Of a stretch of DNA of 64,000 nucleotides, positions 1 to 64,000 are shown piece after piece (the first letter of the stretch is position 1; every line of letters begins with the position of its first letter). A program made the translations under genes and the position numbers. The DNA comes from an uncultured Gammaproteobacteria bacterium (GTDB lineage: Bacteria; Patescibacteriota; Microgenomatia; UBA10105; UBA927), in the NCBI GenBank assembly GCA_964361785.1, contig CAYIBX010000001.1, positions 5,857 to 69,856 of the forward strand. Direction: 5' to 3'. The notes beneath the pieces were generated by a model. It saw only the letters and a program-made list of their open reading frames with translations. It was not told the origin of the DNA and searched no databases.

Positions 1-1
1 G

Positions 2-1132
2 TTGGCCTATAGGTCGATGATTATATTGAGAATAAGTGCCAGTGGAGAAAGAGCTCGCAATATCCTTATGTTGATAGTTTTGATGATTGTTGTTGTTGGT
101 ACGTCCGTTACTGCAATGGTTGATCGCAATCGTGTGGCTCCCGTGTGGGGAGTGCACGATATTATTCTGCAAGAAGAACAAGCATTACGATTCTTATTAC
201 AGGGAAAAAATCCGTACAAAGAGACCTACTTTGGCACTCCAGTTGAGTCATTTCACTACGCAGAGATAGATAATGAAAATGCTGTTAATCCTGCGCTCTA
301 TCATTTTGTAATGCCACCGTGGTATTTACTTTTTCCGTTTGGATTTTATGTGCTTGGTGTGAAATTATTAGGATTCTTTGATGCCCGTATGGCGCTTCTT
401 TTTTGCATGGTCGGATTACTATTGATTTTATGGAGGTGGATAAAAGATATAAATGTTAAGCGGCTTTCAGTGGTACTCGCTTCACTTTCACCATCAATCT
501 TTGATTATTTTATCGAAGGCAGGAGCGACGTGTTTGCATTTTTTTGGCTCCTTTTGTCGTTATATATATTGTCGTTAAAAAAACCAGCGATAGCTTCGTT
601 TGTTTTTGGTCTTGCGATCATGAGCAAGCAAACCATATGGATCGCGGTTCCTTTTTATTTTATGTATCTTTATGTCACAGAGGTCAGAAAAAGAAGCCGC
701 ATGTGGGTATCCGTTGTCGTTACCTGTCTTGTGTCGATGGGTCTTACACTCCCATTCTTATGGTGGGACGCGCGCGCGTTTATCGATAGTGTTTTCTTGT
801 ATCTCACCGGAGGTACCATCGGAAGTTATCCGGTATCAGGGTACGGGTTCAGTATGATACTTGTTAATGTTGGTATTATAAAAAATATCTACGACCCGTA
901 TCCATTTTATATCTATCAGGGTATGTTTGGATTGCCGCTTCTACTTTTACTTTTGCGCTGGGTCGTCAAAATACCAAAAATATCAACTGTCTTATTTTCA
1001 TACGGCACTTTTCTTTGGTTTTTTTGGTATATGAGTAGATACTTTAATAATAGTCACATAGGATACATATCACTTATTTTTTTGATTGCAGGAATGCTTT
1101 TTATGAATGAACGAGAAGCGAAAAAAATATGA
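2..1132 (+). CDS. Polytopic membrane protein, 5'-partial, possible GT-C-type glycosyltransferase (DUF2029/PimE-like guess)
   Basis: ORF open from the window edge. The protein is very hydrophobic with more than 8 predicted TM stretches. It ends in an ATGA overlap with the next gene and sits inside a glycosyltransferase operon. Confidence 0.45.
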   Translation: MAYRSMIILRISASGERARNILMLIVLMIVVVGTSVTAMVDRNRVAPVWGVHDIILQEEQALRFLLQGKNPYKETYFGTPVESFHYAEIDNENAVNPALYHFVMPPWYLLFPFGFYVLGVKLLGFFDARMALLFCMVGLLLILWRWIKDINVKRLSVVLASLSPSIFDYFIEGRSDVFAFFWLLLSLYILSLKKPAIASFVFGLAIMSKQTIWIAVPFYFMYLYVTEVRKRSRMWVSVVVTCLVSMGLTLPFLWWDARAFIDSVFLYLTGGTIGSYPVSGYGFSMILVNVGIIKNIYDPYPFYIYQGMFGLPLLLLLLRWVVKIPKISTVLFSYGTFLWFFWYMSRYFNNSHIGYISLIFLIAGMLFMNEREAKKI

Positions 1133-2733
1133 AAGTTAGCTATATCCTACTTGGGATTATTGTCGTTCTCGCAGCGTGGCTTAGACTAACAAATCTTACC
1201 TCTAATCCGCCAGCGCTTTCATGGGATGAAGTATCTATAGGCTACAACGCGAATACTATTTTATCTAAAGGTACTGATGAGCATGGTGTGCGATTTCCTC
1301 TTGGAGCTTTTGCCGGATTTGGTGATTACAAACCATCACTTCCTATTTATCTTACCGTTCCTTTTATCGCAGTTTTTGGTTTGTCTGATTTGGCAGTTCG
1401 GTTGCCCTCTTCCATTTTTGGCATACTGACGGTGTTGTTGATGTATTTTCTTGTGAAAGAATTATTCTCCAATCAAAGACTTGCTCTTTTAAGCGCCTTA
1501 TTTTTGGCTATCTCTCCGTGGCACATTATGCTCTCTAGAACTGGATTTGAAGCAAATATTGCAGCATTTTTTGTTACACTTGGCGTGTATCTTCTATTAG
1601 TTTCACGAAAGAATTCAAACGTATTGCCTTTCGCCTTTTTGCCATTCGTCTTAGGCATGTATACGTTTAATTCAGCACGGTATGCAGGACCTCTTATCGC
1701 TTTTGGAGTGCTCTGTTTTTCGTGGGGTGCAATTTCGAAAGCGAAAACTTCTCTTTATAAAGGATTGATTATCGCAGCAATTGCTTTACTGCCGCTTATG
1801 CCGCATCTTGTTTCGAAAGAAGCCAGACTTCGGTTTCAAGAGGTAAGTATTTTTACAGATCTTCAAGTCATACTTACTTCAAACCAACGAAGTCTGGTAG
1901 ATGGAAATTCGTGGTGGTCCAAAGTCGTTGACAACAGGCGATTTGGATATGGCAGAGAATATCTTGTGCATTTTTTGGATAACGTAGAACCTCGATTTCT
2001 TTTTATCAAAGGGGATGGAAATCCTAAATTTTCTATTCAGGATACAGGACAATTACTGCTTGTTACCGCCCCGTTTATTTTTATCGGATGGTTAGCGCTT
2101 TTTGCGCGTCAGCCGAAAATAGCAGGATTGCTTCTTTTTTGGCTGTTGGCTTCCATTGCACCAGCAGCAGTTGCTCGTGAAACGCCACATGCTCTTCGGG
2201 TGGAAAATGGATTGCCGGTATGGATCATCATTACGGCATACGGATATGTACAGTTTCTGAGTATGTTTGCCGGCAAAAAGCTGCGGTTATTCGTTGGTAT
2301 TGTCATGGTTCTTTTAGTGCTTGGAAACTTTGGTTATTTTTGGCATACGTATACGACACATTATAAAAAAGAATATTCAGGCGAATGGCAATATGGGTAC
2401 AAAGAAGCTATTGAGTATAGCGAGAGTGTGAAAGAAAAGTATGACGTGATAGTACTCACAGAGAGCCTCGGCCGGCCATATATCTACACGCTTTTTTATG
2501 GAAAGTATGACCTTTCATTTTTCCAAACCACTAAAGATGCCTCGTTTGATAAAGAGGGATTTTATAATGTTTATCGGTTTGGCAAATATCGATTTGTACG
2601 ACACATAAACGAGAAGTATGAGGGTCGCGTGCTCTATATACTCCCAATAAACGAAGTCCCAGAGAATGCAAAAGTCTTAAAAAACATTTCGCTATTAAAT
2701 GGCTTTATCGGGCTTGTGATATTTGAGTTATAA
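1129..2733 (+). CDS. GT39-family (PMT/ArnT-like) polyprenyl-phosphate-sugar-dependent membrane glycosyltransferase, paralog 1
   Basis: 534 aa multi-TM protein. N-terminal loop has 'WDEVSIGYNANT...GTDEHG' (DE motif), then 'ISPWH' and 'ARETPHALR', which are typical of GT39/PMT. It is the first of three tandem paralogs. Confidence 0.7.
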   Translation: MKVSYILLGIIVVLAAWLRLTNLTSNPPALSWDEVSIGYNANTILSKGTDEHGVRFPLGAFAGFGDYKPSLPIYLTVPFIAVFGLSDLAVRLPSSIFGILTVLLMYFLVKELFSNQRLALLSALFLAISPWHIMLSRTGFEANIAAFFVTLGVYLLLVSRKNSNVLPFAFLPFVLGMYTFNSARYAGPLIAFGVLCFSWGAISKAKTSLYKGLIIAAIALLPLMPHLVSKEARLRFQEVSIFTDLQVILTSNQRSLVDGNSWWSKVVDNRRFGYGREYLVHFLDNVEPRFLFIKGDGNPKFSIQDTGQLLLVTAPFIFIGWLALFARQPKIAGLLLFWLLASIAPAAVARETPHALRVENGLPVWIIITAYGYVQFLSMFAGKKLRLFVGIVMVLLVLGNFGYFWHTYTTHYKKEYSGEWQYGYKEAIEYSESVKEKYDVIVLTESLGRPYIYTLFYGKYDLSFFQTTKDASFDKEGFYNVYRFGKYRFVRHINEKYEGRVLYILPINEVPENAKVLKNISLLNGFIGLVIFEL

Positions 2734-2735
2734 CA

Positions 2736-4361
2736 ATGAAAAAAACATTATTGCTCGGATCAATTCTAATTCTTGCTGCGGTGCTGCGATTTTGGCAGTT
2801 AGGCGCCGTGCCGCCAAGTCCTGATTGGGATGAAGCAGCATTAGGGTACAACGCGTATTCACTGCTTACTACTGGCCGCGATGAGTATGGTACGCATTGG
2901 CCACTTGCTTTACGATCATTTGATGATTATAAGCCTCCGCTCTATGCATATTTAGCAATACCATCCATTAAAGTTTTTGGTCTTTCTCTTTTTTCCGTGA
3001 GACTGCCTGCCGCAATTATGGGTGTTTTAGGCGTCTTGGGGACATATTTTTTAGTGACCTTTTTGTTTAAAAATTTGACACTTGGACTTTTGAGCGCGAT
3101 TCTTTTGGCCATATCGCCATGGCATTTACAATTTTCGCGTATCGCATTTGAAGCAAATGTTGGGGTGACCCTCAATATTTGGGGCATGTATTTTCTTTTT
3201 AAGTCTTTAAACAATGGCAAGGTGATGCCAATTTCTGCTTTTATTTTAGGACTCGGGTTTTACGCGTATCATAGTGAGAGAGTATTTATACCCCTTTTTA
3301 TTCTTTTGGTGTTCGTGTTGTTTAGTAAGAAGTTTTTCGCAAAGTGGAAATATTTTTTAGTATCTCTCGGAGTAGGTGCTATTATCGTCGCTCCATTATT
3401 TCCCATTGTTTTCGGAAACAATGGCCTTACCCGGCTGAAAGGAACCAGTAGCCTTTCCGATCAGACGGGTCTACTTTCTAAAAGTGTAGCTAGGTTAGAA
3501 GACGATGTAATACGCGGGGATTTATTTGGCGCCATGTGGGAAAACAGACGCTTGGTGTATGTCAAGACTATTGCAGATGGATACCTCTCACATTTTTCTC
3601 TCAAATGGTTGTTTTTGACGGGGGACAATGGGCGACATCATGCGCCTGATATGGGCCTTATGTATCTTTGGGAATTGCCATTTTTTCTTTGGGGCATGGT
3701 GGAGGTGTTTAAACGCGGCGGTGTCAATGCAAAATTACTTTTTGGATGGCTTCTGTTAGTCCCTGTCGCTGCATCTGTCACTTCAGAGACTCCTCATGCG
3801 ATACGAACACTTGTAGCACTGCCTTTGCCGCAAATTTTTACTGCTTTTGGTCTCTTTAGCGTCTATATCAATTTTATGAAGAAGATAAAAAATCTTACAA
3901 AGAATATGCGTGTGGTTGTTTTCGCTATTTTCGTTTTTAGTTTTTTGGCTTTAGTATTTAACATCGGTTATTACTTTCATATGTACTACTCGCACATGAA
4001 CATCGAGTATTCTCAAGTTTGGCAATATGGATACAAACAAGCAGTCGAATACACAGAGGCGCATAAATCAAAGTATAAGAAGATAGTTGTGTCTACGAAA
4101 TTAGAACAACCGCACATGTTCTATTTATTTTTTATGAAATATGATCCCAGCTTCTATTTAGCTGGAGGCGGCACGGCGTCGGGTGGATTTGCCGAGGTGA
4201 GAAACAGATTTGATGTGTATGAATTTCGGCCTATTCACTGGCCGAATGAATTGCACGACGGCTCGATTTTGTATGTAGGAACACCGCGGGAAATTCTTAC
4301 AGATCCCATATACAGAATTTCATTTCTTAATGGGTTCGAGGCGATACGAATTGCAGAGTAA
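2736..4361 (+). CDS. GT39-family membrane glycosyltransferase, paralog 2
   Basis: 541 aa. Shares 'DWDEAALGYNAYS...GRDEYG', 'ISPWH' and 'SETPHAIR' with its neighbours. Confidence 0.7.
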   Translation: MKKTLLLGSILILAAVLRFWQLGAVPPSPDWDEAALGYNAYSLLTTGRDEYGTHWPLALRSFDDYKPPLYAYLAIPSIKVFGLSLFSVRLPAAIMGVLGVLGTYFLVTFLFKNLTLGLLSAILLAISPWHLQFSRIAFEANVGVTLNIWGMYFLFKSLNNGKVMPISAFILGLGFYAYHSERVFIPLFILLVFVLFSKKFFAKWKYFLVSLGVGAIIVAPLFPIVFGNNGLTRLKGTSSLSDQTGLLSKSVARLEDDVIRGDLFGAMWENRRLVYVKTIADGYLSHFSLKWLFLTGDNGRHHAPDMGLMYLWELPFFLWGMVEVFKRGGVNAKLLFGWLLLVPVAASVTSETPHAIRTLVALPLPQIFTAFGLFSVYINFMKKIKNLTKNMRVVVFAIFVFSFLALVFNIGYYFHMYYSHMNIEYSQVWQYGYKQAVEYTEAHKSKYKKIVVSTKLEQPHMFYLFFMKYDPSFYLAGGGTASGGFAEVRNRFDVYEFRPIHWPNELHDGSILYVGTPREILTDPIYRISFLNGFEAIRIAE

Positions 4362-4366
4362 AAGGC

Positions 4367-6010
4367 ATGTCTATGTTTAATCGTACATATTTAGGTTTCA
4401 CGTTCATTTTACTTTTTGCAGCGTTTTTGCGGCTTTATGCATTGGCTTTCGTGCCGCCTTCACCTTCTCTTGATGAAGTTTCCATAGGCTACAACGCATA
4501 TTCCATACTTACGACGGGCAAAGATGAGTATGGGTATAGATTGCCGCTTCTTCTTCGCGCGTATGATGATTGGCGCCCTGCGCTGTACGTATACATGGTC
4601 ATCCCGTTTGTAAAATTAATGGGTCTTTCATCTTTAGCTGTTCGATTTCCGTCTATAATTTTGTCGCTTTTTGCTGTGTATCTGATGTTTCGTCTCGGCA
4701 AACTTTTTTCGCGGTTTAACAGTCGATTACGATACTTAGGTGAGGCGGCATCGTTTTTTATAGCAATATCGCCGTGGCATATTTATATTTCCCGTTTAGG
4801 ACATGAAGCGAATTTAGGATTTACGTTAACGCTTGCGGGAGTGTATGCACTGTGTGTGTTTATTATAGAAAAAAAACAATGGTATCTTTTGTGGGCATCA
4901 ATATTGTTTGGCGCCTCACTTCATGGGTACCAAAGTCAAAAAGTTATTACACCAATTCTTCTTATAGCATTTGGCGCAATGTATTGGAAAGAATGCGTAA
5001 AACATATAAAAGCGGCGTGTCTATCAGTATGTGTATTTCTTCTTATTGTACTTCCTGCCGTGTATGTAACGGTTACCGGAGAGGGATTGAGCAGGCTTAA
5101 AGGTACGAGTGCATTCTCTGTCGATGCCCCAGTGTACACACAAGCGTTTCAAGCCTTACAAATTGCAAAAAGTTCTAACGACGTTATAGGAAAGATAATA
5201 AATAATCATAAAGTAGTTATGGCAAGAGTTTTTACCAATAATTACTTTTCTCATTTTGCCCCACCATGGTTATTTATGGGAAGCGAACGGGAAGCTCATA
5301 AAGTGCCGAATATGGGCCTTTTGTATTCATGGGAATTGGTAAGTGTACTTGTGGGGCTTATTTATCTTATTGTTTTTAGCAGTATAGATTTTCGTGTATT
5401 GCTTTTTTTATTGGTGTGGGGACTTTCAGGCCCATTGCCCGCCGCGATTACAACCCAAGCTCCACACGCCATGCGTAGCTTTACATGGCTTCCTCCATTG
5501 GCGCTTATCAGCGCTATTGGTGTGTTGGAATTATGGTATGTCGCAAGAAAAATTACATGGACGCGCTGGATTATCGTAGGAGGAATTATTTTATTAAGCC
5601 TCATGCAATTTGGAAAAGGGTATTTTATAACGTTTCCTCGTACACAATCAGATTCGTTTCAGTATGCCATGAAAGATACGATGGCTTTTGTACAGGGAAC
5701 GAAAAATGAATATAAACAAATTGTCTTTTCAAATAACAGCAATTTGTATCAGTCGTATATGTTTTATCTTTTTTATACCTCGTTTGATCCTAGCCGTTAT
5801 CAAACGCTCGGCGGCAGTGTGTCAGGCGGATATGACAAGCCGCATACGATTAAGAATTTTGAATTTCGCTCAATAAACTGGTCTACAGAAGTGCTCAAAG
5901 CTGATACGCTGTATATTACTGATAGTAAAGAGGCGCCTACGCGAAAACGCGTGGTAAATATATTTAAGAATCTTGACGGGAAAGAAGCAATTATTGCATT
6001 TACCTTATGA
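4367..6010 (+). CDS. GT39-family membrane glycosyltransferase, paralog 3
   Basis: 547 aa. Carries 'LDEVSIGYNAYS...GKDEYG', 'ISPWH' and 'TQAPHAMR'. Its stop overlaps the next start (ATGA). Confidence 0.7.
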   Translation: MSMFNRTYLGFTFILLFAAFLRLYALAFVPPSPSLDEVSIGYNAYSILTTGKDEYGYRLPLLLRAYDDWRPALYVYMVIPFVKLMGLSSLAVRFPSIILSLFAVYLMFRLGKLFSRFNSRLRYLGEAASFFIAISPWHIYISRLGHEANLGFTLTLAGVYALCVFIIEKKQWYLLWASILFGASLHGYQSQKVITPILLIAFGAMYWKECVKHIKAACLSVCVFLLIVLPAVYVTVTGEGLSRLKGTSAFSVDAPVYTQAFQALQIAKSSNDVIGKIINNHKVVMARVFTNNYFSHFAPPWLFMGSEREAHKVPNMGLLYSWELVSVLVGLIYLIVFSSIDFRVLLFLLVWGLSGPLPAAITTQAPHAMRSFTWLPPLALISAIGVLELWYVARKITWTRWIIVGGIILLSLMQFGKGYFITFPRTQSDSFQYAMKDTMAFVQGTKNEYKQIVFSNNSNLYQSYMFYLFYTSFDPSRYQTLGGSVSGGYDKPHTIKNFEFRSINWSTEVLKADTLYITDSKEAPTRKRVVNIFKNLDGKEAIIAFTL

Positions 6011-7530
6011 AAAATTTTCATCACCGAAATACGCGCCGGTATGTACTACTACTTATTATCATTATCCTCATTGGATTATTGCCAAGAGCGGTAGAGATCT
6101 TAAGCGGTAATTTTCTCTTTGGGTACGATATGGGACTGTTTTTTGAGAAGGTTAAACGTATTGTCGTTGATCATACGTTTACACTCATCGGTGAAGAGGT
6201 TGGCGGGAGGGGAGGATTTTTTCAAGGTCCGGGATTTTATTATCTTTTGGCTATTCCATTTTTCTTATCCGGTGGTGATCCGTATAGCGGGATGGTGCTG
6301 ATGTTTTTGACTGGATCAGCAACACTTATTCTGACAGCGGTGCTTGCCGCTCGGGCCTTGGGATGGATAGAGGCGTTGTTTATTGTTTTTCTTATGGCTG
6401 TTTCGCCTGCGATGGTGGCGCAATCCCGCTTTATATGGAATCCTTTTTTTATCCCATTGATAACCGTTGGCGTATTATTTCTTTTTTATGAAGTTCTCAA
6501 AAAGAAAGAAATTACGCTTCCAGCACTATTTTTGAGTCTTTCAATGATGTTTCATTTTGAAATAGCTACGGGCATTATGATGTTTTTGGAATTTTCTATC
6601 TTCACCGCGTATCTATGGCGTGTGCGCATGGTGCGTGGAAGGTATGTATTGGCTGCGTATGCAGCATTTTTCCTATCTCAAATTCATTTTGTTTTGTTTG
6701 ATTTGCGTCACGACTTTCTTATCACCAAAGGTATTCTAGCCACGGCATTTGGCAAAGATCCCTCTTCCCACAATGTTACCTTGTTATACGCACAGCGTAT
6801 GATTGAGAATCACTGGGATGTGTTTCGGTATAATTTTTTATCTACTTTCGCGTATTCAAATGTAATTTGGCCGGTGTTACTCGTGTTGGTCGGGGTTGGT
6901 GCATATGCCATGATACGGGATAAGCATGTAGATGATGCGCATAAAAAGTTTCTTGTATTTTTGTGTATTTCGCCAATTGTTATGTTTGTTTTATATATGA
7001 AATATCTTTGGCCGATGTGGGAGTGGTGGTTATTGGAGCTGGGTGTTGTTTATATATTTGTGGTTGGACTCGTTTTTTCATGGGGGTGGAAGCGAGGTAG
7101 CATATGGAGGGGAATTGTCGCTATACTTACATGCTTGTTTCTTTTTTCGCATATAAACTCAACGATTCAGTTTTATCGATTAGACTATCACGATTATGGC
7201 GGCACGCATAAAATTCGAGGAAAAATAGATGCTATAGATTCAATCTACCAAGATGCAGCCGGTAAACCATTTAATCTTCTTGTATTTACGCCGCCCGTAT
7301 ATACATATCCGTATGATTATTTATTTTGGTGGCATGGAAAGAGAAAATACGGGTATGTACCAACAAAAGAAAAAAAAGATACGTTCTATCTTCTTATTGA
7401 GCCAGATCCACAAAAGCCATGGAGTTATGAAGGCTGGCTTGAGACAGTTATTAAAACCGGCACAGTAGAGAAAACTTGGAAATTACCGAGCGGATTTATT
7501 ATTGAAAAAAGAGTGGAGATGTCTCCATGA
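6007..7530 (+). CDS. Polytopic membrane protein, putative GT-C-type glycosyltransferase
   Basis: 507 aa with more than 10 hydrophobic segments. It is in operonic overlap with the GT39 genes upstream and the YfhO-like gene downstream. Confidence 0.45.
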   Translation: MKNFHHRNTRRYVLLLIIIILIGLLPRAVEILSGNFLFGYDMGLFFEKVKRIVVDHTFTLIGEEVGGRGGFFQGPGFYYLLAIPFFLSGGDPYSGMVLMFLTGSATLILTAVLAARALGWIEALFIVFLMAVSPAMVAQSRFIWNPFFIPLITVGVLFLFYEVLKKKEITLPALFLSLSMMFHFEIATGIMMFLEFSIFTAYLWRVRMVRGRYVLAAYAAFFLSQIHFVLFDLRHDFLITKGILATAFGKDPSSHNVTLLYAQRMIENHWDVFRYNFLSTFAYSNVIWPVLLVLVGVGAYAMIRDKHVDDAHKKFLVFLCISPIVMFVLYMKYLWPMWEWWLLELGVVYIFVVGLVFSWGWKRGSIWRGIVAILTCLFLFSHINSTIQFYRLDYHDYGGTHKIRGKIDAIDSIYQDAAGKPFNLLVFTPPVYTYPYDYLFWWHGKRKYGYVPTKEKKDTFYLLIEPDPQKPWSYEGWLETVIKTGTVEKTWKLPSGFIIEKRVEMSP

Positions 7531-9149
7531 AGAAACTATCTTTTAACTGGTTTATCTGGCTTATACTTCTTATTGTTTCGCTACTACCTCTTTTTGACTT
7601 GTTTAATTCAGGATTGCCCATAACGCATGATGGCAAAGATCATGTCGCAAGGATTGCCAATTTTTATCAATCTCTTTCTGAAGGTAACTTTGTTCCGCGA
7701 TGGGCTGGTAACCTTAACTGGGGATATGGGCATCCGGTGATGATGTTTTTGTATCCGTTGCCCTCTTATATTGCGTCAGCGTTTCATGTAATCGGATTTT
7801 CATTGGTCGATAGTGTCAAGCTTGTTTTTGCATTTGGATTTATTGCAAGTGTTGTATCTATGTATCTGTTTGCCTCATATCGTTTTGGCTATTTAGCTGG
7901 GATTCTTGCAGCATTGCTCTATGGTTTTGCTCCTTACAGGTTTGTGGATATGTATGTGCGCGGGGCAATTGGTGAACATATGGCGTTTATTTTCCTGCCA
8001 CTTGTTCTTTTAGGTTTATGGCAATCATCTATCGTTCTCATCGCAATGAGTATGGCCTTTTTACTTCTTTCTCATAATGCGGTGAGCTTGATGATGCTTC
8101 CTATCATAGCAGTATTTGTGGTGTACCTACTGGTTTTTGAGTCGAAGCGAAAACGGGAATTTCTTTTTAGATCTCTGACCGGTTTAATCCTAGGATTTGT
8201 CTTGTCTGCATTTTTTTGGTTGCCGGCCTATATGGAAGGCAAATACACACTGCGAGACATAGTAACCAAAGGCGAATTTACTTCACGGTTTGTTAATGTA
8301 GCTGATTTTTTCAACCCTACTTGGGGATATGGCACGGCAAATGAAATATCAAAGTTTTTGGGGTTTTCAAACATTTTTATTTTATTGTTAGCTCTGGTTC
8401 TTTTTCATTCGATGAGAAAGCCGTCAAAAGTACTGATTGGCGGCGCGTTGCTTTATACAATAGTATCTCTCGTATTAATGACTAATGTATCAGCGCCTGT
8501 TTGGCAGATAGTTTCGCTCATTCAGAAATTTCAGTTTCCGTGGAGGTTTTTACATGTCACGACGTTTCTGATTCCTATCATCGGGGCAGTTGTTGTTTCA
8601 CATATTGACATCAAGCGAAGGTTAAAAGTTGTCATAGTTTTTTCTGTTATCGCTATTATCGGTAGTTTTTCGATGTGGCATGCAAGAGATTACGTATCGA
8701 TGTCTGACAGTAATTTTACCGGTATGTATAATGGCACTACGGATACAGGAGAGAGCTCACCGATCTGGTCTATTCGTTTTATGGAAACGAAAGCCAAAGC
8801 TCCTATCGAAGTGATCAGCGGAAAAGGCGTGTCGATCTTTGTTGGCCCACGAAGGAGCACACATCATTCATATCGTGTCTTTTCGTTAGAATCTACGAAG
8901 CTTGTAGAAAATACACTCTATTTTCCCAATTGGGAGGTGTTTGTAGATAAAACACCTGTCCCTATAGAATTTCAAAATCCTAACTATCGTGGCTTACTGA
9001 CATTTGATGTCCCTGCAGGGGATCATGCAGTTGATGTTGTGTTTACGGACACCAAGCTTCGTATATTGGCCAATTGGATTTCAATCGGAGGATTTATGCT
9101 CACAATTGGGTTTCTTGTTACAATGCGATTATGGCAAAAAAGAACGTAA
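7527..9149 (+). CDS. YfhO-like GT-C membrane glycosyltransferase, paralog A
   Basis: 540 aa multi-TM protein with N-terminal 'HDGKDHVARI...PRWAGNLNWGYGHP', 'FVDMYVRGAIGE', and a C-terminal extracytoplasmic beta-domain ending 'YFPNWEVFVDKTPV'. This tail resembles the YfhO family tail 'PGWKAYVDGK'. Paralog of 11556..13202. Confidence 0.55.
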   Translation: MKKLSFNWFIWLILLIVSLLPLFDLFNSGLPITHDGKDHVARIANFYQSLSEGNFVPRWAGNLNWGYGHPVMMFLYPLPSYIASAFHVIGFSLVDSVKLVFAFGFIASVVSMYLFASYRFGYLAGILAALLYGFAPYRFVDMYVRGAIGEHMAFIFLPLVLLGLWQSSIVLIAMSMAFLLLSHNAVSLMMLPIIAVFVVYLLVFESKRKREFLFRSLTGLILGFVLSAFFWLPAYMEGKYTLRDIVTKGEFTSRFVNVADFFNPTWGYGTANEISKFLGFSNIFILLLALVLFHSMRKPSKVLIGGALLYTIVSLVLMTNVSAPVWQIVSLIQKFQFPWRFLHVTTFLIPIIGAVVVSHIDIKRRLKVVIVFSVIAIIGSFSMWHARDYVSMSDSNFTGMYNGTTDTGESSPIWSIRFMETKAKAPIEVISGKGVSIFVGPRRSTHHSYRVFSLESTKLVENTLYFPNWEVFVDKTPVPIEFQNPNYRGLLTFDVPAGDHAVDVVFTDTKLRILANWISIGGFMLTIGFLVTMRLWQKRT

Positions 9150-9901
9150 CCATTTCTGTAGCAATTGCGACGCACAATGAAGCTGTCAAACTCGGGGACT
9201 GTTTGTCTTCAGTAGCATCGTGGGCAGATGAACTAGTGGTTGTTGATGGCGGATCAGTAGATGGAACGCCTGAGATAGCAAAGCGGTTTGGCGCTATCGT
9301 ATACAAACGGGATAACCCACCTATGTTTCATATAAATAAACAGTATGCCATAAATGCGTGTAGGTGTGATTGGATATTACAGTTAGATGCAGATGAGATT
9401 ATAAGCCCAAAGCTTCGAGGCGAAATTCAGTCAGTAATAAAGAAAAAGAATACAAATATTGGGTATCAAATGCCCAGAAAAAATTTCTTCATTGGTAAGT
9501 GGCTTTCCAAAGGAGGGCAGTATCCTGATTATCTTGTGCGTTTGTTTAAAAGGGGTAAAGGTATATTGCCTTGTAAGTCAGTACATGAGCAGATTGTCAT
9601 AGATGGAGAGATCGGAACGCTTACAGAACCACTCCTTCACTATACCAACAACACGCTCGAAGAGTATTGGGCAAAAGCGGATACGTATACGTCGCTTACA
9701 GCTCTAGATTTGCGAAAGATGTATAAAACCCCAACGCTTAATTTATTGTTATCGTATTGTTTGATTAAACCGATTGTTACATTTTTTTCGATCTATCTTC
9801 GACACAAGGGGTTTGTCGATGGATGGCAGGGCATGCAATTTGCACTATTTTCAAGCCTTCACTTTCCTATGGCATACAAAAAGTTTAGAGCGTTACGATG
9901 A
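9131..9901 (+). CDS. Family 2 glycosyltransferase
   Basis: 'MAKKNVTISVAIATHNEAVKL...VVVDGGSVDGT' shows a GT-A fold with DxD-type motifs. The start is chosen at the internal ATG, not the extended ORF 9074. Confidence 0.75.
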   Translation: MAKKNVTISVAIATHNEAVKLGDCLSSVASWADELVVVDGGSVDGTPEIAKRFGAIVYKRDNPPMFHINKQYAINACRCDWILQLDADEIISPKLRGEIQSVIKKKNTNIGYQMPRKNFFIGKWLSKGGQYPDYLVRLFKRGKGILPCKSVHEQIVIDGEIGTLTEPLLHYTNNTLEEYWAKADTYTSLTALDLRKMYKTPTLNLLLSYCLIKPIVTFFSIYLRHKGFVDGWQGMQFALFSSLHFPMAYKKFRALR

Positions 9902-9902
9902 C

Positions 9903-10433
9903 ATGAAATATATTGTTTCTATACTTCTTTTTGCAATAGTCATTTTTACTCCCGCACGTGTACATGCTGAATACGTATTGCCATATCCATCATTCATGCC
10001 CGGAAATAAAATTTATAGAGTGTCAAGAATGTTTGATCAGCTGAAACGATATTGGAGTTTTGGCAGTATTGCGCAAACAAAATATACCATGAATATGGCA
10101 GATAAATATCTTGTTGAGGCAAAGACGCTATTTGAGTACAAACAGTATTTATTGGCTTTTGACGCATTAGACCGGTCTGACAAGGAGATTGTGAAATTAT
10201 CAAAACAAGTTCAGAGTGGCATTGAAGAAAAGAAAAATATGTCGCTCGTTGTCGAATCTATAAAAGAAGAGATGAGCGTTCACGAGATGTTACTTACAAA
10301 GCTCCAAAAAGAAATGCCATCAGAGTTTATATGGACGCCGGAAAAGCAAGCTTCTACCGTATTATCCATTCGTGAGAGGTTGATGATATCTATAAAACTT
10401 CGTCAAGATATACGCGTGAGTATGAATGAGTAA
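9903..10433 (+). CDS. Secreted hypothetical protein with predicted coiled-coil
   Basis: 'MKYIVSILLFAIVIFTPARVHA' signal peptide at an internal ATG of ORF 9774..10433. The rest is K/E-rich and helical. Confidence 0.5.
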   Translation: MKYIVSILLFAIVIFTPARVHAEYVLPYPSFMPGNKIYRVSRMFDQLKRYWSFGSIAQTKYTMNMADKYLVEAKTLFEYKQYLLAFDALDRSDKEIVKLSKQVQSGIEEKKNMSLVVESIKEEMSVHEMLLTKLQKEMPSEFIWTPEKQASTVLSIRERLMISIKLRQDIRVSMNE

Positions 10434-11559
10434 TATGAAAGCAATACTTGTTTGGTATGTAGTAGTGGGATGTTTATTCTCACTTTTTTCATTTGGGTTC
10501 GTTGATCCGAATTTTAGTATTTCGACTCATCCATTGGCATTATCTATCCTCAATCCCTTGATTCATATCGTGTATAAAACACCGATTATAGCTGCGACTC
10601 TGTATACATTGTTTGTTATCATTTTTTTTATCTTGTATGCATTGATTATTAGGATAAAGACGCTCCTGACACTAAAAACATATTGGAAATTTTTGTTATT
10701 GCTAAGTATTATCTTTTTTCTATCCTATCCTTCATTATCTCATGACATATTCAACTATATCCTTAGCGCAAAAGTGGCATATTTTTATCGAGAAAATCCC
10801 TATCTTGTAATGCCGACAGAACTTCTTGGTGAGCCGATGCTCGGGTTTACGAGAGCCGCCAATAAGCTTGCGCTATACGGGCCAGTGTGGATACTTGCTA
10901 CGTGGATTCCGTATGTACTTTCTTTTGGTAATGTATTGGTCGCGTTGTATACCTTTAAACTATTGGTGATCACCTCATATGTGACGATATGTATTCTCAT
11001 ATATAAAATGACCAAGGATGTGCGTCGAGTCCTATTTTTTGCATGTAATCCACTTGTGATTATCGAAACATTTGTTTCCGGTCACAACGATACGTTCATG
11101 ATGGCGCTTGTTCTCTATGGAATATATCTTTGCAGGAGCAATCAATTATTCGCGCAAATTGCAGGATGGGGTTTTATGACTGCATCAGTATTAGTAAAGG
11201 GTGCAACTATTGTTTTATTGCCGCTTTTTGTATTTTTCCGAACTTTGTCAGACGAAAAACTATTTTTTTGGGCTAGCGTGTGTAGTTTCGGTGTCTTTTT
11301 ACTGACGCCACTTCGCGAAGAACTGTATCCGTGGTACGCCATATGGTTTCTTGTATTTGTATCACTGTTGCCTATGGGCAAAAGATCCTTTATTCATGGA
11401 GCCGCGTATATGTTAAGCTTTGGATTAATGCTGCGGTATTTGCCGTGGATAGCGACGCGAGAATATGGCGGCACAGGTCCGATGATACGGCTTTTTGTGA
11501 CATGGGTGCCGTTGGCTTGTTATAGTTTTTGGTATAAAATTTTTGTGAACAAACGATGA
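10426..11559 (+). CDS. Polytopic membrane protein, possible GT-C/DUF2029-like
   Basis: 377 aa with about 10 TM segments. It lies between the two YfhO-like paralogs. Confidence 0.45.
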   Translation: MSNMKAILVWYVVVGCLFSLFSFGFVDPNFSISTHPLALSILNPLIHIVYKTPIIAATLYTLFVIIFFILYALIIRIKTLLTLKTYWKFLLLLSIIFFLSYPSLSHDIFNYILSAKVAYFYRENPYLVMPTELLGEPMLGFTRAANKLALYGPVWILATWIPYVLSFGNVLVALYTFKLLVITSYVTICILIYKMTKDVRRVLFFACNPLVIIETFVSGHNDTFMMALVLYGIYLCRSNQLFAQIAGWGFMTASVLVKGATIVLLPLFVFFRTLSDEKLFFWASVCSFGVFLLTPLREELYPWYAIWFLVFVSLLPMGKRSFIHGAAYMLSFGLMLRYLPWIATREYGGTGPMIRLFVTWVPLACYSFWYKIFVNKR

Positions 11560-13202
11560 AATTTTTATTGCTCGCGCTTATTCCGGCAATATTTGCATCG
11601 CAATGGCTTTTTGGTGCTCGATTTATCCCGACGCATGACGGAGAGTATCATATTATTCGTTTCTGGCAGTTTTATAAGATGTTGTCTCAAGGGTATGTAT
11701 TTCCTCGATGGGCGCCTGATTTAAATAGTGGATACGGCTTACCGCTTTTTCTTTTTCATTATCCATTCCCTAACTATATAGGAAGTTTATTCCATGCATT
11801 GGGCGCGACGTTTGTCGACACCGTGAAGCTCACACTTGCGTTGGGGTATCTTATCGCTATTGTGTGGTGCTTTTTGTGGCTTAGAAAAGTATTTGGAAAT
11901 ATACCAGCGCTTATCGGTACGATTATATGTTCCATGGTGCCGTATTGGTTTTTGGATATTTATGTACGGGGATCAGTGGGAGAGGTGTGGGCGCTTTCTT
12001 TTGTACTATTAACCCTTGCAGCGTTAGAATATGGTGTTTCCTTTGGTGTAGCAATAGGGATAGCCGGTATTATAGTAAGTCACAATATTACAGCACTCAT
12101 ATTTATTCCAATTATTTTTTTGTATGCGTGGTATCGCAAACGAGGCAACATCTTAGCAATCGCTACAGGAATTGGATTAGCAACGTATTTTTGGCTGCCG
12201 GCACTTGTTGAGAGTCGTTTCATGGTGGGTTTAAATAGTGTTTCGTATGCTGATCATTTTCCGGATCTTTTTCAGCTGCTCTTCCCATCGTGGGGAACGG
12301 GATTTTCGGGTGTAGGGATTACAGCTGATGAGATGTCGTATCAAATTGGCATCGTGCCGCTTCTTGTATTATGTATCAGTTTTTTTATGGCTATGAGAAA
12401 GAAAGTATTACGAGCAATAATTTTTCCCGTTCTTTGTGTGACAGCAATTGCAATTTTTGGTATGACAGAGTACTCGTTGCCATTATGGCGATACGTGCCG
12501 CTTATGGGCAATATTCAGTATCCATGGAGATTATTGATGGTTACCACCATTGCCACTGGGTATCTTGGAGCGCTTCTTACTGCAGTGACACCACGATGGA
12601 TTATGGTAGGGTTCACTGTTCTGGCTTTTATAGCAAGTTTTTCCTACATGAAACCAGTGACGTATGAAAAACGGGATGATGCACATTACCTTTCTCGGCG
12701 AGAGTTTACCGATGGCACATCATCTCTCGGTAATTCTTTTTCTACAATCTGGACAGAATGGAAAAAAGAGCGGTTTTCTACAAGGTTTCAAGCGAGTACT
12801 GGGGATGCCATTATAAATTTGTACAAAGAGACCCCACTTTCATATGAGATGACTATCAATGCGAAAACAGAGATCACTGTTTCAGCGCAGATACTCTATT
12901 TTCCGGGGTGGAAAGCGTACGTTGACGGTAAAGAAACAACCATCTCCTACCAAACTGACGGTATTATCCATGTGAACATGCCAGTTGGTGAGCATGAGCT
13001 TCGCATTAAATTTACAGAGACGCCCTTGCAACTATTTGCCGACGGCATATCACTACTCAGTTTGTTCTCTTTGTTAGCTTTCGGTATACTTAAAGGTACT
13101 CATGCGTATCGCAATAAGTTCAGCACCCCTTTCAAGCGGCCACAAAACACGGGGAGTGGGCGTATATACCCGAGAACTCATCAACGCACTCAAAAAAAAT
13201 AA
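11556..13202 (+). CDS. YfhO-like GT-C membrane glycosyltransferase, paralog B
   Basis: 'HDGEYHIIRF...PRWAPDLNSGYGLP', 'FLDIYVRGSVGE', and a C-terminal 'YFPGWKAYVDGKET'. Collinear with 7527..9149. The basic tail overlaps the next gene by 100 nt. Confidence 0.55.
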   Translation: MKFLLLALIPAIFASQWLFGARFIPTHDGEYHIIRFWQFYKMLSQGYVFPRWAPDLNSGYGLPLFLFHYPFPNYIGSLFHALGATFVDTVKLTLALGYLIAIVWCFLWLRKVFGNIPALIGTIICSMVPYWFLDIYVRGSVGEVWALSFVLLTLAALEYGVSFGVAIGIAGIIVSHNITALIFIPIIFLYAWYRKRGNILAIATGIGLATYFWLPALVESRFMVGLNSVSYADHFPDLFQLLFPSWGTGFSGVGITADEMSYQIGIVPLLVLCISFFMAMRKKVLRAIIFPVLCVTAIAIFGMTEYSLPLWRYVPLMGNIQYPWRLLMVTTIATGYLGALLTAVTPRWIMVGFTVLAFIASFSYMKPVTYEKRDDAHYLSRREFTDGTSSLGNSFSTIWTEWKKERFSTRFQASTGDAIINLYKETPLSYEMTINAKTEITVSAQILYFPGWKAYVDGKETTISYQTDGIIHVNMPVGEHELRIKFTETPLQLFADGISLLSLFSLLAFGILKGTHAYRNKFSTPFKRPQNTGSGRIYPRTHQRTQKK

Positions 13203-14163
13203 TACCGTTTCCATCCACGAATTTTCTAGCTTTCGTGATATTCCAAAAGAAGTAGACCTTGTTCACTTCACAAATTTTGATCCATTTTTTTTGACACTTC
13301 CATTTATTTTCAACAAACCATTTGTAGTGACGGTGCATGACCTTACGCCGCTCGTGTTTCCGGAGCATTTTCCCAGAGGAATTCGCGGTGAGTTGAAGTG
13401 GCAAATACAAAAATGGAATATATCCCCCGCCGCAAGGATTATTACCGATAGTATTATTTCAAAAAATGATGTCGTAAACATATTGCGTAGACCTGCAGAT
13501 ACAATTGATGTAGTGCCGTTAGCATCAAGCAGTGCGTTTATAAAACCTATTAGCACCGATGCCGTGAAACGCGTGGCAAAAAAGTATGCACCCCCCAAAC
13601 GATTTGCAATGTACGTAGGGGACGTCAATTGGAACAAAAATATTCTTGGACTTCTCAACGCGTGGCAAATTCTGGTTGCGAAAGGTGCGATGCGATTCGG
13701 CGAGAAGCTGTTTCTAGTGGGACAAGCTTTTTTGGGTGATTCAACGGAAGCGAAAACTATTGATACCTATGTTAAAAAATTTCATCTTGAATCATCTATA
13801 GAGAGAGTAGGTCAAGTATCGGATGATGATTTGCCTGCGTTTCTTTCTCAAGCGAGTGTGTGTGTACTTCCATCGTATTATGAAGGATTTGGATTGCCGG
13901 TTCTTGAGGCGATGTCTGCAGGTACGGTGGTGATCGCGACACATGGCGGGAGCTTGAAAGAAATTGCTGGCCCATCACTCATTTGTGATCCGGATGACAA
14001 CGAAAGCATTGCTCGAAAGATAGAAGAAGCATTTTCACTGTCCCAATCAAAACGGGAAGAATTGATACGTGAGGGTCATGCGTGGGCGAAGAAATTTAGT
14101 TGGGATCGTGCAGCTTGCGAAACAATAGCCGTGTATAATACCGTAATTAACCCTTCGATATAA
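13102..14163 (+). CDS. Family 4 (GT-B) glycosyltransferase
   Basis: 'MRIAISSAP...GVGVYTREL' N-terminus and the 'EGFGLPVLEAMSAGTVVIA' motif. Confidence 0.8.
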   Translation: MRIAISSAPLSSGHKTRGVGVYTRELINALKKNNTVSIHEFSSFRDIPKEVDLVHFTNFDPFFLTLPFIFNKPFVVTVHDLTPLVFPEHFPRGIRGELKWQIQKWNISPAARIITDSIISKNDVVNILRRPADTIDVVPLASSSAFIKPISTDAVKRVAKKYAPPKRFAMYVGDVNWNKNILGLLNAWQILVAKGAMRFGEKLFLVGQAFLGDSTEAKTIDTYVKKFHLESSIERVGQVSDDDLPAFLSQASVCVLPSYYEGFGLPVLEAMSAGTVVIATHGGSLKEIAGPSLICDPDDNESIARKIEEAFSLSQSKREELIREGHAWAKKFSWDRAACETIAVYNTVINPSI

Positions 14164-14196
14164 CGTAGGGTTTGACATATAAACCTTAGATTATAC

Positions 14197-14225
14197 TTGA
14201 CAGGTAGGCAATACGAGTATATACT
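14197..14225 (+). promoter_or_regulatory. Sigma70-like promoter (TTGACA-17 nt-TATACT) abutting the ATG at 14232
   Basis: Direct read: ttgaca(14197-14202), ggtaggcaatacgagta(17), tatact(14220-14225). It sits in the only sizable intergenic gap of the first 33 kb. Confidence 0.5.
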
Positions 14226-14231
14226 GCAACT

Positions 14232-15593
14232 ATGGATAGAGAAGTGTGTCAAACGTTAATTTCGACATGGAACCCTCACTTTACTGATCCTTTGAAAGGT
14301 AAATGGATACATACTGTGCCTCGAGAGAAGTATCTTGAGCGCCTCAAAAAACTTCTGGATATTCGTCATGTGTTGATACTTACTGGTGTTCGTCGTGCAG
14401 GGAAATCAACACTGATGCATCAGCTTATGGAGCATCTTATCGTTGAGAAAGGCATACCGGCCAAAAACGTGGTGTATTTGTTTTTGGAGGATATATTGGT
14501 GCAGCAGTATTTGACACAAGGCTGGAAACTCTTGGAAGATATTTTTATCTATTATATGGAGACTTACAACCCGCAAGGGAAAGTTTATATATTTTTGGAT
14601 GAAATTCAAGGAATTAAAGACTTCAATCGTTGGATAAGCAGTAAGTATGAGCGGAAAGATCCTGTTAAGTTTATACTTTCCGGATCACGCCGATCGTTGG
14701 TTGAGTCAGAGTCGGCGACAGTTTTGACCGGCAGAAACGTTCAAGTAGACGTCTACCCCTTTAACTTTTATGAATATTTGCGCATAAAAGGAATTACTAT
14801 AGAAGGGCAAGCGAATATATCATCGATTCTCAAGGCTAATTTCTCCCAACAAACGAAAATTTTACATCACTTGGGGAATTATATGAAAGAAGGCGGGTAT
14901 CCTGAGATAGTGCTTACCGAAGATGAAGATGTCAAACGGACATTGGCATCAAATTATTTTAGAGATACGGTTTCAAGAGACGTTGTGGTGCCCAATGGTG
15001 TTCGAAATCAGCAGGAAGTAGAAGTATTAGGACTTCAGATTATGTCTGATTTTACAAAAACGCATACATACAGTAGTTTATCTCGATCGCAGAAACTCTC
15101 TTTAGAGACTACCAAGTCCTACATCGAGTATTTTCAGCGGGCATATTTACTCTTTGAGAGTAAGCATTATTCGTATAAAACGAAGGAGACGCAGGATGTG
15201 CAAAGAGCCCGAAAGATGTACGTAGTCGATAATGGACTGCGAAATTTTAACGTGCCGCTTTTACGGCCTGATATCGGGCAATGTGCGGAAAATGTAGTAT
15301 ACATGGAGTTAAAAAAACAATCGCAGGCGATTTACTATTGGAAAGGCAAAAAAGAGATAGATTTTGTGACTATGGATCCTGCGTTGGCTTTTTATAATGT
15401 TTCATATACTGATCAGCCGCATGAGAGAGAAACACAGGGCATGGTAGAAGGATTGCAGGAGTTTAATAAGGAAAAAGGATATGTGTTGACGAAAAATTAT
15501 TCGGCTATACAAAAGATAGATGGAAAAACTTTGGAATTTATTCCGCTCTGGGCGTGGTTAGTCTTCCATGGTAAGGCATTTTTCAACGCATGA
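14232..15593 (+). CDS. AAA-type ATPase with DUF4143-like C-terminal domain
   Basis: Walker A 'GVRRAGKST'. Size and layout match the AAA_14 + DUF4143 family. It is unrelated to glycan synthesis and is preceded by its own promoter. Confidence 0.65.
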   Translation: MDREVCQTLISTWNPHFTDPLKGKWIHTVPREKYLERLKKLLDIRHVLILTGVRRAGKSTLMHQLMEHLIVEKGIPAKNVVYLFLEDILVQQYLTQGWKLLEDIFIYYMETYNPQGKVYIFLDEIQGIKDFNRWISSKYERKDPVKFILSGSRRSLVESESATVLTGRNVQVDVYPFNFYEYLRIKGITIEGQANISSILKANFSQQTKILHHLGNYMKEGGYPEIVLTEDEDVKRTLASNYFRDTVSRDVVVPNGVRNQQEVEVLGLQIMSDFTKTHTYSSLSRSQKLSLETTKSYIEYFQRAYLLFESKHYSYKTKETQDVQRARKMYVVDNGLRNFNVPLLRPDIGQCAENVVYMELKKQSQAIYYWKGKKEIDFVTMDPALAFYNVSYTDQPHERETQGMVEGLQEFNKEKGYVLTKNYSAIQKIDGKTLEFIPLWAWLVFHGKAFFNA

Positions 15594-16342
15594 AAAAATT
15601 TTCTGTAATCATACCTGTATACAACGAAAAGACGACAGTAGAAGAAGTGCTTACTCGCGTGTCCCAAACGAAGGTTGTAGGGTGGGAGAAAGAAATCATT
15701 ATTATCGATGACGGATCGACCGATGGCACGCAAGAGATACTGAAAACATGGGTGAAGAAGGTAGAGGTCATTTTCAAGAAGAAAAATGAAGGCAAAGGAT
15801 CGGCGGTAACAATAGGGATTACGATGGCCACTGGTGATATTATTCTTATCCAAGATGCTGATTTAGAATACAGTCCATCCGATTATCCGATACTGTTGGC
15901 TCCATTTGAAAACGGTCGGGTTCATGTCGTATATGGATCACGATTTTTGGGTGGACACTTATCTACTATGTTTGTCTATGCGTTGGGAAATAAATTTGTC
16001 ACACTCGTTACCAATATTCTTTACAACACAAATATTACGGACATGGAGACAGGATACAAAGTATTTGATGCATCAGTATTGAAAAATATACGTATTAAAG
16101 CAAAGCGGTTTGATTTTGAACCGGAAATTACTGCAAAGGTGTTGCGGAGCGGGTTTCAAATATATGAAGTGCCTATTTCGTATTTTGGTCGCAAATTCTC
16201 CGAAGGCAAGAAGCTCACGTGGCGTGATGGAGTGACGGCACTTTTTACACTGTTGCGATTACGATTTTGGTCGCCGACCCGCTTCGCCCGCCTAGACTCG
16301 GCGAGACTAGTCGAAGCTTCAGCGAGGCGAGCCCGAACATGA
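15590..16342 (+). CDS. Family 2 glycosyltransferase (Dpm1/polyprenyl-phosphate sugar synthase-like)
   Basis: 'FSVIIPVYNEKTTVEEV...IIIDDGSTDGT...QDADLEY'. The last ~22 codons are read from a GC-rich repeat module (see findings). Confidence 0.8.
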   Translation: MKKFSVIIPVYNEKTTVEEVLTRVSQTKVVGWEKEIIIIDDGSTDGTQEILKTWVKKVEVIFKKKNEGKGSAVTIGITMATGDIILIQDADLEYSPSDYPILLAPFENGRVHVVYGSRFLGGHLSTMFVYALGNKFVTLVTNILYNTNITDMETGYKVFDASVLKNIRIKAKRFDFEPEITAKVLRSGFQIYEVPISYFGRKFSEGKKLTWRDGVTALFTLLRLRFWSPTRFARLDSARLVEASARRART

Positions 16343-17589
16343 AAAAATTAATTCTAAAACTTCGTACGCTTGTCGCGCATCCATTGGCGAAAGGAAGCCT
16401 CATTATTTTAATTGGTTCTATGGTGGCCAATGTAGGCGCGTATGCATATCATGTACTCGTAGGGAGATTATTAGGACCAGTTATATATGGAGAATTTTCG
16501 GCGTTATTATCATTATTTTACATCATAAATATCGGTTCTGGCGTCGTACAGACTGTCCTTGCGAAGTTTTTTTCACAGCTTCGCGCGAGAAAATTACTGC
16601 AAGAAGTTCCTACACTTTTTTGGGTGGCGTTTCGATATATTTGCGCTGGTTCATTGATCGGCTTGCTTGTTGTGATAGTTTCATCTAACGCATTGGGTGA
16701 ATTTTTACATATATCTTCAAGTTACTTTATATGGCTCTATTTCTTATTTGTGAGTTTCATTTTTTCTGTCATAAACATAAGCATCATGCAATCATTTCAA
16801 CTATTTTTGGCATCCAGTGTGGTGACCAATATCGGAATGCTGTTGCGATTAATATTTGGGGTGTTAGGAGCGCCATTTGGGCTCATAGGAGTACTTATAG
16901 GAAATATCATATCCAACGTGATTTCATACGTTATAAATTTTGTGCCGATTTGGGGTCTTATAAGGGTAAAGTCAAAATCGTTATCGATCACAAAAGCTGA
17001 CGCGGCGGTCTATAGTCTTCCTACGTTACTGGCTACACTTGGTACCATCGCACTCTATAGTCAAGATGTTTTGCTTGTGAAGCATTTTTTCTCTCCATAT
17101 GAAGCAGGGATTTACGCATCTCTTGCAGTGCTTGGAAAGGTAATATTTTATACTTCAGCGGCGTTAGGGTTTGTGATGTTCCCGATGATAGTTGAGAAAA
17201 AAGAATTAAAGCTTTCACACCATCGTATGGTTTTTGGCGCGCTCGGTGGAGTGGCTCTACTATCAGGCATGTTAACGTTAGGTTATTTTCTTGCACCAAC
17301 CTTTATCGTTCGGATTATGTATGGAACAGCATTTGATGGCGCTATTCCTTTTATGGGCTTATTTGGTATATTTATCACATTTTTTACGCTGGTTAATTTA
17401 CTTACCACTATTTTTCTTGCTATCGGCAGAACGCGCGTATGGGTGATTACTATGGGAGCGGCAATAACACAAGCAATAGGATTGTGGTTTTTTCATGCGT
17501 CACTCTATCAGGTGATTTATATAAATATCGCAGTCGCGTTTTTTACTTGTATGATCCTTTTGATATACTACCGCTATGGGAAAGATTAA
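16339..17589 (+). CDS. Wzx-like oligosaccharide flippase (MOP superfamily polysaccharide biosynthesis protein)
   Basis: About 416 aa with about 12-14 TM segments. Start taken at 'MKKLILKL' with ATGA overlap to the GT2 gene. The longer ORF from 16267 is rejected. Confidence 0.6.
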   Translation: MKKLILKLRTLVAHPLAKGSLIILIGSMVANVGAYAYHVLVGRLLGPVIYGEFSALLSLFYIINIGSGVVQTVLAKFFSQLRARKLLQEVPTLFWVAFRYICAGSLIGLLVVIVSSNALGEFLHISSSYFIWLYFLFVSFIFSVINISIMQSFQLFLASSVVTNIGMLLRLIFGVLGAPFGLIGVLIGNIISNVISYVINFVPIWGLIRVKSKSLSITKADAAVYSLPTLLATLGTIALYSQDVLLVKHFFSPYEAGIYASLAVLGKVIFYTSAALGFVMFPMIVEKKELKLSHHRMVFGALGGVALLSGMLTLGYFLAPTFIVRIMYGTAFDGAIPFMGLFGIFITFFTLVNLLTTIFLAIGRTRVWVITMGAAITQAIGLWFFHASLYQVIYINIAVAFFTCMILLIYYRYGKD

Positions 17590-18379
17590 GCCAAAATTAT
17601 TATCATTGATTATTCCTGTATATAAACAGGAAAGAACAATCCAAAAACAGCTCCAGTCTATACTAGGCGAATTTACATTATTGTCCATTCCGTATGAAAT
17701 AATAGTCGTTATCGACGGCAAGGTCGACAATAGTGAAAAAGAAGCACGAAAGGTTCATTCCAATAAGCTTATCGTCACAGGATATAACACAAATCATGGC
17801 AAAGGGTATGCCGTGCGTTTTGGTATGGCGAAAAGTCATGGGGATATCATAGGGTTTATCGATTCTGGAGGAGATGTAAGCGAATTAGGGCTTTCTATGA
17901 TGCTCGAGCATTTTTATTGGTATAATGCGGATATTATAGTCGGGAGCAAGCGGCACCCAGTATCTAAAGTAAAATATCCATTTGAGAGAAAGATATTATC
18001 CTTTGGCTATCAGCAACTTACACGCGTATTGTTTGGCTTAAATTTAAAGGATACGCAGGTCGGGATAAAGCTTTATAGAAGGAACGTGTTGGAGGATGTA
18101 TTACCAAGGTTACTGGTAAAGCAATTTGCGTTTGATATAGAAATCTTGGCAGTCGCTAACCACTTAGGGTATACGCGAATCTTTGAAGCGCCAATTGAGT
18201 TAGATTTTACGGGAGTATCGAGTATTACATCGTATTCTGTTTGGAAAGTAGTGTATCGCATGCTTTGGGATACGTTTGCTGTTTTTTATCGATTAAAAAT
18301 TCTTCATTATTACGACAACATTAATAAAAAGAAGTGGATGTTTGATCCTGAATTAAACTTCAAAATCGCATTGCCATAG
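17576..18379 (+). CDS. Family 2 glycosyltransferase
   Basis: 'LSLIIPVYKQERTI...VVIDGKVDNS...IDSGGDV' shows a GT-A fold. Confidence 0.7.
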   Translation: MGKIKPKLLSLIIPVYKQERTIQKQLQSILGEFTLLSIPYEIIVVIDGKVDNSEKEARKVHSNKLIVTGYNTNHGKGYAVRFGMAKSHGDIIGFIDSGGDVSELGLSMMLEHFYWYNADIIVGSKRHPVSKVKYPFERKILSFGYQQLTRVLFGLNLKDTQVGIKLYRRNVLEDVLPRLLVKQFAFDIEILAVANHLGYTRIFEAPIELDFTGVSSITSYSVWKVVYRMLWDTFAVFYRLKILHYYDNINKKKWMFDPELNFKIALP

Positions 18380-18393
18380 TTTTTAAATAATGT

Positions 18394-19416
18394 ATGAACG
18401 TATGTATTACAGGAGGCGCTGGATTTATCGGGAGTAACGCGGCTGCGTATTATCTAAAAAAAGGCGCGTCAGTTACGATTTATGATAATCTTTCAAGAAA
18501 GGGTGCAGAAAAAAATCTTTTATGGTTAAAGACTCTTGGGGGAAAACTTGATGTCATAGTCGGGGATATTCGATCAGTTGAGGATTTAGATAAGGCAAAA
18601 GTAGCATTTGCATCTGCTGATCTTATGTTACATTTAGCCGCTCAAGTGGCAGTAACAACATCTGTCACCAATCCTCGTGAAGATTTTGATATCAATGCTT
18701 TGGGCACTTTCAATATTCTTGAAACGATGCGGTTATCGGGAAGTAAAGCTAAATTTATCTATTCATCGACCAATAAAGTATATGGTGGTATGGAAGACGT
18801 CACTGTTATTGAAGAAGCGACACATTATGCATATAAAGATCTTCTATTGGGGGTAAGTGAAGAAAGAGGATTAGATTTTCATTCTCCGTATGGATGCTCG
18901 AAGGGATCGGCTGATCAATATGTGCACGATTATGGCAGGATATATGGGCTTGATACGGTGGTGATGAGGCAATCATGTATTTATGGCCCGAGACAATTTG
19001 GCGTTGAGGATCAAGGGTGGGTTGCATGGTTTATCATCGCACTTAGTACAGGTGTACCGCTTTCCATTTACGGAGATGGTAAACAGGTTCGTGATCTTCT
19101 GTGTGTAGATGATTTGATAGCAGCGTATGATATGGCATTTATAGCAGGTGAGAAGACGCGCGGTGGTATTTATAATATAGGTGGGGGTTCTAAAAACGTT
19201 ATGTCTGTATGGCTCGAATTTGGTCCAATGCTCGAGAAGCTGTTTGGACGAAAAATATCACCTACATTTTATGATTGGCGGCCAGGAGATCAAAAAGTGT
19301 TTGTCTCAAATATAACAAAAGCTAAAGATGAATTTGGATGGACACCTACGATATCTGTCTCTGACGGTGTCGAAAAACTTCATAGGTGGATTACTACAAA
19401 TACTGACCTATTTTGA
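18394..19416 (+). CDS. NAD-dependent sugar-nucleotide epimerase (CDP-paratose/tyvelose 2-epimerase-like SDR)
   Basis: 'MNVCITGGAGFIGSN...YDNLSRKGAEKNLLWL' plus a YxxxK SDR catalytic region. Confidence 0.65.
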   Translation: MNVCITGGAGFIGSNAAAYYLKKGASVTIYDNLSRKGAEKNLLWLKTLGGKLDVIVGDIRSVEDLDKAKVAFASADLMLHLAAQVAVTTSVTNPREDFDINALGTFNILETMRLSGSKAKFIYSSTNKVYGGMEDVTVIEEATHYAYKDLLLGVSEERGLDFHSPYGCSKGSADQYVHDYGRIYGLDTVVMRQSCIYGPRQFGVEDQGWVAWFIIALSTGVPLSIYGDGKQVRDLLCVDDLIAAYDMAFIAGEKTRGGIYNIGGGSKNVMSVWLEFGPMLEKLFGRKISPTFYDWRPGDQKVFVSNITKAKDEFGWTPTISVSDGVEKLHRWITTNTDLF

Positions 19417-19424
19417 CTTAAATT

Positions 19425-20546
19425 ATGGATATTCTTTTTCTTAATTGGAAGGATCTTAGGAACCCCGATGTGGGAGGCGCTGAGATCATCGTGTATGAGT
19501 TAGCTAAACGATTGGTGGCAGATGGACACCGTGTGACATGGTTTTGTCGCTCTTTTGTTGGTGCAAGAGAACATGATATATATGACGGGATCGAGATTAT
19601 TCGTCGAGGCAATAAGATTACTGTTTACTGGGAAGCCTATAGATATTATCAATCTTTAATGAATAAGCCAGATATGATAATAGACTGCATCAATACAATT
19701 TGTTGGCAGACACCGTTGTATATTCCAAAATCTAATCGAGTCATGTTGGTGAACCAGTTGGCCAAAGAGGTGTTTTTTTATGAACTTCCTTTTCCGCTAT
19801 CATACATAGCATATGTATTAGAACGGATTGAGTATCTTACATACAGGGACACAAAAGTTTTTTGTTATGCCCCAAGTACAAAAAAAGATTTAGAGACGTT
19901 TGGCATACCGGAAAAAAATACTTCCGTATTCCCACTCGGAGTAGATCATAATCGATATAAATCAGGGAAGAAATCAAAAGATCCGTTTTTTCTTTTTGTC
20001 GCACGGTTGACGTCCATGAAACGGCCGGACTTGTGTGTGGAAGCTATGCGAGTTGTTGTAAAAAAGTATTCCAAGGCAAAGCTTGCAATAGTGGGGTATG
20101 GACCAATGGAGAATAAATTAGAAGGTATGATACAAAAATATGGTTTAGAAAAAAACGTTTACTTAGTAAACAAAAATACACTCTATTTTGATAAAGACCC
20201 GAAGGATGTAAAGGTGAGGCTCATGCAGCAAGCATGGGCACTTCTTTTACCCTCAGTTAAAGAAGGGTGGGGCATGGTGGTGACGGAAGCGGCTGCGTGC
20301 AGTACACCATCAATTGTCACGTCAGTTACGGGACTTATAGACGCAGTCGAACATAATAAAACTGGAATTGTTGTGGATTACGATATATCAGCTGACGGAT
20401 TTGCTAATCAAATACTATCTCTGATTAGTGATAGAGCACTATCAACTACGTTAGGAAAAAACGCTATGCGACGTAGTAAATCGTTTAATTGGGATAAATC
20501 GTATCAAATTTTTTCTTCGCTACTTTTTGGGTATGAAACACACTAA
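19425..20546 (+). CDS. Family 4 glycosyltransferase
   Basis: 'LNWKDLRNPDVGGAE' N-terminus, typical of GT4, and 'EGWGMVVTEAAACSTP'. Confidence 0.75.
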   Translation: MDILFLNWKDLRNPDVGGAEIIVYELAKRLVADGHRVTWFCRSFVGAREHDIYDGIEIIRRGNKITVYWEAYRYYQSLMNKPDMIIDCINTICWQTPLYIPKSNRVMLVNQLAKEVFFYELPFPLSYIAYVLERIEYLTYRDTKVFCYAPSTKKDLETFGIPEKNTSVFPLGVDHNRYKSGKKSKDPFFLFVARLTSMKRPDLCVEAMRVVVKKYSKAKLAIVGYGPMENKLEGMIQKYGLEKNVYLVNKNTLYFDKDPKDVKVRLMQQAWALLLPSVKEGWGMVVTEAAACSTPSIVTSVTGLIDAVEHNKTGIVVDYDISADGFANQILSLISDRALSTTLGKNAMRRSKSFNWDKSYQIFSSLLFGYETH

Positions 20547-21579
20547 TCATCTTCCCACCATATCCATAGTAACTGCAACATACAATTCTATTCGTACCAT
20601 AGAACGATGTTTGCAAAGTATTCGAACACAACACTATCCCCAACAAAATATTGAAATTATCGTCGTTGACGGAGGTTCTATAGACGCCACCCTTACTATA
20701 GCTAAAAAATATAATGCGCGTATTTACACCATTGATCCAAAGAAACAAAATGCAGAATATAACAAAAGTATTGGTATTAAAAATGCAAAAAATGAGCTTC
20801 TTGCGATGATAGATCACGATAACGTGCTCCCTCATGCCCGTTGGCTGTCAAAGATAGTGCGACCATTTGTGGAAAATAAAAATATAGTAGGTGTTGAGAC
20901 ACTTAGATATCAGTATGACAAGAAAGAAGGCTTACTTGATCGATATTTTGCGCTGTTTGGCACGGGAGATCCCTTTGTATGGTATTTAGGCAGATCAGAT
21001 AGGCTTTCCTATATGTTTGATCGATATAATCTAGCGGGAGAGATTGTTTTTGATGGAGACTATTATATTGTGCGTTTTTCTGTAGATAGAATACCAACCA
21101 TAGGTGCTAATGGGTTTATTGTGCGTCGTGAGACTCTTATGAACAATGCCCAAGCGACACCGGGAAAGTATTTTGACATGGATGTAAATGTAGACCTTAT
21201 CACCAAAGGATTTGATACCTATGCATTTGTCGATGATGCGATTTTGCATTTAACTGGATATGGAAACATATGGTCTTATCTAAAACGAAGAATGCTGTTT
21301 ATGAATCAGTATCACCTGGGTGAGAAATCACTTGAACGAAAGCGCGTTCGTCGATACGAAATATTTACAAAGAAAGAACTTTGGCGTCTGGTACTGGCGA
21401 TTTTTTACTGTGTCACACTTGTTGTTCCTTTCTATGATAGCTGTAGAGGATGTCTAAAAATTCGAGACAGAGCATGGTTTTTGCATCCTCTGATGGGTGT
21501 GGGATTCGTCTTTATTTACAGTTGGGTTATAATAAGACACCAAATATATTACAATGCAAATAAAATCTTGGGAAAATAG
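20527..21579 (+). CDS. Family 2 glycosyltransferase
   Basis: 'ISIVTATYNSIRTIERCL...IIVVDGGSIDAT'. Confidence 0.7.
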   Translation: MGMKHTNHLPTISIVTATYNSIRTIERCLQSIRTQHYPQQNIEIIVVDGGSIDATLTIAKKYNARIYTIDPKKQNAEYNKSIGIKNAKNELLAMIDHDNVLPHARWLSKIVRPFVENKNIVGVETLRYQYDKKEGLLDRYFALFGTGDPFVWYLGRSDRLSYMFDRYNLAGEIVFDGDYYIVRFSVDRIPTIGANGFIVRRETLMNNAQATPGKYFDMDVNVDLITKGFDTYAFVDDAILHLTGYGNIWSYLKRRMLFMNQYHLGEKSLERKRVRRYEIFTKKELWRLVLAIFYCVTLVVPFYDSCRGCLKIRDRAWFLHPLMGVGFVFIYSWVIIRHQIYYNANKILGK

Positions 21580-22489
21580 TCGCGTACTTATTACTGGATC
21601 AAGTGGATTTATCGGGAGACATCTGGTTTCCTATCTTTTGGGAAAAAAAGCAAAGATACTTGGTCTATCAAGACATCCGTATAATTTTACGATAGAAAAA
21701 AAAGTTGATGTCGCGAATAAAGCTGAATTATTGAAAGCATTCAAGCAATTTAAACCTGATGCGTGTTTTCATTTAGCAAGCGAAGCGCTGGTTGAGGCTG
21801 GGTCTATTGATCCGTATGGGACATTTAATAATAATATTACGAGTGCGTTAAATGTCCTTGAGATTTCGCGAAGCTATAATATACAGCGGATTATTATTGC
21901 GTCTACCTCTCATGTGTATGGGGCAGCGCCACTTCCATATCGGGAAGATGAGCCGCCACGACCGTCAAGACCTTACGAAACATCAAAAACGTGTGTAGAC
22001 CTTATCGCGCAGTCTTATGCAGATAGTTTTAATCTACCGGTTTTAATTCCACGATTTGTAAATATTTATGGTCCGAGCGATCTTAATTTTTCACGCGTGA
22101 TCCCCAAAACCATGCAAAGCGTCGTGAGTGGCAAAAATCCCACCATGTGGGGGGGAAGTGCGAAACGAGAATATTTGTATATAGATGATGCAATACGGGC
22201 ATACAGTATGCTCGGGTTAATTACGGATTCACAGCTAGAAAAGAATAGAATATATAATGTCGGAACTGGAAAGCCTATCTCAGTGAATGATTTAATGGTG
22301 AAAATCATAGCTCTTAGTGAAAAAATATTGTCTATCAAAAAAATTGAGAATGGCCGAGAAGAAGAATTGCTTGAGCAGGTTGTTTCATGGGGAAAAATGA
22401 AGCGAACTTTTCAATGGATTCCACGAACGAATATGGATCGAGGCTTGAGATTAACGTATAAATGGTATAAAACAATACAAGGAGAATAG
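21554..22489 (+). CDS. NAD-dependent epimerase/dehydratase (SDR)
   Basis: 'VLITGSSGFIGRHLVSYL' Rossmann motif and 'YETSK' catalytic region. Confidence 0.7.
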   Translation: MQIKSWENSRVLITGSSGFIGRHLVSYLLGKKAKILGLSRHPYNFTIEKKVDVANKAELLKAFKQFKPDACFHLASEALVEAGSIDPYGTFNNNITSALNVLEISRSYNIQRIIIASTSHVYGAAPLPYREDEPPRPSRPYETSKTCVDLIAQSYADSFNLPVLIPRFVNIYGPSDLNFSRVIPKTMQSVVSGKNPTMWGGSAKREYLYIDDAIRAYSMLGLITDSQLEKNRIYNVGTGKPISVNDLMVKIIALSEKILSIKKIENGREEELLEQVVSWGKMKRTFQWIPRTNMDRGLRLTYKWYKTIQGE

Positions 22490-22490
22490 T

Positions 22491-23672
22491 ATGATTCCAC
22501 TGATCAAATCTACATTTTATAACGAAAAAAATACGAAAAAATTGTTATGTAAGTTTATCCTGAAAGCAGATAAATTAAGTATTGGTGAACAATGTCGTAA
22601 ATTCGAACAGAAGTTTTCGAACTATCAAGATCGTAAACATTGTTTGTTCGTAAACAGTGGTAGTTCAGCAAATTTAGCTCTCATTCAAGCACTTCTTAAT
22701 TTAGGGAGGATTAAAAAAGGAGATGCAGTCGGTTTTTCTGCGTTGACGTGGTCGACCAACGTCATGCCGCTTATCCAATTGGGATTACATCCCGTCGCTA
22801 TAGACATAGAGCTTGACACCCTTAATATTTCCACGCGCACGTTAAAAGAAGTGCTCAAAAAAAGAAAGATCAAAATGTTATTTCTTACAAATCTTTTGGG
22901 GTTTTGTGATGATATAGATGCAATAGCTAGCCTTTGTAAACAAAATAATATTATATTTATTGAGGATAATTGTGAGTCACTTGGCACTGTTTATAAAGGC
23001 AAAAAGCTTGGTAACTGGGGATTAGCGAGCACGTTTTCATTTTATGTAGGGCACCATATGTCCACCGTCGAGGGTGGCGCAGTCGTGACGGATGATGAAG
23101 AATTGATGACGATGCTTCATCTGGTACGTGCACATGGGTGGGATCGCAATTTGACAGAAGATAAGCAATTGTTTTTGCGCGTAAAGCATGACGTAAATTC
23201 TACGTTTTACTCTCGCTACACCTTTTATGATTTGGGGTATAACTTGAGAACGACAGAAATTCAGGGATTTTTGGGAAACAATCAGATCCGCTATCTGCCT
23301 ACTATTATAAAGAAACGAGAACGTAACTTTTTGTTTATGGCAAAACAAATTTATACCAGAACGGATTTATTTTATCCCATAAGATACGATCATATTGATA
23401 GAGTTTCTAATTTTGCCGTACCCGTGATTTGTCGTTCGCAAAAAATTCGTGACGCGCTGGTAGAAGCGTGTGATGGAAAAGTAGAAATACGACCAGTGGT
23501 AGGCGGTGACATGACCAAGCAACCATTTTTCAAAAAATATATGAAAGGGGCTCTCCGGTCATACACAAAGAATGCCCGTTTGGTTCACGAACAAGGACTG
23601 TATTTTGGTAATAATCCTGATATGATCAAAAAAGAAATGGCAACAATCGTGCGTATTTTTACTTCCCTTTAA
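22491..23672 (+). CDS. DegT/RfbH/ColD-family PLP/PMP-dependent sugar 3-dehydratase or aminotransferase
   Basis: 'FVNSGSSANLALIQALL' (the SGSSANL variant typical of 3-dehydratases E1/ColD). 393 aa, which fits ColD size. Confidence 0.6.
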   Translation: MIPLIKSTFYNEKNTKKLLCKFILKADKLSIGEQCRKFEQKFSNYQDRKHCLFVNSGSSANLALIQALLNLGRIKKGDAVGFSALTWSTNVMPLIQLGLHPVAIDIELDTLNISTRTLKEVLKKRKIKMLFLTNLLGFCDDIDAIASLCKQNNIIFIEDNCESLGTVYKGKKLGNWGLASTFSFYVGHHMSTVEGGAVVTDDEELMTMLHLVRAHGWDRNLTEDKQLFLRVKHDVNSTFYSRYTFYDLGYNLRTTEIQGFLGNNQIRYLPTIIKKRERNFLFMAKQIYTRTDLFYPIRYDHIDRVSNFAVPVICRSQKIRDALVEACDGKVEIRPVVGGDMTKQPFFKKYMKGALRSYTKNARLVHEQGLYFGNNPDMIKKEMATIVRIFTSL

Positions 23673-23679
23673 TGAATCT

Positions 23680-24558
23680 ATGAACCACGCATTTAACTAT
23701 GAAGAAAAATTTATGGGCGTCTCTTCAAAGAAGCGCAATAATTTTAAAAGAACATTTCAGGATGATTATCGGCTTAAACGCATGGCAGAGGCTTTAAAAC
23801 TCAAAAAAGGAAAGCTTTTAGACATCGGCTGCGGTGGGGGCATAATTACTGAAAGCCTACCGTATTACTATCGAGGCGTGAAGGTATTTGGATGCGATAT
23901 TTCGAAAACTGCAATTGCATATGCAAAAAAGTTTGGAAGTGGGAAAGCGACCTATGATGTCTTAAAGGGTAAAAAATTTCCGTATAAAGACTCTACATTT
24001 GATGCGTGTATTTGTTTGGACGTCATGGAGCATGTGCCAGATGTTGATTTTTTTTTGAAGGAGATAAGACGGATTCTCAAAAAAAATGGAAAGTTTTTTC
24101 TACTGGTTCCTTGTGAAAATCAACCCATGACGTATACGTGGTTGTTTCCGAAGATCGGTTTCGGGAGACTGACCTTTAAGCATTGGGGGCACGTTCACCC
24201 TGAATTTACGCATGCATCCGTTCTTACTATGCTGAAAAATCACGGGTTTCATGTGAATAGACAAACGTATAGTGAACATTGGCTTTATCAACTCAGTAAT
24301 ATTTTTCTATATTTTTTACCCAAAGAGCTTTTGGAACTCGTTGTAGGTAAACATCAGGCCCAAAAATATAACGATCAAGGGGTTGTGAAGATGCAGGTAA
24401 TTGGAAAAAAATCGAGAGATTTGTTTTCTATCGTTAGAAATGTGTGGATGAAAATTACGGGACTTGTCGGTTTGGTGAGAGGGTGGGAAATAGAGGCAGG
24501 AAAGCATACGAGTTTTGGCGCTTGGAAAATACATATTTATGCCACAATCAAAAAATAG
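23680..24558 (+). CDS. Class I SAM-dependent methyltransferase
   Basis: 'LLDIGCGGGIITESL' motif I, followed by 'CLDVMEHV'. Confidence 0.7.
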   Translation: MNHAFNYEEKFMGVSSKKRNNFKRTFQDDYRLKRMAEALKLKKGKLLDIGCGGGIITESLPYYYRGVKVFGCDISKTAIAYAKKFGSGKATYDVLKGKKFPYKDSTFDACICLDVMEHVPDVDFFLKEIRRILKKNGKFFLLVPCENQPMTYTWLFPKIGFGRLTFKHWGHVHPEFTHASVLTMLKNHGFHVNRQTYSEHWLYQLSNIFLYFLPKELLELVVGKHQAQKYNDQGVVKMQVIGKKSRDLFSIVRNVWMKITGLVGLVRGWEIEAGKHTSFGAWKIHIYATIKK

Positions 24559-25534
24559 TACCGTTTGGAACGGAAAGAAAGTGCTCGTAACCGGTGGCAC
24601 AGGGTTTATTGGTAGTCACGTGGTAGAACAGCTTGTGTCTCTGAAAGCAAAGGTTAGGGTACTTGATCGAATGAGAGATGGAGTCATAAAAAATATTGAA
24701 TATCTTAAAGATACGGTTCAATTTATTTCTGGTGATTGTGCTGACGAGTCTGAGGCGTTAAAAGCTTGTGAAGGGCAACAAGTGGTGATGAATTTGGCAG
24801 CCAAAGTGGGCGGCATAGCCTACAACAGCACGCATCAGGCCACGATGCTTTTTGATAACTTAAAAATTGCCTCTGTCATGATTGAAGCGGCAAGATGCAC
24901 AAACGTTGAGCGATTTTTGGTTGTATCATCTGCGTGTATTTATCCTGCTGATGCCAAAATTCCCACTGCCGAATCAGAAGGATTTTTACGAGAGCCAGAG
25001 CCGACTAATGGCGGATACGGATGGGCCAAACGCATGGCAGAAAAGCTAGGAATGTATTATAGTCAGCAGTATGGAATGAAAGTGGGAATTGTGAGGCCAT
25101 ATAATGCATATGGACCTCGTGATCATTTCGATCCAGAGAAGTCTCACGTGATACCCGCACTTATCAAACGAGTGTTTGATGGAGAGAATCCATTGAGAGT
25201 GTGGGGATCCGGCAACCAGACAAGAGCATTTTTGTATGTTGAGGATTTTGCCAAGGGTCTCATTGACGCCATAGACAAATATCCCGTAGCAGACCCAGTT
25301 AATATAGGAACTAATGAAGAAGTATCTATAAATACACTTGTGGAAATTATTGTATCCATATCAGGAAAGAATACTAAAATTGAATTTGATACATCAAAAC
25401 CTGATGGAAGCCCTAGAAGAAATAGCGATAATACCAAAGCAATTGAAAAAATTGGATTTCGTGCACAAACAAAATTAGTCGATGGTCTCAAGAAAACAAT
25501 TGATTGGTATAAAAAAGAGCAAAATATATCATGA
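24539..25534 (+). CDS. GDP-L-fucose synthase / GDP-colitose synthase-like SDR (Fcl/ColC family)
   Basis: '[15 protein letters not shown]' and '[34 protein letters not shown]' closely track the Fcl signature 'SSCIYP...EPTNEPYAIAK'. Start at the internal ATG, 'MPQSKN'. Confidence 0.6.
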
Positions 25535-26577
25535 AAAAGAAAAAAGTCTTGATTAGTGGTTCAGCGGGGCTTATCGGATCTGAAGCGGTGCGATTTTTTT
25601 GTGCCAAAGGATTTGAAGTGCATGGAATTGATAATAATATGCGCAAGTATTTTTTTGGTGCTGATGGAGATACAAGTTGGATAAGAAAGAAGTTAACCAA
25701 AGAACAAGAATCATACGTTCATCACACAGTAGACATACGCGACGAGAAAAAGATTAGTGATATTTTCAAAAAAAATCGGTTTGATCTCATCATCCATACT
25801 GCAGCTCAACCATCTCATGACTGGGCAGCCAAAGAGCCCATCACTGACTTTTCTATCAATGCAGTCGGAACGCTTATCATACTTGAAAATCTTCGTACAT
25901 ATGCCAAAGATGCGACGTTTATATTCACTTCTACAAATAAAGTGTATGGAGACATACCAAATCGTCTGCCAGTTATAGAACAGAAGACTCGATATGAACT
26001 ACCTCCGTCTCATAAATTTTATAAAGGGATAGATGAATCGATGAGCATAGATCAGTGTACACACAGTGTTTTTGGCGTATCCAAATCAGCAGCTGACCTC
26101 ATGGTACAGGAATATGGGCGTTATTTTGGTCTTCATACAGTTATTTTTCGTGGCGGGTGTCTCACTGGCCCCGCTCATTCAGCAGCCAAACTTCATGGAT
26201 TTTTGGCGTACCTTATTAAGTGTATTAAAGAAGGACGACAGTATTCGATAATTGGATATAAGGGGAAGCAAGTGCGCGACAACATTCATTCTCACGATTT
26301 GATCTCGGCGTTTTATGAAGTATATAAAAAGCCACGAGTGGGAGAAGTATATAATATCGGTGGATCACGGCACTCTAATGTTTCGATTCTTGAGGCAGTG
26401 GCAAAGATCGAAGCCATTGTGGGCAAGAAGGCGAAAATAAAGTATATAGATACACCTCGAATTGGCGACCATATCTGGTATATTTCTGATGTGTCGAAGT
26501 TTCAATCACACTATCCGAATTGGCAGTATACCTATGATGGCGATAGGATACTAGAAGATATATGCAACGTCGCCTGA
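25531..26577 (+). CDS. NAD-dependent epimerase/dehydratase (SDR)
   Basis: '[30 protein letters not shown]' and 'YGVSKSAAD'. Confidence 0.65.
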
Positions 26578-27722
26578 ACACTCCCCAACAGGTCATCATA
26601 GTGACGCATACGCTTTTTTATGGTGCGTCAGAGGCGCTTCGTGATTATCTTATTTCTCAAAAAATACAGTCACTGATATACATCGGTCATCCATTGCTTG
26701 CAGAAAATTCAATGTACACGCAAAGTGCATATAGAAATGGAAAAATCGTGCATACAAAAAACATCAGGCGAATTTCTTCGGGATCTGTAGTGTCATTTTT
26801 TCGCGACGCATTCGCGACAATTATTGAATGTGTGAAATTTCAAAGAGCGCCATACATGTATATAGGCGTTAATCCTCTAAACGCTTGTGTCGGGGTCTTA
26901 CTTCGCGTGTTTGGAATTGTCGAGAGAGTGGTGTTTTATGCGATTGATTTTAGTCCAAGGCGAAGTAGTAATACGTTGATTAATTATATCTATCACAGCA
27001 TGGAGCGTTTCGCGGTCAGATACTCTGATACATGTTGGAATGTGTCGGCGAGAATAGAAGAGGGGAGAAAAGAGTATTTAAACCTCGTAACTCCAAAGAA
27101 TAAACAAATAGTCGTGCCTATTGGCGTTTGGGCAAAGGATATTGTAAAGAAGATAAAACTCAAAAATGACTATCGCCTTATATTTGTAGGACACTTGCTT
27201 GAAAAACAAGGGGTGCAGGAGGTAATTCGCGCACTGCCAACAATATTAAAAAAGTTGCCAAAAGTAACGTTTACCATTATAGGTGGTGGAGAGTACGAAC
27301 AACATCTTCGAGATCTTGTAGAATCGCTATCTTTAGAAAAATATGTGCAGTTTATGGGATGGCAATCTGACCAAGCAGTCATACGAAACGAAATTATAAA
27401 ATCAGATATAGCTTTGGCTACGTATATGCCAAGCGGGAGAGATACGACAAATTTTAGTTACTATGCAGATCCGACAAAGATAAAAATCTATCTTTCTTGT
27501 GGTGTACCGGTAATGATGACAGATGTTTCATACAATGCAAAGACACTTATGGGAGCTGGAGTGGTGGTTGTGGTACCATATGAAACACATGCTATTGCTT
27601 CTGCAATCATTCGTTTATTTACGCATACGAATACGTTATACAAGATGAAAGATCTGACTATAAAAGAATCACATAAATTTTGTTGGGATAAGATATTTGA
27701 AAAAGCGTTTCAATCCGTATGA
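26562..27722 (+). CDS. GT-B-type glycosyltransferase (GT4-like), paralog of 28591..29700
   Basis: The C-terminal half '[18 protein letters not shown]...[22 protein letters not shown]' is collinear with 'HYTDPGKVKTYIELGLPVIMTN' in 28591..29700. Confidence 0.5.
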
Positions 27723-28594
27723 ATCATCCACTTCTAAAATATCTTTGTTGCCCCGTGTGTAAACTAGCGCTTGTTTCCAAATCAAAAAGCCTGTATTGCA
27801 AGAAATGTAAGAAGGAATATAGTATTTCAAACGGAATACCAATTCTTATTAATCTTTCCACATTACCTACTCACTTACAAAATCAAGTGAAATATTTTGA
27901 GAAGGAGGATTTATCACGAGGAAAATATGCACTCGAAGCGTGGCAAAAAAGATATGTTGATAATTTTTTGATGCATACAAAATTGCAGAAGAATTCTATA
28001 GTTATTGATAATGCGACGGGAAGCGGATATATGGCTATTGAACTAGCCAAAAAAGGGTACGACGTTATTGCGATGGATCTTACGTTTGCAGAGCTGGTGA
28101 AGCTTAAAGCAAATATTTTAAAATTGAAATTACAAAAAAATGTTTTATTAACCTGTGCAAGTTCCGAGGAGTTACCCATAAAAGCAAAAAGCGCTGACGG
28201 GATGGTGGCAAATGCGATACTTGAACATCTCCCACATGAAAAGAAAGCTATCAAAGAAATTGAGCGCGTACTCAAACGTAAGGCTTTGTTGATGCTTGCA
28301 ATGCCCATTCATTTAAAATATGTTTGGCCGTTTCTCTGGCCGGTGAATATACTTCATGATAAAAAGATTGGTCATCTTAGGAGGTATACAAGAAAAACTA
28401 TATTAAACGGATTCTCTCGTTTTACAGAGCTGAAAACCTATTACACAGGAAACCTCGGGAAAGTATTCTTTTTATTATGTAAAATTTTTACAAAAAATCC
28501 ACGATGGGATGATCTGGGAGAAAGAATTGATATGTATACTGAGCAAATTCCATTTGGCGCGAGTAATGTGGTGAGCATCCTTCAAAAAAAATGA
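27719..28594 (+). CDS. SAM-dependent methyltransferase with N-terminal Trm112-like zinc ribbon
   Basis: 'CPVCK...CKKCKKEY' Cys4 motif, then 'VIDNATGSGYMAIELAKKGYDVIAMDL'. Confidence 0.65.
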   Translation: MNHPLLKYLCCPVCKLALVSKSKSLYCKKCKKEYSISNGIPILINLSTLPTHLQNQVKYFEKEDLSRGKYALEAWQKRYVDNFLMHTKLQKNSIVIDNATGSGYMAIELAKKGYDVIAMDLTFAELVKLKANILKLKLQKNVLLTCASSEELPIKAKSADGMVANAILEHLPHEKKAIKEIERVLKRKALLMLAMPIHLKYVWPFLWPVNILHDKKIGHLRRYTRKTILNGFSRFTELKTYYTGNLGKVFFLLCKIFTKNPRWDDLGERIDMYTEQIPFGASNVVSILQKK

Positions 28595-29700
28595 AAGATC
28601 GAATATTTCGATACGATACCATATTTATGTACGGCAGTTTGCAAAGTGTAGGTCATATAATGGATTACTTTATCAAACATACCAAAAAACTTGTTGTATA
28701 CATTATCATGCCGAGAGTAAATGGTAGTGCAAATGACCTACGCGTGTATGAACGAGGCATAGTAAAGCACGAGCATAGCGTTGGTTCGTCAACAAATATA
28801 TTTCTCTATTATTTCATATGGTGGTATTACCAAAATCTTTTTTTGCTGCAATACTTTTCCCGTTCAGAACAAGTATTAGTGTTTGGTGGACATCCTGTAG
28901 CGTTTATCGGTATGAGTATGATGAAATTATTACGAAGGCTGAAGTATGCATACTGGATAGGAGATTATTATCCTCCAGTTCATTGGTCGCTCATCCTTTT
29001 TGAAAAACTTAAAAAATATTACCATGATCGAATACCCTTTACGTATTATTTAAGTGACAGAATTAATAATATTTATAACAGCAAGGTCATTACACTTCCT
29101 AATAAAAAGACAGTTATGTGGGGAGTAAAGCCACATACGGGATCAAAAAAGCAAATTACTTCACCGTTTAAATTATTGTTTGTAGGTGTCATACGACCAT
29201 CACAGGGAATTGAGGACTTACTGCTGTTTATAAAAAATACTCCGAAGGTACAACTTTCAATTGTCGGAGTTTGTGAGAAAATACTTTATGAAAAATACGT
29301 TACACTGATTGAGAAGTATCACGTTGCTGATCGAGTTTGGTTCCCAAATACGTTTGTGAGTGATGAAGAACTCAAAAAGTTAAGTAATCGTCATCACATA
29401 GGAATCGCACTGTATGAAAAGGGAGAGCATACGGCTACACATTATACGGATCCTGGGAAAGTGAAAACGTATATAGAATTAGGTCTGCCAGTTATAATGA
29501 CGAATACATCTGCTATAGCGGTGTATATAAAGCAATATATGGCTGGTGAGCTCGTGAACGGAACAAAAGAGCTTCCTGCGGCGTTAGAACGAATGAAGAG
29601 ACAATATGGCGTATATCAAAAAGGTGTACATGCGTTAGCACAGTATTTTGAGTATGAAAAATATTACAGTCAATCATTTCAGGTGTTAGAAACCATATGA
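28591..29700 (+). CDS. GT-B-type glycosyltransferase-like protein, paralog of 26562..27722
   Basis: Shared C-terminal motif block with 26562..27722. Confidence 0.45.
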   Translation: MKDRIFRYDTIFMYGSLQSVGHIMDYFIKHTKKLVVYIIMPRVNGSANDLRVYERGIVKHEHSVGSSTNIFLYYFIWWYYQNLFLLQYFSRSEQVLVFGGHPVAFIGMSMMKLLRRLKYAYWIGDYYPPVHWSLILFEKLKKYYHDRIPFTYYLSDRINNIYNSKVITLPNKKTVMWGVKPHTGSKKQITSPFKLLFVGVIRPSQGIEDLLLFIKNTPKVQLSIVGVCEKILYEKYVTLIEKYHVADRVWFPNTFVSDEELKKLSNRHHIGIALYEKGEHTATHYTDPGKVKTYIELGLPVIMTNTSAIAVYIKQYMAGELVNGTKELPAALERMKRQYGVYQKGVHALAQYFEYEKYYSQSFQVLETI

Positions 29701-30674
29701 AACGACCAACAATAAGCGTCATTATTCCTGTATATAATGTAGAAAGCATTTTGAAAGAAGTGCTTGTTAGCCTCATTATACAAACATACCCGATAGAGGA
29801 AATAATTCTCATTGATAATCATTCCGATGATAAATCTGTGAAAGTAGCAGATGAATTCATTCGAACTCACAAAAAAATAGCTATTCGCATCATTAAACGA
29901 AAACAAACATACGGACTTTCGCATAGTTATAATTTAGGAGCAAAGGAGACGAAATCAGAGTATATCGTGACACTTCATTCAGATAGCATGTTGCCTACTA
30001 AATTTGAGCTTTCACGGTTAATGGAGCCTTTAATAAAAAACACTGTTGATTATGTGGCGGCAATGCCGATTGTTGTGCATCGAAAACAAGAATGGGATAC
30101 CTACAATTTTTGGCAAAAGTGCCTTTTTGCTCAAGTAGTAGGAAAAGAACAGCATTCGTTAAATGGCAAATTTGATGCATACAGACGAGTAGTATTCATG
30201 TCGATTGAAGGTTTTGATATAAAAAATTTTAATCATTATATTGGTTCGGAAGATGCAGATATGAATTTTCGATTAGCTTCGCGAGGAAAGATAGCCGTTA
30301 CAAATGCTTGTGTAGTCCATCTTCATGGAAAAGATGCAAATTATAGCATGCAAGACTGGATGAAACGTAGAAAATTTTTAGCAATATCGTATGCTTTGCA
30401 GATACGGCTTCATTGGAGAGTAATGGGAGTTGGTTTTATTCCTTTTCTCGTGAAGCCTATGTTAGTTGTTTTGACAGTTTTATCATTTTTATATCCGTTA
30501 CTTGTGCTGCCATTAATTATTTTTCCTTTCTGGTATATGCGGACCATGTTTATAGATTCGGTATCGCGAAGAGATAGAAATATACTACTGTTACCGATTG
30601 TTGTGATCTGTTTGGTGTTTCTCGAAACATTCTGGATGACGAAAGGTTTGTTTGTAAGGAGATATTCGTTATAA
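29697..30674 (+). CDS. Family 2 glycosyltransferase with C-terminal TM segments
   Basis: 'ISVIIPVYNVESIL...ILIDNHSDDKS' followed by a hydrophobic C-terminus. Confidence 0.7.
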   Translation: MKRPTISVIIPVYNVESILKEVLVSLIIQTYPIEEIILIDNHSDDKSVKVADEFIRTHKKIAIRIIKRKQTYGLSHSYNLGAKETKSEYIVTLHSDSMLPTKFELSRLMEPLIKNTVDYVAAMPIVVHRKQEWDTYNFWQKCLFAQVVGKEQHSLNGKFDAYRRVVFMSIEGFDIKNFNHYIGSEDADMNFRLASRGKIAVTNACVVHLHGKDANYSMQDWMKRRKFLAISYALQIRLHWRVMGVGFIPFLVKPMLVVLTVLSFLYPLLVLPLIIFPFWYMRTMFIDSVSRRDRNILLLPIVVICLVFLETFWMTKGLFVRRYSL

Positions 30675-30684
30675 TGACTGTATT

Positions 30685-31467
30685 ATGAAGACTATTATTT
30701 TATCCGGTGGATTAGGATACAGATTAAAGGAAGAAACGGAGTTTAAACCAAAGCCAATGGTGCTTATTGGTGGAAAGCCTATTTTGTGGCATATCATGAA
30801 GATTTATGCGCATCATGGCTTTAACGAATTTATTATTGCATTAGGATATAAAGGTGATTACATAAAAGATTATTTCTTAAATCAAAAATATTTTTTGCAT
30901 GATTTTACGCTTCACACAAAAACAGGAGCAACGAAGATTCATAGGGATAAGACGGATGGAAAGTTAATTGATGATTTTAAAATTACCTTCGTTGATACCG
31001 GTCAGGAAACGTTACCCGGAGAGAGAATATTGCGATGTAAGGATTACATTCCTGCTGATGAAGATTTTATGGTGACGTATGGAGACGGGGTAGGCGATAT
31101 AAATATCTCTAAACTCGTCGCATTTCACAAAAAAATGAAGACAATTGGTACGATTAGCGGCGTTCATCCAAGAAGTAAATATGGACTCATACAGCTCGGT
31201 GTTAAACGGGCGGTATTTCAGTTTAAGGAAAAGCCGGTACTCAAGGACTGGATTAACGGTGGCTTTATGATTTTTAACAGAAAGTTTTTTGATAATTTGC
31301 GGGAAGGTGAAACTGAGCACCCAGCGCTTCAACGCCTAGCGAAACAACAACAGCTATCGATGTATCAACATGAAGGATTTTGGCACTGCATGGACACATA
31401 TGCTGATGTAGAGCATTTGAATGCATATTGGCAAGATACCCAACCATGGAAGCTATGGGAAAATTAA
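30685..31467 (+). CDS. rfbF: Glucose-1-phosphate cytidylyltransferase
   Basis: 'MKTIILSGGLGYRLKEETEFKPKPMVLIGGKPILWHIMKIYAHHG' is nearly collinear with the RfbF/DdhA N-terminus. 260 aa. Confidence 0.85.
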   Translation: MKTIILSGGLGYRLKEETEFKPKPMVLIGGKPILWHIMKIYAHHGFNEFIIALGYKGDYIKDYFLNQKYFLHDFTLHTKTGATKIHRDKTDGKLIDDFKITFVDTGQETLPGERILRCKDYIPADEDFMVTYGDGVGDINISKLVAFHKKMKTIGTISGVHPRSKYGLIQLGVKRAVFQFKEKPVLKDWINGGFMIFNRKFFDNLREGETEHPALQRLAKQQQLSMYQHEGFWHCMDTYADVEHLNAYWQDTQPWKLWEN

Positions 31468-32405
31468 AAGGCAAAATTTTTTTGGTTACTGGTGGCACAG
31501 GATTTGTTGGAAGCCATTTAGTAGAATCCCTTATCTCTGAAGGATCTCGTGTAATCGTGCCTTTTCGAAGTCTTGATCCAAGTTCATATTTTACCACACA
31601 AAAACTTGCAAAGAAAGTAACGCTTGTTTCAGGTGATCTCAAAGACTTTTCTCGAATGTTTGACATTGTAACCAAATATGAAATAGATTATATTTTTCAT
31701 TTAGGGGCACAGGCGATTGTCACTACGGCGTATAATAATCCACGAGAAACCATCGTCACAAACGTTTTGGGGACCACGAATATACTTGAGGCGGCACGAC
31801 TCTATGGAAGAGTTAAGGGTATAATAGTCGCTTCGTCTGACAAAGCGTATGGCAAGTCAACAGGAAAGTATGTTGAGTCTGATCCCCTTCGTGGCGATCA
31901 TCCATATGAGGTTTCAAAATCTTCTGCAGATTTAATTTCTTTTGCGTACGCTAAGACTTATAATATGCCCATTGTAGTAACTCGATTTGGTAATATATAC
32001 GGAGAAGGGGATTTAAATTTTAACAGAATTATTCCGAGCGTGTTAAAATCCATAATAACTAATTCGATGCTTGAAGTTAGAAGTGACGGAACATTTGTGC
32101 GTGATTACGTATACATAAAGGATGTAGTAGCCGGATATAGAGTTCTTCTTGATCATATTGATAAGGTTGGAGGAGAAGCATATAATTTTTCATCAGATGA
32201 TTCGTTAACAGTTCTTGAGGTTATCAAGACGATCGAAACAATATTGAAGAAAAAGGTACAATACTCGATTCTTAATACACAGCAAAATGAAATACCCTAC
32301 CAGTCATTAAATTTTGACAAGGTGAAAGGATTGGGATACGCTCCATCGTACACGTTGAAAAAAATCTTAGCGAAAGTATATTTGTGGTATTTAAATAATA
32401 TATGA
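31428..32405 (+). CDS. rfbG: CDP-glucose 4,6-dehydratase-like SDR
   Basis: '[21 protein letters not shown]' and 'YEVSKSSAD'. It lies between two cytidylyltransferases. The true start may be the ATG at 31455. Confidence 0.6.
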   Translation: MARYPTMEAMGKLKGKIFLVTGGTGFVGSHLVESLISEGSRVIVPFRSLDPSSYFTTQKLAKKVTLVSGDLKDFSRMFDIVTKYEIDYIFHLGAQAIVTTAYNNPRETIVTNVLGTTNILEAARLYGRVKGIIVASSDKAYGKSTGKYVESDPLRGDHPYEVSKSSADLISFAYAKTYNMPIVVTRFGNIYGEGDLNFNRIIPSVLKSIITNSMLEVRSDGTFVRDYVYIKDVVAGYRVLLDHIDKVGGEAYNFSSDDSLTVLEVIKTIETILKKKVQYSILNTQQNEIPYQSLNFDKVKGLGYAPSYTLKKILAKVYLWYLNNI

Positions 32406-33187
32406 AAGTAATTATTTTATGCGGCGGGCGGGGTATACGACTTTTTGATGAGTCTGTGTATATTCCTAAGGGGATGGTTCGACTTGGGTATCGGCCAATA
32501 TTGTGGCACATCATGAAGCGTTTTGCTTTAGCAGGTCATACTGATTTTATCCTTGCATTAGGCACGAAAGGAGAGCTTATCCGAGATTACTTTTTGCATT
32601 ACGACAGATACGTAGCGGATACACAAATCACTCTTGGATCAGAAAAGATTGAAATATTGTCGAAACATCAGGAAGAAAAATGGCGTATTACTTTTGTGGA
32701 TACGGGCGAGAATTCTAATTCAGGATCCCGGATACACAGATGCAAAGAATATATTCAGGATGAAGATTTTTTTATTACCTACGCGGATACTCTAGCGGAT
32801 GTGGATATCCCCAGATTAGTCCAATTTCACAAAAAATTAAATAAAACTCTCACACTTACGGGTGTTATACCGCCATATCGCGAAGGAGAGTATATCGTAG
32901 AGAAGAATTTAATCACAGGTCCGTATGACGCAAAGAAAGATGTTGCGGTAAAGCGTCAGAGGTATGTGAATGGCGGATATATGATGGCAAACACTAAGCT
33001 CATGTCATATTTGACATCTTTTAGTGAATGCCGTTTAGAATCGGAAGTGTTTACGAATTTAATAAAAGAAAATCAACTTGCGTTATTTCCACATCATAAA
33101 TTTTGGCGATGGCTTGATACGGATAGGGATTATCTTTATTTGCAGGAATTAGTGGATAAAAACGCAATGTATTGGTTGCAGGAATAA
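32402..33187 (+). CDS. Glucose-1-phosphate cytidylyltransferase, second paralog
   Basis: 'MKVIILCGGRGIRLFDESVYIPKGMVRLGYRPILWHIMKRFALAGH'. Confidence 0.8.
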   Translation: MKVIILCGGRGIRLFDESVYIPKGMVRLGYRPILWHIMKRFALAGHTDFILALGTKGELIRDYFLHYDRYVADTQITLGSEKIEILSKHQEEKWRITFVDTGENSNSGSRIHRCKEYIQDEDFFITYADTLADVDIPRLVQFHKKLNKTLTLTGVIPPYREGEYIVEKNLITGPYDAKKDVAVKRQRYVNGGYMMANTKLMSYLTSFSECRLESEVFTNLIKENQLALFPHHKFWRWLDTDRDYLYLQELVDKNAMYWLQE

Positions 33188-33200
33188 GGAGTAATGCTCT

Positions 33201-33737
33201 ATGAGTAAGGAACAGAGAGTTGTTATGATTGCCGGTAATGGATTCGACGAAGTGGAAGTAAAAGTTCCGATGGAATATCTGCCAAAGAATGGTATTGAAC
33301 TTGATCTGGCCACGCTATACAGAACTGCCGACGTGCCGATAGAAGGAAAAAAGGGGTATCGGATAGAGCCGACCGTACATGTTTCTGATTTAAAGCCGGA
33401 AAATTATGATGCGGTATTGCTCCCTGGCGGGCATGAGGGGCCGGACCGCGTACGCGGAAATGAGACGGTCATTAAATTCGTTCAGGACATGAATGCATCT
33501 GGAAAGATCGTTGCGGCGATTTGCCATGGGCCATGGGTGCTTTGTACTGCCGAAATTCTTCATGGAAAAAAAGCGACATGTTACCCTGCTATGAAAGCCG
33601 ATCTTGTTCATGCAGGAGCTATATATGTTTCTGAAAATGTTGTGGCAGATGGAAATCTTATTACAGCAGACAGACCAGAAACGAGTGAGGCGTGGTGTAA
33701 TAAAATCGTAGAAGTTTTACATAAGAAACAAGAATGA
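33201..33737 (+). CDS. DJ-1/PfpI family protein
   Basis: 'AAICHGPWVL' nucleophile-elbow motif. An AAGGAG RBS lies 9 nt upstream. Confidence 0.8.
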   Translation: MSKEQRVVMIAGNGFDEVEVKVPMEYLPKNGIELDLATLYRTADVPIEGKKGYRIEPTVHVSDLKPENYDAVLLPGGHEGPDRVRGNETVIKFVQDMNASGKIVAAICHGPWVLCTAEILHGKKATCYPAMKADLVHAGAIYVSENVVADGNLITADRPETSEAWCNKIVEVLHKKQE

Positions 33738-33787
33738 GGACGCAGCATCCTGATTGAGCGTTTTATTATTCATGATTTCCCATTTTT

Positions 33788-34558
33788 ATGATCAATCGCT
33801 TTTATAGGTCGAAATTTGATATCGAAAATTTGTCCAAACTTCGTACCTCAATTCCTACAGATGTCGATAATTTTAACTATCGGGGTATTGTGGTTAATAA
33901 ACCATGGGGATATGAATATCTATTGTATGAAAATCATGATGTCGCAGCGTGGGTATTGCATTTAAATAATAATCATAAAACATCTATGCATTGTCATCCT
34001 AATAAAAAAACGTCTCTTATAGTTGTTTCAGGTGAAGTTGTATGTAGTACTCTTGAGGGTTGGCTAACGAGAAAGCAGGGAGATGGAATAATCATTGAGG
34101 AAGGGGTATTTCATACCACGCGTGCAGTTTCCAAAGGTGGGGCGCTCGTTATAGAAGTGGAATGTCCACCGAATAAAAAAGATCTTGTTAGGCTAAAAGA
34201 TGCGTATGGTAGGGAAGATCAGGGATATGAGGGAGCCTCTCAAATGTCAAAGAATCTCGACGCATATACCTATGTAGATTTTCATACATATTCCAATGGC
34301 AAAAAAATGGAAAAATTACTTGATCACACAACGCTTACAATTGCTCATCATCCATATACCAAAGACGTTGGTGAATGTATTCGAAAAGCACGCGGGGAGC
34401 TTTTTTGTTTACTCAAGGGGAAGCTGCATGATGTTGATGGTCGATTGATTTTATCTGCTGGTGAAGTGGCGTTAGTTTCTTCATTGCGCAATATGACACA
34501 CATAGAAAATTTCTCTGATATACTCTATCTCACCTTATCTTATGGCAAAAACAGTTAA
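33788..34558 (+). CDS. Cupin-domain protein
   Basis: 'HCHPNKKTSLIVVSGEV' cupin motif. Confidence 0.5.
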   Translation: MINRFYRSKFDIENLSKLRTSIPTDVDNFNYRGIVVNKPWGYEYLLYENHDVAAWVLHLNNNHKTSMHCHPNKKTSLIVVSGEVVCSTLEGWLTRKQGDGIIIEEGVFHTTRAVSKGGALVIEVECPPNKKDLVRLKDAYGREDQGYEGASQMSKNLDAYTYVDFHTYSNGKKMEKLLDHTTLTIAHHPYTKDVGECIRKARGELFCLLKGKLHDVDGRLILSAGEVALVSSLRNMTHIENFSDILYLTLSYGKNS

Positions 34559-36356
34559 ACTCTCAGATTATATCGTCTCATTTTTTGTAAATAACGGCAT
34601 TCGTGACGCGTTTATGGTGACTGGTGGCGGGGCTATGCATCTGAATGAATCGTTTGGTAATAATCCGCGTTTACGATATTGGTGTAATCATCATGAGCAG
34701 GCTTCGGCAATAGGAGCAGAAGGATATACTCGGCTTTCTGGAAAAATTGCCGCTGTACAGGTTACTACTGGACCGGGAGGAACGAACGCAATTACCGGAC
34801 TTATAGGTATGTGGCTTGATTCTATTCCCGGTCTGTATATTTCCGGTCAGGCGAAGTTAGAGATGACGGTAGGTGATACCAAAGTCCGGCAAATCGGTTT
34901 ACAGGAAATACCGATTGTTCCGGTTGTTCAATCAATTACTAAATATGCGGTCATGATTACGGATCCGAATAAGATTAAATATCATTTAGAAAAAGCTTTA
35001 TATTTGGCTACAACTGGCCGACCAGGACCCTGTTGGATAGATGTTCCTCTCGATATACAGGCAGCAATGATTGATCCGGAGAGTTTGCCGGCATTCTCTC
35101 CGAATGAAGTTTCTATTGATATCGATAGTGAAACATCACTTCAGAATGCAGTAGATAAAACTGTGACGCTTTTAAAAATCAAGAAGCGCCCGGTGATGCT
35201 CGCCGGTAACGGAATTCGTCTTTCCGGCGCAGCTGATTTATTTCTTCGACTTGCTGAACGTCTCAACATACCTGTATTGACTGCGGTAACGGCTCATGAC
35301 TTGATCCCATCAGATCACCCGCTTTTCTTCGGCCGCCCGGCATTATTTGGTGAGCGCGTAGGAAATTTTGTCGTGCAGAATTGTGACTTACTGATCAGTA
35401 TCGGTACACGACTTTCGACGTGGACCATTTCGTATGCCTATGACACGTTTGCGCGTGCTGCTACACACGTTATGGTGGATATTGACCGAGAGGAACTCAA
35501 AAAGAAAACAGTACATCCAGATATACTAGTTTGTGCCGACGCAAAGATATTTATAGAAAGATTAAGTCAACAAACAAAAAATACCATATTTCCTCACCGT
35601 GAGGAATGGTTTGATTACTGCAAAAGAATCAGAACGGCATATCCTGCAGTGACGACTGAAATGAAGAGTCAAAAAAAATATGTTAATTCTTATTATTTTA
35701 TGGACGTGCTTTCAGATTGTATGAAGGAAAATGAAGTTATCGTTGTGGGTGATGGCACGGCATTTACGTGTACTTATCAGAGTATCCGAATTAAAAAAGG
35801 CCAACGCCTGATCGGAAACATCGGTTCTGCTCCGATGGGATATGATATCTCTGCAGCAATCGGTGCTTGTATTGCCAATGGGAAAAAACGAGTTGTATGT
35901 ATAGCAGGTGACGGGAGTATTCAGCTTAATATCCAGGAATTGCAGACAATTGTGCATCATAAATTTCCGATAAAAATATTTCTTATCAATAATAATGGAT
36001 ATCTTGCGATACGTAACACGCAAAAGAATTTTTTTAATCATCTTGTAGGAGAGGGTCCTAAAAGTGGTATTAGCTTTCCTAATATGCAAAAAATTGCAAA
36101 AGCGTATGGAATTACATCTGATCGTGTATCGACACATAAGAGCTTAAAGAAAAAGATACAAAAGGCACTTGCGGCACGCGGGCCCTATATACTTGAGATA
36201 ATGATGGATCCATGGCAGCCGTTAATTCCGAAAGTTTCTTCATATGTGCGTGCAGATGGTAAGCTCATCTCTAAGCCTATGGAAGATATGTGGCCATTTT
36301 TACCCCGAGAAGAGTTTCTAAAGAATATGATCGTTCCTCCCTTGAATGAGACATGA
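34542..36356 (+). CDS. Thiamine-diphosphate-dependent enzyme (acetolactate synthase/YerE-like)
   Basis: 'TGPGGTNAITGL' and the ThDP-binding motif 'IAGDGSIQLNIQEL...NN'. 604 aa. Confidence 0.8.
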   Translation: MAKTVKLSDYIVSFFVNNGIRDAFMVTGGGAMHLNESFGNNPRLRYWCNHHEQASAIGAEGYTRLSGKIAAVQVTTGPGGTNAITGLIGMWLDSIPGLYISGQAKLEMTVGDTKVRQIGLQEIPIVPVVQSITKYAVMITDPNKIKYHLEKALYLATTGRPGPCWIDVPLDIQAAMIDPESLPAFSPNEVSIDIDSETSLQNAVDKTVTLLKIKKRPVMLAGNGIRLSGAADLFLRLAERLNIPVLTAVTAHDLIPSDHPLFFGRPALFGERVGNFVVQNCDLLISIGTRLSTWTISYAYDTFARAATHVMVDIDREELKKKTVHPDILVCADAKIFIERLSQQTKNTIFPHREEWFDYCKRIRTAYPAVTTEMKSQKKYVNSYYFMDVLSDCMKENEVIVVGDGTAFTCTYQSIRIKKGQRLIGNIGSAPMGYDISAAIGACIANGKKRVVCIAGDGSIQLNIQELQTIVHHKFPIKIFLINNNGYLAIRNTQKNFFNHLVGEGPKSGISFPNMQKIAKAYGITSDRVSTHKSLKKKIQKALAARGPYILEIMMDPWQPLIPKVSSYVRADGKLISKPMEDMWPFLPREEFLKNMIVPPLNET

Positions 36357-37326
36357 ACATATGAAAATAGCTTTTTTTGACCTTCTACAATCTGAGCAGA
36401 GAGTATTCAAAATAATTTCTGCAAATTACGATTGTGTGTTTAATAAATCGTCACTTACGAAACAAATTGCCTCCACAATTTCTGACACGCAAGTTCTCTA
36501 CATACGAAGTATTGCAAAACTTACAAAAGAAATACTTGTTGAGCTTCCACAACTGGAATTTATCACGACAAGATCGACAGGGTTTGATCATATCGACCTA
36601 GAGTACTGCAAGAAACATAAGATAGTAGTCTCGAGTGTTCCGACGTATGCCACGAATGCAGTTGCTGAGCATACATTTGCATTATTGCTCGGGTTATCCA
36701 GAAAACTATTATTGTGCATCAATCAAACGAAGCATGGCATTGTCGACGCAGAAAAATTGCGCGGGTTTGAATTGAAAGGCAAGACATTGGGAGTTATAGG
36801 ATTTGGAAACATAGGTTCACGGGTCGTTGAAATAGCGCGCGGATTTGACATGCATATACTTGTTACGACAAAACATCCGAGCACTTCGCGCGCAAATAAG
36901 CATAGAGTTCAGTTTGTCGATCTACCAACATTATTACAAAAAAGCGATATCGTAAGTCTTCATGTGCCGCTGACTGATGAAACCAAACATATGATCAATC
37001 AAAACAATATACACCTATTTAAAAAAGATAGTATCCTTATCAATACTTCAAGGGGACCGGTAGTAGATACAGATGCATTAATTTTAGGTTTAGAGACAGG
37101 TGTGCTCGCAGGAGCGGGGATTGATGTTTTGGAAGATGAGCGCGTGTTTAAACGTAAATATCGCACTCTGCGTAATAGGTCGCGGTTTCTTTTGGAACAT
37201 AACAACGTTATTATTACACCGCATAATGCATATAATACCAAAGAAGCATATCAAACCATTTTAAATCTTAGTGCAGAAAATATTAGTGCTTATATAAAAG
37301 GAAAACCAATAAATCGGGTACTATAA
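36346..37326 (+). CDS. D-isomer-specific 2-hydroxyacid dehydrogenase family, NAD-binding
   Basis: 'GKTLGVIGFGNIGSRVVEIARGFDMHIL'. Confidence 0.75.
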   Translation: MRHEHMKIAFFDLLQSEQRVFKIISANYDCVFNKSSLTKQIASTISDTQVLYIRSIAKLTKEILVELPQLEFITTRSTGFDHIDLEYCKKHKIVVSSVPTYATNAVAEHTFALLLGLSRKLLLCINQTKHGIVDAEKLRGFELKGKTLGVIGFGNIGSRVVEIARGFDMHILVTTKHPSTSRANKHRVQFVDLPTLLQKSDIVSLHVPLTDETKHMINQNNIHLFKKDSILINTSRGPVVDTDALILGLETGVLAGAGIDVLEDERVFKRKYRTLRNRSRFLLEHNNVIITPHNAYNTKEAYQTILNLSAENISAYIKGKPINRVL

Positions 37327-37328
37327 AA

Positions 37329-37964
37329 TTGGTTATGATAAAAGCTGTGTTATTTGATTACGATGGTGTTCTTGCTGATACTATGAGGGACAATGATATT
37401 GCGTGGAAAAACGCGTTTGCTAAACAAGGGGTGACATTGGGGATTATGGAGTATCTACTGCTTGAGGGAATGACTCCACACGCTATAGCTACCAAACTTA
37501 CAAAAGACCATGGTCTTTCTGAGAGCGTTATAGCTGATATCATAGAAGATAAGAAAAAATATTATAAGGAAAATAATTCTTTTCGATTGTATCCAGGTGT
37601 TCAAAAATTTATCACGTCACTTCACCATCGAGGTATCAAACTTGCTTTGGTTTCAGGAGCAGCATCTCATCGTATAGAAGAGATGACTCCGAAAGAATTG
37701 CTTGTGCTTTTTGATGTCATCATAACGGCTGATGATGAAATTGCGTCAAAACCAAATCCTGATCCATATTTGAAAGCATTGAAAAAGATTGGAGTATCGG
37801 CCAACGAAGCTGTTGTCGTCGAAAATGCTCCATTAGGTATACAATCGGCAAGAGCGGCCGCTATTTACTGTATTGCCGTAACATCAACCCTTCCCGAAAT
37901 AGTGTTAAAAAATGCAGATAGAGTTGTACAAGATTTTAATGAGTTATCATCTGTTATTGAATAA
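37329..37964 (+). CDS. HAD-superfamily hydrolase (beta-phosphoglucomutase-like)
   Basis: 'IKAVLFDYDGVLADT' motif I. Confidence 0.75.
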   Translation: MVMIKAVLFDYDGVLADTMRDNDIAWKNAFAKQGVTLGIMEYLLLEGMTPHAIATKLTKDHGLSESVIADIIEDKKKYYKENNSFRLYPGVQKFITSLHHRGIKLALVSGAASHRIEEMTPKELLVLFDVIITADDEIASKPNPDPYLKALKKIGVSANEAVVVENAPLGIQSARAAAIYCIAVTSTLPEIVLKNADRVVQDFNELSSVIE

Positions 37965-37969
37965 TATAT

Positions 37970-38848
37970 ATGAAGACTCGAATTTTTCTTACGGGAGGCA
38001 GCGGTTTTATTGGAAGAAATATTTTAGAGCAGCTAGGTGAAAAGTACGCTATTGTAGCTCCCACACATACGCAGTTGGATCTTGGAAATGTTGACAGAGT
38101 GGAAGCTTTTTTAAAACAGTATCCTGTGGATGTTGTAGTGCACACGGCAAATATAGGGGGAAATATAGCAGAAAAGAATATATCTGGCGTCATGGCATAT
38201 AATTTACGTATTTTTTTTAATCTTGTACATAATCATAGATATTTCAAAAAGTTTATTTATTTAGGTTCAGGTGCACAATACGGAAAACAGTCATCAATTA
38301 TACGTGTGCGTGAAGAAGAATTGGATACGCGCATACCATCTGACGAGTTCGCATTGTACAAATATGTGTGTGCACAATTTATAGAAGGTACACCACTAAA
38401 CACGGTAAATCTCAGTATTTTCGGAATATATGGAAAATATGAAGAATATGCGTTTCGATTTATTTCACAGAGCCTTTGTCGCGCGTTGTTTGATTTACCA
38501 ATTGTAATAAAACAAAATGTTAAATTTGACTATATTTATGTAGATGATTTTATTCGTATCCTTGAGTATTTTATAGAACATGATCAACAATATCGAACAT
38601 ATAACATCGGGACCGGCATACCGATTGATCTGGTTACAATAGCCCAGCGTATTGTTATAATTACAAAAAAGAATATCCCTATACTTTTTGAAAAGAAGGG
38701 GCTGAATTTAGAGTATACATGCGACACAGCTAGACTACGCAAAGAATTGTCTGGCTTTCAATATACAGATTTTGACACAGCACTGTCTCGGCTCTACGAT
38801 TGGTATAAGAATAGGAAAACGTTATTGCGGAAGGAATTACTCATTTAA
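37970..38848 (+). CDS. NAD-dependent epimerase/dehydratase (SDR)
   Basis: 'RIFLTGGSGFIGRNILEQL'. Confidence 0.65.
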   Translation: MKTRIFLTGGSGFIGRNILEQLGEKYAIVAPTHTQLDLGNVDRVEAFLKQYPVDVVVHTANIGGNIAEKNISGVMAYNLRIFFNLVHNHRYFKKFIYLGSGAQYGKQSSIIRVREEELDTRIPSDEFALYKYVCAQFIEGTPLNTVNLSIFGIYGKYEEYAFRFISQSLCRALFDLPIVIKQNVKFDYIYVDDFIRILEYFIEHDQQYRTYNIGTGIPIDLVTIAQRIVIITKKNIPILFEKKGLNLEYTCDTARLRKELSGFQYTDFDTALSRLYDWYKNRKTLLRKELLI

Positions 38849-38852
38849 TATT

Positions 38853-39752
38853 ATGATGAAAAAAATTACAGATTCTCAATATTTTATTAGATTGTATCTC
38901 TATTATTTTGTATTTCAGGCACTACTGAAAAGTGTGTTGCCAACACTTCTTAATACAGAATTAAGCTTGTTTCGACGGTTACACACCCTCGCGTTGGAGA
39001 CTAGATTTTTTTTGAAAGCAGTATATATAAAATTATTTAGGATTCATGTAACGCATGAATCGTTTTTTGGCTATACAATGGAATTTCCTAATTACCTAGA
39101 ATTTGCGCTCCTTTTTATCGAGATATTCGGTATTCAAGAATATAAACTGAATAAGGAGAAAAACCGCATGATGATTATTGATTGTGGCAGCAGTTGGGGT
39201 ATGTCCCTGCTATATTTTAAACATATTTGTCCAGATGCGAAGATCGTTGCGCTTGAAGCAAATAAAAATACTGTTACTTACTTAATTAAGAATATAAAGA
39301 CGAATCACTTACATGATGTTCGGGTGCAGGTAGCATTTGTGACGGGTTTGAAAAAAAAGAATCATTCGTTTTATACATTTCAATCCAATGACGGATGGTC
39401 AGTCTCGGATACCGGAGCCTCTGATTTCGTTGAAGGACGAAAAGATTTGGTGGTTTCTCAGGTGAGGTCGATTCGTTTATCGCAGTTTCTTGGATCAAAA
39501 AAAGTAGATGTCGTGAAGCTTGATATAGAAGGTATGGAAGGGGAGGTTCTAGCGGAATCAAGGAATTATTTAGATCGCGTTGGGGAGTTTGTCATAGAAT
39601 ATCATCCAGGAATGAATAAGAAAAAAAATTCGTTGAAGAGAATCCTCACGTTATTGGAATTAAATAATTTTATCGTGAATGTTAATAATACAAAATCTAT
39701 CATAACAAATGAACATTCATTGAAAATGATACATGCAATGCGTAAAAAATAG
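38853..39752 (+). CDS. FkbM-family methyltransferase
   Basis: 'MIIDCGSSWGMSLLYF...VVKLDIEGMEGEVL'. Start at the internal ATG, 'MMKKITDSQY'. Confidence 0.65.
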   Translation: MMKKITDSQYFIRLYLYYFVFQALLKSVLPTLLNTELSLFRRLHTLALETRFFLKAVYIKLFRIHVTHESFFGYTMEFPNYLEFALLFIEIFGIQEYKLNKEKNRMMIIDCGSSWGMSLLYFKHICPDAKIVALEANKNTVTYLIKNIKTNHLHDVRVQVAFVTGLKKKNHSFYTFQSNDGWSVSDTGASDFVEGRKDLVVSQVRSIRLSQFLGSKKVDVVKLDIEGMEGEVLAESRNYLDRVGEFVIEYHPGMNKKKNSLKRILTLLELNNFIVNVNNTKSIITNEHSLKMIHAMRKK

Positions 39753-39816
39753 TTTCTTCAATTTTAAAAATATGACTGTTAGAGTTTCACGGGAAAAAAT
39801 TGTTTAAACGTCTGTT

Positions 39817-39844
39817 TGTGATTTGATCTATACCTCGATACAAT
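39817..39844 (+). promoter_or_regulatory. Candidate promoter TTGATC-16-TACAAT upstream of the RfbH-like gene
   Basis: Read in the 103-nt intergenic gap. -10 'tacaat' at 39839-39844, 11 nt before the ATG at 39856. Confidence 0.35.
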
Positions 39845-39855
39845 AGCATCCATAT

Positions 39856-41154
39856 ATGAAAATCGCATTAGCCTCACACATTCGTGCACATTATAAAGCT
39901 ACATTTAACAAATCGAAATTTATTCCAAACGTAACCCCTGTGCCGGTTTCGGGGAAAGTGTTTGATGAAAAAGAAATGATAAACGGCATAGAAGCCGTGC
40001 TTGATGGCTGGTGGACAGAGGGACGATTTGCTGAAAGTTTTGAACGAAAGTTTCGAGATTATCTCGGGGTGAAATATGTAAGCTTGGTGAATTCTGGATC
40101 GTCTGCAAATCTTATCGCACTCTCGGCTCTTACGAGTAATGTGTTTGGTGAACGGGCATTAAAGGTGGGTGATGAGGTGATTACCGTCGCCACAGGATTT
40201 CCTACTACTGTGAATCCAATTTTACAAAATGGTCTTATACCAGTATTTATCGATAATGATTTAGGGACAAAGAATGCGACGGTGCAGGCGATACGAAAAG
40301 CGATAACTCCTAAAACCAAAGCCATCATGATGGCGCACACACTCGGTAATCCTATCCCGCTAAGCGGGATTATGGAACTTGTGAAAAAGCACAATCTTTG
40401 GTTTATAGAAGATTGTTGTGACGCGTTAGGATCTACATACAATGGAAAGTTAGTTTCGACTTTTGGACATGTCGCGACGTTTTCATTTTATCCTGCTCAC
40501 CAAATTACGACGGGTGAAGGAGGAGCGGTAGTAACCAGTAATCCGTTTATCCATAAAGCGATACGGCAGTTTCGAGATTGGGGAAGGGATTGTTGGTGTG
40601 ACACGGGGAAAGATAATACCTGCGGCAAACGTTTTCGTTGGCAGCTTGGAGATTTACCATTTGGGTATGATCATAAGTATATCTATTCGCAGGTTGGATA
40701 TAATCTAAAACTTACTGATATGCAGGCAGCTATAGGACTGGCACAGCTTGATAAGTTGCCGAAATTTATAAAGGCAAGAAAAGCCAACTACCAGGCGTTG
40801 CTAAAAGGACTATCCAAGTATAAAAAATATTTCTTGTTTATGGATGTAGAAAAGGGAGCTGATCCCTGTTGGTTTGGATTTCCTATAGTCATTGCTGATG
40901 GTGCACCATTTACTAGGTTGGAGCTTGTAGAGTGGCTCGAGGATCATAAGATAGGGACGCGAAATCTATTTGCTGGTAATTTATTAAAACATCCGGCATA
41001 TCGTGGAAGAAAGGATATGCGAGTCGTGGGTCTGTTATCCAATTCCGATAAAATTATGAATGATGGATTTTGGATTGGTGTGTATCCAGGAATCACTCCT
41101 AATATGTTCTCCTATGTGATCTCCGTAATAAGCGAGTTTATATCCCAGTATTAA
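39856..41154 (+). CDS. rfbH: CDP-6-deoxy-D-xylo-4-hexulose 3-dehydrase (E1)-like, DegT family
   Basis: 'VNSGSSANLIALSALTSNVFGERALKVGDEVITVATGFPTTVNPILQNGLIPVFIDNDLGT' is collinear with RfbH/DdhC. 432 aa. Confidence 0.8.
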   Translation: MKIALASHIRAHYKATFNKSKFIPNVTPVPVSGKVFDEKEMINGIEAVLDGWWTEGRFAESFERKFRDYLGVKYVSLVNSGSSANLIALSALTSNVFGERALKVGDEVITVATGFPTTVNPILQNGLIPVFIDNDLGTKNATVQAIRKAITPKTKAIMMAHTLGNPIPLSGIMELVKKHNLWFIEDCCDALGSTYNGKLVSTFGHVATFSFYPAHQITTGEGGAVVTSNPFIHKAIRQFRDWGRDCWCDTGKDNTCGKRFRWQLGDLPFGYDHKYIYSQVGYNLKLTDMQAAIGLAQLDKLPKFIKARKANYQALLKGLSKYKKYFLFMDVEKGADPCWFGFPIVIADGAPFTRLELVEWLEDHKIGTRNLFAGNLLKHPAYRGRKDMRVVGLLSNSDKIMNDGFWIGVYPGITPNMFSYVISVISEFISQY

Positions 41155-41161
41155 AGTATCT

Positions 41162-42031
41162 ATGAGTAAAATATTGCAAAGCATGTTAGGTTTTTTGTAT
41201 AAGATAGTTGGACCAGATTGGGTATTTTTTATTCTCATGGGTCCTGTGGGTCAGACCCTGATAAAAATATTCATACGACTTAGTAAAGATCCGATTTGTT
41301 TTCGTTCTAAATATGGATTTGCTATGGAAGTTTCCCCTTATGAATACTGGATGAGCGGCTATATGTTTTTGGGTGAAACAAACCCGCAAGAGACAGCAGT
41401 TATTGTCAGTGTCCTTCGTGTTGGTGATACCATGATAGACGCAGGCGCGCATGCTGGTTGGTATAGTCTTGTTGCTAGCCAATGCGTAGGGAGCGAGGGA
41501 TCTGTTCTGTCATTTGAGCCCAATCCAGTATGTGCAGATGTATTGAATCGTAATATCAAAATGAACGGATTTGATAATATTCAGATTATCCAGGATGCAC
41601 TTTCCAATAAGAGTGGCACATCACGCTTGTGGGTGGGGGATGATATGGGAGGATCACTGATCAAAGATCAAGCACAACACATAACAAAAAATAAAGTGAA
41701 AAGCATTACAGTAAAAACTCTTCGACTCGATGATTTTTTGAAAAAGCAGAAAACCATAAAGAATATCCGATGCATAAAAGTTGATGTTGAGGGAGCAGAG
41801 GTAGAAGTTTTGTTAGGGGCAAAAAAAATCCTACTTCAACATAAGCCAATAATTTTAGCAGAAGTATATTGTAAAGATCAGAAGCAACTAAGAAGAAGAG
41901 ATAAACTTTTTGTGTATTTAAAATCCTTGGGTTATGAACCGTTTTTGTTCACAAGAGACGGACTGAGAATAACAGAATATACACATATCTCTCATGATAC
42001 AATCAACATTGTTTTAAAACCCCATGTTTAA
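41162..42031 (+). CDS. FkbM-family methyltransferase
   Basis: 'MIDAGAHAGWYSLVAS...IRCIKVDVEGAEVEVL'. Confidence 0.65.
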   Translation: MSKILQSMLGFLYKIVGPDWVFFILMGPVGQTLIKIFIRLSKDPICFRSKYGFAMEVSPYEYWMSGYMFLGETNPQETAVIVSVLRVGDTMIDAGAHAGWYSLVASQCVGSEGSVLSFEPNPVCADVLNRNIKMNGFDNIQIIQDALSNKSGTSRLWVGDDMGGSLIKDQAQHITKNKVKSITVKTLRLDDFLKKQKTIKNIRCIKVDVEGAEVEVLLGAKKILLQHKPIILAEVYCKDQKQLRRRDKLFVYLKSLGYEPFLFTRDGLRITEYTHISHDTINIVLKPHV

Positions 42032-42314
42032 TCCTTTATTGCAGCTTACAGATTACTATGACTCTGCTCTTATTTATAAACCGAATGTTTTTTTCGTTGT
42101 ATCTCCAGTATTCATAATCATGTTGTTGTATTGGTTAGTGCGACGCATGAGTGACGTTATCATGTTTGTGCGCTATATCATTTCGTCAAAATCCTCGAAA
42201 CTGAATGCTCGGTATCGTTGGTTTAAAAATGTATACTTACAAGCTCAAAAGCAATACAAACGTATAATAAAAAAGATTGCTGATGAGATTTTACTTCCGG
42301 AGGATGAAGCATGA
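42024..42314 (+). CDS. Small membrane protein, hypothetical
   Basis: 96 aa, one TM segment, operonic overlaps. Confidence 0.35.
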   Translation: MFNPLLQLTDYYDSALIYKPNVFFVVSPVFIIMLLYWLVRRMSDVIMFVRYIISSKSSKLNARYRWFKNVYLQAQKQYKRIIKKIADEILLPEDEA

Positions 42315-42805
42315 AATATTTAGCGGTATTGTTTCTTTTGATATGTTCGTTTCTGATTCCACCGAGTGTCAATGCTCAATACAGGTATCCGTGGCCAGGC
42401 ATACTACAGGATCACCCTCTTTATAAAATCAAAGTTTTACGAAATAAGATTATCGAGAAGCTTATTTATAGCCCAGTTCGGAGGGTGGAGTACGACCTCC
42501 TGACTGCGGATAAAATGCTTTATGCAGCAGAGCTTCTGAATACAAAAGGGGAAACAAGACTGGCGAAAGAGACAATTCTTAAAGGAGAGAATTATATGAG
42601 TAAGCTGGTATCTGATTATTTTCACGCGTCTGCATCCGGGTACCGTATTCCAGAATCATTGTCAGTGCGAATAAGCCAAGCGCACGTGGCACATCAGACG
42701 TTGATTATCAATTTGGTCGCCAAAGCTGCACCACAGGACAAAAAAACCTACGAGGATGTGTTATATTTTTCGAGAAAAAATCAAGATATGCTTGAGGGGG
42801 AATGA
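42311..42805 (+). CDS. Secreted hypothetical protein
   Basis: 'MKYLAVLFLLICSFLIPPSVNA' signal peptide. Confidence 0.45.
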   Translation: MKYLAVLFLLICSFLIPPSVNAQYRYPWPGILQDHPLYKIKVLRNKIIEKLIYSPVRRVEYDLLTADKMLYAAELLNTKGETRLAKETILKGENYMSKLVSDYFHASASGYRIPESLSVRISQAHVAHQTLIINLVAKAAPQDKKTYEDVLYFSRKNQDMLEGE

Positions 42806-42848
42806 AGCGAGAACACACAATAATTATGAGAATAATCATTTGAAGCCA

Positions 42849-45284
42849 ATGAATAGATTAAAGTTCAGTTCATTAGTTAGATTTGTTCCGATCTTATTTG
42901 CGATAGCACTTTTTGTTTTGCCATTCGTTTGGTATCGGCATGGTGAAATTGATCTTGGTGGTGATTTCAGCAGGCTGTATTTGTATGCGCCGTGGCGGTA
43001 TCTGCAGATTTTTGGGCTGTACAGCATCGTCCCTGAGGGGATTGGTCGGGTGACCCCTAATCAATATTATCTACCGTATCTTTTGTTTCTCGCGGGAATT
43101 AATCAGATTCTTCGATCACCATACTTGCTCATCCACGTATTTAGCGGTTTAAAGCTTGCGGTAGGTTTCCTTGCAATGTACGCCATTGTGAGAAACTTTG
43201 TTGGAAAACGTGCGCACCACCTCATAGCAGAGTTATCTGCTCTTCTTGCCGGAATCTTTTATATCTTTTCTCCATCAGTCATCGGCAATATGAATAACTC
43301 CTTACTATCACACGATCAGGTTTTTCTTAATCCACTCATGTTCTACTTGATGCTGCGTTTCATTCAGAGTAAGAAATGGGTATTTGTCGCTGTTGCATTT
43401 TGCGTCACTTTATTATTCTCGGGTAACTTTTCGTGGTTTAGCGCGCCTCCAATGTTTGCTTTTTATCCAATTGCGATAGTTTTTCTTATGCTGTACGCAG
43501 TAATCGTCCTAAAATCCAAAATCCCGTACAAAAAGATAGGCTTTGGCCTCGTTTTGTTTTTAGGATTACACTTATTTCATTTATTACCCGAAGCAAAAAG
43601 CCTGTTAACACAGGGAAGTTATACAAATGTTCGATTCTTTGACCGGCAGACCATTGTTCAAGAAGGCGTTCAGTACTTTATAGCAGTTCTTTCTCTTTCA
43701 AAGGCAAGCCTTAATTTTCTTTTCCCGTCGACAATCTCATTTTTTGCGCCTCTTGTGATTTTAGTCCCGCTTACAATGATTTTGGGGGTGTGCCTGAGAA
43801 AAACAAAGCATGCAGATTTACCTCTAGTGATGTCGTTTTTCGTTCTTACATTTTTTTTGGTTACGGCCAACATCACCCATATAGGCGTGGAGTTTTATAA
43901 ACGACTATTCTATATTCCAGGCTTTTCCATGTTTAGAAACTTTATCGGACAATGGCAATTCGTATATAATTTTTTTGCTGCACTTTTTCTAGGACTTGCC
44001 GCAGAACAACTCATGCTCCGTACGAAGAAATATTATGGGATGTATTTCATTTCAATTGTTCTCTTGGGCGTTATAGTTAACGCCACGCCGTTTATTTCTG
44101 GAAATTTGGCTAATCCGGTTCGCTGGGGATCAAAGGGTGTTCGTACAGCCATCATTATGGACCCTGCGTATCTAAGAGTATTAGATTACATACATGCACT
44201 ACCGTCGGACGGAAAAATTCTCACGCTTCCATTTACGGACTGGGGAGCTCAAGTGGTTCACGGACTCAATAATGCAGCCTATGTCGGTCCATCAACGATT
44301 TCTTATCTTGCAGGAAAACCGGATTTTTCAGGATACCAAATGATTGCACCGTTTCCGGAAATTTTCTTTAGACTCTCGCGAGAGAAGAATTATGCAGCTC
44401 TTCGACGTTTATTTAGGCTTCTTAATATTCGATACATTTATCACAACAGCGCGCACAATATCTATGACGACATATTTCCTCAGTTTCCTTATACCTATGC
44501 GCGACTTTCACTTCCGGACACCCAGGACGGCATGACGGAACTGGTACAGAAACTAGGCGCGAAGAAGATTTTTTCTCTGAAAAGCTATAACATATACGAG
44601 CTTTCTGATTTTCTTCCCATCGTATACGTTCCGACGTCCGTTGTGTTTTATCAGAATTCCATAAACGATTGGTACGGACAGACGGCATCGTTTTTTATAA
44701 ACGATACGTCGGTACAGCTGCGACAGGTATACGCTGATCAAAAAGATTGTGGTGTACTTGATCAACGTTTATGTGAGACAAATATACATGTCTTGCAGAA
44801 AACAACCCCAAAACTTACGATTATCCGGATCAATCCAACGCGTTACAAAATTGGCGTTTCAGGTATCACGGGTCCGTTTTTGTTAGCGTTTCTTCAAGGG
44901 TACGATAAAGCATGGACGGCGTACATTTCAGATCAGACTCAGGACGGTAGCGGTCCGTATGACCAATCATATCTTGAAGGTGACGTGAAGGAAAAAAGTG
45001 CGTCTTATGCGACCGATACACTATTTGATACCCATTTTTTTTCGACACGTGGACTCAAAGCGGTCGCTTCATCTCGACATATTCTGGTGAATGGCTATGC
45101 GAATGGATGGTATATAACCAACCAGGACATAGATGGTCGCGACGCTGTTACTATCATATTGGAGATGCGGGATCAAAAATATTTTGTCATAGGACTTACG
45201 GTTTCGTTTGCCTGTGCGCTATTTCTCACTGTCAGTATTCTGTTTAGTATAATAAGAAATCGGTTGTCGGGAAAAGATATATGA
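42849..45284 (+). CDS. Giant polytopic membrane protein with extracytoplasmic C-terminal domain, GT-C/YfhO-AftD-like, giant-family paralog 1
   Basis: Start at the internal ATG, 'MNRLKFSS'. Motifs 'DLGGDFSRLYLYAPWRYL', 'IPGFSMFRNFIGQW', 'KILTLPFTDWG', 'GPSTISYLAGKPDFSG', C-terminal 'GYANGWYIT'. Confidence 0.6.
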   Translation: MNRLKFSSLVRFVPILFAIALFVLPFVWYRHGEIDLGGDFSRLYLYAPWRYLQIFGLYSIVPEGIGRVTPNQYYLPYLLFLAGINQILRSPYLLIHVFSGLKLAVGFLAMYAIVRNFVGKRAHHLIAELSALLAGIFYIFSPSVIGNMNNSLLSHDQVFLNPLMFYLMLRFIQSKKWVFVAVAFCVTLLFSGNFSWFSAPPMFAFYPIAIVFLMLYAVIVLKSKIPYKKIGFGLVLFLGLHLFHLLPEAKSLLTQGSYTNVRFFDRQTIVQEGVQYFIAVLSLSKASLNFLFPSTISFFAPLVILVPLTMILGVCLRKTKHADLPLVMSFFVLTFFLVTANITHIGVEFYKRLFYIPGFSMFRNFIGQWQFVYNFFAALFLGLAAEQLMLRTKKYYGMYFISIVLLGVIVNATPFISGNLANPVRWGSKGVRTAIIMDPAYLRVLDYIHALPSDGKILTLPFTDWGAQVVHGLNNAAYVGPSTISYLAGKPDFSGYQMIAPFPEIFFRLSREKNYAALRRLFRLLNIRYIYHNSAHNIYDDIFPQFPYTYARLSLPDTQDGMTELVQKLGAKKIFSLKSYNIYELSDFLPIVYVPTSVVFYQNSINDWYGQTASFFINDTSVQLRQVYADQKDCGVLDQRLCETNIHVLQKTTPKLTIIRINPTRYKIGVSGITGPFLLAFLQGYDKAWTAYISDQTQDGSGPYDQSYLEGDVKEKSASYATDTLFDTHFFSTRGLKAVASSRHILVNGYANGWYITNQDIDGRDAVTIILEMRDQKYFVIGLTVSFACALFLTVSILFSIIRNRLSGKDI

Positions 45285-45613
45285 TTATACAACGTTATGT
45301 GCTTCAAGCGCGAAAGTATTTACTAGCAAACAATAACGCCATCATGTCATTGTTGTCATCTATGGTATTGGTGGATATATTTATCATCCCTAGGATGTCA
45401 GATGTCCGGACGTATGGCATCCTATTTCTATATGCAATAGACACATGGGTCATTGGGAGAAAAAGTAAGACCACGTTTATTGGTTGTCTTGCATTGCTTC
45501 TTCTTATGTATGTTCTATATCTTCTTACGGGAACTTCAGAACAAACTGAAAAGGTGGCAGTGTGGCTGTTTCTTTTGTTGTTGATCGGAGTTGTTCAGAT
45601 TTGGAATGAGTAA
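45281..45613 (+). CDS. Small 2-3 TM membrane protein, tandem paralog 1
   Basis: C-terminal 'TEKVAVWLFLLLLIGVVQIW' parallels 'TERLAVWFVLFFVLGIFTQW' of the next gene. Confidence 0.5.
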   Translation: MIIQRYVLQARKYLLANNNAIMSLLSSMVLVDIFIIPRMSDVRTYGILFLYAIDTWVIGRKSKTTFIGCLALLLLMYVLYLLTGTSEQTEKVAVWLFLLLLIGVVQIWNE

Positions 45614-45625
45614 TTTTAAAGTCAC

Positions 45626-45973
45626 ATGAAAAAAGATATTCAAAAAATGATGCATGACACGGCAAAATGGATTCATGGAAATCCACTGACTTTTTTGGCA
45701 TTTGTCTCCATACTCGTTATAGCTGAAGTATTTGCTTTTCCGATTTCATTAGATGTGCGATTGTTTGGTGCACTATTTTTATATTGGTTTCTTGCTCGTA
45801 TAGGAAAGCTTACGAGTGCGCGAGTGTTTCAATTGTGTATTATTTTGTTGACTGGAATGGTTTTAGGATATCTAATCAGCGGAGCAGCAGCGACTACTGA
45901 GCGTTTGGCCGTTTGGTTTGTATTATTTTTCGTTCTCGGAATATTTACGCAGTGGCGGGAGATAACCGCATGA
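45626..45973 (+). CDS. Small 2-3 TM membrane protein, tandem paralog 2
   Basis: See the previous feature. Its stop overlaps the start of giant paralog 2. Confidence 0.5.
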   Translation: MKKDIQKMMHDTAKWIHGNPLTFLAFVSILVIAEVFAFPISLDVRLFGALFLYWFLARIGKLTSARVFQLCIILLTGMVLGYLISGAAATTERLAVWFVLFFVLGIFTQWREITA

Positions 45974-48900
45974 AAGGAAAGTTGCTCCCTACGGTCATTA
46001 CGTGTATTCTTTTCATCATTCCTTTTTTTTGGCTCAAACCCGGATTTATGGATTTAGGGGGGGATTCCAGCCGATTGTACTTTTATGATCCTCTCCGATA
46101 TCTTATTAATTACTCTTTGTTTGTTGTGTCTCCCTCTGGTGGAGGCAGTGAGAATATCGGTTTTATGACGATACCATTTGTGGCTCTTTTGGCAGTAGCA
46201 AAGCGAATACTTGTCTCATCGACAGTACTTATAAGCGCATTTCATGGTTTCAGTTTAGCCGCGAGTTTTTTGTTTGTATATTTATCGGTTGTTCAACTGT
46301 TGCACACTTCCATGAAAGGCGAACGATTAAAAGAATTAGCAGCATTGGCAGGAGGGTTACTCTATGTTTTTTCACCCATTTCAATATTTGGTTGGGATAA
46401 GGTGCTTATAACCCATAATTATGTATTCCTAAACCCTGTCATGTTTTATTTGATGTTGCGATACATGGTGACTGATCGGTTTTTTTATCTTTTTTGGGCG
46501 CTTCTGGTAACTTTTATATTTTCTGCGAATTTTAGTTTTGCAGCTGCACCGGTTTTCTTTGCATTTTATCCAATTTCTCTTGTGTTGTTACTGGTGTATA
46601 AACGACGGGTATTGGATCAAGCTGTTCATTGGAGACAGCTTGGTGTGGCGAGTATTGTATTTATACTTCTTCAGGCGTTTCATATAGTGCCGCAAATTGC
46701 CAGCATGGTAACTCCTGGGAGTGTTTTGTATTCTGCTGTGTTTTCTTCCCAGGGGAAGTTTGATCGCGGACTTGGATACTTTTCCTCCATTGCGCCGAGT
46801 ATAAAAACATCGATTAATGTGATGTTACTTCCGCAGATGACGGAAGTTTCTAAACTCCTTATATTCATGATAATGCTTCCATTGACGGTTATATTAGGGT
46901 TGTTGCGAAGCGGAAAAGAGGAACAACGATTTAAGAAAACGTTCCTGTTGATCGGGGCATTCTTTATTGTGATTTTCTTTTTTGCCACAGGGAATATCAC
47001 TGATCTTGGTCTGTCGGTATATAAAAAATTATTTATACTTCCTGGATTTTCTATCTTTCGTAACTTTTATGGACAGTGGGCGGGTGCATACTTATTTTAT
47101 TATGCGGTGATTTTTGGATTAGCGCTTCCTGTCGTATTAGAGGTGTATAAGAAAGCGAAGGTGTGGCTTTTAGTTTTTGTTTTTTTGCTTCTCGTTAACG
47201 CGTGGCAGTTTATCAACGGATCTTTAACAAATCCACTTTTATGGGATGCTGACAATATTCGGATAGCTATGAATATGGATCCTAATTTTAAACTGGCTCT
47301 TGAGTATATTCGCAAATTGCCCACAGGCGGAAAAGTATTGACGCTCCCACTTACTGATTTTGGCTATCAGATTGTAGCAGGGAAAGATACTGGAGCATAT
47401 CAAGGGCCGTCGATGATTTCATATTTGGGGGGAAAACAGGATTTTTCGGGGACTGGCGAATTTGGAAGATATCGTGAACTTTTTCTTGAAAGCGTACGGG
47501 ATGGAAACATAGATGAGGTGAAGCGTATATTGGGTATCTTAAATATCAGGTATGTGTTTTATACTAGTGACCCGAAGGTGTATGATGCTTTTCTTGAGTT
47601 TCCGTATAATGACGTCAGAAAATATTTTCCCAAACGTCAGAAAGAGTATGCACAGTTTGTCGATTCGCTTGCGCTACGACTCGTAGCTTCTTTTGATAAT
47701 CGATTTTATATTTATGAACTGCCCAGTGAGAATGTGACACCTCGCATTTATATCGCAAAAAATACGACAGCCATATCGCGAGTGGTTGTAGACGCTTCTG
47801 TACCGTTAGAATTGTTGTCTGATGATATTGGTGAGTCTGCGTTTTTTGATGGATCTCAGACGCCATCATCTGCATCGGCATTTTGGTATCCAGCGGAATC
47901 GCAAAGCTCTCTTCTTGCCATGGTAAAAAATCCAGATCCGTTCAGGATCATGCACCATGCGTTCGTGACTACGTCGCCTTCGTCATTTTATTATCCGTTG
48001 ATAGTATTAAAGGAAACAGTAAAATTATGGAAATTTGGCAGAGCCAATTATTTTTCGCGTATCGACCAACAATCATTTTTATCCGCAAAGCGAATTCTTG
48101 AGTTGGAACGTTGGGGCGAGAGTATGTCGGTATTGGGAACGTTACACACACTTTCTGATTTTAACACTGCGCACAAAGAGCCCGGAGTGTCTCGTGATAG
48201 TCCTCGCCTTTGGGATGTTTCTGCATGGAAGCGTTTAAATAGTTGGGAAGCAACACTTGCGCGCTACTATAGATATTTTGACGATAATATAAAAACGATT
48301 GATGCCATAGATCAATCGCTACAATGGAAGATGGAACAAAAATTCCTACTGTCTGAATATTTGCGTCAGCACTACCGACGACTAACGCTTCTGATACAGC
48401 AGCGTGATCCCATAAAAGCACACAGAGACTATCTTGAAGAGATTACGGATATGATATTTGGAAACCTTCTTGAGAGGACCAATGCGGATCTCTCTGATTT
48501 GACTATACCGTATAGCGTGCAATTGCCGAAGGGTAACACTGAATCGTATGGTGTCTATCTTGATAAAAATACGTATGGTATAAATGAGCATTTTTCCATA
48601 ACAGTTGGGGATGAGAAGCTAGATAGTTTGATAACTGAAGAAGGTCGCTGGAATAAATTAGGCACAGTAGTGCAAACAGAAAATGATTCCCTGAATCAAA
48701 TGCGTCTGTCTTTGATTGAACCGAAAAATTTATTAACGGATAATTCAAGGATGATGCTAGAATCAGAACTTTCATCCACAGATTCAGCGAGTTTTGCGAT
48801 AGACGCGCGCTATATAAAGGGCGCAAAGGGATTGGTGTGGAAGATTGACGATTGGCAACCGCAAAGTTATTATCTTTTGACATTTGCCTATCGCACAAGC

Positions 48901-49578
48901 GGGGAGCCGTTTGTCGTTCGGACGCTAGAAAGTGAGATTCTTCGACCCGCTTCGCCCCAGAACGCTCAGCGAGGCGAGCAAGCTCAGGACGGAAAAGTTG
49001 ATAGTACAAATACGATTGTTGAAGATATGTTGAAATCTCCTACATGGGCACAGTATCAAGCAGTGGTCAGGACCAATAAGTTCGTGAATACTGGATTTAT
49101 ACAGATATCTCCATCCACCGATCACTTATCCCTTTCGCGCATAGAGCTCAAGAATGTATCGCTTGTTCATATACCGCATCCTCTCGTGATGCTTTTGAAA
49201 AACAACGAGAAGAAAATTGTGTCGCAACCGACCATATCATTCGTTCAAGTTAATCCAACGCTGTATAAAATTCATGTTTCTGGTGCAGATCAACCATATG
49301 TATTAGCATTGAGTGAAGCGTTTAATCGCAGGTGGCGCGTCTCTCTTGCTGGTTTTGATAAAGGTATCGCCAGCACGCGTCACTTTCAAGCCAATGGGTA
49401 TGCGAATGCGTGGTATATAACGCCAGAAGATGTTGATAGGCAAAGTGAATATGATTTGGAATTGTATATGAGTATGCAATCCTATTTTTATATTGGCGCG
49501 AGTATAAGTATCGTTGCATTAATCGGTTTACTATCGTATGGAATGTGGAGATATATAAAAAAATGGGGTCGCGTATGA
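45970..49578 (+). CDS. Giant (~1200 aa) polytopic membrane protein, giant-family paralog 2, with a ~400-aa extracytoplasmic insertion
   Basis: 'MDLGGDSSRLYFYDPLRYL', 'LPGFSIFRNFYGQW', 'KVLTLPLTDFG', 'GPSMISYLGGKQDFSG', C-terminal 'GYANAWYIT'. Collinear with 42849..45284 except for an extra soluble block from about 47.8 to 49.2 kb. Confidence 0.6.
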   Translation: MKGKLLPTVITCILFIIPFFWLKPGFMDLGGDSSRLYFYDPLRYLINYSLFVVSPSGGGSENIGFMTIPFVALLAVAKRILVSSTVLISAFHGFSLAASFLFVYLSVVQLLHTSMKGERLKELAALAGGLLYVFSPISIFGWDKVLITHNYVFLNPVMFYLMLRYMVTDRFFYLFWALLVTFIFSANFSFAAAPVFFAFYPISLVLLLVYKRRVLDQAVHWRQLGVASIVFILLQAFHIVPQIASMVTPGSVLYSAVFSSQGKFDRGLGYFSSIAPSIKTSINVMLLPQMTEVSKLLIFMIMLPLTVILGLLRSGKEEQRFKKTFLLIGAFFIVIFFFATGNITDLGLSVYKKLFILPGFSIFRNFYGQWAGAYLFYYAVIFGLALPVVLEVYKKAKVWLLVFVFLLLVNAWQFINGSLTNPLLWDADNIRIAMNMDPNFKLALEYIRKLPTGGKVLTLPLTDFGYQIVAGKDTGAYQGPSMISYLGGKQDFSGTGEFGRYRELFLESVRDGNIDEVKRILGILNIRYVFYTSDPKVYDAFLEFPYNDVRKYFPKRQKEYAQFVDSLALRLVASFDNRFYIYELPSENVTPRIYIAKNTTAISRVVVDASVPLELLSDDIGESAFFDGSQTPSSASAFWYPAESQSSLLAMVKNPDPFRIMHHAFVTTSPSSFYYPLIVLKETVKLWKFGRANYFSRIDQQSFLSAKRILELERWGESMSVLGTLHTLSDFNTAHKEPGVSRDSPRLWDVSAWKRLNSWEATLARYYRYFDDNIKTIDAIDQSLQWKMEQKFLLSEYLRQHYRRLTLLIQQRDPIKAHRDYLEEITDMIFGNLLERTNADLSDLTIPYSVQLPKGNTESYGVYLDKNTYGINEHFSITVGDEKLDSLITEEGRWNKLGTVVQTENDSLNQMRLSLIEPKNLLTDNSRMMLESELSSTDSASFAIDARYIKGAKGLVWKIDDWQPQSYYLLTFAYRTSGEPFVVRTLESEILRPASPQNAQRGEQAQDGKVDSTNTIVEDMLKSPTWAQYQAVVRTNKFVNTGFIQISPSTDHLSLSRIELKNVSLVHIPHPLVMLLKNNEKKIVSQPTISFVQVNPTLYKIHVSGADQPYVLALSEAFNRRWRVSLAGFDKGIASTRHFQANGYANAWYITPEDVDRQSEYDLELYMSMQSYFYIGASISIVALIGLLSYGMWRYIKKWGRV

Positions 49579-51566
49579 ATAGAAAAGTTGTGCTTGTTGG
49601 ATTCGCGGCTTTTATGATTGTCATTTTTATATATCGACCATGGTTTACGGGTAGTGAAATTATTGGTGGTGATTGGCCATATCTATTTCCTGAAATGGTA
49701 AACACGATGTCGCGCGTGCCATCCTCATGGCAGGCTGGATACGGGGGAGGATTGGGAGGATTATCCCCAGCATATTTTTTGAGCACCTATAATTTCTTAT
49801 TTGCACAGATTGCCATTTTTACCGGAACTTCTTGGATAGCGATATATAAACTGTTTTGGTTTTTGTGTCCCGTAGTAATATTAGCAGTTGGTGGGTGGCG
49901 TTTGTTGGCAACGGTGTTGCCGAGTTCCTCTTTGTGGATGCGTGCGATGGCATCACTTATTTTGGCGACAAACACGTATGTGCTTATGGTAACCGGTGGT
50001 GGGCAAATGGGAGTGTTTTATGCGGTATCGATTTTTCCATGGGTGCTTTTGTCTTTTTTTCGATTTCTTCGTGATACAAGAAATCCTTGGCCGACAACAC
50101 TTATATTAGGGACAGTGTTTGGTGTTCAAGTGTCTTTAGATCCAAGAATAGCGTATTTATCCGCAATAAGCATGGTAGTGTTGTATTTTTTTGAAGGGGA
50201 CGGATGGGTAAAGTTATGGAGAAGATTACGTTTTGGCGCTGTGGCAGGTATAATAGGGATTTTGTTAAATCTATATTGGGTATTGCCGTTACTCATGCTT
50301 AAAGAGAATACGTTAGACGCATTAGGAAGTGCCTATACGACGGTTTCAGCGCTTCGATTTTTTAGCTTTGCTGATTTTTCTCACGCTCTCTCATTGCTTC
50401 ATCCTAATTGGCCGGAGAATTTGTTTGGGAAAACATATTTTTTACAACCGGAGTTTTTACTGCTTCCAATACTTGCATTTTCAAGTTTACTTTTTGTAAA
50501 AAAGTTTAAAGAGAACACATTAGTTATTGGATTTGCGGCGTTAGGATTAGTCGGAGCCTTTCTATCGAAAGGAGCCAACGAGCCGCTGGGTTTTGTGTAT
50601 GTGTGGGTTTTTGAGCATGTTCCTGGATTTGTGATGTTTCGTGATCCGACGAAATTTTATGTATTGATCATGACGTCGTATGCGGTACTTATACCAATTG
50701 CGCTGTTTTCAATCACCCAAGTGATGAAAAAATATTTGATTAAATTTTTGTGGATTGTTCCAATTGTATTTATTTGTTACTGGATTGTTTTAATTCGACC
50801 AGCAGTGAATGGGTCATTAGGCGGCACATTTACAAAACGAGAAGTGCCCACACAATATATTGCATTGAAAAAAGTGTTACAAAATGAACAAGGATTTTTT
50901 CGTACACTGTGGGTTCCTCGACAAAGTAGATTCGCTTATTCATCATCCAATCAGTTGCCGATAGAAGCTCAACCTCTTTTAGGAGCCACTGATAGCGCAT
51001 CGTTAGAACGTGCATTGCAAGCCCCGACTGTGGGAGGTCAATTAGATATGTTGAGCATCCGTTATATCATAGTTCCTTTTGATCCATATGGAGAAATATT
51101 TACTGATGACAGAAAATATAGTCAAACAAAAAGAGAAGATGTAGAGAAAGTCCTTGATACCGTGCCATGGCTTAGTAAAATTCAGTTGAATGACATCGCG
51201 ATGTACAAAACACCTCAATCGAAAGATCATTTTTCGTTAGAGAACGGAACGATTATAGATTGGCGTAAAATATCTGATGATTCGTATGAAGTTGATGTGC
51301 AGGTTTCACAAGCGACAAAGCTCATGGTTTCAGAGTCATATCATCACGGATGGCAAGCTAATATAAAGGGTGAGCTGGTAGAGGCTATCAAAGAACCATT
51401 TGGCACTATGTCGTTTGCATTACCCCAAGAAGGGTCATATACCGTTGTTATAGAGTTTGCTCCTCGTCGATGGTATTTGTTGGGAAGAATTTTATCGCTG
51501 GTCACTTTGGGTGCTATTGTTCTATGGTTATTTGTATTTCGTGTATATGCTCAAAAAAAACGCTAA
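49575..51566 (+). CDS. Polytopic membrane protein, giant-family paralog 3 (shorter)
   Basis: 'IGGDWPYLFPEM', 'VPGFVMFRDPTKFY', C-terminal 'SESYHHGWQANIKGE' (YfhO-like tail). Start taken at the ATGA-overlap ATG. Confidence 0.5.
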   Translation: MNRKVVLVGFAAFMIVIFIYRPWFTGSEIIGGDWPYLFPEMVNTMSRVPSSWQAGYGGGLGGLSPAYFLSTYNFLFAQIAIFTGTSWIAIYKLFWFLCPVVILAVGGWRLLATVLPSSSLWMRAMASLILATNTYVLMVTGGGQMGVFYAVSIFPWVLLSFFRFLRDTRNPWPTTLILGTVFGVQVSLDPRIAYLSAISMVVLYFFEGDGWVKLWRRLRFGAVAGIIGILLNLYWVLPLLMLKENTLDALGSAYTTVSALRFFSFADFSHALSLLHPNWPENLFGKTYFLQPEFLLLPILAFSSLLFVKKFKENTLVIGFAALGLVGAFLSKGANEPLGFVYVWVFEHVPGFVMFRDPTKFYVLIMTSYAVLIPIALFSITQVMKKYLIKFLWIVPIVFICYWIVLIRPAVNGSLGGTFTKREVPTQYIALKKVLQNEQGFFRTLWVPRQSRFAYSSSNQLPIEAQPLLGATDSASLERALQAPTVGGQLDMLSIRYIIVPFDPYGEIFTDDRKYSQTKREDVEKVLDTVPWLSKIQLNDIAMYKTPQSKDHFSLENGTIIDWRKISDDSYEVDVQVSQATKLMVSESYHHGWQANIKGELVEAIKEPFGTMSFALPQEGSYTVVIEFAPRRWYLLGRILSLVTLGAIVLWLFVFRVYAQKKR

Positions 51567-52782
51567 ATCTATCATCAATAAACGTTCACATGTGTTGATT
51601 GCTACATTTTCACCATGGAAAAATGGTGTGCGTCTGCCTATTAACGGAAATTTGGAGCCGATGCGTGATTACTTTGTGCCGAGAGTGGAAAAGGTAGTGG
51701 TTATTGATCAAGTGTATCCTGGGAGTGATTTTGTATTGCCTAGAGTAGAAGTGTATAAATATGGAAAGTTTGTTTCATTTCTGAAGTCGTCATTTATACT
51801 AACAATTCTTTCTCCTTTATTGTGGTTTTCAAATACGTCGGGAACTCACATCGTGTTTAAGATGAGAGATTATCTTTCCGTTATTGTTGAAGGATTGAGA
51901 ACAAAGAAGCTGTTTGATCTTTTTATCGGGTTTGAAGCGATCAATGCGCTTGCAGGAGTGTTTCTACGACGTTTAGGAAGAGTGAAAAAAGTGGTGTATT
52001 ATGTGTCGGATTATTCACCGAAGCGATATACATTCAATTGGTTTAATGCTCTTTATCTGTGGTTAGATAGGAAAGCATGCATGCAATCTGATGTCATTTG
52101 GGATGTGTCTAAGGCCATGATGCCTGCACGTATACATGCAGGACTAGATTCCAAAAAAACAGCGCCAGTAATTCATGTACCAAATGCATTGTATCCCGCT
52201 CAAATAGACGCGCTTCCGATTGGGAGTATTAAAAAAAATACTCTTGTTTTTTTGGGAACACTAGGATATGAAAATGGACCAGATATTGCAGTGCAAGCGA
52301 CCGCGATAGTTGCAAAAAAAATACCAGATATACAATTACATATTATCGGTGGGAACGAAGCGAATGAAGCGAAGCTTAAGGGTTTAGCAGGAGAGTTGCA
52401 TATTAGAAAGAATGTCATATTTCATGGGTTTATCGCAAATAGAGAAAAAATTTCTAACATTGCTCGTACGTTTCAGGTAGCGCTTGCGCCTTACAAGGAT
52501 ATAGAAGGATCAGCAAGAAAGTATGGTGACGCGACTAAAATACGCGCTTACACCGCAGTGGGATTACCAGTAATTACAACCAGCGTCCCACCCCTTGGCA
52601 AAGACATACAGAAAGCGGGTGCAGGATTGATTGTTAAAGACACGCCTGACGCGTTTGCACAAGCTATTATCAAGATAATAACTACGCCAAAACTTTATCA
52701 ATCTCTGCGTACGGGTTCTATTCATTTCGCGAAAGAAAATACGTGGGATAATGAGTACCAAAAGGCGATTGAGGCCTCATAA
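51547..52782 (+). CDS. Family 4 glycosyltransferase
   Basis: Start at internal 'MLKKNAKS'. GT-B C-terminal domain 'VFLGTLGYENGPDIAVQA...IIGGNEANEAKLKG'. Confidence 0.6.
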   Translation: MLKKNAKSIINKRSHVLIATFSPWKNGVRLPINGNLEPMRDYFVPRVEKVVVIDQVYPGSDFVLPRVEVYKYGKFVSFLKSSFILTILSPLLWFSNTSGTHIVFKMRDYLSVIVEGLRTKKLFDLFIGFEAINALAGVFLRRLGRVKKVVYYVSDYSPKRYTFNWFNALYLWLDRKACMQSDVIWDVSKAMMPARIHAGLDSKKTAPVIHVPNALYPAQIDALPIGSIKKNTLVFLGTLGYENGPDIAVQATAIVAKKIPDIQLHIIGGNEANEAKLKGLAGELHIRKNVIFHGFIANREKISNIARTFQVALAPYKDIEGSARKYGDATKIRAYTAVGLPVITTSVPPLGKDIQKAGAGLIVKDTPDAFAQAIIKIITTPKLYQSLRTGSIHFAKENTWDNEYQKAIEAS

Positions 52783-52793
52783 TTCGAGGGTAG

Positions 52794-53552
52794 CTATTTT
52801 CGTTCAAAAATTGCAACAATCATGTTGCCATAAGTAAACTCGTATGCAATTTCGATTTTGCAGAGAAATGTAGCTAACCAAGAGAATGGAGCCGCAAAGG
52901 AGATTGTATTAAATGTACGAAAAGTAACGAGACGGAAACCACCTTCCCTAAACACCCTCGTTAAATTCTCTTTTGAGTATTTTGCTAAGTGTTGGTGGCC
53001 CTGAAATTTGGGAACAAGGGTCGTTGTGTCAAGAAGTGCTTCCAGGAGCACCCAGGCACTTCGATAATTCGGAGTAATAATACAAACCTTCCCGTTTTTA
53101 CTGATGAGTGCACGAATATTTTTTGCAACTTTTAATGCATCTTTTTCCGGAATATGCTCGATAACATCTACAGCAACTATAAAGTCAAATGGGGCATGAC
53201 GTTTTACCTTTGTGAGATCGCGTATATCAGATTGAACGAGTACTACATTATTTTTTTTGCCGCGTTTGAGTTTATTCTTTAAAAATTTTAGTGGTTCATC
53301 ATTGTAGTCAACGCCGACAATCTTTCTTACTTTTGCGGTGTACCGAAGTTCAAAATTTCCTGAACCCGTACCCAGATCTAGTACGGACGAATGTTTAGTA
53401 AACTTCAGAAGGGTATCTAACACCGTTAATTTATTTTTGTGCCAGTTAGCTTGAAGAAAGTTCTTACTTCGAATTGCCAGATATTGATAATCAGGCGGTA
53501 TACCTAATTTTTTTTCTATAATTACGTGGTCATCGTGTGTATGGTTATGCAT
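52794..53552 (-). CDS. Class I SAM-dependent methyltransferase
   Basis: 'VLDLGTGSGNFELRY' and 'VAVDVIEHI'. Convergent with the upstream + strand operon across an 11-nt gap. Confidence 0.7.
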   Translation of the reverse strand: MHNHTHDDHVIIEKKLGIPPDYQYLAIRSKNFLQANWHKNKLTVLDTLLKFTKHSSVLDLGTGSGNFELRYTAKVRKIVGVDYNDEPLKFLKNKLKRGKKNNVVLVQSDIRDLTKVKRHAPFDFIVAVDVIEHIPEKDALKVAKNIRALISKNGKVCIITPNYRSAWVLLEALLDTTTLVPKFQGHQHLAKYSKENLTRVFREGGFRLVTFRTFNTISFAAPFSWLATFLCKIEIAYEFTYGNMIVAIFERK

Positions 53553-53614
53553 ATATGAGTAGGATTACGCAAGTGTGTATTCGGATTGAGATAGCAAAAC
53601 TTTGTGTAGTTTTG

Positions 53615-54583
53615 TCATATAATGACCGAAGATTTCAATTGTGATTGTGCCCAGTAGTGTGTTTGTGTCAAGCCCTTGGTAAACGATGTGGAGGGTTTGA
53701 AAGAAAAGTCTGTGAAAGCCTTTTTCATATCAGCCTCCATAAAGCGTTGTTCGCCGGGACGCTGATCTTTATAGACGACAGGATACGTATCGGGATTTTT
53801 TCCTGCTGCTTGTATCACTGCTCTCACCATATCTTTGACACTTATTTGTTTACCATTTCCGAGATTGTATACTTGTTGAAATACGTTGGGTTTGTCGATA
53901 GCGAGTGTCCATGCTTTGATGACATTATCTATATAGATAAAATCCCGTGTTTGTAAACCATCTCCATATATAGTAACGGGCTCATTTCGAAGCACATTGC
54001 CGATAAATATGGCGAGCGCCCCTTGGTAGGAATTAGTCAGACTTTGTCTTGGGCCATAGACATTGAACATGCGAAAAGAGGTGACGTTGAATGGTTTTTT
54101 TAGGTCGGTGCGGGCCGCTGTCGCGTGGACGAAGCGCTCCGCGGCATATTTTGAGATTCCATAGTAGGAAACTGGCTTGCAGGAGTGAGTTTCTGATACA
54201 GGGAGCGAGTCTGGATGACCGTAGGCTGTCATGGAGGAAGCGTAGAGAAATCGTGTGACGTTTGCGGCAAGGGCTGCGAGCACCACGTTGACTGTCCCTT
54301 TGAAATTGACATCGATGTCAAAATGCGGATCGGAAAAAGAATTAATATTGGATGCTTGTCCTGCGATATGAAAAATGATGTCTGGTTTCACTTTTTGTAC
54401 GATAGAAAGTATCTTATCTTTGTTTCGTACGTCTTCGATATAGAGTGGTATATTTTTTGGAACAAATGTTTTATTTCCAGTGGCTAGATTGTCTACTACA
54501 TGAACGTTGTATGTCTTTGACAATTTGTCTACAAGGTGAGAACCGATAAATCCTGCACCGCCAGTTATTAATGCTTTTTGCAT
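53615..54583 (-). CDS. NAD-dependent epimerase/dehydratase (UDP-hexose 4-epimerase-like SDR)
   Basis: Start at the internal ATG giving 'MQKALITGGAGFIGSHLVDKL'. The ORF's 63-codon N-terminal extension is rejected. 'YGISKYAAE' present. Confidence 0.7.
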   Translation of the reverse strand: MQKALITGGAGFIGSHLVDKLSKTYNVHVVDNLATGNKTFVPKNIPLYIEDVRNKDKILSIVQKVKPDIIFHIAGQASNINSFSDPHFDIDVNFKGTVNVVLAALAANVTRFLYASSMTAYGHPDSLPVSETHSCKPVSYYGISKYAAERFVHATAARTDLKKPFNVTSFRMFNVYGPRQSLTNSYQGALAIFIGNVLRNEPVTIYGDGLQTRDFIYIDNVIKAWTLAIDKPNVFQQVYNLGNGKQISVKDMVRAVIQAAGKNPDTYPVVYKDQRPGEQRFMEADMKKAFTDFSFKPSTSFTKGLTQTHYWAQSQLKSSVII

Positions 54584-54692
54584 GATGTTAACTGTATCAC
54601 AAAAAATATTATTTTTGTACTCTGATTTGCTATAATCGTCAGATATCACAAGAACTACGAGAAGCAATAATGCAGAAGTCAAAAAAAGAGAA

Positions 54693-55541
54693 TTGATGAT
54701 GCAACAAATTCCAGTGGACAAATTTATAGAGAAATATCGAGTGGACAATCCAGACGTGATTGAAACGCTCAAAAAATTTCCGGTACTAAGTTACTTATTG
54801 GGTTCAGTATCAGAAAAGACATTTGAAAATAATAGAACTGTCACAGAAGGGTCGGCAATGTTTGGGCTGACAAATCCTCAAGATGCAATGCGATGGAAGG
54901 GAATATTTACTCATATCACCGGAGCTTCAAGGCATGTCTATTTTTTGAGTGATAAAATAGCGCATGCGACACCTACGCAAAAACAAAAATTACTTGCATG
55001 AGGGTATACCCAAACATCATTAACATCTCTTGATCCTGATCTTCTTCGTGATCATAAACTTGTCGATCATGCGGGACGAAGACAAATGGATGAATTAGGA
55101 TGGCATGATGTGCGCGACGCTGCACATCCGTCAACGTATTCTTCAGAAAATACGCTGGCATTATTAGAGCGAAATGGGGCTGATCCATATTTTCTTCACC
55201 ATATGAAGGAAGAAGATCACGCGTATCTTTTCTCTCGAGGAAAAAGTGGTCGATTGAAAGATATACAGTTTGCAGTACTCACCTATGGTGATTGGACATT
55301 TGATCAAAAATCCGTGAGCCTCCATGATCGGTTTGTAGGTTTGCGATCACGAAATCGTGCTGACAGGGCAACGCTTGATAGGCTAGAGCATCTAGGGCAA
55401 ACTTTTGAATCGGATTTACAGCATGTGTTTGGCGATTCAATTATCCATGAAATGATGGAATTAAAGCCGTTTGCATGGGAAGAAAAAATGAAAAATGCAT
55501 ATGCTTCAAGTGCAGGATTGCCAGTTTCAATTTTTGTTTAA
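54693..55541 (+). pseudogene. Hypothetical (HD-domain-like?) gene interrupted by an in-frame TGA at 54999-55001
   Basis: ORFs 54693..55001 and 55086..55541 are in the same frame, separated by a single TGA. Local GC is visibly higher than the surroundings. Confidence 0.45.
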
Positions 55542-55786
55542 TGCTTTGCGAGTGTAGCGAGTGTTGCCGCAACGGATGGGTTATTGATAGTCTGTAATGT
55601 CACCCTGTCACCAAATCGTTTTTGAAGAGGAGTTAAAAATTCATCTGCCCATGAAGGAGTCAGCACCACGACGCCCTCAAAATCTATGCATATTTTATCA
55701 AATCTATGCAAATCTATGCAATAGTAGATTTGGAATATTCGAATAAATCTGATTAAAAACCTTATGATACAATGCCTGTATGGCAA
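55538..55786 (-). pseudogene. Degraded DUF4325 (STAS-like)-domain gene remnant
   Basis: The C-terminal 45 aa 'IDFEGVVVLTPSWADEFLTPLQKRFGDRVTLQTINNPSVAATLATLAK' fit the DUF4325 consensus. The N-terminal 35 codons are read across the 11-mer repeats and are implausible. Confidence 0.4.
55677..55731. repeat. Three direct copies of (a)aatctatgca plus an inverted partial copy
   Basis: Read directly: tcaaaatctatgca ...tcaaatctatgca aatctatgca atagtagattt. Confidence 0.7.
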
Positions 55787-55830
55787 AAAAGATGGTAAGT
55801 GTGGTCACTGAGGGGGCTGGGTTTATGGGG
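55757..55830 (+). repeat. Left ~74-bp direct repeat: ghost copy of the UXS promoter/5' end, flanking the TA cassette
   Basis: 'ccttatgatacaatgcctgtatggcaaaaaagatggtaagtgtggtcactgagggggctgggtttatgggga' is about 85% identical to 56511-56584 and encodes a 19-aa stub, MAKKMVSVVTEGAGFMGIK*. Confidence 0.7.
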
Positions 55831-55864
55831 ATAAAATAGTGATATACTTAAAGAGGATAGTTAT

Positions 55865-56155
55865 ATGGTAAATAATACGATTGATCAGATAAAGGTTAAA
55901 GCAGTACCTATTCTTATGAGAGCGGGCGTGACTCGCTCTTCTATTTATGGTTCATATGTACGAGGCGAGCAAAAGCAAGAGAGTGATATTGATTTACTTG
56001 TTGATGTACCGCGAGGAACGAGTCTATTTGATTTAGCGGATTTACAAATAAAGCTTGAAGAGGCGCTTGGTAAAAATGTTGATCTTGTTACCTATGCATC
56101 AGTACATCATCTTTTGAAAGATCGAATTATGGCTGAACAAATAGGCATATTATGA
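55865..56155 (+). CDS. Nucleotidyltransferase-domain antitoxin (MNT/MntA-like)
   Basis: 'GSYVRGEQKQESDIDLLVD' matches the GSx9-13DxD motif. 96 aa. Overlaps the partner gene by 4 nt. Confidence 0.8.
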   Translation: MVNNTIDQIKVKAVPILMRAGVTRSSIYGSYVRGEQKQESDIDLLVDVPRGTSLFDLADLQIKLEEALGKNVDLVTYASVHHLLKDRIMAEQIGIL

Positions 56156-56490
56156 ACAAAGATTACTTTGTTTTTCTCAATCATATAGTGGAAAGTATTA
56201 CTGTTATTGAAGAGTATATACGTAATTGTTCGGAAGAAGAGTTCATGCGATCCCAAGAGAAACAGGACGCGGTGATTCGCAGACTGGAAATCATAGGAGA
56301 AGCAGTCAAAAATATTCCTCAGGAATATCGAGATCAGCATGTGGAAGTTGCCTGGAACAAAGCTATGGGAACGCGAAATATTCTCATTCATCACTACTTC
56401 GGTATTGATATCACAGTCGTGTGGGATACGGTGATAAAAAGTTTGCCTGAATTTAAAAATCAAATTCTTCAATTGCTGAATGAAAAGTAA
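56152..56490 (+). CDS. HepT/DUF86 HEPN-domain toxin
   Basis: 112 aa. The Rx4-6H motif is 'RNILIHHY'. Confidence 0.75.
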   Translation: MNKDYFVFLNHIVESITVIEEYIRNCSEEEFMRSQEKQDAVIRRLEIIGEAVKNIPQEYRDQHVEVAWNKAMGTRNILIHHYFGIDITVVWDTVIKSLPEFKNQILQLLNEK

Positions 56491-56510
56491 TTATAGGAAT
56501 TTTATATATA

Positions 56511-56584
56511 ATCCTTTGATATAATACGCCTATGGCAGGAAAAATGGTAAGTGTAGTCACAGGTGGGGCTGGGTTTATAGGGAG
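56511..56584 (+). repeat. Right ~74-bp direct repeat (authentic UXS promoter/5' end)
   Basis: 'cctttgatataatacgcctatggcaggaaaaatggtaagtgtagtcacaggtggggctgggtttataggga'. Confidence 0.7.
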
Positions 56585-57530
56585 TAATTTAGTGAATAAA
56601 CTCCTTGACTTTGGGCATACGGTCATAGCTGTCGATAATTTAATTACTGGTAGAGTTGAAAACCTCACCGAGGCAATACGTAACTCTCAATTTTCTTTTA
56701 TTCAGGCAGATGTTATAAAAGGCTTGCCGGAGATTTCCGATGTCACGCATGTGTGGCATTTGGCTTCCCCCGCATCGGTTGAAGGGTATCAAAACAATCC
56801 TGAAGAAACAGCGCTGGTCAATTCGGTGGGGACTAGAAATGCGCTTATCTTTGCTAAAGAGCACAATACTCGGCTTATTTATACCTCAACCAGTGAAGTA
56901 TATGGAGACCCAAAACAACATCCGCAAAAGGAAACGTACTGGGGGAATGTGAATCCTAATGGCGTGCGAAGTTGCTACGACGAAAGCAAACGATACGGCG
57001 AAATGATGACCCTGCTTTATCATACAAAACATGGCGTAGACACAAGAATTGCGCGGATATTTAATACGTATGGTCCGAATATGAAAGCGAACGATGGACG
57101 CGTGGTATCTAACTTTATCAATCAAGCGCTTGTTCATAAACCACTGACTGTCTATGGCGACGGACTACAGACGAGATCTTTTTGCTATGTGTCGGATCAG
57201 GTGGCCGGCCTTATTTCTTTGATGGAAAAAGAGAAGGCAAACGGGGAGGTCGTTAATATAGGAAATCCTGAGGAGTATACGGTGATTGATTTAGCCAAAA
57301 AGATTATTTTTCTTACCAATAGTACGTCAGAGATTGTCTATTCGAAACTTCCATCAGACGATCCGGTGAAAAGATGCCCTGATATTACCAAAGCCAAAGA
57401 ATTATTAGATTGGGAGCCTGTCGTTTCTGTTGACGAAGGATTGAAGAAAACTATTGTCTACTATAGACAACAGTTAACACCCGCCTGCAAACGCCTGAGC
57501 GTAGCGATGGCGGGCAGGGTTAACAGTTAA
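56532..57530 (+). CDS. uxs: UDP-glucuronate decarboxylase (UDP-xylose synthase)
   Basis: 'VVTGGAGFIGSNLV...TSTSEVYGDPKQHPQKETYWGNVNPNGVRSCYDESKRYGE...RIARIFNTYGPNM' is the UXS/ArnA-C signature. Confidence 0.85.
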   Translation: MAGKMVSVVTGGAGFIGSNLVNKLLDFGHTVIAVDNLITGRVENLTEAIRNSQFSFIQADVIKGLPEISDVTHVWHLASPASVEGYQNNPEETALVNSVGTRNALIFAKEHNTRLIYTSTSEVYGDPKQHPQKETYWGNVNPNGVRSCYDESKRYGEMMTLLYHTKHGVDTRIARIFNTYGPNMKANDGRVVSNFINQALVHKPLTVYGDGLQTRSFCYVSDQVAGLISLMEKEKANGEVVNIGNPEEYTVIDLAKKIIFLTNSTSEIVYSKLPSDDPVKRCPDITKAKELLDWEPVVSVDEGLKKTIVYYRQQLTPACKRLSVAMAGRVNS

Positions 57531-57770
57531 CAGTTTACTTTTTATGAAAACTCAAGATATAAGTTTTTTTGTAGTTTTTGTCTTACTTTTGGTTAGTCGT
57601 AAGCCGATTTTGTTTGTGTGGTCAGGACTTCTTATGCTTTTTCTAGCTATCCCGTTGTTTGCGTTCCATATATTTTTTACGGCCGAAAGACTTACGTGGT
57701 ATGCGGCTGCGTTCTTTCTTTTCTTCATTCTATTTTCTTTTATACCCTCCCAGAAAGGCAAAATAACAGT

Positions 57771-58763
57771 ATGAAGTTCTTAGTCACTGGCGGCACCGGA
57801 TATATCGGAGGTGCGATGTCTCGGATGCTTGTTTTAAAGGGTCATGAAGTGGTCATCCTTGATACGCTTGAGTACGGGCATAAGCAGGCAATACCCAGTA
57901 CCGCACGACTTATAATCGGAAATGTAGGGGACAAAGATGTGGTATCAGAGATATTTTCTAAGAATTCTATTGATGGAGTGTTGCACTTTGCCGGGTACAC
58001 ATCGGTAGAAGAATCTGTGAAAAATCCAATTCGTTATATAAAGAATAATCTTATTTCACCCACTGTTCTTTTGGAGTGTATGAAAGATGCAGGATCACCG
58101 CCAATCATTTTTTCCTCTACCGCAGCTGTTTATGGTGTTCCAAACATAATTCCAATTCCTGAAACTCATACTATTTGGCCGTTATCGCCCTACGGATTAT
58201 CGAAATGGAATTTCGAGCAATTGCTTTCCGTGTATGAACGATCAGCCGGTATTCGGTCGGTGTCTTTGCGGTATTTTAATGCTTGTGGCGCGGCTATCGA
58301 TGGAACGAATGGCGAGTCGCATGAACCGGAGACGCATCTTATACCCCTTGCGTGTCAGACCGCACTTGGAATTCACAATACGTTTCATATGTTTGGCACG
58401 GATTATCCGACCACGGATGGCACTGCGGTGCGGGACTACATACATATTGATGATCTTTGTGAAGCACATCTTTTGGTCATGGATGCGCTATTAAACGGTC
58501 ACTCAAGCGACGTGTATAACGTGGGTACAGGTACAGGTGCTACGGTTTCTCACGTTGTTTCGTTGGTGAAAAAAATATCAGGCCGAGAGTTTCCTGTGAT
58601 TAACTCACCGAAACGAGCAGGGGATCCCGCCGAGCTTGTGGCAGATCCTACAAAGCTTATGAAAGAATTTGGGTGGGCGCCAAAACATTCAACACTCTCT
58701 GACATTATTTCTTCAGCATGGCGCTGGCATCAAGCACATCCGAAGGGATATGATGCAGTATGA
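57771..58763 (+). CDS. galE: UDP-glucose 4-epimerase
   Basis: Start at internal 'MKFLVTGGTGYIGGAM'. 'YFNACGA' motif. 330 aa. Confidence 0.85.
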   Translation: MKFLVTGGTGYIGGAMSRMLVLKGHEVVILDTLEYGHKQAIPSTARLIIGNVGDKDVVSEIFSKNSIDGVLHFAGYTSVEESVKNPIRYIKNNLISPTVLLECMKDAGSPPIIFSSTAAVYGVPNIIPIPETHTIWPLSPYGLSKWNFEQLLSVYERSAGIRSVSLRYFNACGAAIDGTNGESHEPETHLIPLACQTALGIHNTFHMFGTDYPTTDGTAVRDYIHIDDLCEAHLLVMDALLNGHSSDVYNVGTGTGATVSHVVSLVKKISGREFPVINSPKRAGDPAELVADPTKLMKEFGWAPKHSTLSDIISSAWRWHQAHPKGYDAV

Positions 58764-59344
58764 AAATAGGCATTGATATAAGTCAAATTGCGTTTGAACA
58801 CACAGGGGTCGCTCGATATATGGAGCGTATGGTGATTGAGCTTGTAGAAAAAAGCCCTTCGCATGAATTTATTCTTTTCGGATCATCGCTTCGTAAGTCT
58901 CACATCCTAAAGCAGTTTGCAGCAATCTTAAAGAACAAACATGCCAATGTTCGTTCAATGATTATTCATGTCCCGCCAATACTTCTTGACCTGTTGTGGA
59001 ATAGACTGCATATCATGCCTGTAGAGTGGATTATAGGGCGAGTTGATGTTTTTTGGAGCAGTGACTGGACGCAGCCGCCGCTTACCTATGCCAAAGGTGT
59101 CACGACGATTCACGATCTTTCCATATTTACGTATCCTAAAGATTCAAATCCTGAGCCTCACATCGATATAAAACAAGGCCAGTTTCGGGCAAATATCGTC
59201 GGTGTTCAGAGGCGACGGCTTCATTGGGTCGATCGAGAATGTGCACGGATTTTTTGCGATAGTATTGCTACCAAAAAAGATATCATGAAATTTCTTTCTA
59301 TTTCAGAACAGAAATTGCATGTTGTATATCCTGGGTATTTATAA
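58760..59344 (+). pseudogene. N-terminal-domain-only GT4 glycosyltransferase fragment, truncated tandem paralog of the next gene
   Basis: 'MKIGIDISQIAFEHTGVARYMERMV' is a GT4 N-terminus. It ends 'LHVVYPGYL*', the position matching 'RIVVVYPG' in 59354..60484. The entire C-terminal GT-B domain is missing. Confidence 0.5.
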
Positions 59345-59353
59345 TACACGCGT

Positions 59354-60484
59354 ATGATACTCTCAATTGATGGTTATGAAGCAAATAGTGGGAACAGAGT
59401 AGGGGTTGGGCGATTTGCCTATGAAATGCTCATTGGTATAGAACGAAAGCTCAAGCATGGGGATAGCCAATTTACCAAGGCGCGCGTGTATATGCCGGAT
59501 AAACCAACTGATGACCTGCCTTCTGCTTCTGCTGTATGGGAATATAGTGTGGGTAAACCCAAAAAGCTGTGGACTTTTATTGGTCTTCCATGGCTGTTGT
59601 ACCGCGATGCGCCGATTGCAGATGTCGTATTTTCTCCCACCCATTATATCCCCCGGTTTACAAATATTCCACGCGTGTGTGCCATTATGGACGTGTCGTA
59701 TCTTCATTATCCTGAGATGTTTGACACGTTGGATCTTTATCAATTGACCAAATGGACAGAGTATTCCGTTCGACATGCTAAAAAGGTGATTACGATCAGT
59801 GAATACTCCAAACATGCTATAATGGAAGCCTACAGCATAGCCTCGGAACGCATTGTAGTCGTGTATCCGGGGATGAGTATGAGTCTTTTGGAACAAAAGC
59901 CGCAGAAATCATCACACCTTACGCGTTTTGGTATACGCGCGCCGTATATTCTATCCGTTGGCACCTTGCAGCCGCGAAAAAACTTCGTGCGCCTTATCGA
60001 GGCTTTTTCTCTTTTGGAAGACAAGAATATAGCACTTGTTATCGTAGGCAAAAAGGGTTGGATGTATGAGGAGATTCTTGCAGCCCCCAGTGCGTATGAG
60101 GTAAAAGATCGGGTTAAAATATTGGATTTTGTGACTGATGACGATCTTTCGACTCTGTATACTCATGCGCAGTGTTTTGTCCTTCCGAGTTTATATGAAG
60201 GATTTGGGCTGCCGGTTCTTGAGGCTATGGCGCATGAATGTTCGATAGTGGTCAGTAATGTTTCTAGTGTGCCTGAGATTTCAGGGGACGCGGCTATCTA
60301 TGTGGATCCTTTGAGTGTGTCAAGTATTTGTGAGGGTATCACGAAAGCGCTTTTTGAACATGGGACGAGTCAAGAGAAAGAAAGACTTGCAATTGGAAAG
60401 AAACGAGTGTCGCTTTTTTCTTGGGATACGGCTGCAAAACAAGTAGTATCAATCTTAGAGGAAGTAGGGAAAAAATCGAAATAA
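59354..60484 (+). CDS. Family 4 glycosyltransferase
   Basis: 'EGFGLPVLEAMAHECSIVVSNVSSVPEI'. Confidence 0.8.
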   Translation: MILSIDGYEANSGNRVGVGRFAYEMLIGIERKLKHGDSQFTKARVYMPDKPTDDLPSASAVWEYSVGKPKKLWTFIGLPWLLYRDAPIADVVFSPTHYIPRFTNIPRVCAIMDVSYLHYPEMFDTLDLYQLTKWTEYSVRHAKKVITISEYSKHAIMEAYSIASERIVVVYPGMSMSLLEQKPQKSSHLTRFGIRAPYILSVGTLQPRKNFVRLIEAFSLLEDKNIALVIVGKKGWMYEEILAAPSAYEVKDRVKILDFVTDDDLSTLYTHAQCFVLPSLYEGFGLPVLEAMAHECSIVVSNVSSVPEISGDAAIYVDPLSVSSICEGITKALFEHGTSQEKERLAIGKKRVSLFSWDTAAKQVVSILEEVGKKSK

Positions 60485-60490
60485 CATACT

Positions 60491-61090
60491 ATGAGAGCAA
60501 TTATTGATTTTTGGGTCTATTTAGCAACGCTCACTGGGTTTATCCCAAGTCATACGATTCGATTGTTTTTGTATCGCTATGTTTTTCGCGTCGCAATTGG
60601 CAGTGATTCATCCATCCATTGGTTAGCCCGGTTTAATAATCCAGCTGGGATTTTTATCGGACATAACACGATCATTGGCAATGACGCATTTCTTGATGGG
60701 AGGCATAAACGGGTATGGAGAACGGGAGAAAATAAAACGTTTGGATACCTTCGATCGTTGTTTTCAAATGAGCAGAGGCCGCTTCAGATTGGAAATAATG
60801 TATCTATAGCCGGTGAAGTACGGATATTTACTATGGAACACGACATAGAAAGTGAAGAATTTACAGAAATTGGTGGTTTAGTTGTAATAGAGGATTATGT
60901 GGTAATTGGTACTCGAGTGACCATACTTCCCAGTGTTACCATAGGAAAAGGCGCAGTGATAGCAAGTGGGGCAGTAGTAACTAAAGATGTCCCCGCCTAC
61001 ACTGTGGTTGGTGGTGTACCTGCCAAATACATTAAAGATAGGACAAAAAATTTACATTACACGTTACAATTTGCAAGGTTGTTTCAATAA
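60491..61090 (+). CDS. Hexapeptide-repeat (left-handed beta-helix) sugar O-acetyltransferase
   Basis: '[13 protein letters not shown]...[41 protein letters not shown]'. Confidence 0.8.
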
Positions 61091-61105
61091 CTCTTCCCTC
61101 TATAT

Positions 61106-61972
61106 ATGGATTTATCAATTATTATCGTTAGTTATAATACAGTGAAGTTGACACACGATTGTGTTGCATCTTTGTATCGGAGCCTTGATCACGCTGCATT
61201 TAAATTTGAAATTATCGTCGTTGACAACGTATCTACCGATGGAACGCGACAAATGATTGGTAAAAAGTTTCCGAAAGTGAGGCTCATCAATAACCGTGAG
61301 AATGTTGGATTTGGGAGAGCGAATAATCAAGGAATACGTGCGTCAAAAGGGGAGTATATCCTTCTTCTAAATTCTGATACTGTCGTACTTAATTCGTCCA
61401 TTGGTAAGCTTTACTCGTTTGCCAAACAGCATACCAATGCATTTGTCGGTGGGAAGTTGCTGAATGCTGACAGAAGTCCTCAAACTTCGTGTGGGCCATT
61501 TTTTAGTTTGCCTGTTGTATTTGCTTCGTTATTTCTTAAAAGTGACATACTCGGGATTACGCGTTGGTCACCAGAGCGCACCAGAAAGGTAGACTGGGTA
61601 TCAGGCGCGTGTATGATAGCACCTAAAAAACTGTTTATGAACGATTTGCTGTTTGATGAACAAATCTTTATGTATATGGAGGAGATAGATCTTTTGTATC
61701 GGGCTAGAAAAAAAGGATACTCGACGTATTTTTACCATCGAGCGCTCATTGTTCATCTTGGGGCAGGAAGCTCACAAAATAAGAGAAAAGGGCCAGTGTT
61801 AAATATTTATCGCGGATTATTAACGTTTTATGGTAAATATAAGCCTGAGTGGCAGCTTTCACTGTTGAAAACTTTGTTAAAAACTAAAGCACTTATTGCT
61901 ATCTTGATCTCTGTTATGATGGGAAGAGCGCAGCTTAAAGAAACGTATGCAGAAGCTTACAAACTGGTGTAA
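61106..61972 (+). CDS. Family 2 glycosyltransferase
   Basis: 'LSIIIVSYNTVKLTHDC...IIVVDNVSTDGT'. Confidence 0.8.
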   Translation: MDLSIIIVSYNTVKLTHDCVASLYRSLDHAAFKFEIIVVDNVSTDGTRQMIGKKFPKVRLINNRENVGFGRANNQGIRASKGEYILLLNSDTVVLNSSIGKLYSFAKQHTNAFVGGKLLNADRSPQTSCGPFFSLPVVFASLFLKSDILGITRWSPERTRKVDWVSGACMIAPKKLFMNDLLFDEQIFMYMEEIDLLYRARKKGYSTYFYHRALIVHLGAGSSQNKRKGPVLNIYRGLLTFYGKYKPEWQLSLLKTLLKTKALIAILISVMMGRAQLKETYAEAYKLV

Positions 61973-64000
61973 AAATAAGTGGTTACTGCTCTCCACCTGT
62001 TTTTTGTTGGTGTTTATACCGCTTTATCCTAAATTGCCACTTCTTGACGTGGTGCAAACATGGGTTTATATTCGATTGGAAGATTTTTTGGTGGCTATTG
62101 TTTTAAGTGCCGTAGGACTATTGGCATGGAAGCGAAAAATAGACCTCAACACTCCGCTTACCATACCGATTATTATCTATTGGATGGTCGGATTATTATC
62201 ACTATTTGTTGCGATGATTTTTGTCCGAAATCCAGATTTTATTCCACATTTAGCGTTTTTGCATCTTTTTCGCAGAGTAGAGTATATGGGCATGTTTTTT
62301 GTCGGATACTATGCAGTGCGCAGGAATCCCAAAGCATTGTCTATGTTTTTATGGTCACTTACTATAGCAACGACGATTGTGATTATATATGGTATTGGTC
62401 AGAAATTTAGCGGCTGGCCGGCATTCCTTACCATGAATGAAGAGTTTGCCAAAGGGGTGCCGTTACGACTCCCGCCCACAGCCCGTATAGCATCGACCTT
62501 TGGAGGACATTACGATTTGGCCGCGTATTTAGTGCTTCTGATTCCTCTATTTGGAAGTTTTGTGTTTTCTCTAAAAAAGATCTGGCAAAAGCTTGTCATG
62601 CTTCTGGTAGCCACTGGGTCATTGATACTCCTTCTTTTTACGGCGTCGCGTGTGTCATTTGGCGTGTATTTGGTTTCCATAGTTACTATGTTGTGGTGGA
62701 AAAATAAAAAGATTTGGATTATCCCAGTAGTTGTGGTGAGTATGCTTCTTTTGAATTCTGTATCAACTGCATCTGATCGTTTTTATAAAACAATTCGATT
62801 TTCAGATGTGATCATCGATCTTTCTACTGGTCAGCCTATAGGTACACTAGAGAGTATAAATGGAGCAAATGCTGTGGTAAGTACCCAAGAAAAGCCTGAC
62901 GTGGAGTCGTTACCTACAGGAAGTGGATTTATCAGTGCACCTGCAGTCGCTTCGAAGCCTACAAAGACGTTTAAAACCATAGAAATGTTTGTAAGCACTC
63001 CACTCTCTACAGGATCAGGTGAGATCGCCACAGTATCTGGAAATTTTTTGATCCAAAAAGCATTTGTCTATGACATATCGTTTACTACAAGACTTCAGGG
63101 TCAGTGGCCGAAAGCCATGAATGCGTTTAAGAGAAATATGTTTTTAGGCAGTGGTTACTCAAGCCTCTCTGTCGCGGCAGATTCAGATTATATGCGCATG
63201 CTTGGCGAAACGGGTGTTATTGGTGCGATTGCTTTCTTGGGCATATTTGTAACACTTTTTTTCTTGTATAGGAAACAAAGACCATTTCTTTCTCCCCATG
63301 AAGATGCCTTTGTGACAGGCTTGTCTGCGGGTATCGTAGGGTTATTTTTGAACGCGACACTTATAGATGTGTTTGAAGCATCAAAAGTAGCCTTTACACT
63401 GTGGCCCCTCATTGGTGCGATGGTCGCCGTTTTATCAGTTCGGCCGTGGCGCGAGTCATATCCTAAGCTCCTTATATCTGTCTTTACCAGTCAATTTGCC
63501 ATAATTGTGTATATCGTATGTGCGGTGTTTTTGACATTTAGAGAAAGTATCAATCTCTATTTTGTCGGAGATGATTTCACTTGGCTCAAGTGGGCTGCGT
63601 CTACGACCATGTCTGATTTGCCGAAGTTTTTTGTCGACGCGAGTGGATTTTTTTATAGACCTATAGCAAAAATTGTATATTTTGTCCTCTACAGCCTGTT
63701 TTGGTTAAAGCCGTGGGGATATCATATGGTGCTTATAGGATTTTTTGCGATCATTGCTATCTTTGTGTATCTATTGCAGCGAGGGATGCGCATACGCAAA
63801 AGCATAGCGTTTACAACCACAATGTTATTTGTTGTTTTGTCAGTTCATCATGAAAATGTCGTGTGGATTTCTGGGCTAAGTAGTGTACTTTCTACTATGT
63901 TTCTTGTGATTTCGCTTTGGGCGTGTATGAAGCTAGTAAAGGATCGTAAAGCAATTGGGTTGCAGATTATCTCCGTTTCGTTTCTTTCCCTGTTGTCAGC
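61947..64000 (+). CDS. O-antigen ligase/polymerase-family (Wzy_C-like) polytopic membrane protein, 3'-partial, missing from the ORF track
   Basis: My own translation from the ATG at 61947 shows no stop through position 64000. It reads MQKLTNWCKNKWLLLSTCFLLVFIPLY... and contains 'GSGYSSLSVAADSDYMRMLGETGVIGAIAF', which is an O-antigen-ligase-like loop. It has more than 12 TM segments. Confidence 0.6.
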   Translation, partial: MQKLTNWCKNKWLLLSTCFLLVFIPLYPKLPLLDVVQTWVYIRLEDFLVAIVLSAVGLLAWKRKIDLNTPLTIPIIIYWMVGLLSLFVAMIFVRNPDFIPHLAFLHLFRRVEYMGMFFVGYYAVRRNPKALSMFLWSLTIATTIVIIYGIGQKFSGWPAFLTMNEEFAKGVPLRLPPTARIASTFGGHYDLAAYLVLLIPLFGSFVFSLKKIWQKLVMLLVATGSLILLLFTASRVSFGVYLVSIVTMLWWKNKKIWIIPVVVVSMLLLNSVSTASDRFYKTIRFSDVIIDLSTGQPIGTLESINGANAVVSTQEKPDVESLPTGSGFISAPAVASKPTKTFKTIEMFVSTPLSTGSGEIATVSGNFLIQKAFVYDISFTTRLQGQWPKAMNAFKRNMFLGSGYSSLSVAADSDYMRMLGETGVIGAIAFLGIFVTLFFLYRKQRPFLSPHEDAFVTGLSAGIVGLFLNATLIDVFEASKVAFTLWPLIGAMVAVLSVRPWRESYPKLLISVFTSQFAIIVYIVCAVFLTFRESINLYFVGDDFTWLKWAASTTMSDLPKFFVDASGFFYRPIAKIVYFVLYSLFWLKPWGYHMVLIGFFAIIAIFVYLLQRGMRIRKSIAFTTTMLFVVLSVHHENVVWISGLSSVLSTMFLVISLWACMKLVKDRKAIGLQIISVSFLSLLS

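Follow-up and report, generated by a model that had tools for sequence, protein, structure and literature searches.

Probable insertion of a promoterless MNT/HepT toxin-antitoxin cassette with a long target duplication in a small clade of groundwater Patescibacteria

How chromosomal toxin-antitoxin (TA) modules move is an old question; most are not on recognisable mobile elements. The question is raised by a single locus in a 64,000-nucleotide stretch of DNA, called the window here. The original prediction held that an MNT/HepT TA pair had been inserted into the 5′ end of a UDP-xylose synthase gene (uxs), between two direct repeats of the promoter and first codons of that gene. Our analysis indicates that the cassette was probably inserted with a long target duplication in the common ancestor of a small groundwater Patescibacteria clade, and that the left of the two promoter copies would drive it. 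The locus is laid out as follows:

55746–55849, plus strand: left target copy, with the uxs promoter and the decayed first ~23 codons, attached to the ancestral upstream flank
55850–56497, plus strand: inserted cassette, ~647 bp, comprising the Shine-Dalgarno sequence AAAGAGGA (55850–55857), MNT, HepT and 7 nt
55865–56155, plus strand: putative antitoxin, an MntA-type MNT (nucleotidyltransferase) of 96 aa (PF01909, 1.6e-13)
56152–56490, plus strand: putative toxin HepT (HEPN RNase) of 112 aa (PF01934, 1.2e-27)
56498–56602, plus strand: right target copy, with the promoter and first ~23 codons of intact uxs
56532–57530, plus strand: uxs, encoding a UDP-glucuronate decarboxylase (UXS)-like extended SDR of 332 aa, intact (PF01370/PF16363)

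Alignment of the two target copies gave direct repeats of ~105 nt each, 77% identical overall and 85% identical in the coding part, so that the duplicated unit spans roughly −35 to +70 relative to the uxs ATG and is longer than the ~74 bp first proposed. An ungapped search paired 55746–55831 with 56498–56583 (86 nt, 76%), and gapped blastn paired 55746–55848 with 56498–56602 (106 columns, 77.4%, E 2e-16), the similarity running beyond the stop codon of the left-hand stub to 55849 with two 1-nt indels (GATAAAATAGTGATATACTT vs. GAGTAATTTAGTGAATAAACT). The repeat placed earlier at 55757–55830 and 56511–56584 does exist, in a register that was 2 nt off (the offset is 752, not 754). Its ~85% identity applies to the coding part (44/52) and not to the 74-nt stretch, which at offset 752 is 77% identical (57/74). 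MNT and HepT lie between the copies as stated, in an insert of ~647 rather than ~670 bp.

Since a glycine-rich motif is conserved in all SDRs, the resemblance could be due to chance (a Rossmann GxxGxxG motif together with an AT-rich promoter), or the structure could stem from mis-assembly. The precise alignment places the similarity far above background: the local alignment score of the copies is 54, compared with 12.0 ± 2.0 in 2000 shuffles, none of which exceeded 23. Against the stub, the window's two further SDR paralogues score 13 and 17 at their 5′ ends, which identifies the stub as a copy of uxs specifically and not of a shared Rossmann motif. Similarity also extends through non-coding DNA, and the same structure recurs in diverged relatives and in assemblies made independently from several runs (ERZ1292640, ERR3858116, ERR3858118, ERR3858133), so it is no assembly artefact. 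Chance and mis-assembly are refuted on these grounds and retain next to no probability. Other long direct repeats in the whole window (≤6 kb apart) are paralogous gene segments only.

The two cassette genes are on the same strand with MNT upstream, and the HepT start overlaps the MNT stop by 4 nt (ATGA). The MNT product carries the GSX10DXD motif (GSYVRGEQKQESDID) and the HepT product the RX4HXY motif (RNILIHHY), as these are defined for MntA and HepT (PMC7641770). The overlapping gene order and both motifs are shared with the type VII TA system HepT/MntA of Shewanella oneidensis (SO_3166/SO_3165; Yao et al. 2020, PMC7641770). In that class HepT is a toxic RNase neutralised by MntA through AMPylation of the motif tyrosine, and the same activities are predicted here. 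Unlike that system, the present pair consists of short proteins (96 and 112 aa) without a promoter of their own, whose matches to the NCBIfam models NF047752 (MntA; 6.8e-13, 48.4 bits) and NF047751 (HepT; 2.4e-13, 50.0 bits) both fall below the cutoff of 60; they are accordingly treated as Pfam family members and not as equivalogs of the characterised proteins.

The target gene is likewise assigned by family. Its product contains an NAD-binding GGAGFIGS sequence (GxxGxxG) and the catalytic motif YDESK (YxxxK). Its best solved relatives are human UXS1 chains (6e-99, vs. 2e-41 for the next family), and NCBI gives homologues at 67–68% identity the name “UDP-glucuronic acid decarboxylase family”. 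No UXS-specific NCBIfam model matched above its cutoff. The sequence features together place the target in the UXS family, with a predicted UDP-glucuronate decarboxylase-like activity.

If the cassette was inserted, related genomes should retain the site without it, and the empty site proposed as a test was found. Single uxs 5′ ends without MNT/HepT occur in four relatives, L010 (82% identical in UXS), L011 (78%), L013 (78%) and L012/L094 (83%). Closer relatives, L006–8 (90%) and L009 (89%), have filled sites whose left copies have decayed in different ways. All empty-site relatives thus stand at 78–83% identity in UXS, with no same-species empty allele found, and a scan of metagenomes for UXS added one more close relative (L094, equal to L012), the remainder being ≤68% identical. 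Empty sites fit both loci that never received an insertion and loci that lost one by exact deletion from repeat to repeat; the direction of change is assigned by parsimony. The left copy runs into the upstream flank known from the empty site L094 (GAATAAATATGGTCAAAAACCTTGTGATACAAT) and the right copy into the gene body, as target duplication predicts for each.

The same end structure would result if uxs or its 5′ end had first been duplicated in tandem and a cassette had later landed between the copies or replaced most of the first of them, in which case the repeat would not stem from the insertion, and the presence of several SDR paralogues in this glycan locus lends that order of events some plausibility. 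Such intermediates were sought among relatives. The 61 related uxs loci include no tandem uxs and no stub without a cassette; the latter had been named beforehand as the finding that would count against insertion, and the 57 more distant loci among those compared have neither a cassette nor a second 5′ copy. Repeat-cassette-repeat structures moreover recur at unrelated targets for MNT/HepT, AbiE and HicAB modules (below), and duplications that had occurred earlier and independently should not keep coinciding with cassettes. We therefore regard a prior duplication as improbable.

Three further features lie upstream of the left copy:

54693–55541, plus strand: upstream neighbour, orthologue of a 308–311-aa gene, broken by an in-frame TGA at 54999–55001
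55538–55700, minus strand: 3′ remnant of a DUF4325 (STAS-like) gene (PF14213, 1.1e-7, residues 26–70 of an 82-aa ORF)
55680–55741, no strand assigned: a triplicated AAATCTATGCA and, after it, the palindrome AAATCTATGCAATAGTAGATTT, directly 5′ of the left promoter copy

The codon of the upstream neighbour that reads TGA in the window is TTA (Leu) in L007 and L010. In L010, a fully empty relative, this gene is followed by uxs 35 nt later. The DUF4325 remnant is extra DNA between the upstream neighbour and the uxs promoter, and a homologous remnant is found in L007 (4355–4471). The region with the AAATCTATGCA triplet and the palindrome is conserved in L009 and L006–8 and absent from the empty site L094.

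Divergence among the filled sites indicates the age of the event. Between the window and L007 or L009, dS is 0.38–0.60 for the TA genes and 0.45–0.51 for uxs, and dN/dS is ~0.1 for MNT, HepT and uxs alike, from which we infer a single old gain followed by vertical descent. On these sequence comparisons the duplication is ancestral to the small clade and not recent. A search with HepT for a recent donor found close matches in the same lineage alone (100% and 88%), the next being ≤70%, and a search of GTDB species-representative genomes gave none closer than 65%. The GC content of the cassette (36.8%, vs. 39.6% for the window) is uninformative as to foreign origin.

The distribution of promoter elements bears on how the cassette is expressed. 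The relevant elements are:

55765–55773, plus strand: extended −10 box in the left copy, TGATACAAT, read from the sequence, 6 nt 5′ of the stub ATG
55780–55839, plus strand: stub ORF, MAKKMVSVVTEGAGFMGIK and a stop codon, 19 codons, a relic of the uxs start
56517–56525, plus strand: promoter box TGATATAAT of the right copy, followed by 6 nt and the uxs ATG

The cassette supplies just 15 nt 5′ of MNT, which amount to the Shine-Dalgarno site and include no promoter; other members of the family carry 70–180 nt of their own DNA upstream of MNT. L009 (TGATACAAT) and L007 (TGATATAAT) have kept the left-copy −10 box, giving the consensus TGATAyAAT, 6 nt, ATG, which is retained in all three lineages. 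The stub ORF, by contrast, has been lost in two of the three, through an internal deletion in L009 and in L006–8 through replacement by an unrelated ~105-nt segment with a strong hairpin (z = −3.4). No second occurrence of that segment was found in the window or in the loci then compared. Survival of the −10 box in every left copy, where the stub ORF did not survive, argues that the TA pair, lacking a promoter, is probably transcribed from the duplicated host promoter, and the proposal that the duplication had given the module a copy of the host promoter gains indirect support from the conserved box and from the lack of a promoter in the cassette.

The stub itself was read correctly at the outset. 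Its N-terminus is identical to the start of L011 uxs (MAKKMVSV). The 19-codon ORF is still intact in the window, running from the predicted transcription start to 25 nt short of MNT, an arrangement that would suit a leader peptide or upstream ORF under selection for regulating the TA operon. The ORF is gone in L009 and L006–8, and the TA genes there are still under purifying selection. A functional stub is very improbable on this evidence; the peptide is not conserved, and by comparison of the lineages the 19 codons are debris.

Sharing of a promoter by the TA cassette and uxs, a further suggestion of the original prediction, is supported only indirectly, by these two observations and by a scan of 55400–56800 that found no terminator-like site between HepT and uxs. 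A sigma-70 scan of the same interval called neither −10 box, since it demands a −35 match, and the promoter-like sites it reported were no commoner than in shuffles. Rfam searches of the window region and of the L007 intergenic region gave no meaningful match (one miRNA at E 0.34).

What kind of event produces such a structure can be judged against known modes of insertion. Transposons and IS elements also leave a direct target duplication around the insertion. Their duplications are 2–15 bp, vs. ~105 bp here, and no transposase or terminal inverted repeats were found at the locus or at the cassette ends; an IS or transposon origin was rejected on the length of the duplication and the lack of inverted repeats.

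Integrative elements and cis-mobilisable elements that undergo Campbell-type integration and tandem accretion are bounded by attL/attR repeats. Direct repeats around an insert at a gene end are indeed typical of integrases, and arrays with a repeat between successive inserts, such as that at L038 (below), resemble tandem accretion, so that the repeats could be attL and attR sites bounding a small non-autonomous element that relies on a tyrosine or serine recombinase acting in trans. In the window, however, no integrase, transposase or tRNA lies within ±6 kb of the cassette. There is no common att core. The repeats consist of ordinary ends of host genes, wholly different from one locus to the next, and range from 65 to 273 nt, varying even within L038. 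The junctions of seven repeat-flanked cassettes share no end motif, and neither an attC-like nor any other RNA/DNA structure family was detected. Site-specific integration of this kind, or from an integron, is extremely improbable.

The closest counterpart is insertion with long target duplication, described for restriction-modification (RM) systems (Nobusato et al. 2000, Gene 259:99; Furuta, Abe & Kobayashi 2010, PMC2853133) and recognised by repeats >30 bp, a single-copy match at an empty site and an insert <20 kb without a mobility gene (PMC2853133). At the uxs locus the repeats are ~105 nt (77% identical), relatives at 78–83% in UXS have the single-copy match, and the 647-bp insert holds MNT and HepT only, with no mobile element. 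The RM insertions resemble it in being small complexes free of mobility genes, with direct repeats of variable length from tens to hundreds of bp, a single-copy empty site in a related genome, a target gene that stays intact and an addiction module as cargo. Their repeats often span translation starts or stops of the target (PMC2853133), and most known cases are in naturally competent bacteria. Three differences set the present locus apart. The cargo is a TA pair with a predicted RNase toxin, so DNA breaks made by the cargo do not apply, and without R and M gene homologues in the insert, which the screen of Furuta et al. (2010) required, it falls outside the class as defined. The duplication would also provide the promoter for a promoterless cassette, and the repeats are old (77%) and not near-identical. 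A review by Mruk & Kobayashi ties this mode of insertion to RM systems only (PMC3874152), and in the literature searched we found no case for a TA module. The locus and its relatives thus provide a clean series of filled and empty sites for a TA cassette in a mode documented before only for RM systems.

In the reading we favour, a promoterless type VII TA cassette (MntA and HepT) would have entered uxs ~70 nt into the gene, and the event would have copied ~105 nt of target sequence (about −35 to about +70). The right copy would preserve uxs complete with promoter and start codon; the left copy, on the old upstream flank, would lose its coding part by decay and keep the extended −10 box. Transcription of the TA operon would start from the left promoter at or near the stub AUG, with MNT translated from its own Shine-Dalgarno site, and uxs would be transcribed from the right copy, possibly with read-through from the left. 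Recombination between the repeats could delete the structure, yet it persists, presumably because cells that lose an addiction module are selected against and because divergence has brought the repeats down to 77%. Candidate routes to the duplication are a single crossover with a target-homologous circle, breaks at staggered positions, and replication template switching. As the predicted toxin is an RNase, DNA cleavage by the cargo, an idea put forward for RM systems, would not be required. Locally, the outcome suggests that a promoterless selfish cassette can gain expression by copying a host promoter while the host gene is left intact.

Within this reading, a more specific version of events is that the cassette arrived already joined to a 5′ fragment of uxs, so that the two copies come from different genomes. 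It could have come as a circle looped out of a repeat-cassette-repeat donor and joined by a single (Campbell-type) crossover, or as linear DNA that entered by natural transformation and recombined via homologous flanks. Repeat-insert-repeat is exactly what one crossover with a target-homologous circle yields, and natural competence is known in Saccharibacteria (PMC10633639). Some cassettes are closer to one another than their surroundings are: between L007 and L009, dS is 0.08–0.23 for the TA cassette and 0.58 for uxs, and the cassettes of L014 and L016 are 97% identical beside a neighbouring gene at 87% and unrelated upstream DNA. In L007, AbiEi/AbiEii is flanked by repeats of 80 nt (92.5%) and 128 nt (84%) in the layout A-B, AbiE, A′-[771 nt]-B′, which is expected from a crossover in A with a circle bearing contiguous A-B. 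In the window, the right copy matches its counterparts in L007 and L009 at 89–90% identity, and the left copy resembles its own right copy (79%) about as closely as it does the uxs 5′ end of L011 (78%), so that the repeat by itself cannot prove that the two copies originated in one genome. Against this version, the upstream flank of the left copy is resident (L094-like), leaving one foreign copy at most; 105 nt is too short to place either copy on a tree; and the origin of the first association between cassette and target is left unexplained. We consider homology-driven arrival possible but rather unlikely.

A survey of further loci showed that the structure is not confined to uxs. Direct repeats scoring ≥50 bits and 65–273 nt long flank 6 of 59 other MNT/HepT loci compared with 1 of 140 controls (p = 0.003), in a small survey whose controls were displaced windows and not matched gene pairs; this suggests that about 1 in 10 MNT/HepT loci still shows flanking repeats. 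The duplicated targets differ by locus (uxs 5′ end, SpoU 5′ end, aminotransferase 5′ end, ruvB 3′ end). An exact parallel is L062, where the promoter and first ~16 codons of a SpoU methylase gene are duplicated. On the Saccharibacteria contig L038, HicAB, MNT/HepT and AbiE are arrayed with copies of the ruvB 3′ end between them, the repeats at this one site being 112, 184 and 221 nt, and its relatives L174 and L175 have empty sites. The array suggests that different TA modules can accumulate at one gene end.

These observations lead us to propose, tentatively and with somewhat more doubt than confidence, that long target duplication is a general, cargo-independent route by which TA modules (MNT/HepT, AbiE, HicAB) settle without a mobile element, especially in Patescibacteria and across phyla. 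If so, each event would regenerate the end of the target gene and the same spot could be hit again, which would account for arrays of TA modules with decaying copies of a host gene end, such as the ruvB array of L038 and the one 5′ of uxs in L007. Host recombination or replication would make the event, which would be visible mainly for addiction modules because deletion from repeat to repeat is lethal with these, and the earlier RM cases would be explained without DNA cleavage by the cargo. Since the toxin would cut RNA, the feature common to both classes of cargo is addiction and not DNA cleavage, which changes the kind of mechanism to be sought. Should the suggestion from the survey be true, the movement of TA modules would become testable by genome-wide counting and by transformation in competent bacteria.

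The uxs promoter itself shows one further peculiarity. The layout of −10 box, 6 nt and ATG, without a Shine-Dalgarno sequence, is present in all seven uxs orthologues compared (7/7), and from this spacing uxs is probably translated from a leaderless mRNA. Leaderless-like sites (TAnnAT, 6 nt, ATG) are too scarce in the window for a genome-wide habit to be claimed; they include one more TGnTACAAT site, at 9131.

The insertion upstream of uxs lies in a glycan-synthesis gene cluster ordered along the + strand of a 77.7-kb contig from the Hainich groundwater metagenome (assembly ERZ1292640), and an NCBI protein entry identical to its HepT is labelled "Patescibacteria group bacterium".

Features of the locus, in order along the window
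Gene without assigned function, + strand, first in order, interrupted at 54999-55001 by an in-frame TGA (relatives' version, 308-311 aa)
Between this gene and the AAATCTATGCA repeats, opposite strand: 3' remnant of a DUF4325 gene
55680-55741: three copies of AAATCTATGCA, then the palindrome AAATCTATGCAATAGTAGATTT, 40-100 nt upstream of the left promoter copy
55746-55849, + strand: left repeat copy
55850-56497, + strand: cassette of 647 bp encoding MNT and HepT
56498-56602, + strand: right repeat copy, with the promoter and start of intact uxs
56532-57530, + strand: intact uxs, 332 aa, extended SDR

Among solved structures, human UDP-glucuronate decarboxylase (UXS1) is closest to the uxs product (6e-99, vs. 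2e-41 for other SDR families). The cassette encodes the nucleotidyltransferase MNT (96 aa; PF01909, 1.6e-13) and HepT (112 aa; PF01934, 1.2e-27), whose reading frames share an ATGA overlap. Both proteins score under the NCBIfam equivalog cutoffs, and the pair has both signature motifs defined for type VII HepT/MntA,(PMC7641770) namely GSX10DXD (GSYVRGEQKQESDID) in MNT and RX4HXY (RNILIHHY) in HepT. The UXS protein also bears a 17-residue C-terminal extension (window 57480-57530; …YYRQQLTPACKRLSVAMAGRVNS) absent from 315-aa homologues; its reading frame crosses a GC-rich hairpin, CCCGCCTGC…GCGGGCAGGG, with GTTAACAG repeats on both sides, and the extension resembles a small palindrome inserted at the gene's 3' terminus.

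The cassette had been described in the original prediction as flanked by ~74-bp direct repeats of ~85% identity. Precise alignment confirmed the repeat and revised its dimensions. The proposed intervals were 2 nt out of register; at the true offset of 752 the 74-nt stretch is 77% identical, and 85% (44/52) applies to its coding part only. An ungapped repeat search gave 86 nt at 76%, and gapped blastn 106 columns at 77.4% (E 2e-16). With two single-base indels, similarity extends beyond the stop codon of the stub up to 55849, so the duplicated unit is ~105 nt long and spans about –35 to +70 relative to the ATG. MNT and HepT do lie between the copies, in 647 bp and not about 670. The 19-codon stub ORF matches the uxs 5' end with a local score of 54 (2000 shuffles, 12 ± 2, maximum 23), and the 5' ends of two other SDR paralogues in the window with scores of only 13 and 17, ruling out a shared Rossmann motif as the source of the similarity. 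The left repeat is a copy of uxs, as had been claimed, and the repeat–cassette–repeat structure is also found in independent assemblies from several sequencing runs.

Comparison of contigs encoding the closest UXS homologues gave both filled and empty sites. MNT-HepT lies directly upstream of uxs in L006, L007 and L008 (other Hainich wells) and in L009 (another study), with UXS 89–90% identical. In L010, L011, L013 and L012 (UXS 78–83%), the gene has a single 5' end and the cassette is absent; only 35 nt separate the upstream gene from uxs in L010, and L012 is 99.86% identical across 6.9 kb aligned to L094, an Illumina assembly. Directly 5' of the sole uxs in L012/L094 is GAATAAATATGGTCAAAAACCTTGTGATACAATGCAATC-ATG, homologous to the window left-copy flank GAATAAATCTGATTAAAAACCTTATGATACAATGCCTGT-ATG, and the L011 gene starts with ATGGCAAAAAAAATGGTAAGTGTA (MAKKMVSV), the same as the stub. 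The left copy therefore keeps both the ancestral position and, on its left, the ancestral flank. A left copy on this flank and a right copy running into the gene are what insertion with duplication of the target predicts, and the filled/empty series and flanks uphold that interpretation. A stub without a cassette, the refuting case named in the original prediction, was found neither in these relatives nor in 57 further, more distant metagenome uxs loci, none of which has MNT/HepT upstream or a second 5' copy (best score 41 bits, vs. 74 here).

The AAATCTATGCA triplet and palindrome are kept in L009 and L006-8 and missing at the empty site L094; this block and the DUF4325 frame, which is read on the opposite strand, overlap, and the block may be an operator or debris. 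Further upstream, the TGA at 54999-55001 (TTA, Leu, in L007 and L010) leaves ORFs of 102 and 151 aa. It is a nonsense mutation; a recoded codon is ruled out, since the stop of MNT is itself TGA. L012/L094 carry an insert of their own in the same intergenic region, with two genes (366 aa and 311 aa; L094:786-2830) and no flanking repeats detected. Such modules thus seem to have a hotspot in the space 5' of uxs. An ORF at L012:3504-3887, in a region that is error-prone in the L012 assembly, has a weak AbiEi_2 match (PF09952, 1.2e-4).

The duplicated unit includes a putative promoter. In all seven orthologues compared, exactly 6 nt separate the –10 box of uxs from its ATG, and no Shine-Dalgarno sequence is present (window 56517-56534; L010:5985-6003; L011:4972-4991; L012:4983-5003; L013:1301-1321), a layout that would be that of a leaderless mRNA. 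A second leaderless-like gene in the window has its ATG at 9131, preceded by TGTTACAAT and 6 nt. Only 15 nt of cassette DNA lie 5' of MNT, comprising the ribosome-binding site AAAGAGGATAGTTAT; six other repeat-flanked MNT/HepT loci have 70–180 nt of their own upstream DNA, with obvious –10 boxes in several. On the most economical reading, the TA operon would be transcribed from the left promoter copy, starting at ~55780, and uxs from the right copy. The 41 nt separating HepT from uxs contain no terminator-like site, so some read-through into uxs is possible. Neither –10 box was called by a simple sigma-70 scan, because the scan demands a –35 match.

The window differs from L007/L009 by a synonymous divergence (dS) of 0.38–0.60 in the TA genes and 0.45–0.51 in uxs, and dN/dS is ~0.1 for MNT, HepT and uxs alike. 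These values fit a cassette gained once, by the shared ancestor, and inherited vertically since then, with purifying selection acting on MNT and HepT. Outside this lineage no HepT exceeds 70% identity, so a recent donor is not visible. The L007 and L009 cassettes (L007:5333-5958, L009:224-849) differ by a dS of just 0.08 (MNT) and 0.23 (HepT), vs. 0.58 for the adjoining uxs, suggesting that the cassette region was exchanged by later recombination, once the lineages had separated. The left copy has decayed differently in the three filled lineages. It is nearly full-length in the window, with the 19-codon ORF kept; L009 lacks ~44 nt, from just past the –10 box through the middle of the glycine-rich motif; and in L006-8 an unrelated ~105-nt segment (L006/L007:5190-5300, L008:1172-1282) has taken the place of the stub's first ~55 nt. 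Within it is a strong hairpin of ~55 nt, CCTTCTAAACCGAGTTAGCCCCGCCTTTGGCGGGACAAACTCAGGTAAGAAGG (fold z = –3.4); the segment has no Rfam match and no further copy in the window or in the loci searched. Loss of the ORF in L009 and L006-8 means that the stub peptide is not under selection. Retained in all three left copies are the final ~23 nt (AGGGAGTAAATAGTGATATACTT) and, further upstream, the part holding the extended –10 box (TGATACAAT or TGATATAAT), and it looks as if the promoter part is under selection.

No integrase, transposase or tRNA gene lies within ±6 kb of the locus, and the cassette has no terminal inverted repeats and no Rfam match. A transposon target-site duplication was rejected, as ~105 bp is far longer than the transposon type. 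The structure matches "insertion with long target duplication", described for restriction-modification (RM) complexes by Nobusato et al. (2000) and extended by Furuta et al. (2010).(PMC2853133) In those insertions, repeats of >30 bp up to about 420 bp both align with one copy at the empty site, no other mobile element is involved, and the target start or stop often lies inside the repeats, leaving the target intact; they occur mainly in naturally competent species, and DNA breakage made by the cargo was suggested as the common factor.(PMC2853133) In a later review, this mode is credited to RM systems alone,(PMC3874152) and we found no TA example in open-access texts. The window shares the repeat and empty-site layout of the RM insertions, but its cargo is a type VII TA pair. 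The original prediction holds overall and describes a real insertion. Within this known type of event it is a new variant, as the inserted cassette is a type VII TA pair, the host belongs to the Patescibacteria, and the ~105 nt of target that were duplicated would also supply the promoter of the pair.

The survey for recurrence drew 59 MNT/HepT loci from species-representative genomes, each with no less than 500 nt of sequence to either side, and compared 500 nt upstream with 500 nt downstream of each pair, alongside 140 displaced control windows. Direct repeats of at least 50 bits flank 6/59 loci vs. 1/140 controls (Fisher p = 0.003, with a small sample and crude control), and repeats of at least 70 bits 5/59 vs. 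0/140; the best inverted match reached 48 bits. The repeat is a piece of a host gene or its flank at every positive locus, and L062 is an exact parallel to the window.

Repeat-flanked MNT/HepT loci
L062:3529-4402, Patescibacteria: TATAAT promoter and first ~16 codons of a SpoU methylase gene; 65 nt, 91%
L044:3336-4630, Chloroflexi: 5' end of a class-V aminotransferase gene, other strand; 273 nt, 88%
L069:789-1929, Omnitrophota: 3' end of the upstream ORF; 162 nt, 96%
L061:3540-4488, Cytophagales: 106 nt, 85%
L014:3512-4596, Patescibacteria: 69 nt, 78%

L014 and L016, from two MAGs, share a 765-bp MNT/HepT unit (L014:3686-4449, L016:730-1485) at 97% identity, with the downstream gene at 87% and unrelated upstream DNA, which suggests recent transfer of the cassette alone.

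Other TA families show the same layout. L007 (Hain_H52, UXS 90%) has an AbiEi/AbiEii pair at 2426-3905 in the same intergenic region, and L038:1606-6639 (Saccharibacteria MAG contig CAZYOI010000009), the sixth repeat-flanked locus of the survey, has three different modules arrayed downstream of ruvB. There, the last ~110–220 nt of ruvB are present four times, parting the modules, and the empty sites L174:6001-7313 and L175:6001-7041 (RuvB 92% and 84% identical) have the next gene directly after ruvB.

Repeats and modules in L007 and L038
L007:2105-2184 and 3936-4015: AbiE repeat 1, 3' end of the upstream gene; 80 nt, 92.5%
L007:2245-2371 and 4778-4905: AbiE repeat 2, intergenic segment; 128 nt, 84%; set broken by 771 nt with a 103-aa ORF and DUF4325 remnant
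L038:2785-3363, – strand: HicAB
L038:3714-4351: MNT/HepT
L038:4775-6072: AbiEi/AbiEii
L038:3451-3623, 4470-4689 and 6422-6533: decayed copies of the ruvB 3' end, one after each module

The repeat-flanked loci are independent events at unrelated targets involving three TA families, an indication that TA modules commonly settle and build arrays by this type of insertion.

As the toxin HepT is an RNase, cleavage of DNA by the cargo could not be what drives the event here. We propose that repeat-flanked insertions would be unstable by nature, since recombination between the repeats removes the insert, and that those seen would be mainly addiction modules because cells losing the module would die. 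The duplication itself could arise if a circular molecule with homology to the target integrated by one crossover. Such an event yields the same repeat–insert–repeat layout and agrees with the asymmetry of the AbiE structure in L007 and with the hints of cassette exchange (L007/L009, L014/L016), but leaves the first association of cassette and target unexplained. Staggered breaks on sister chromosomes could also give the duplication, as could template switching during replication. At one junction in L038, a 71-nt filler from mid ruvB (4360-4430) hints at a patchwork process.
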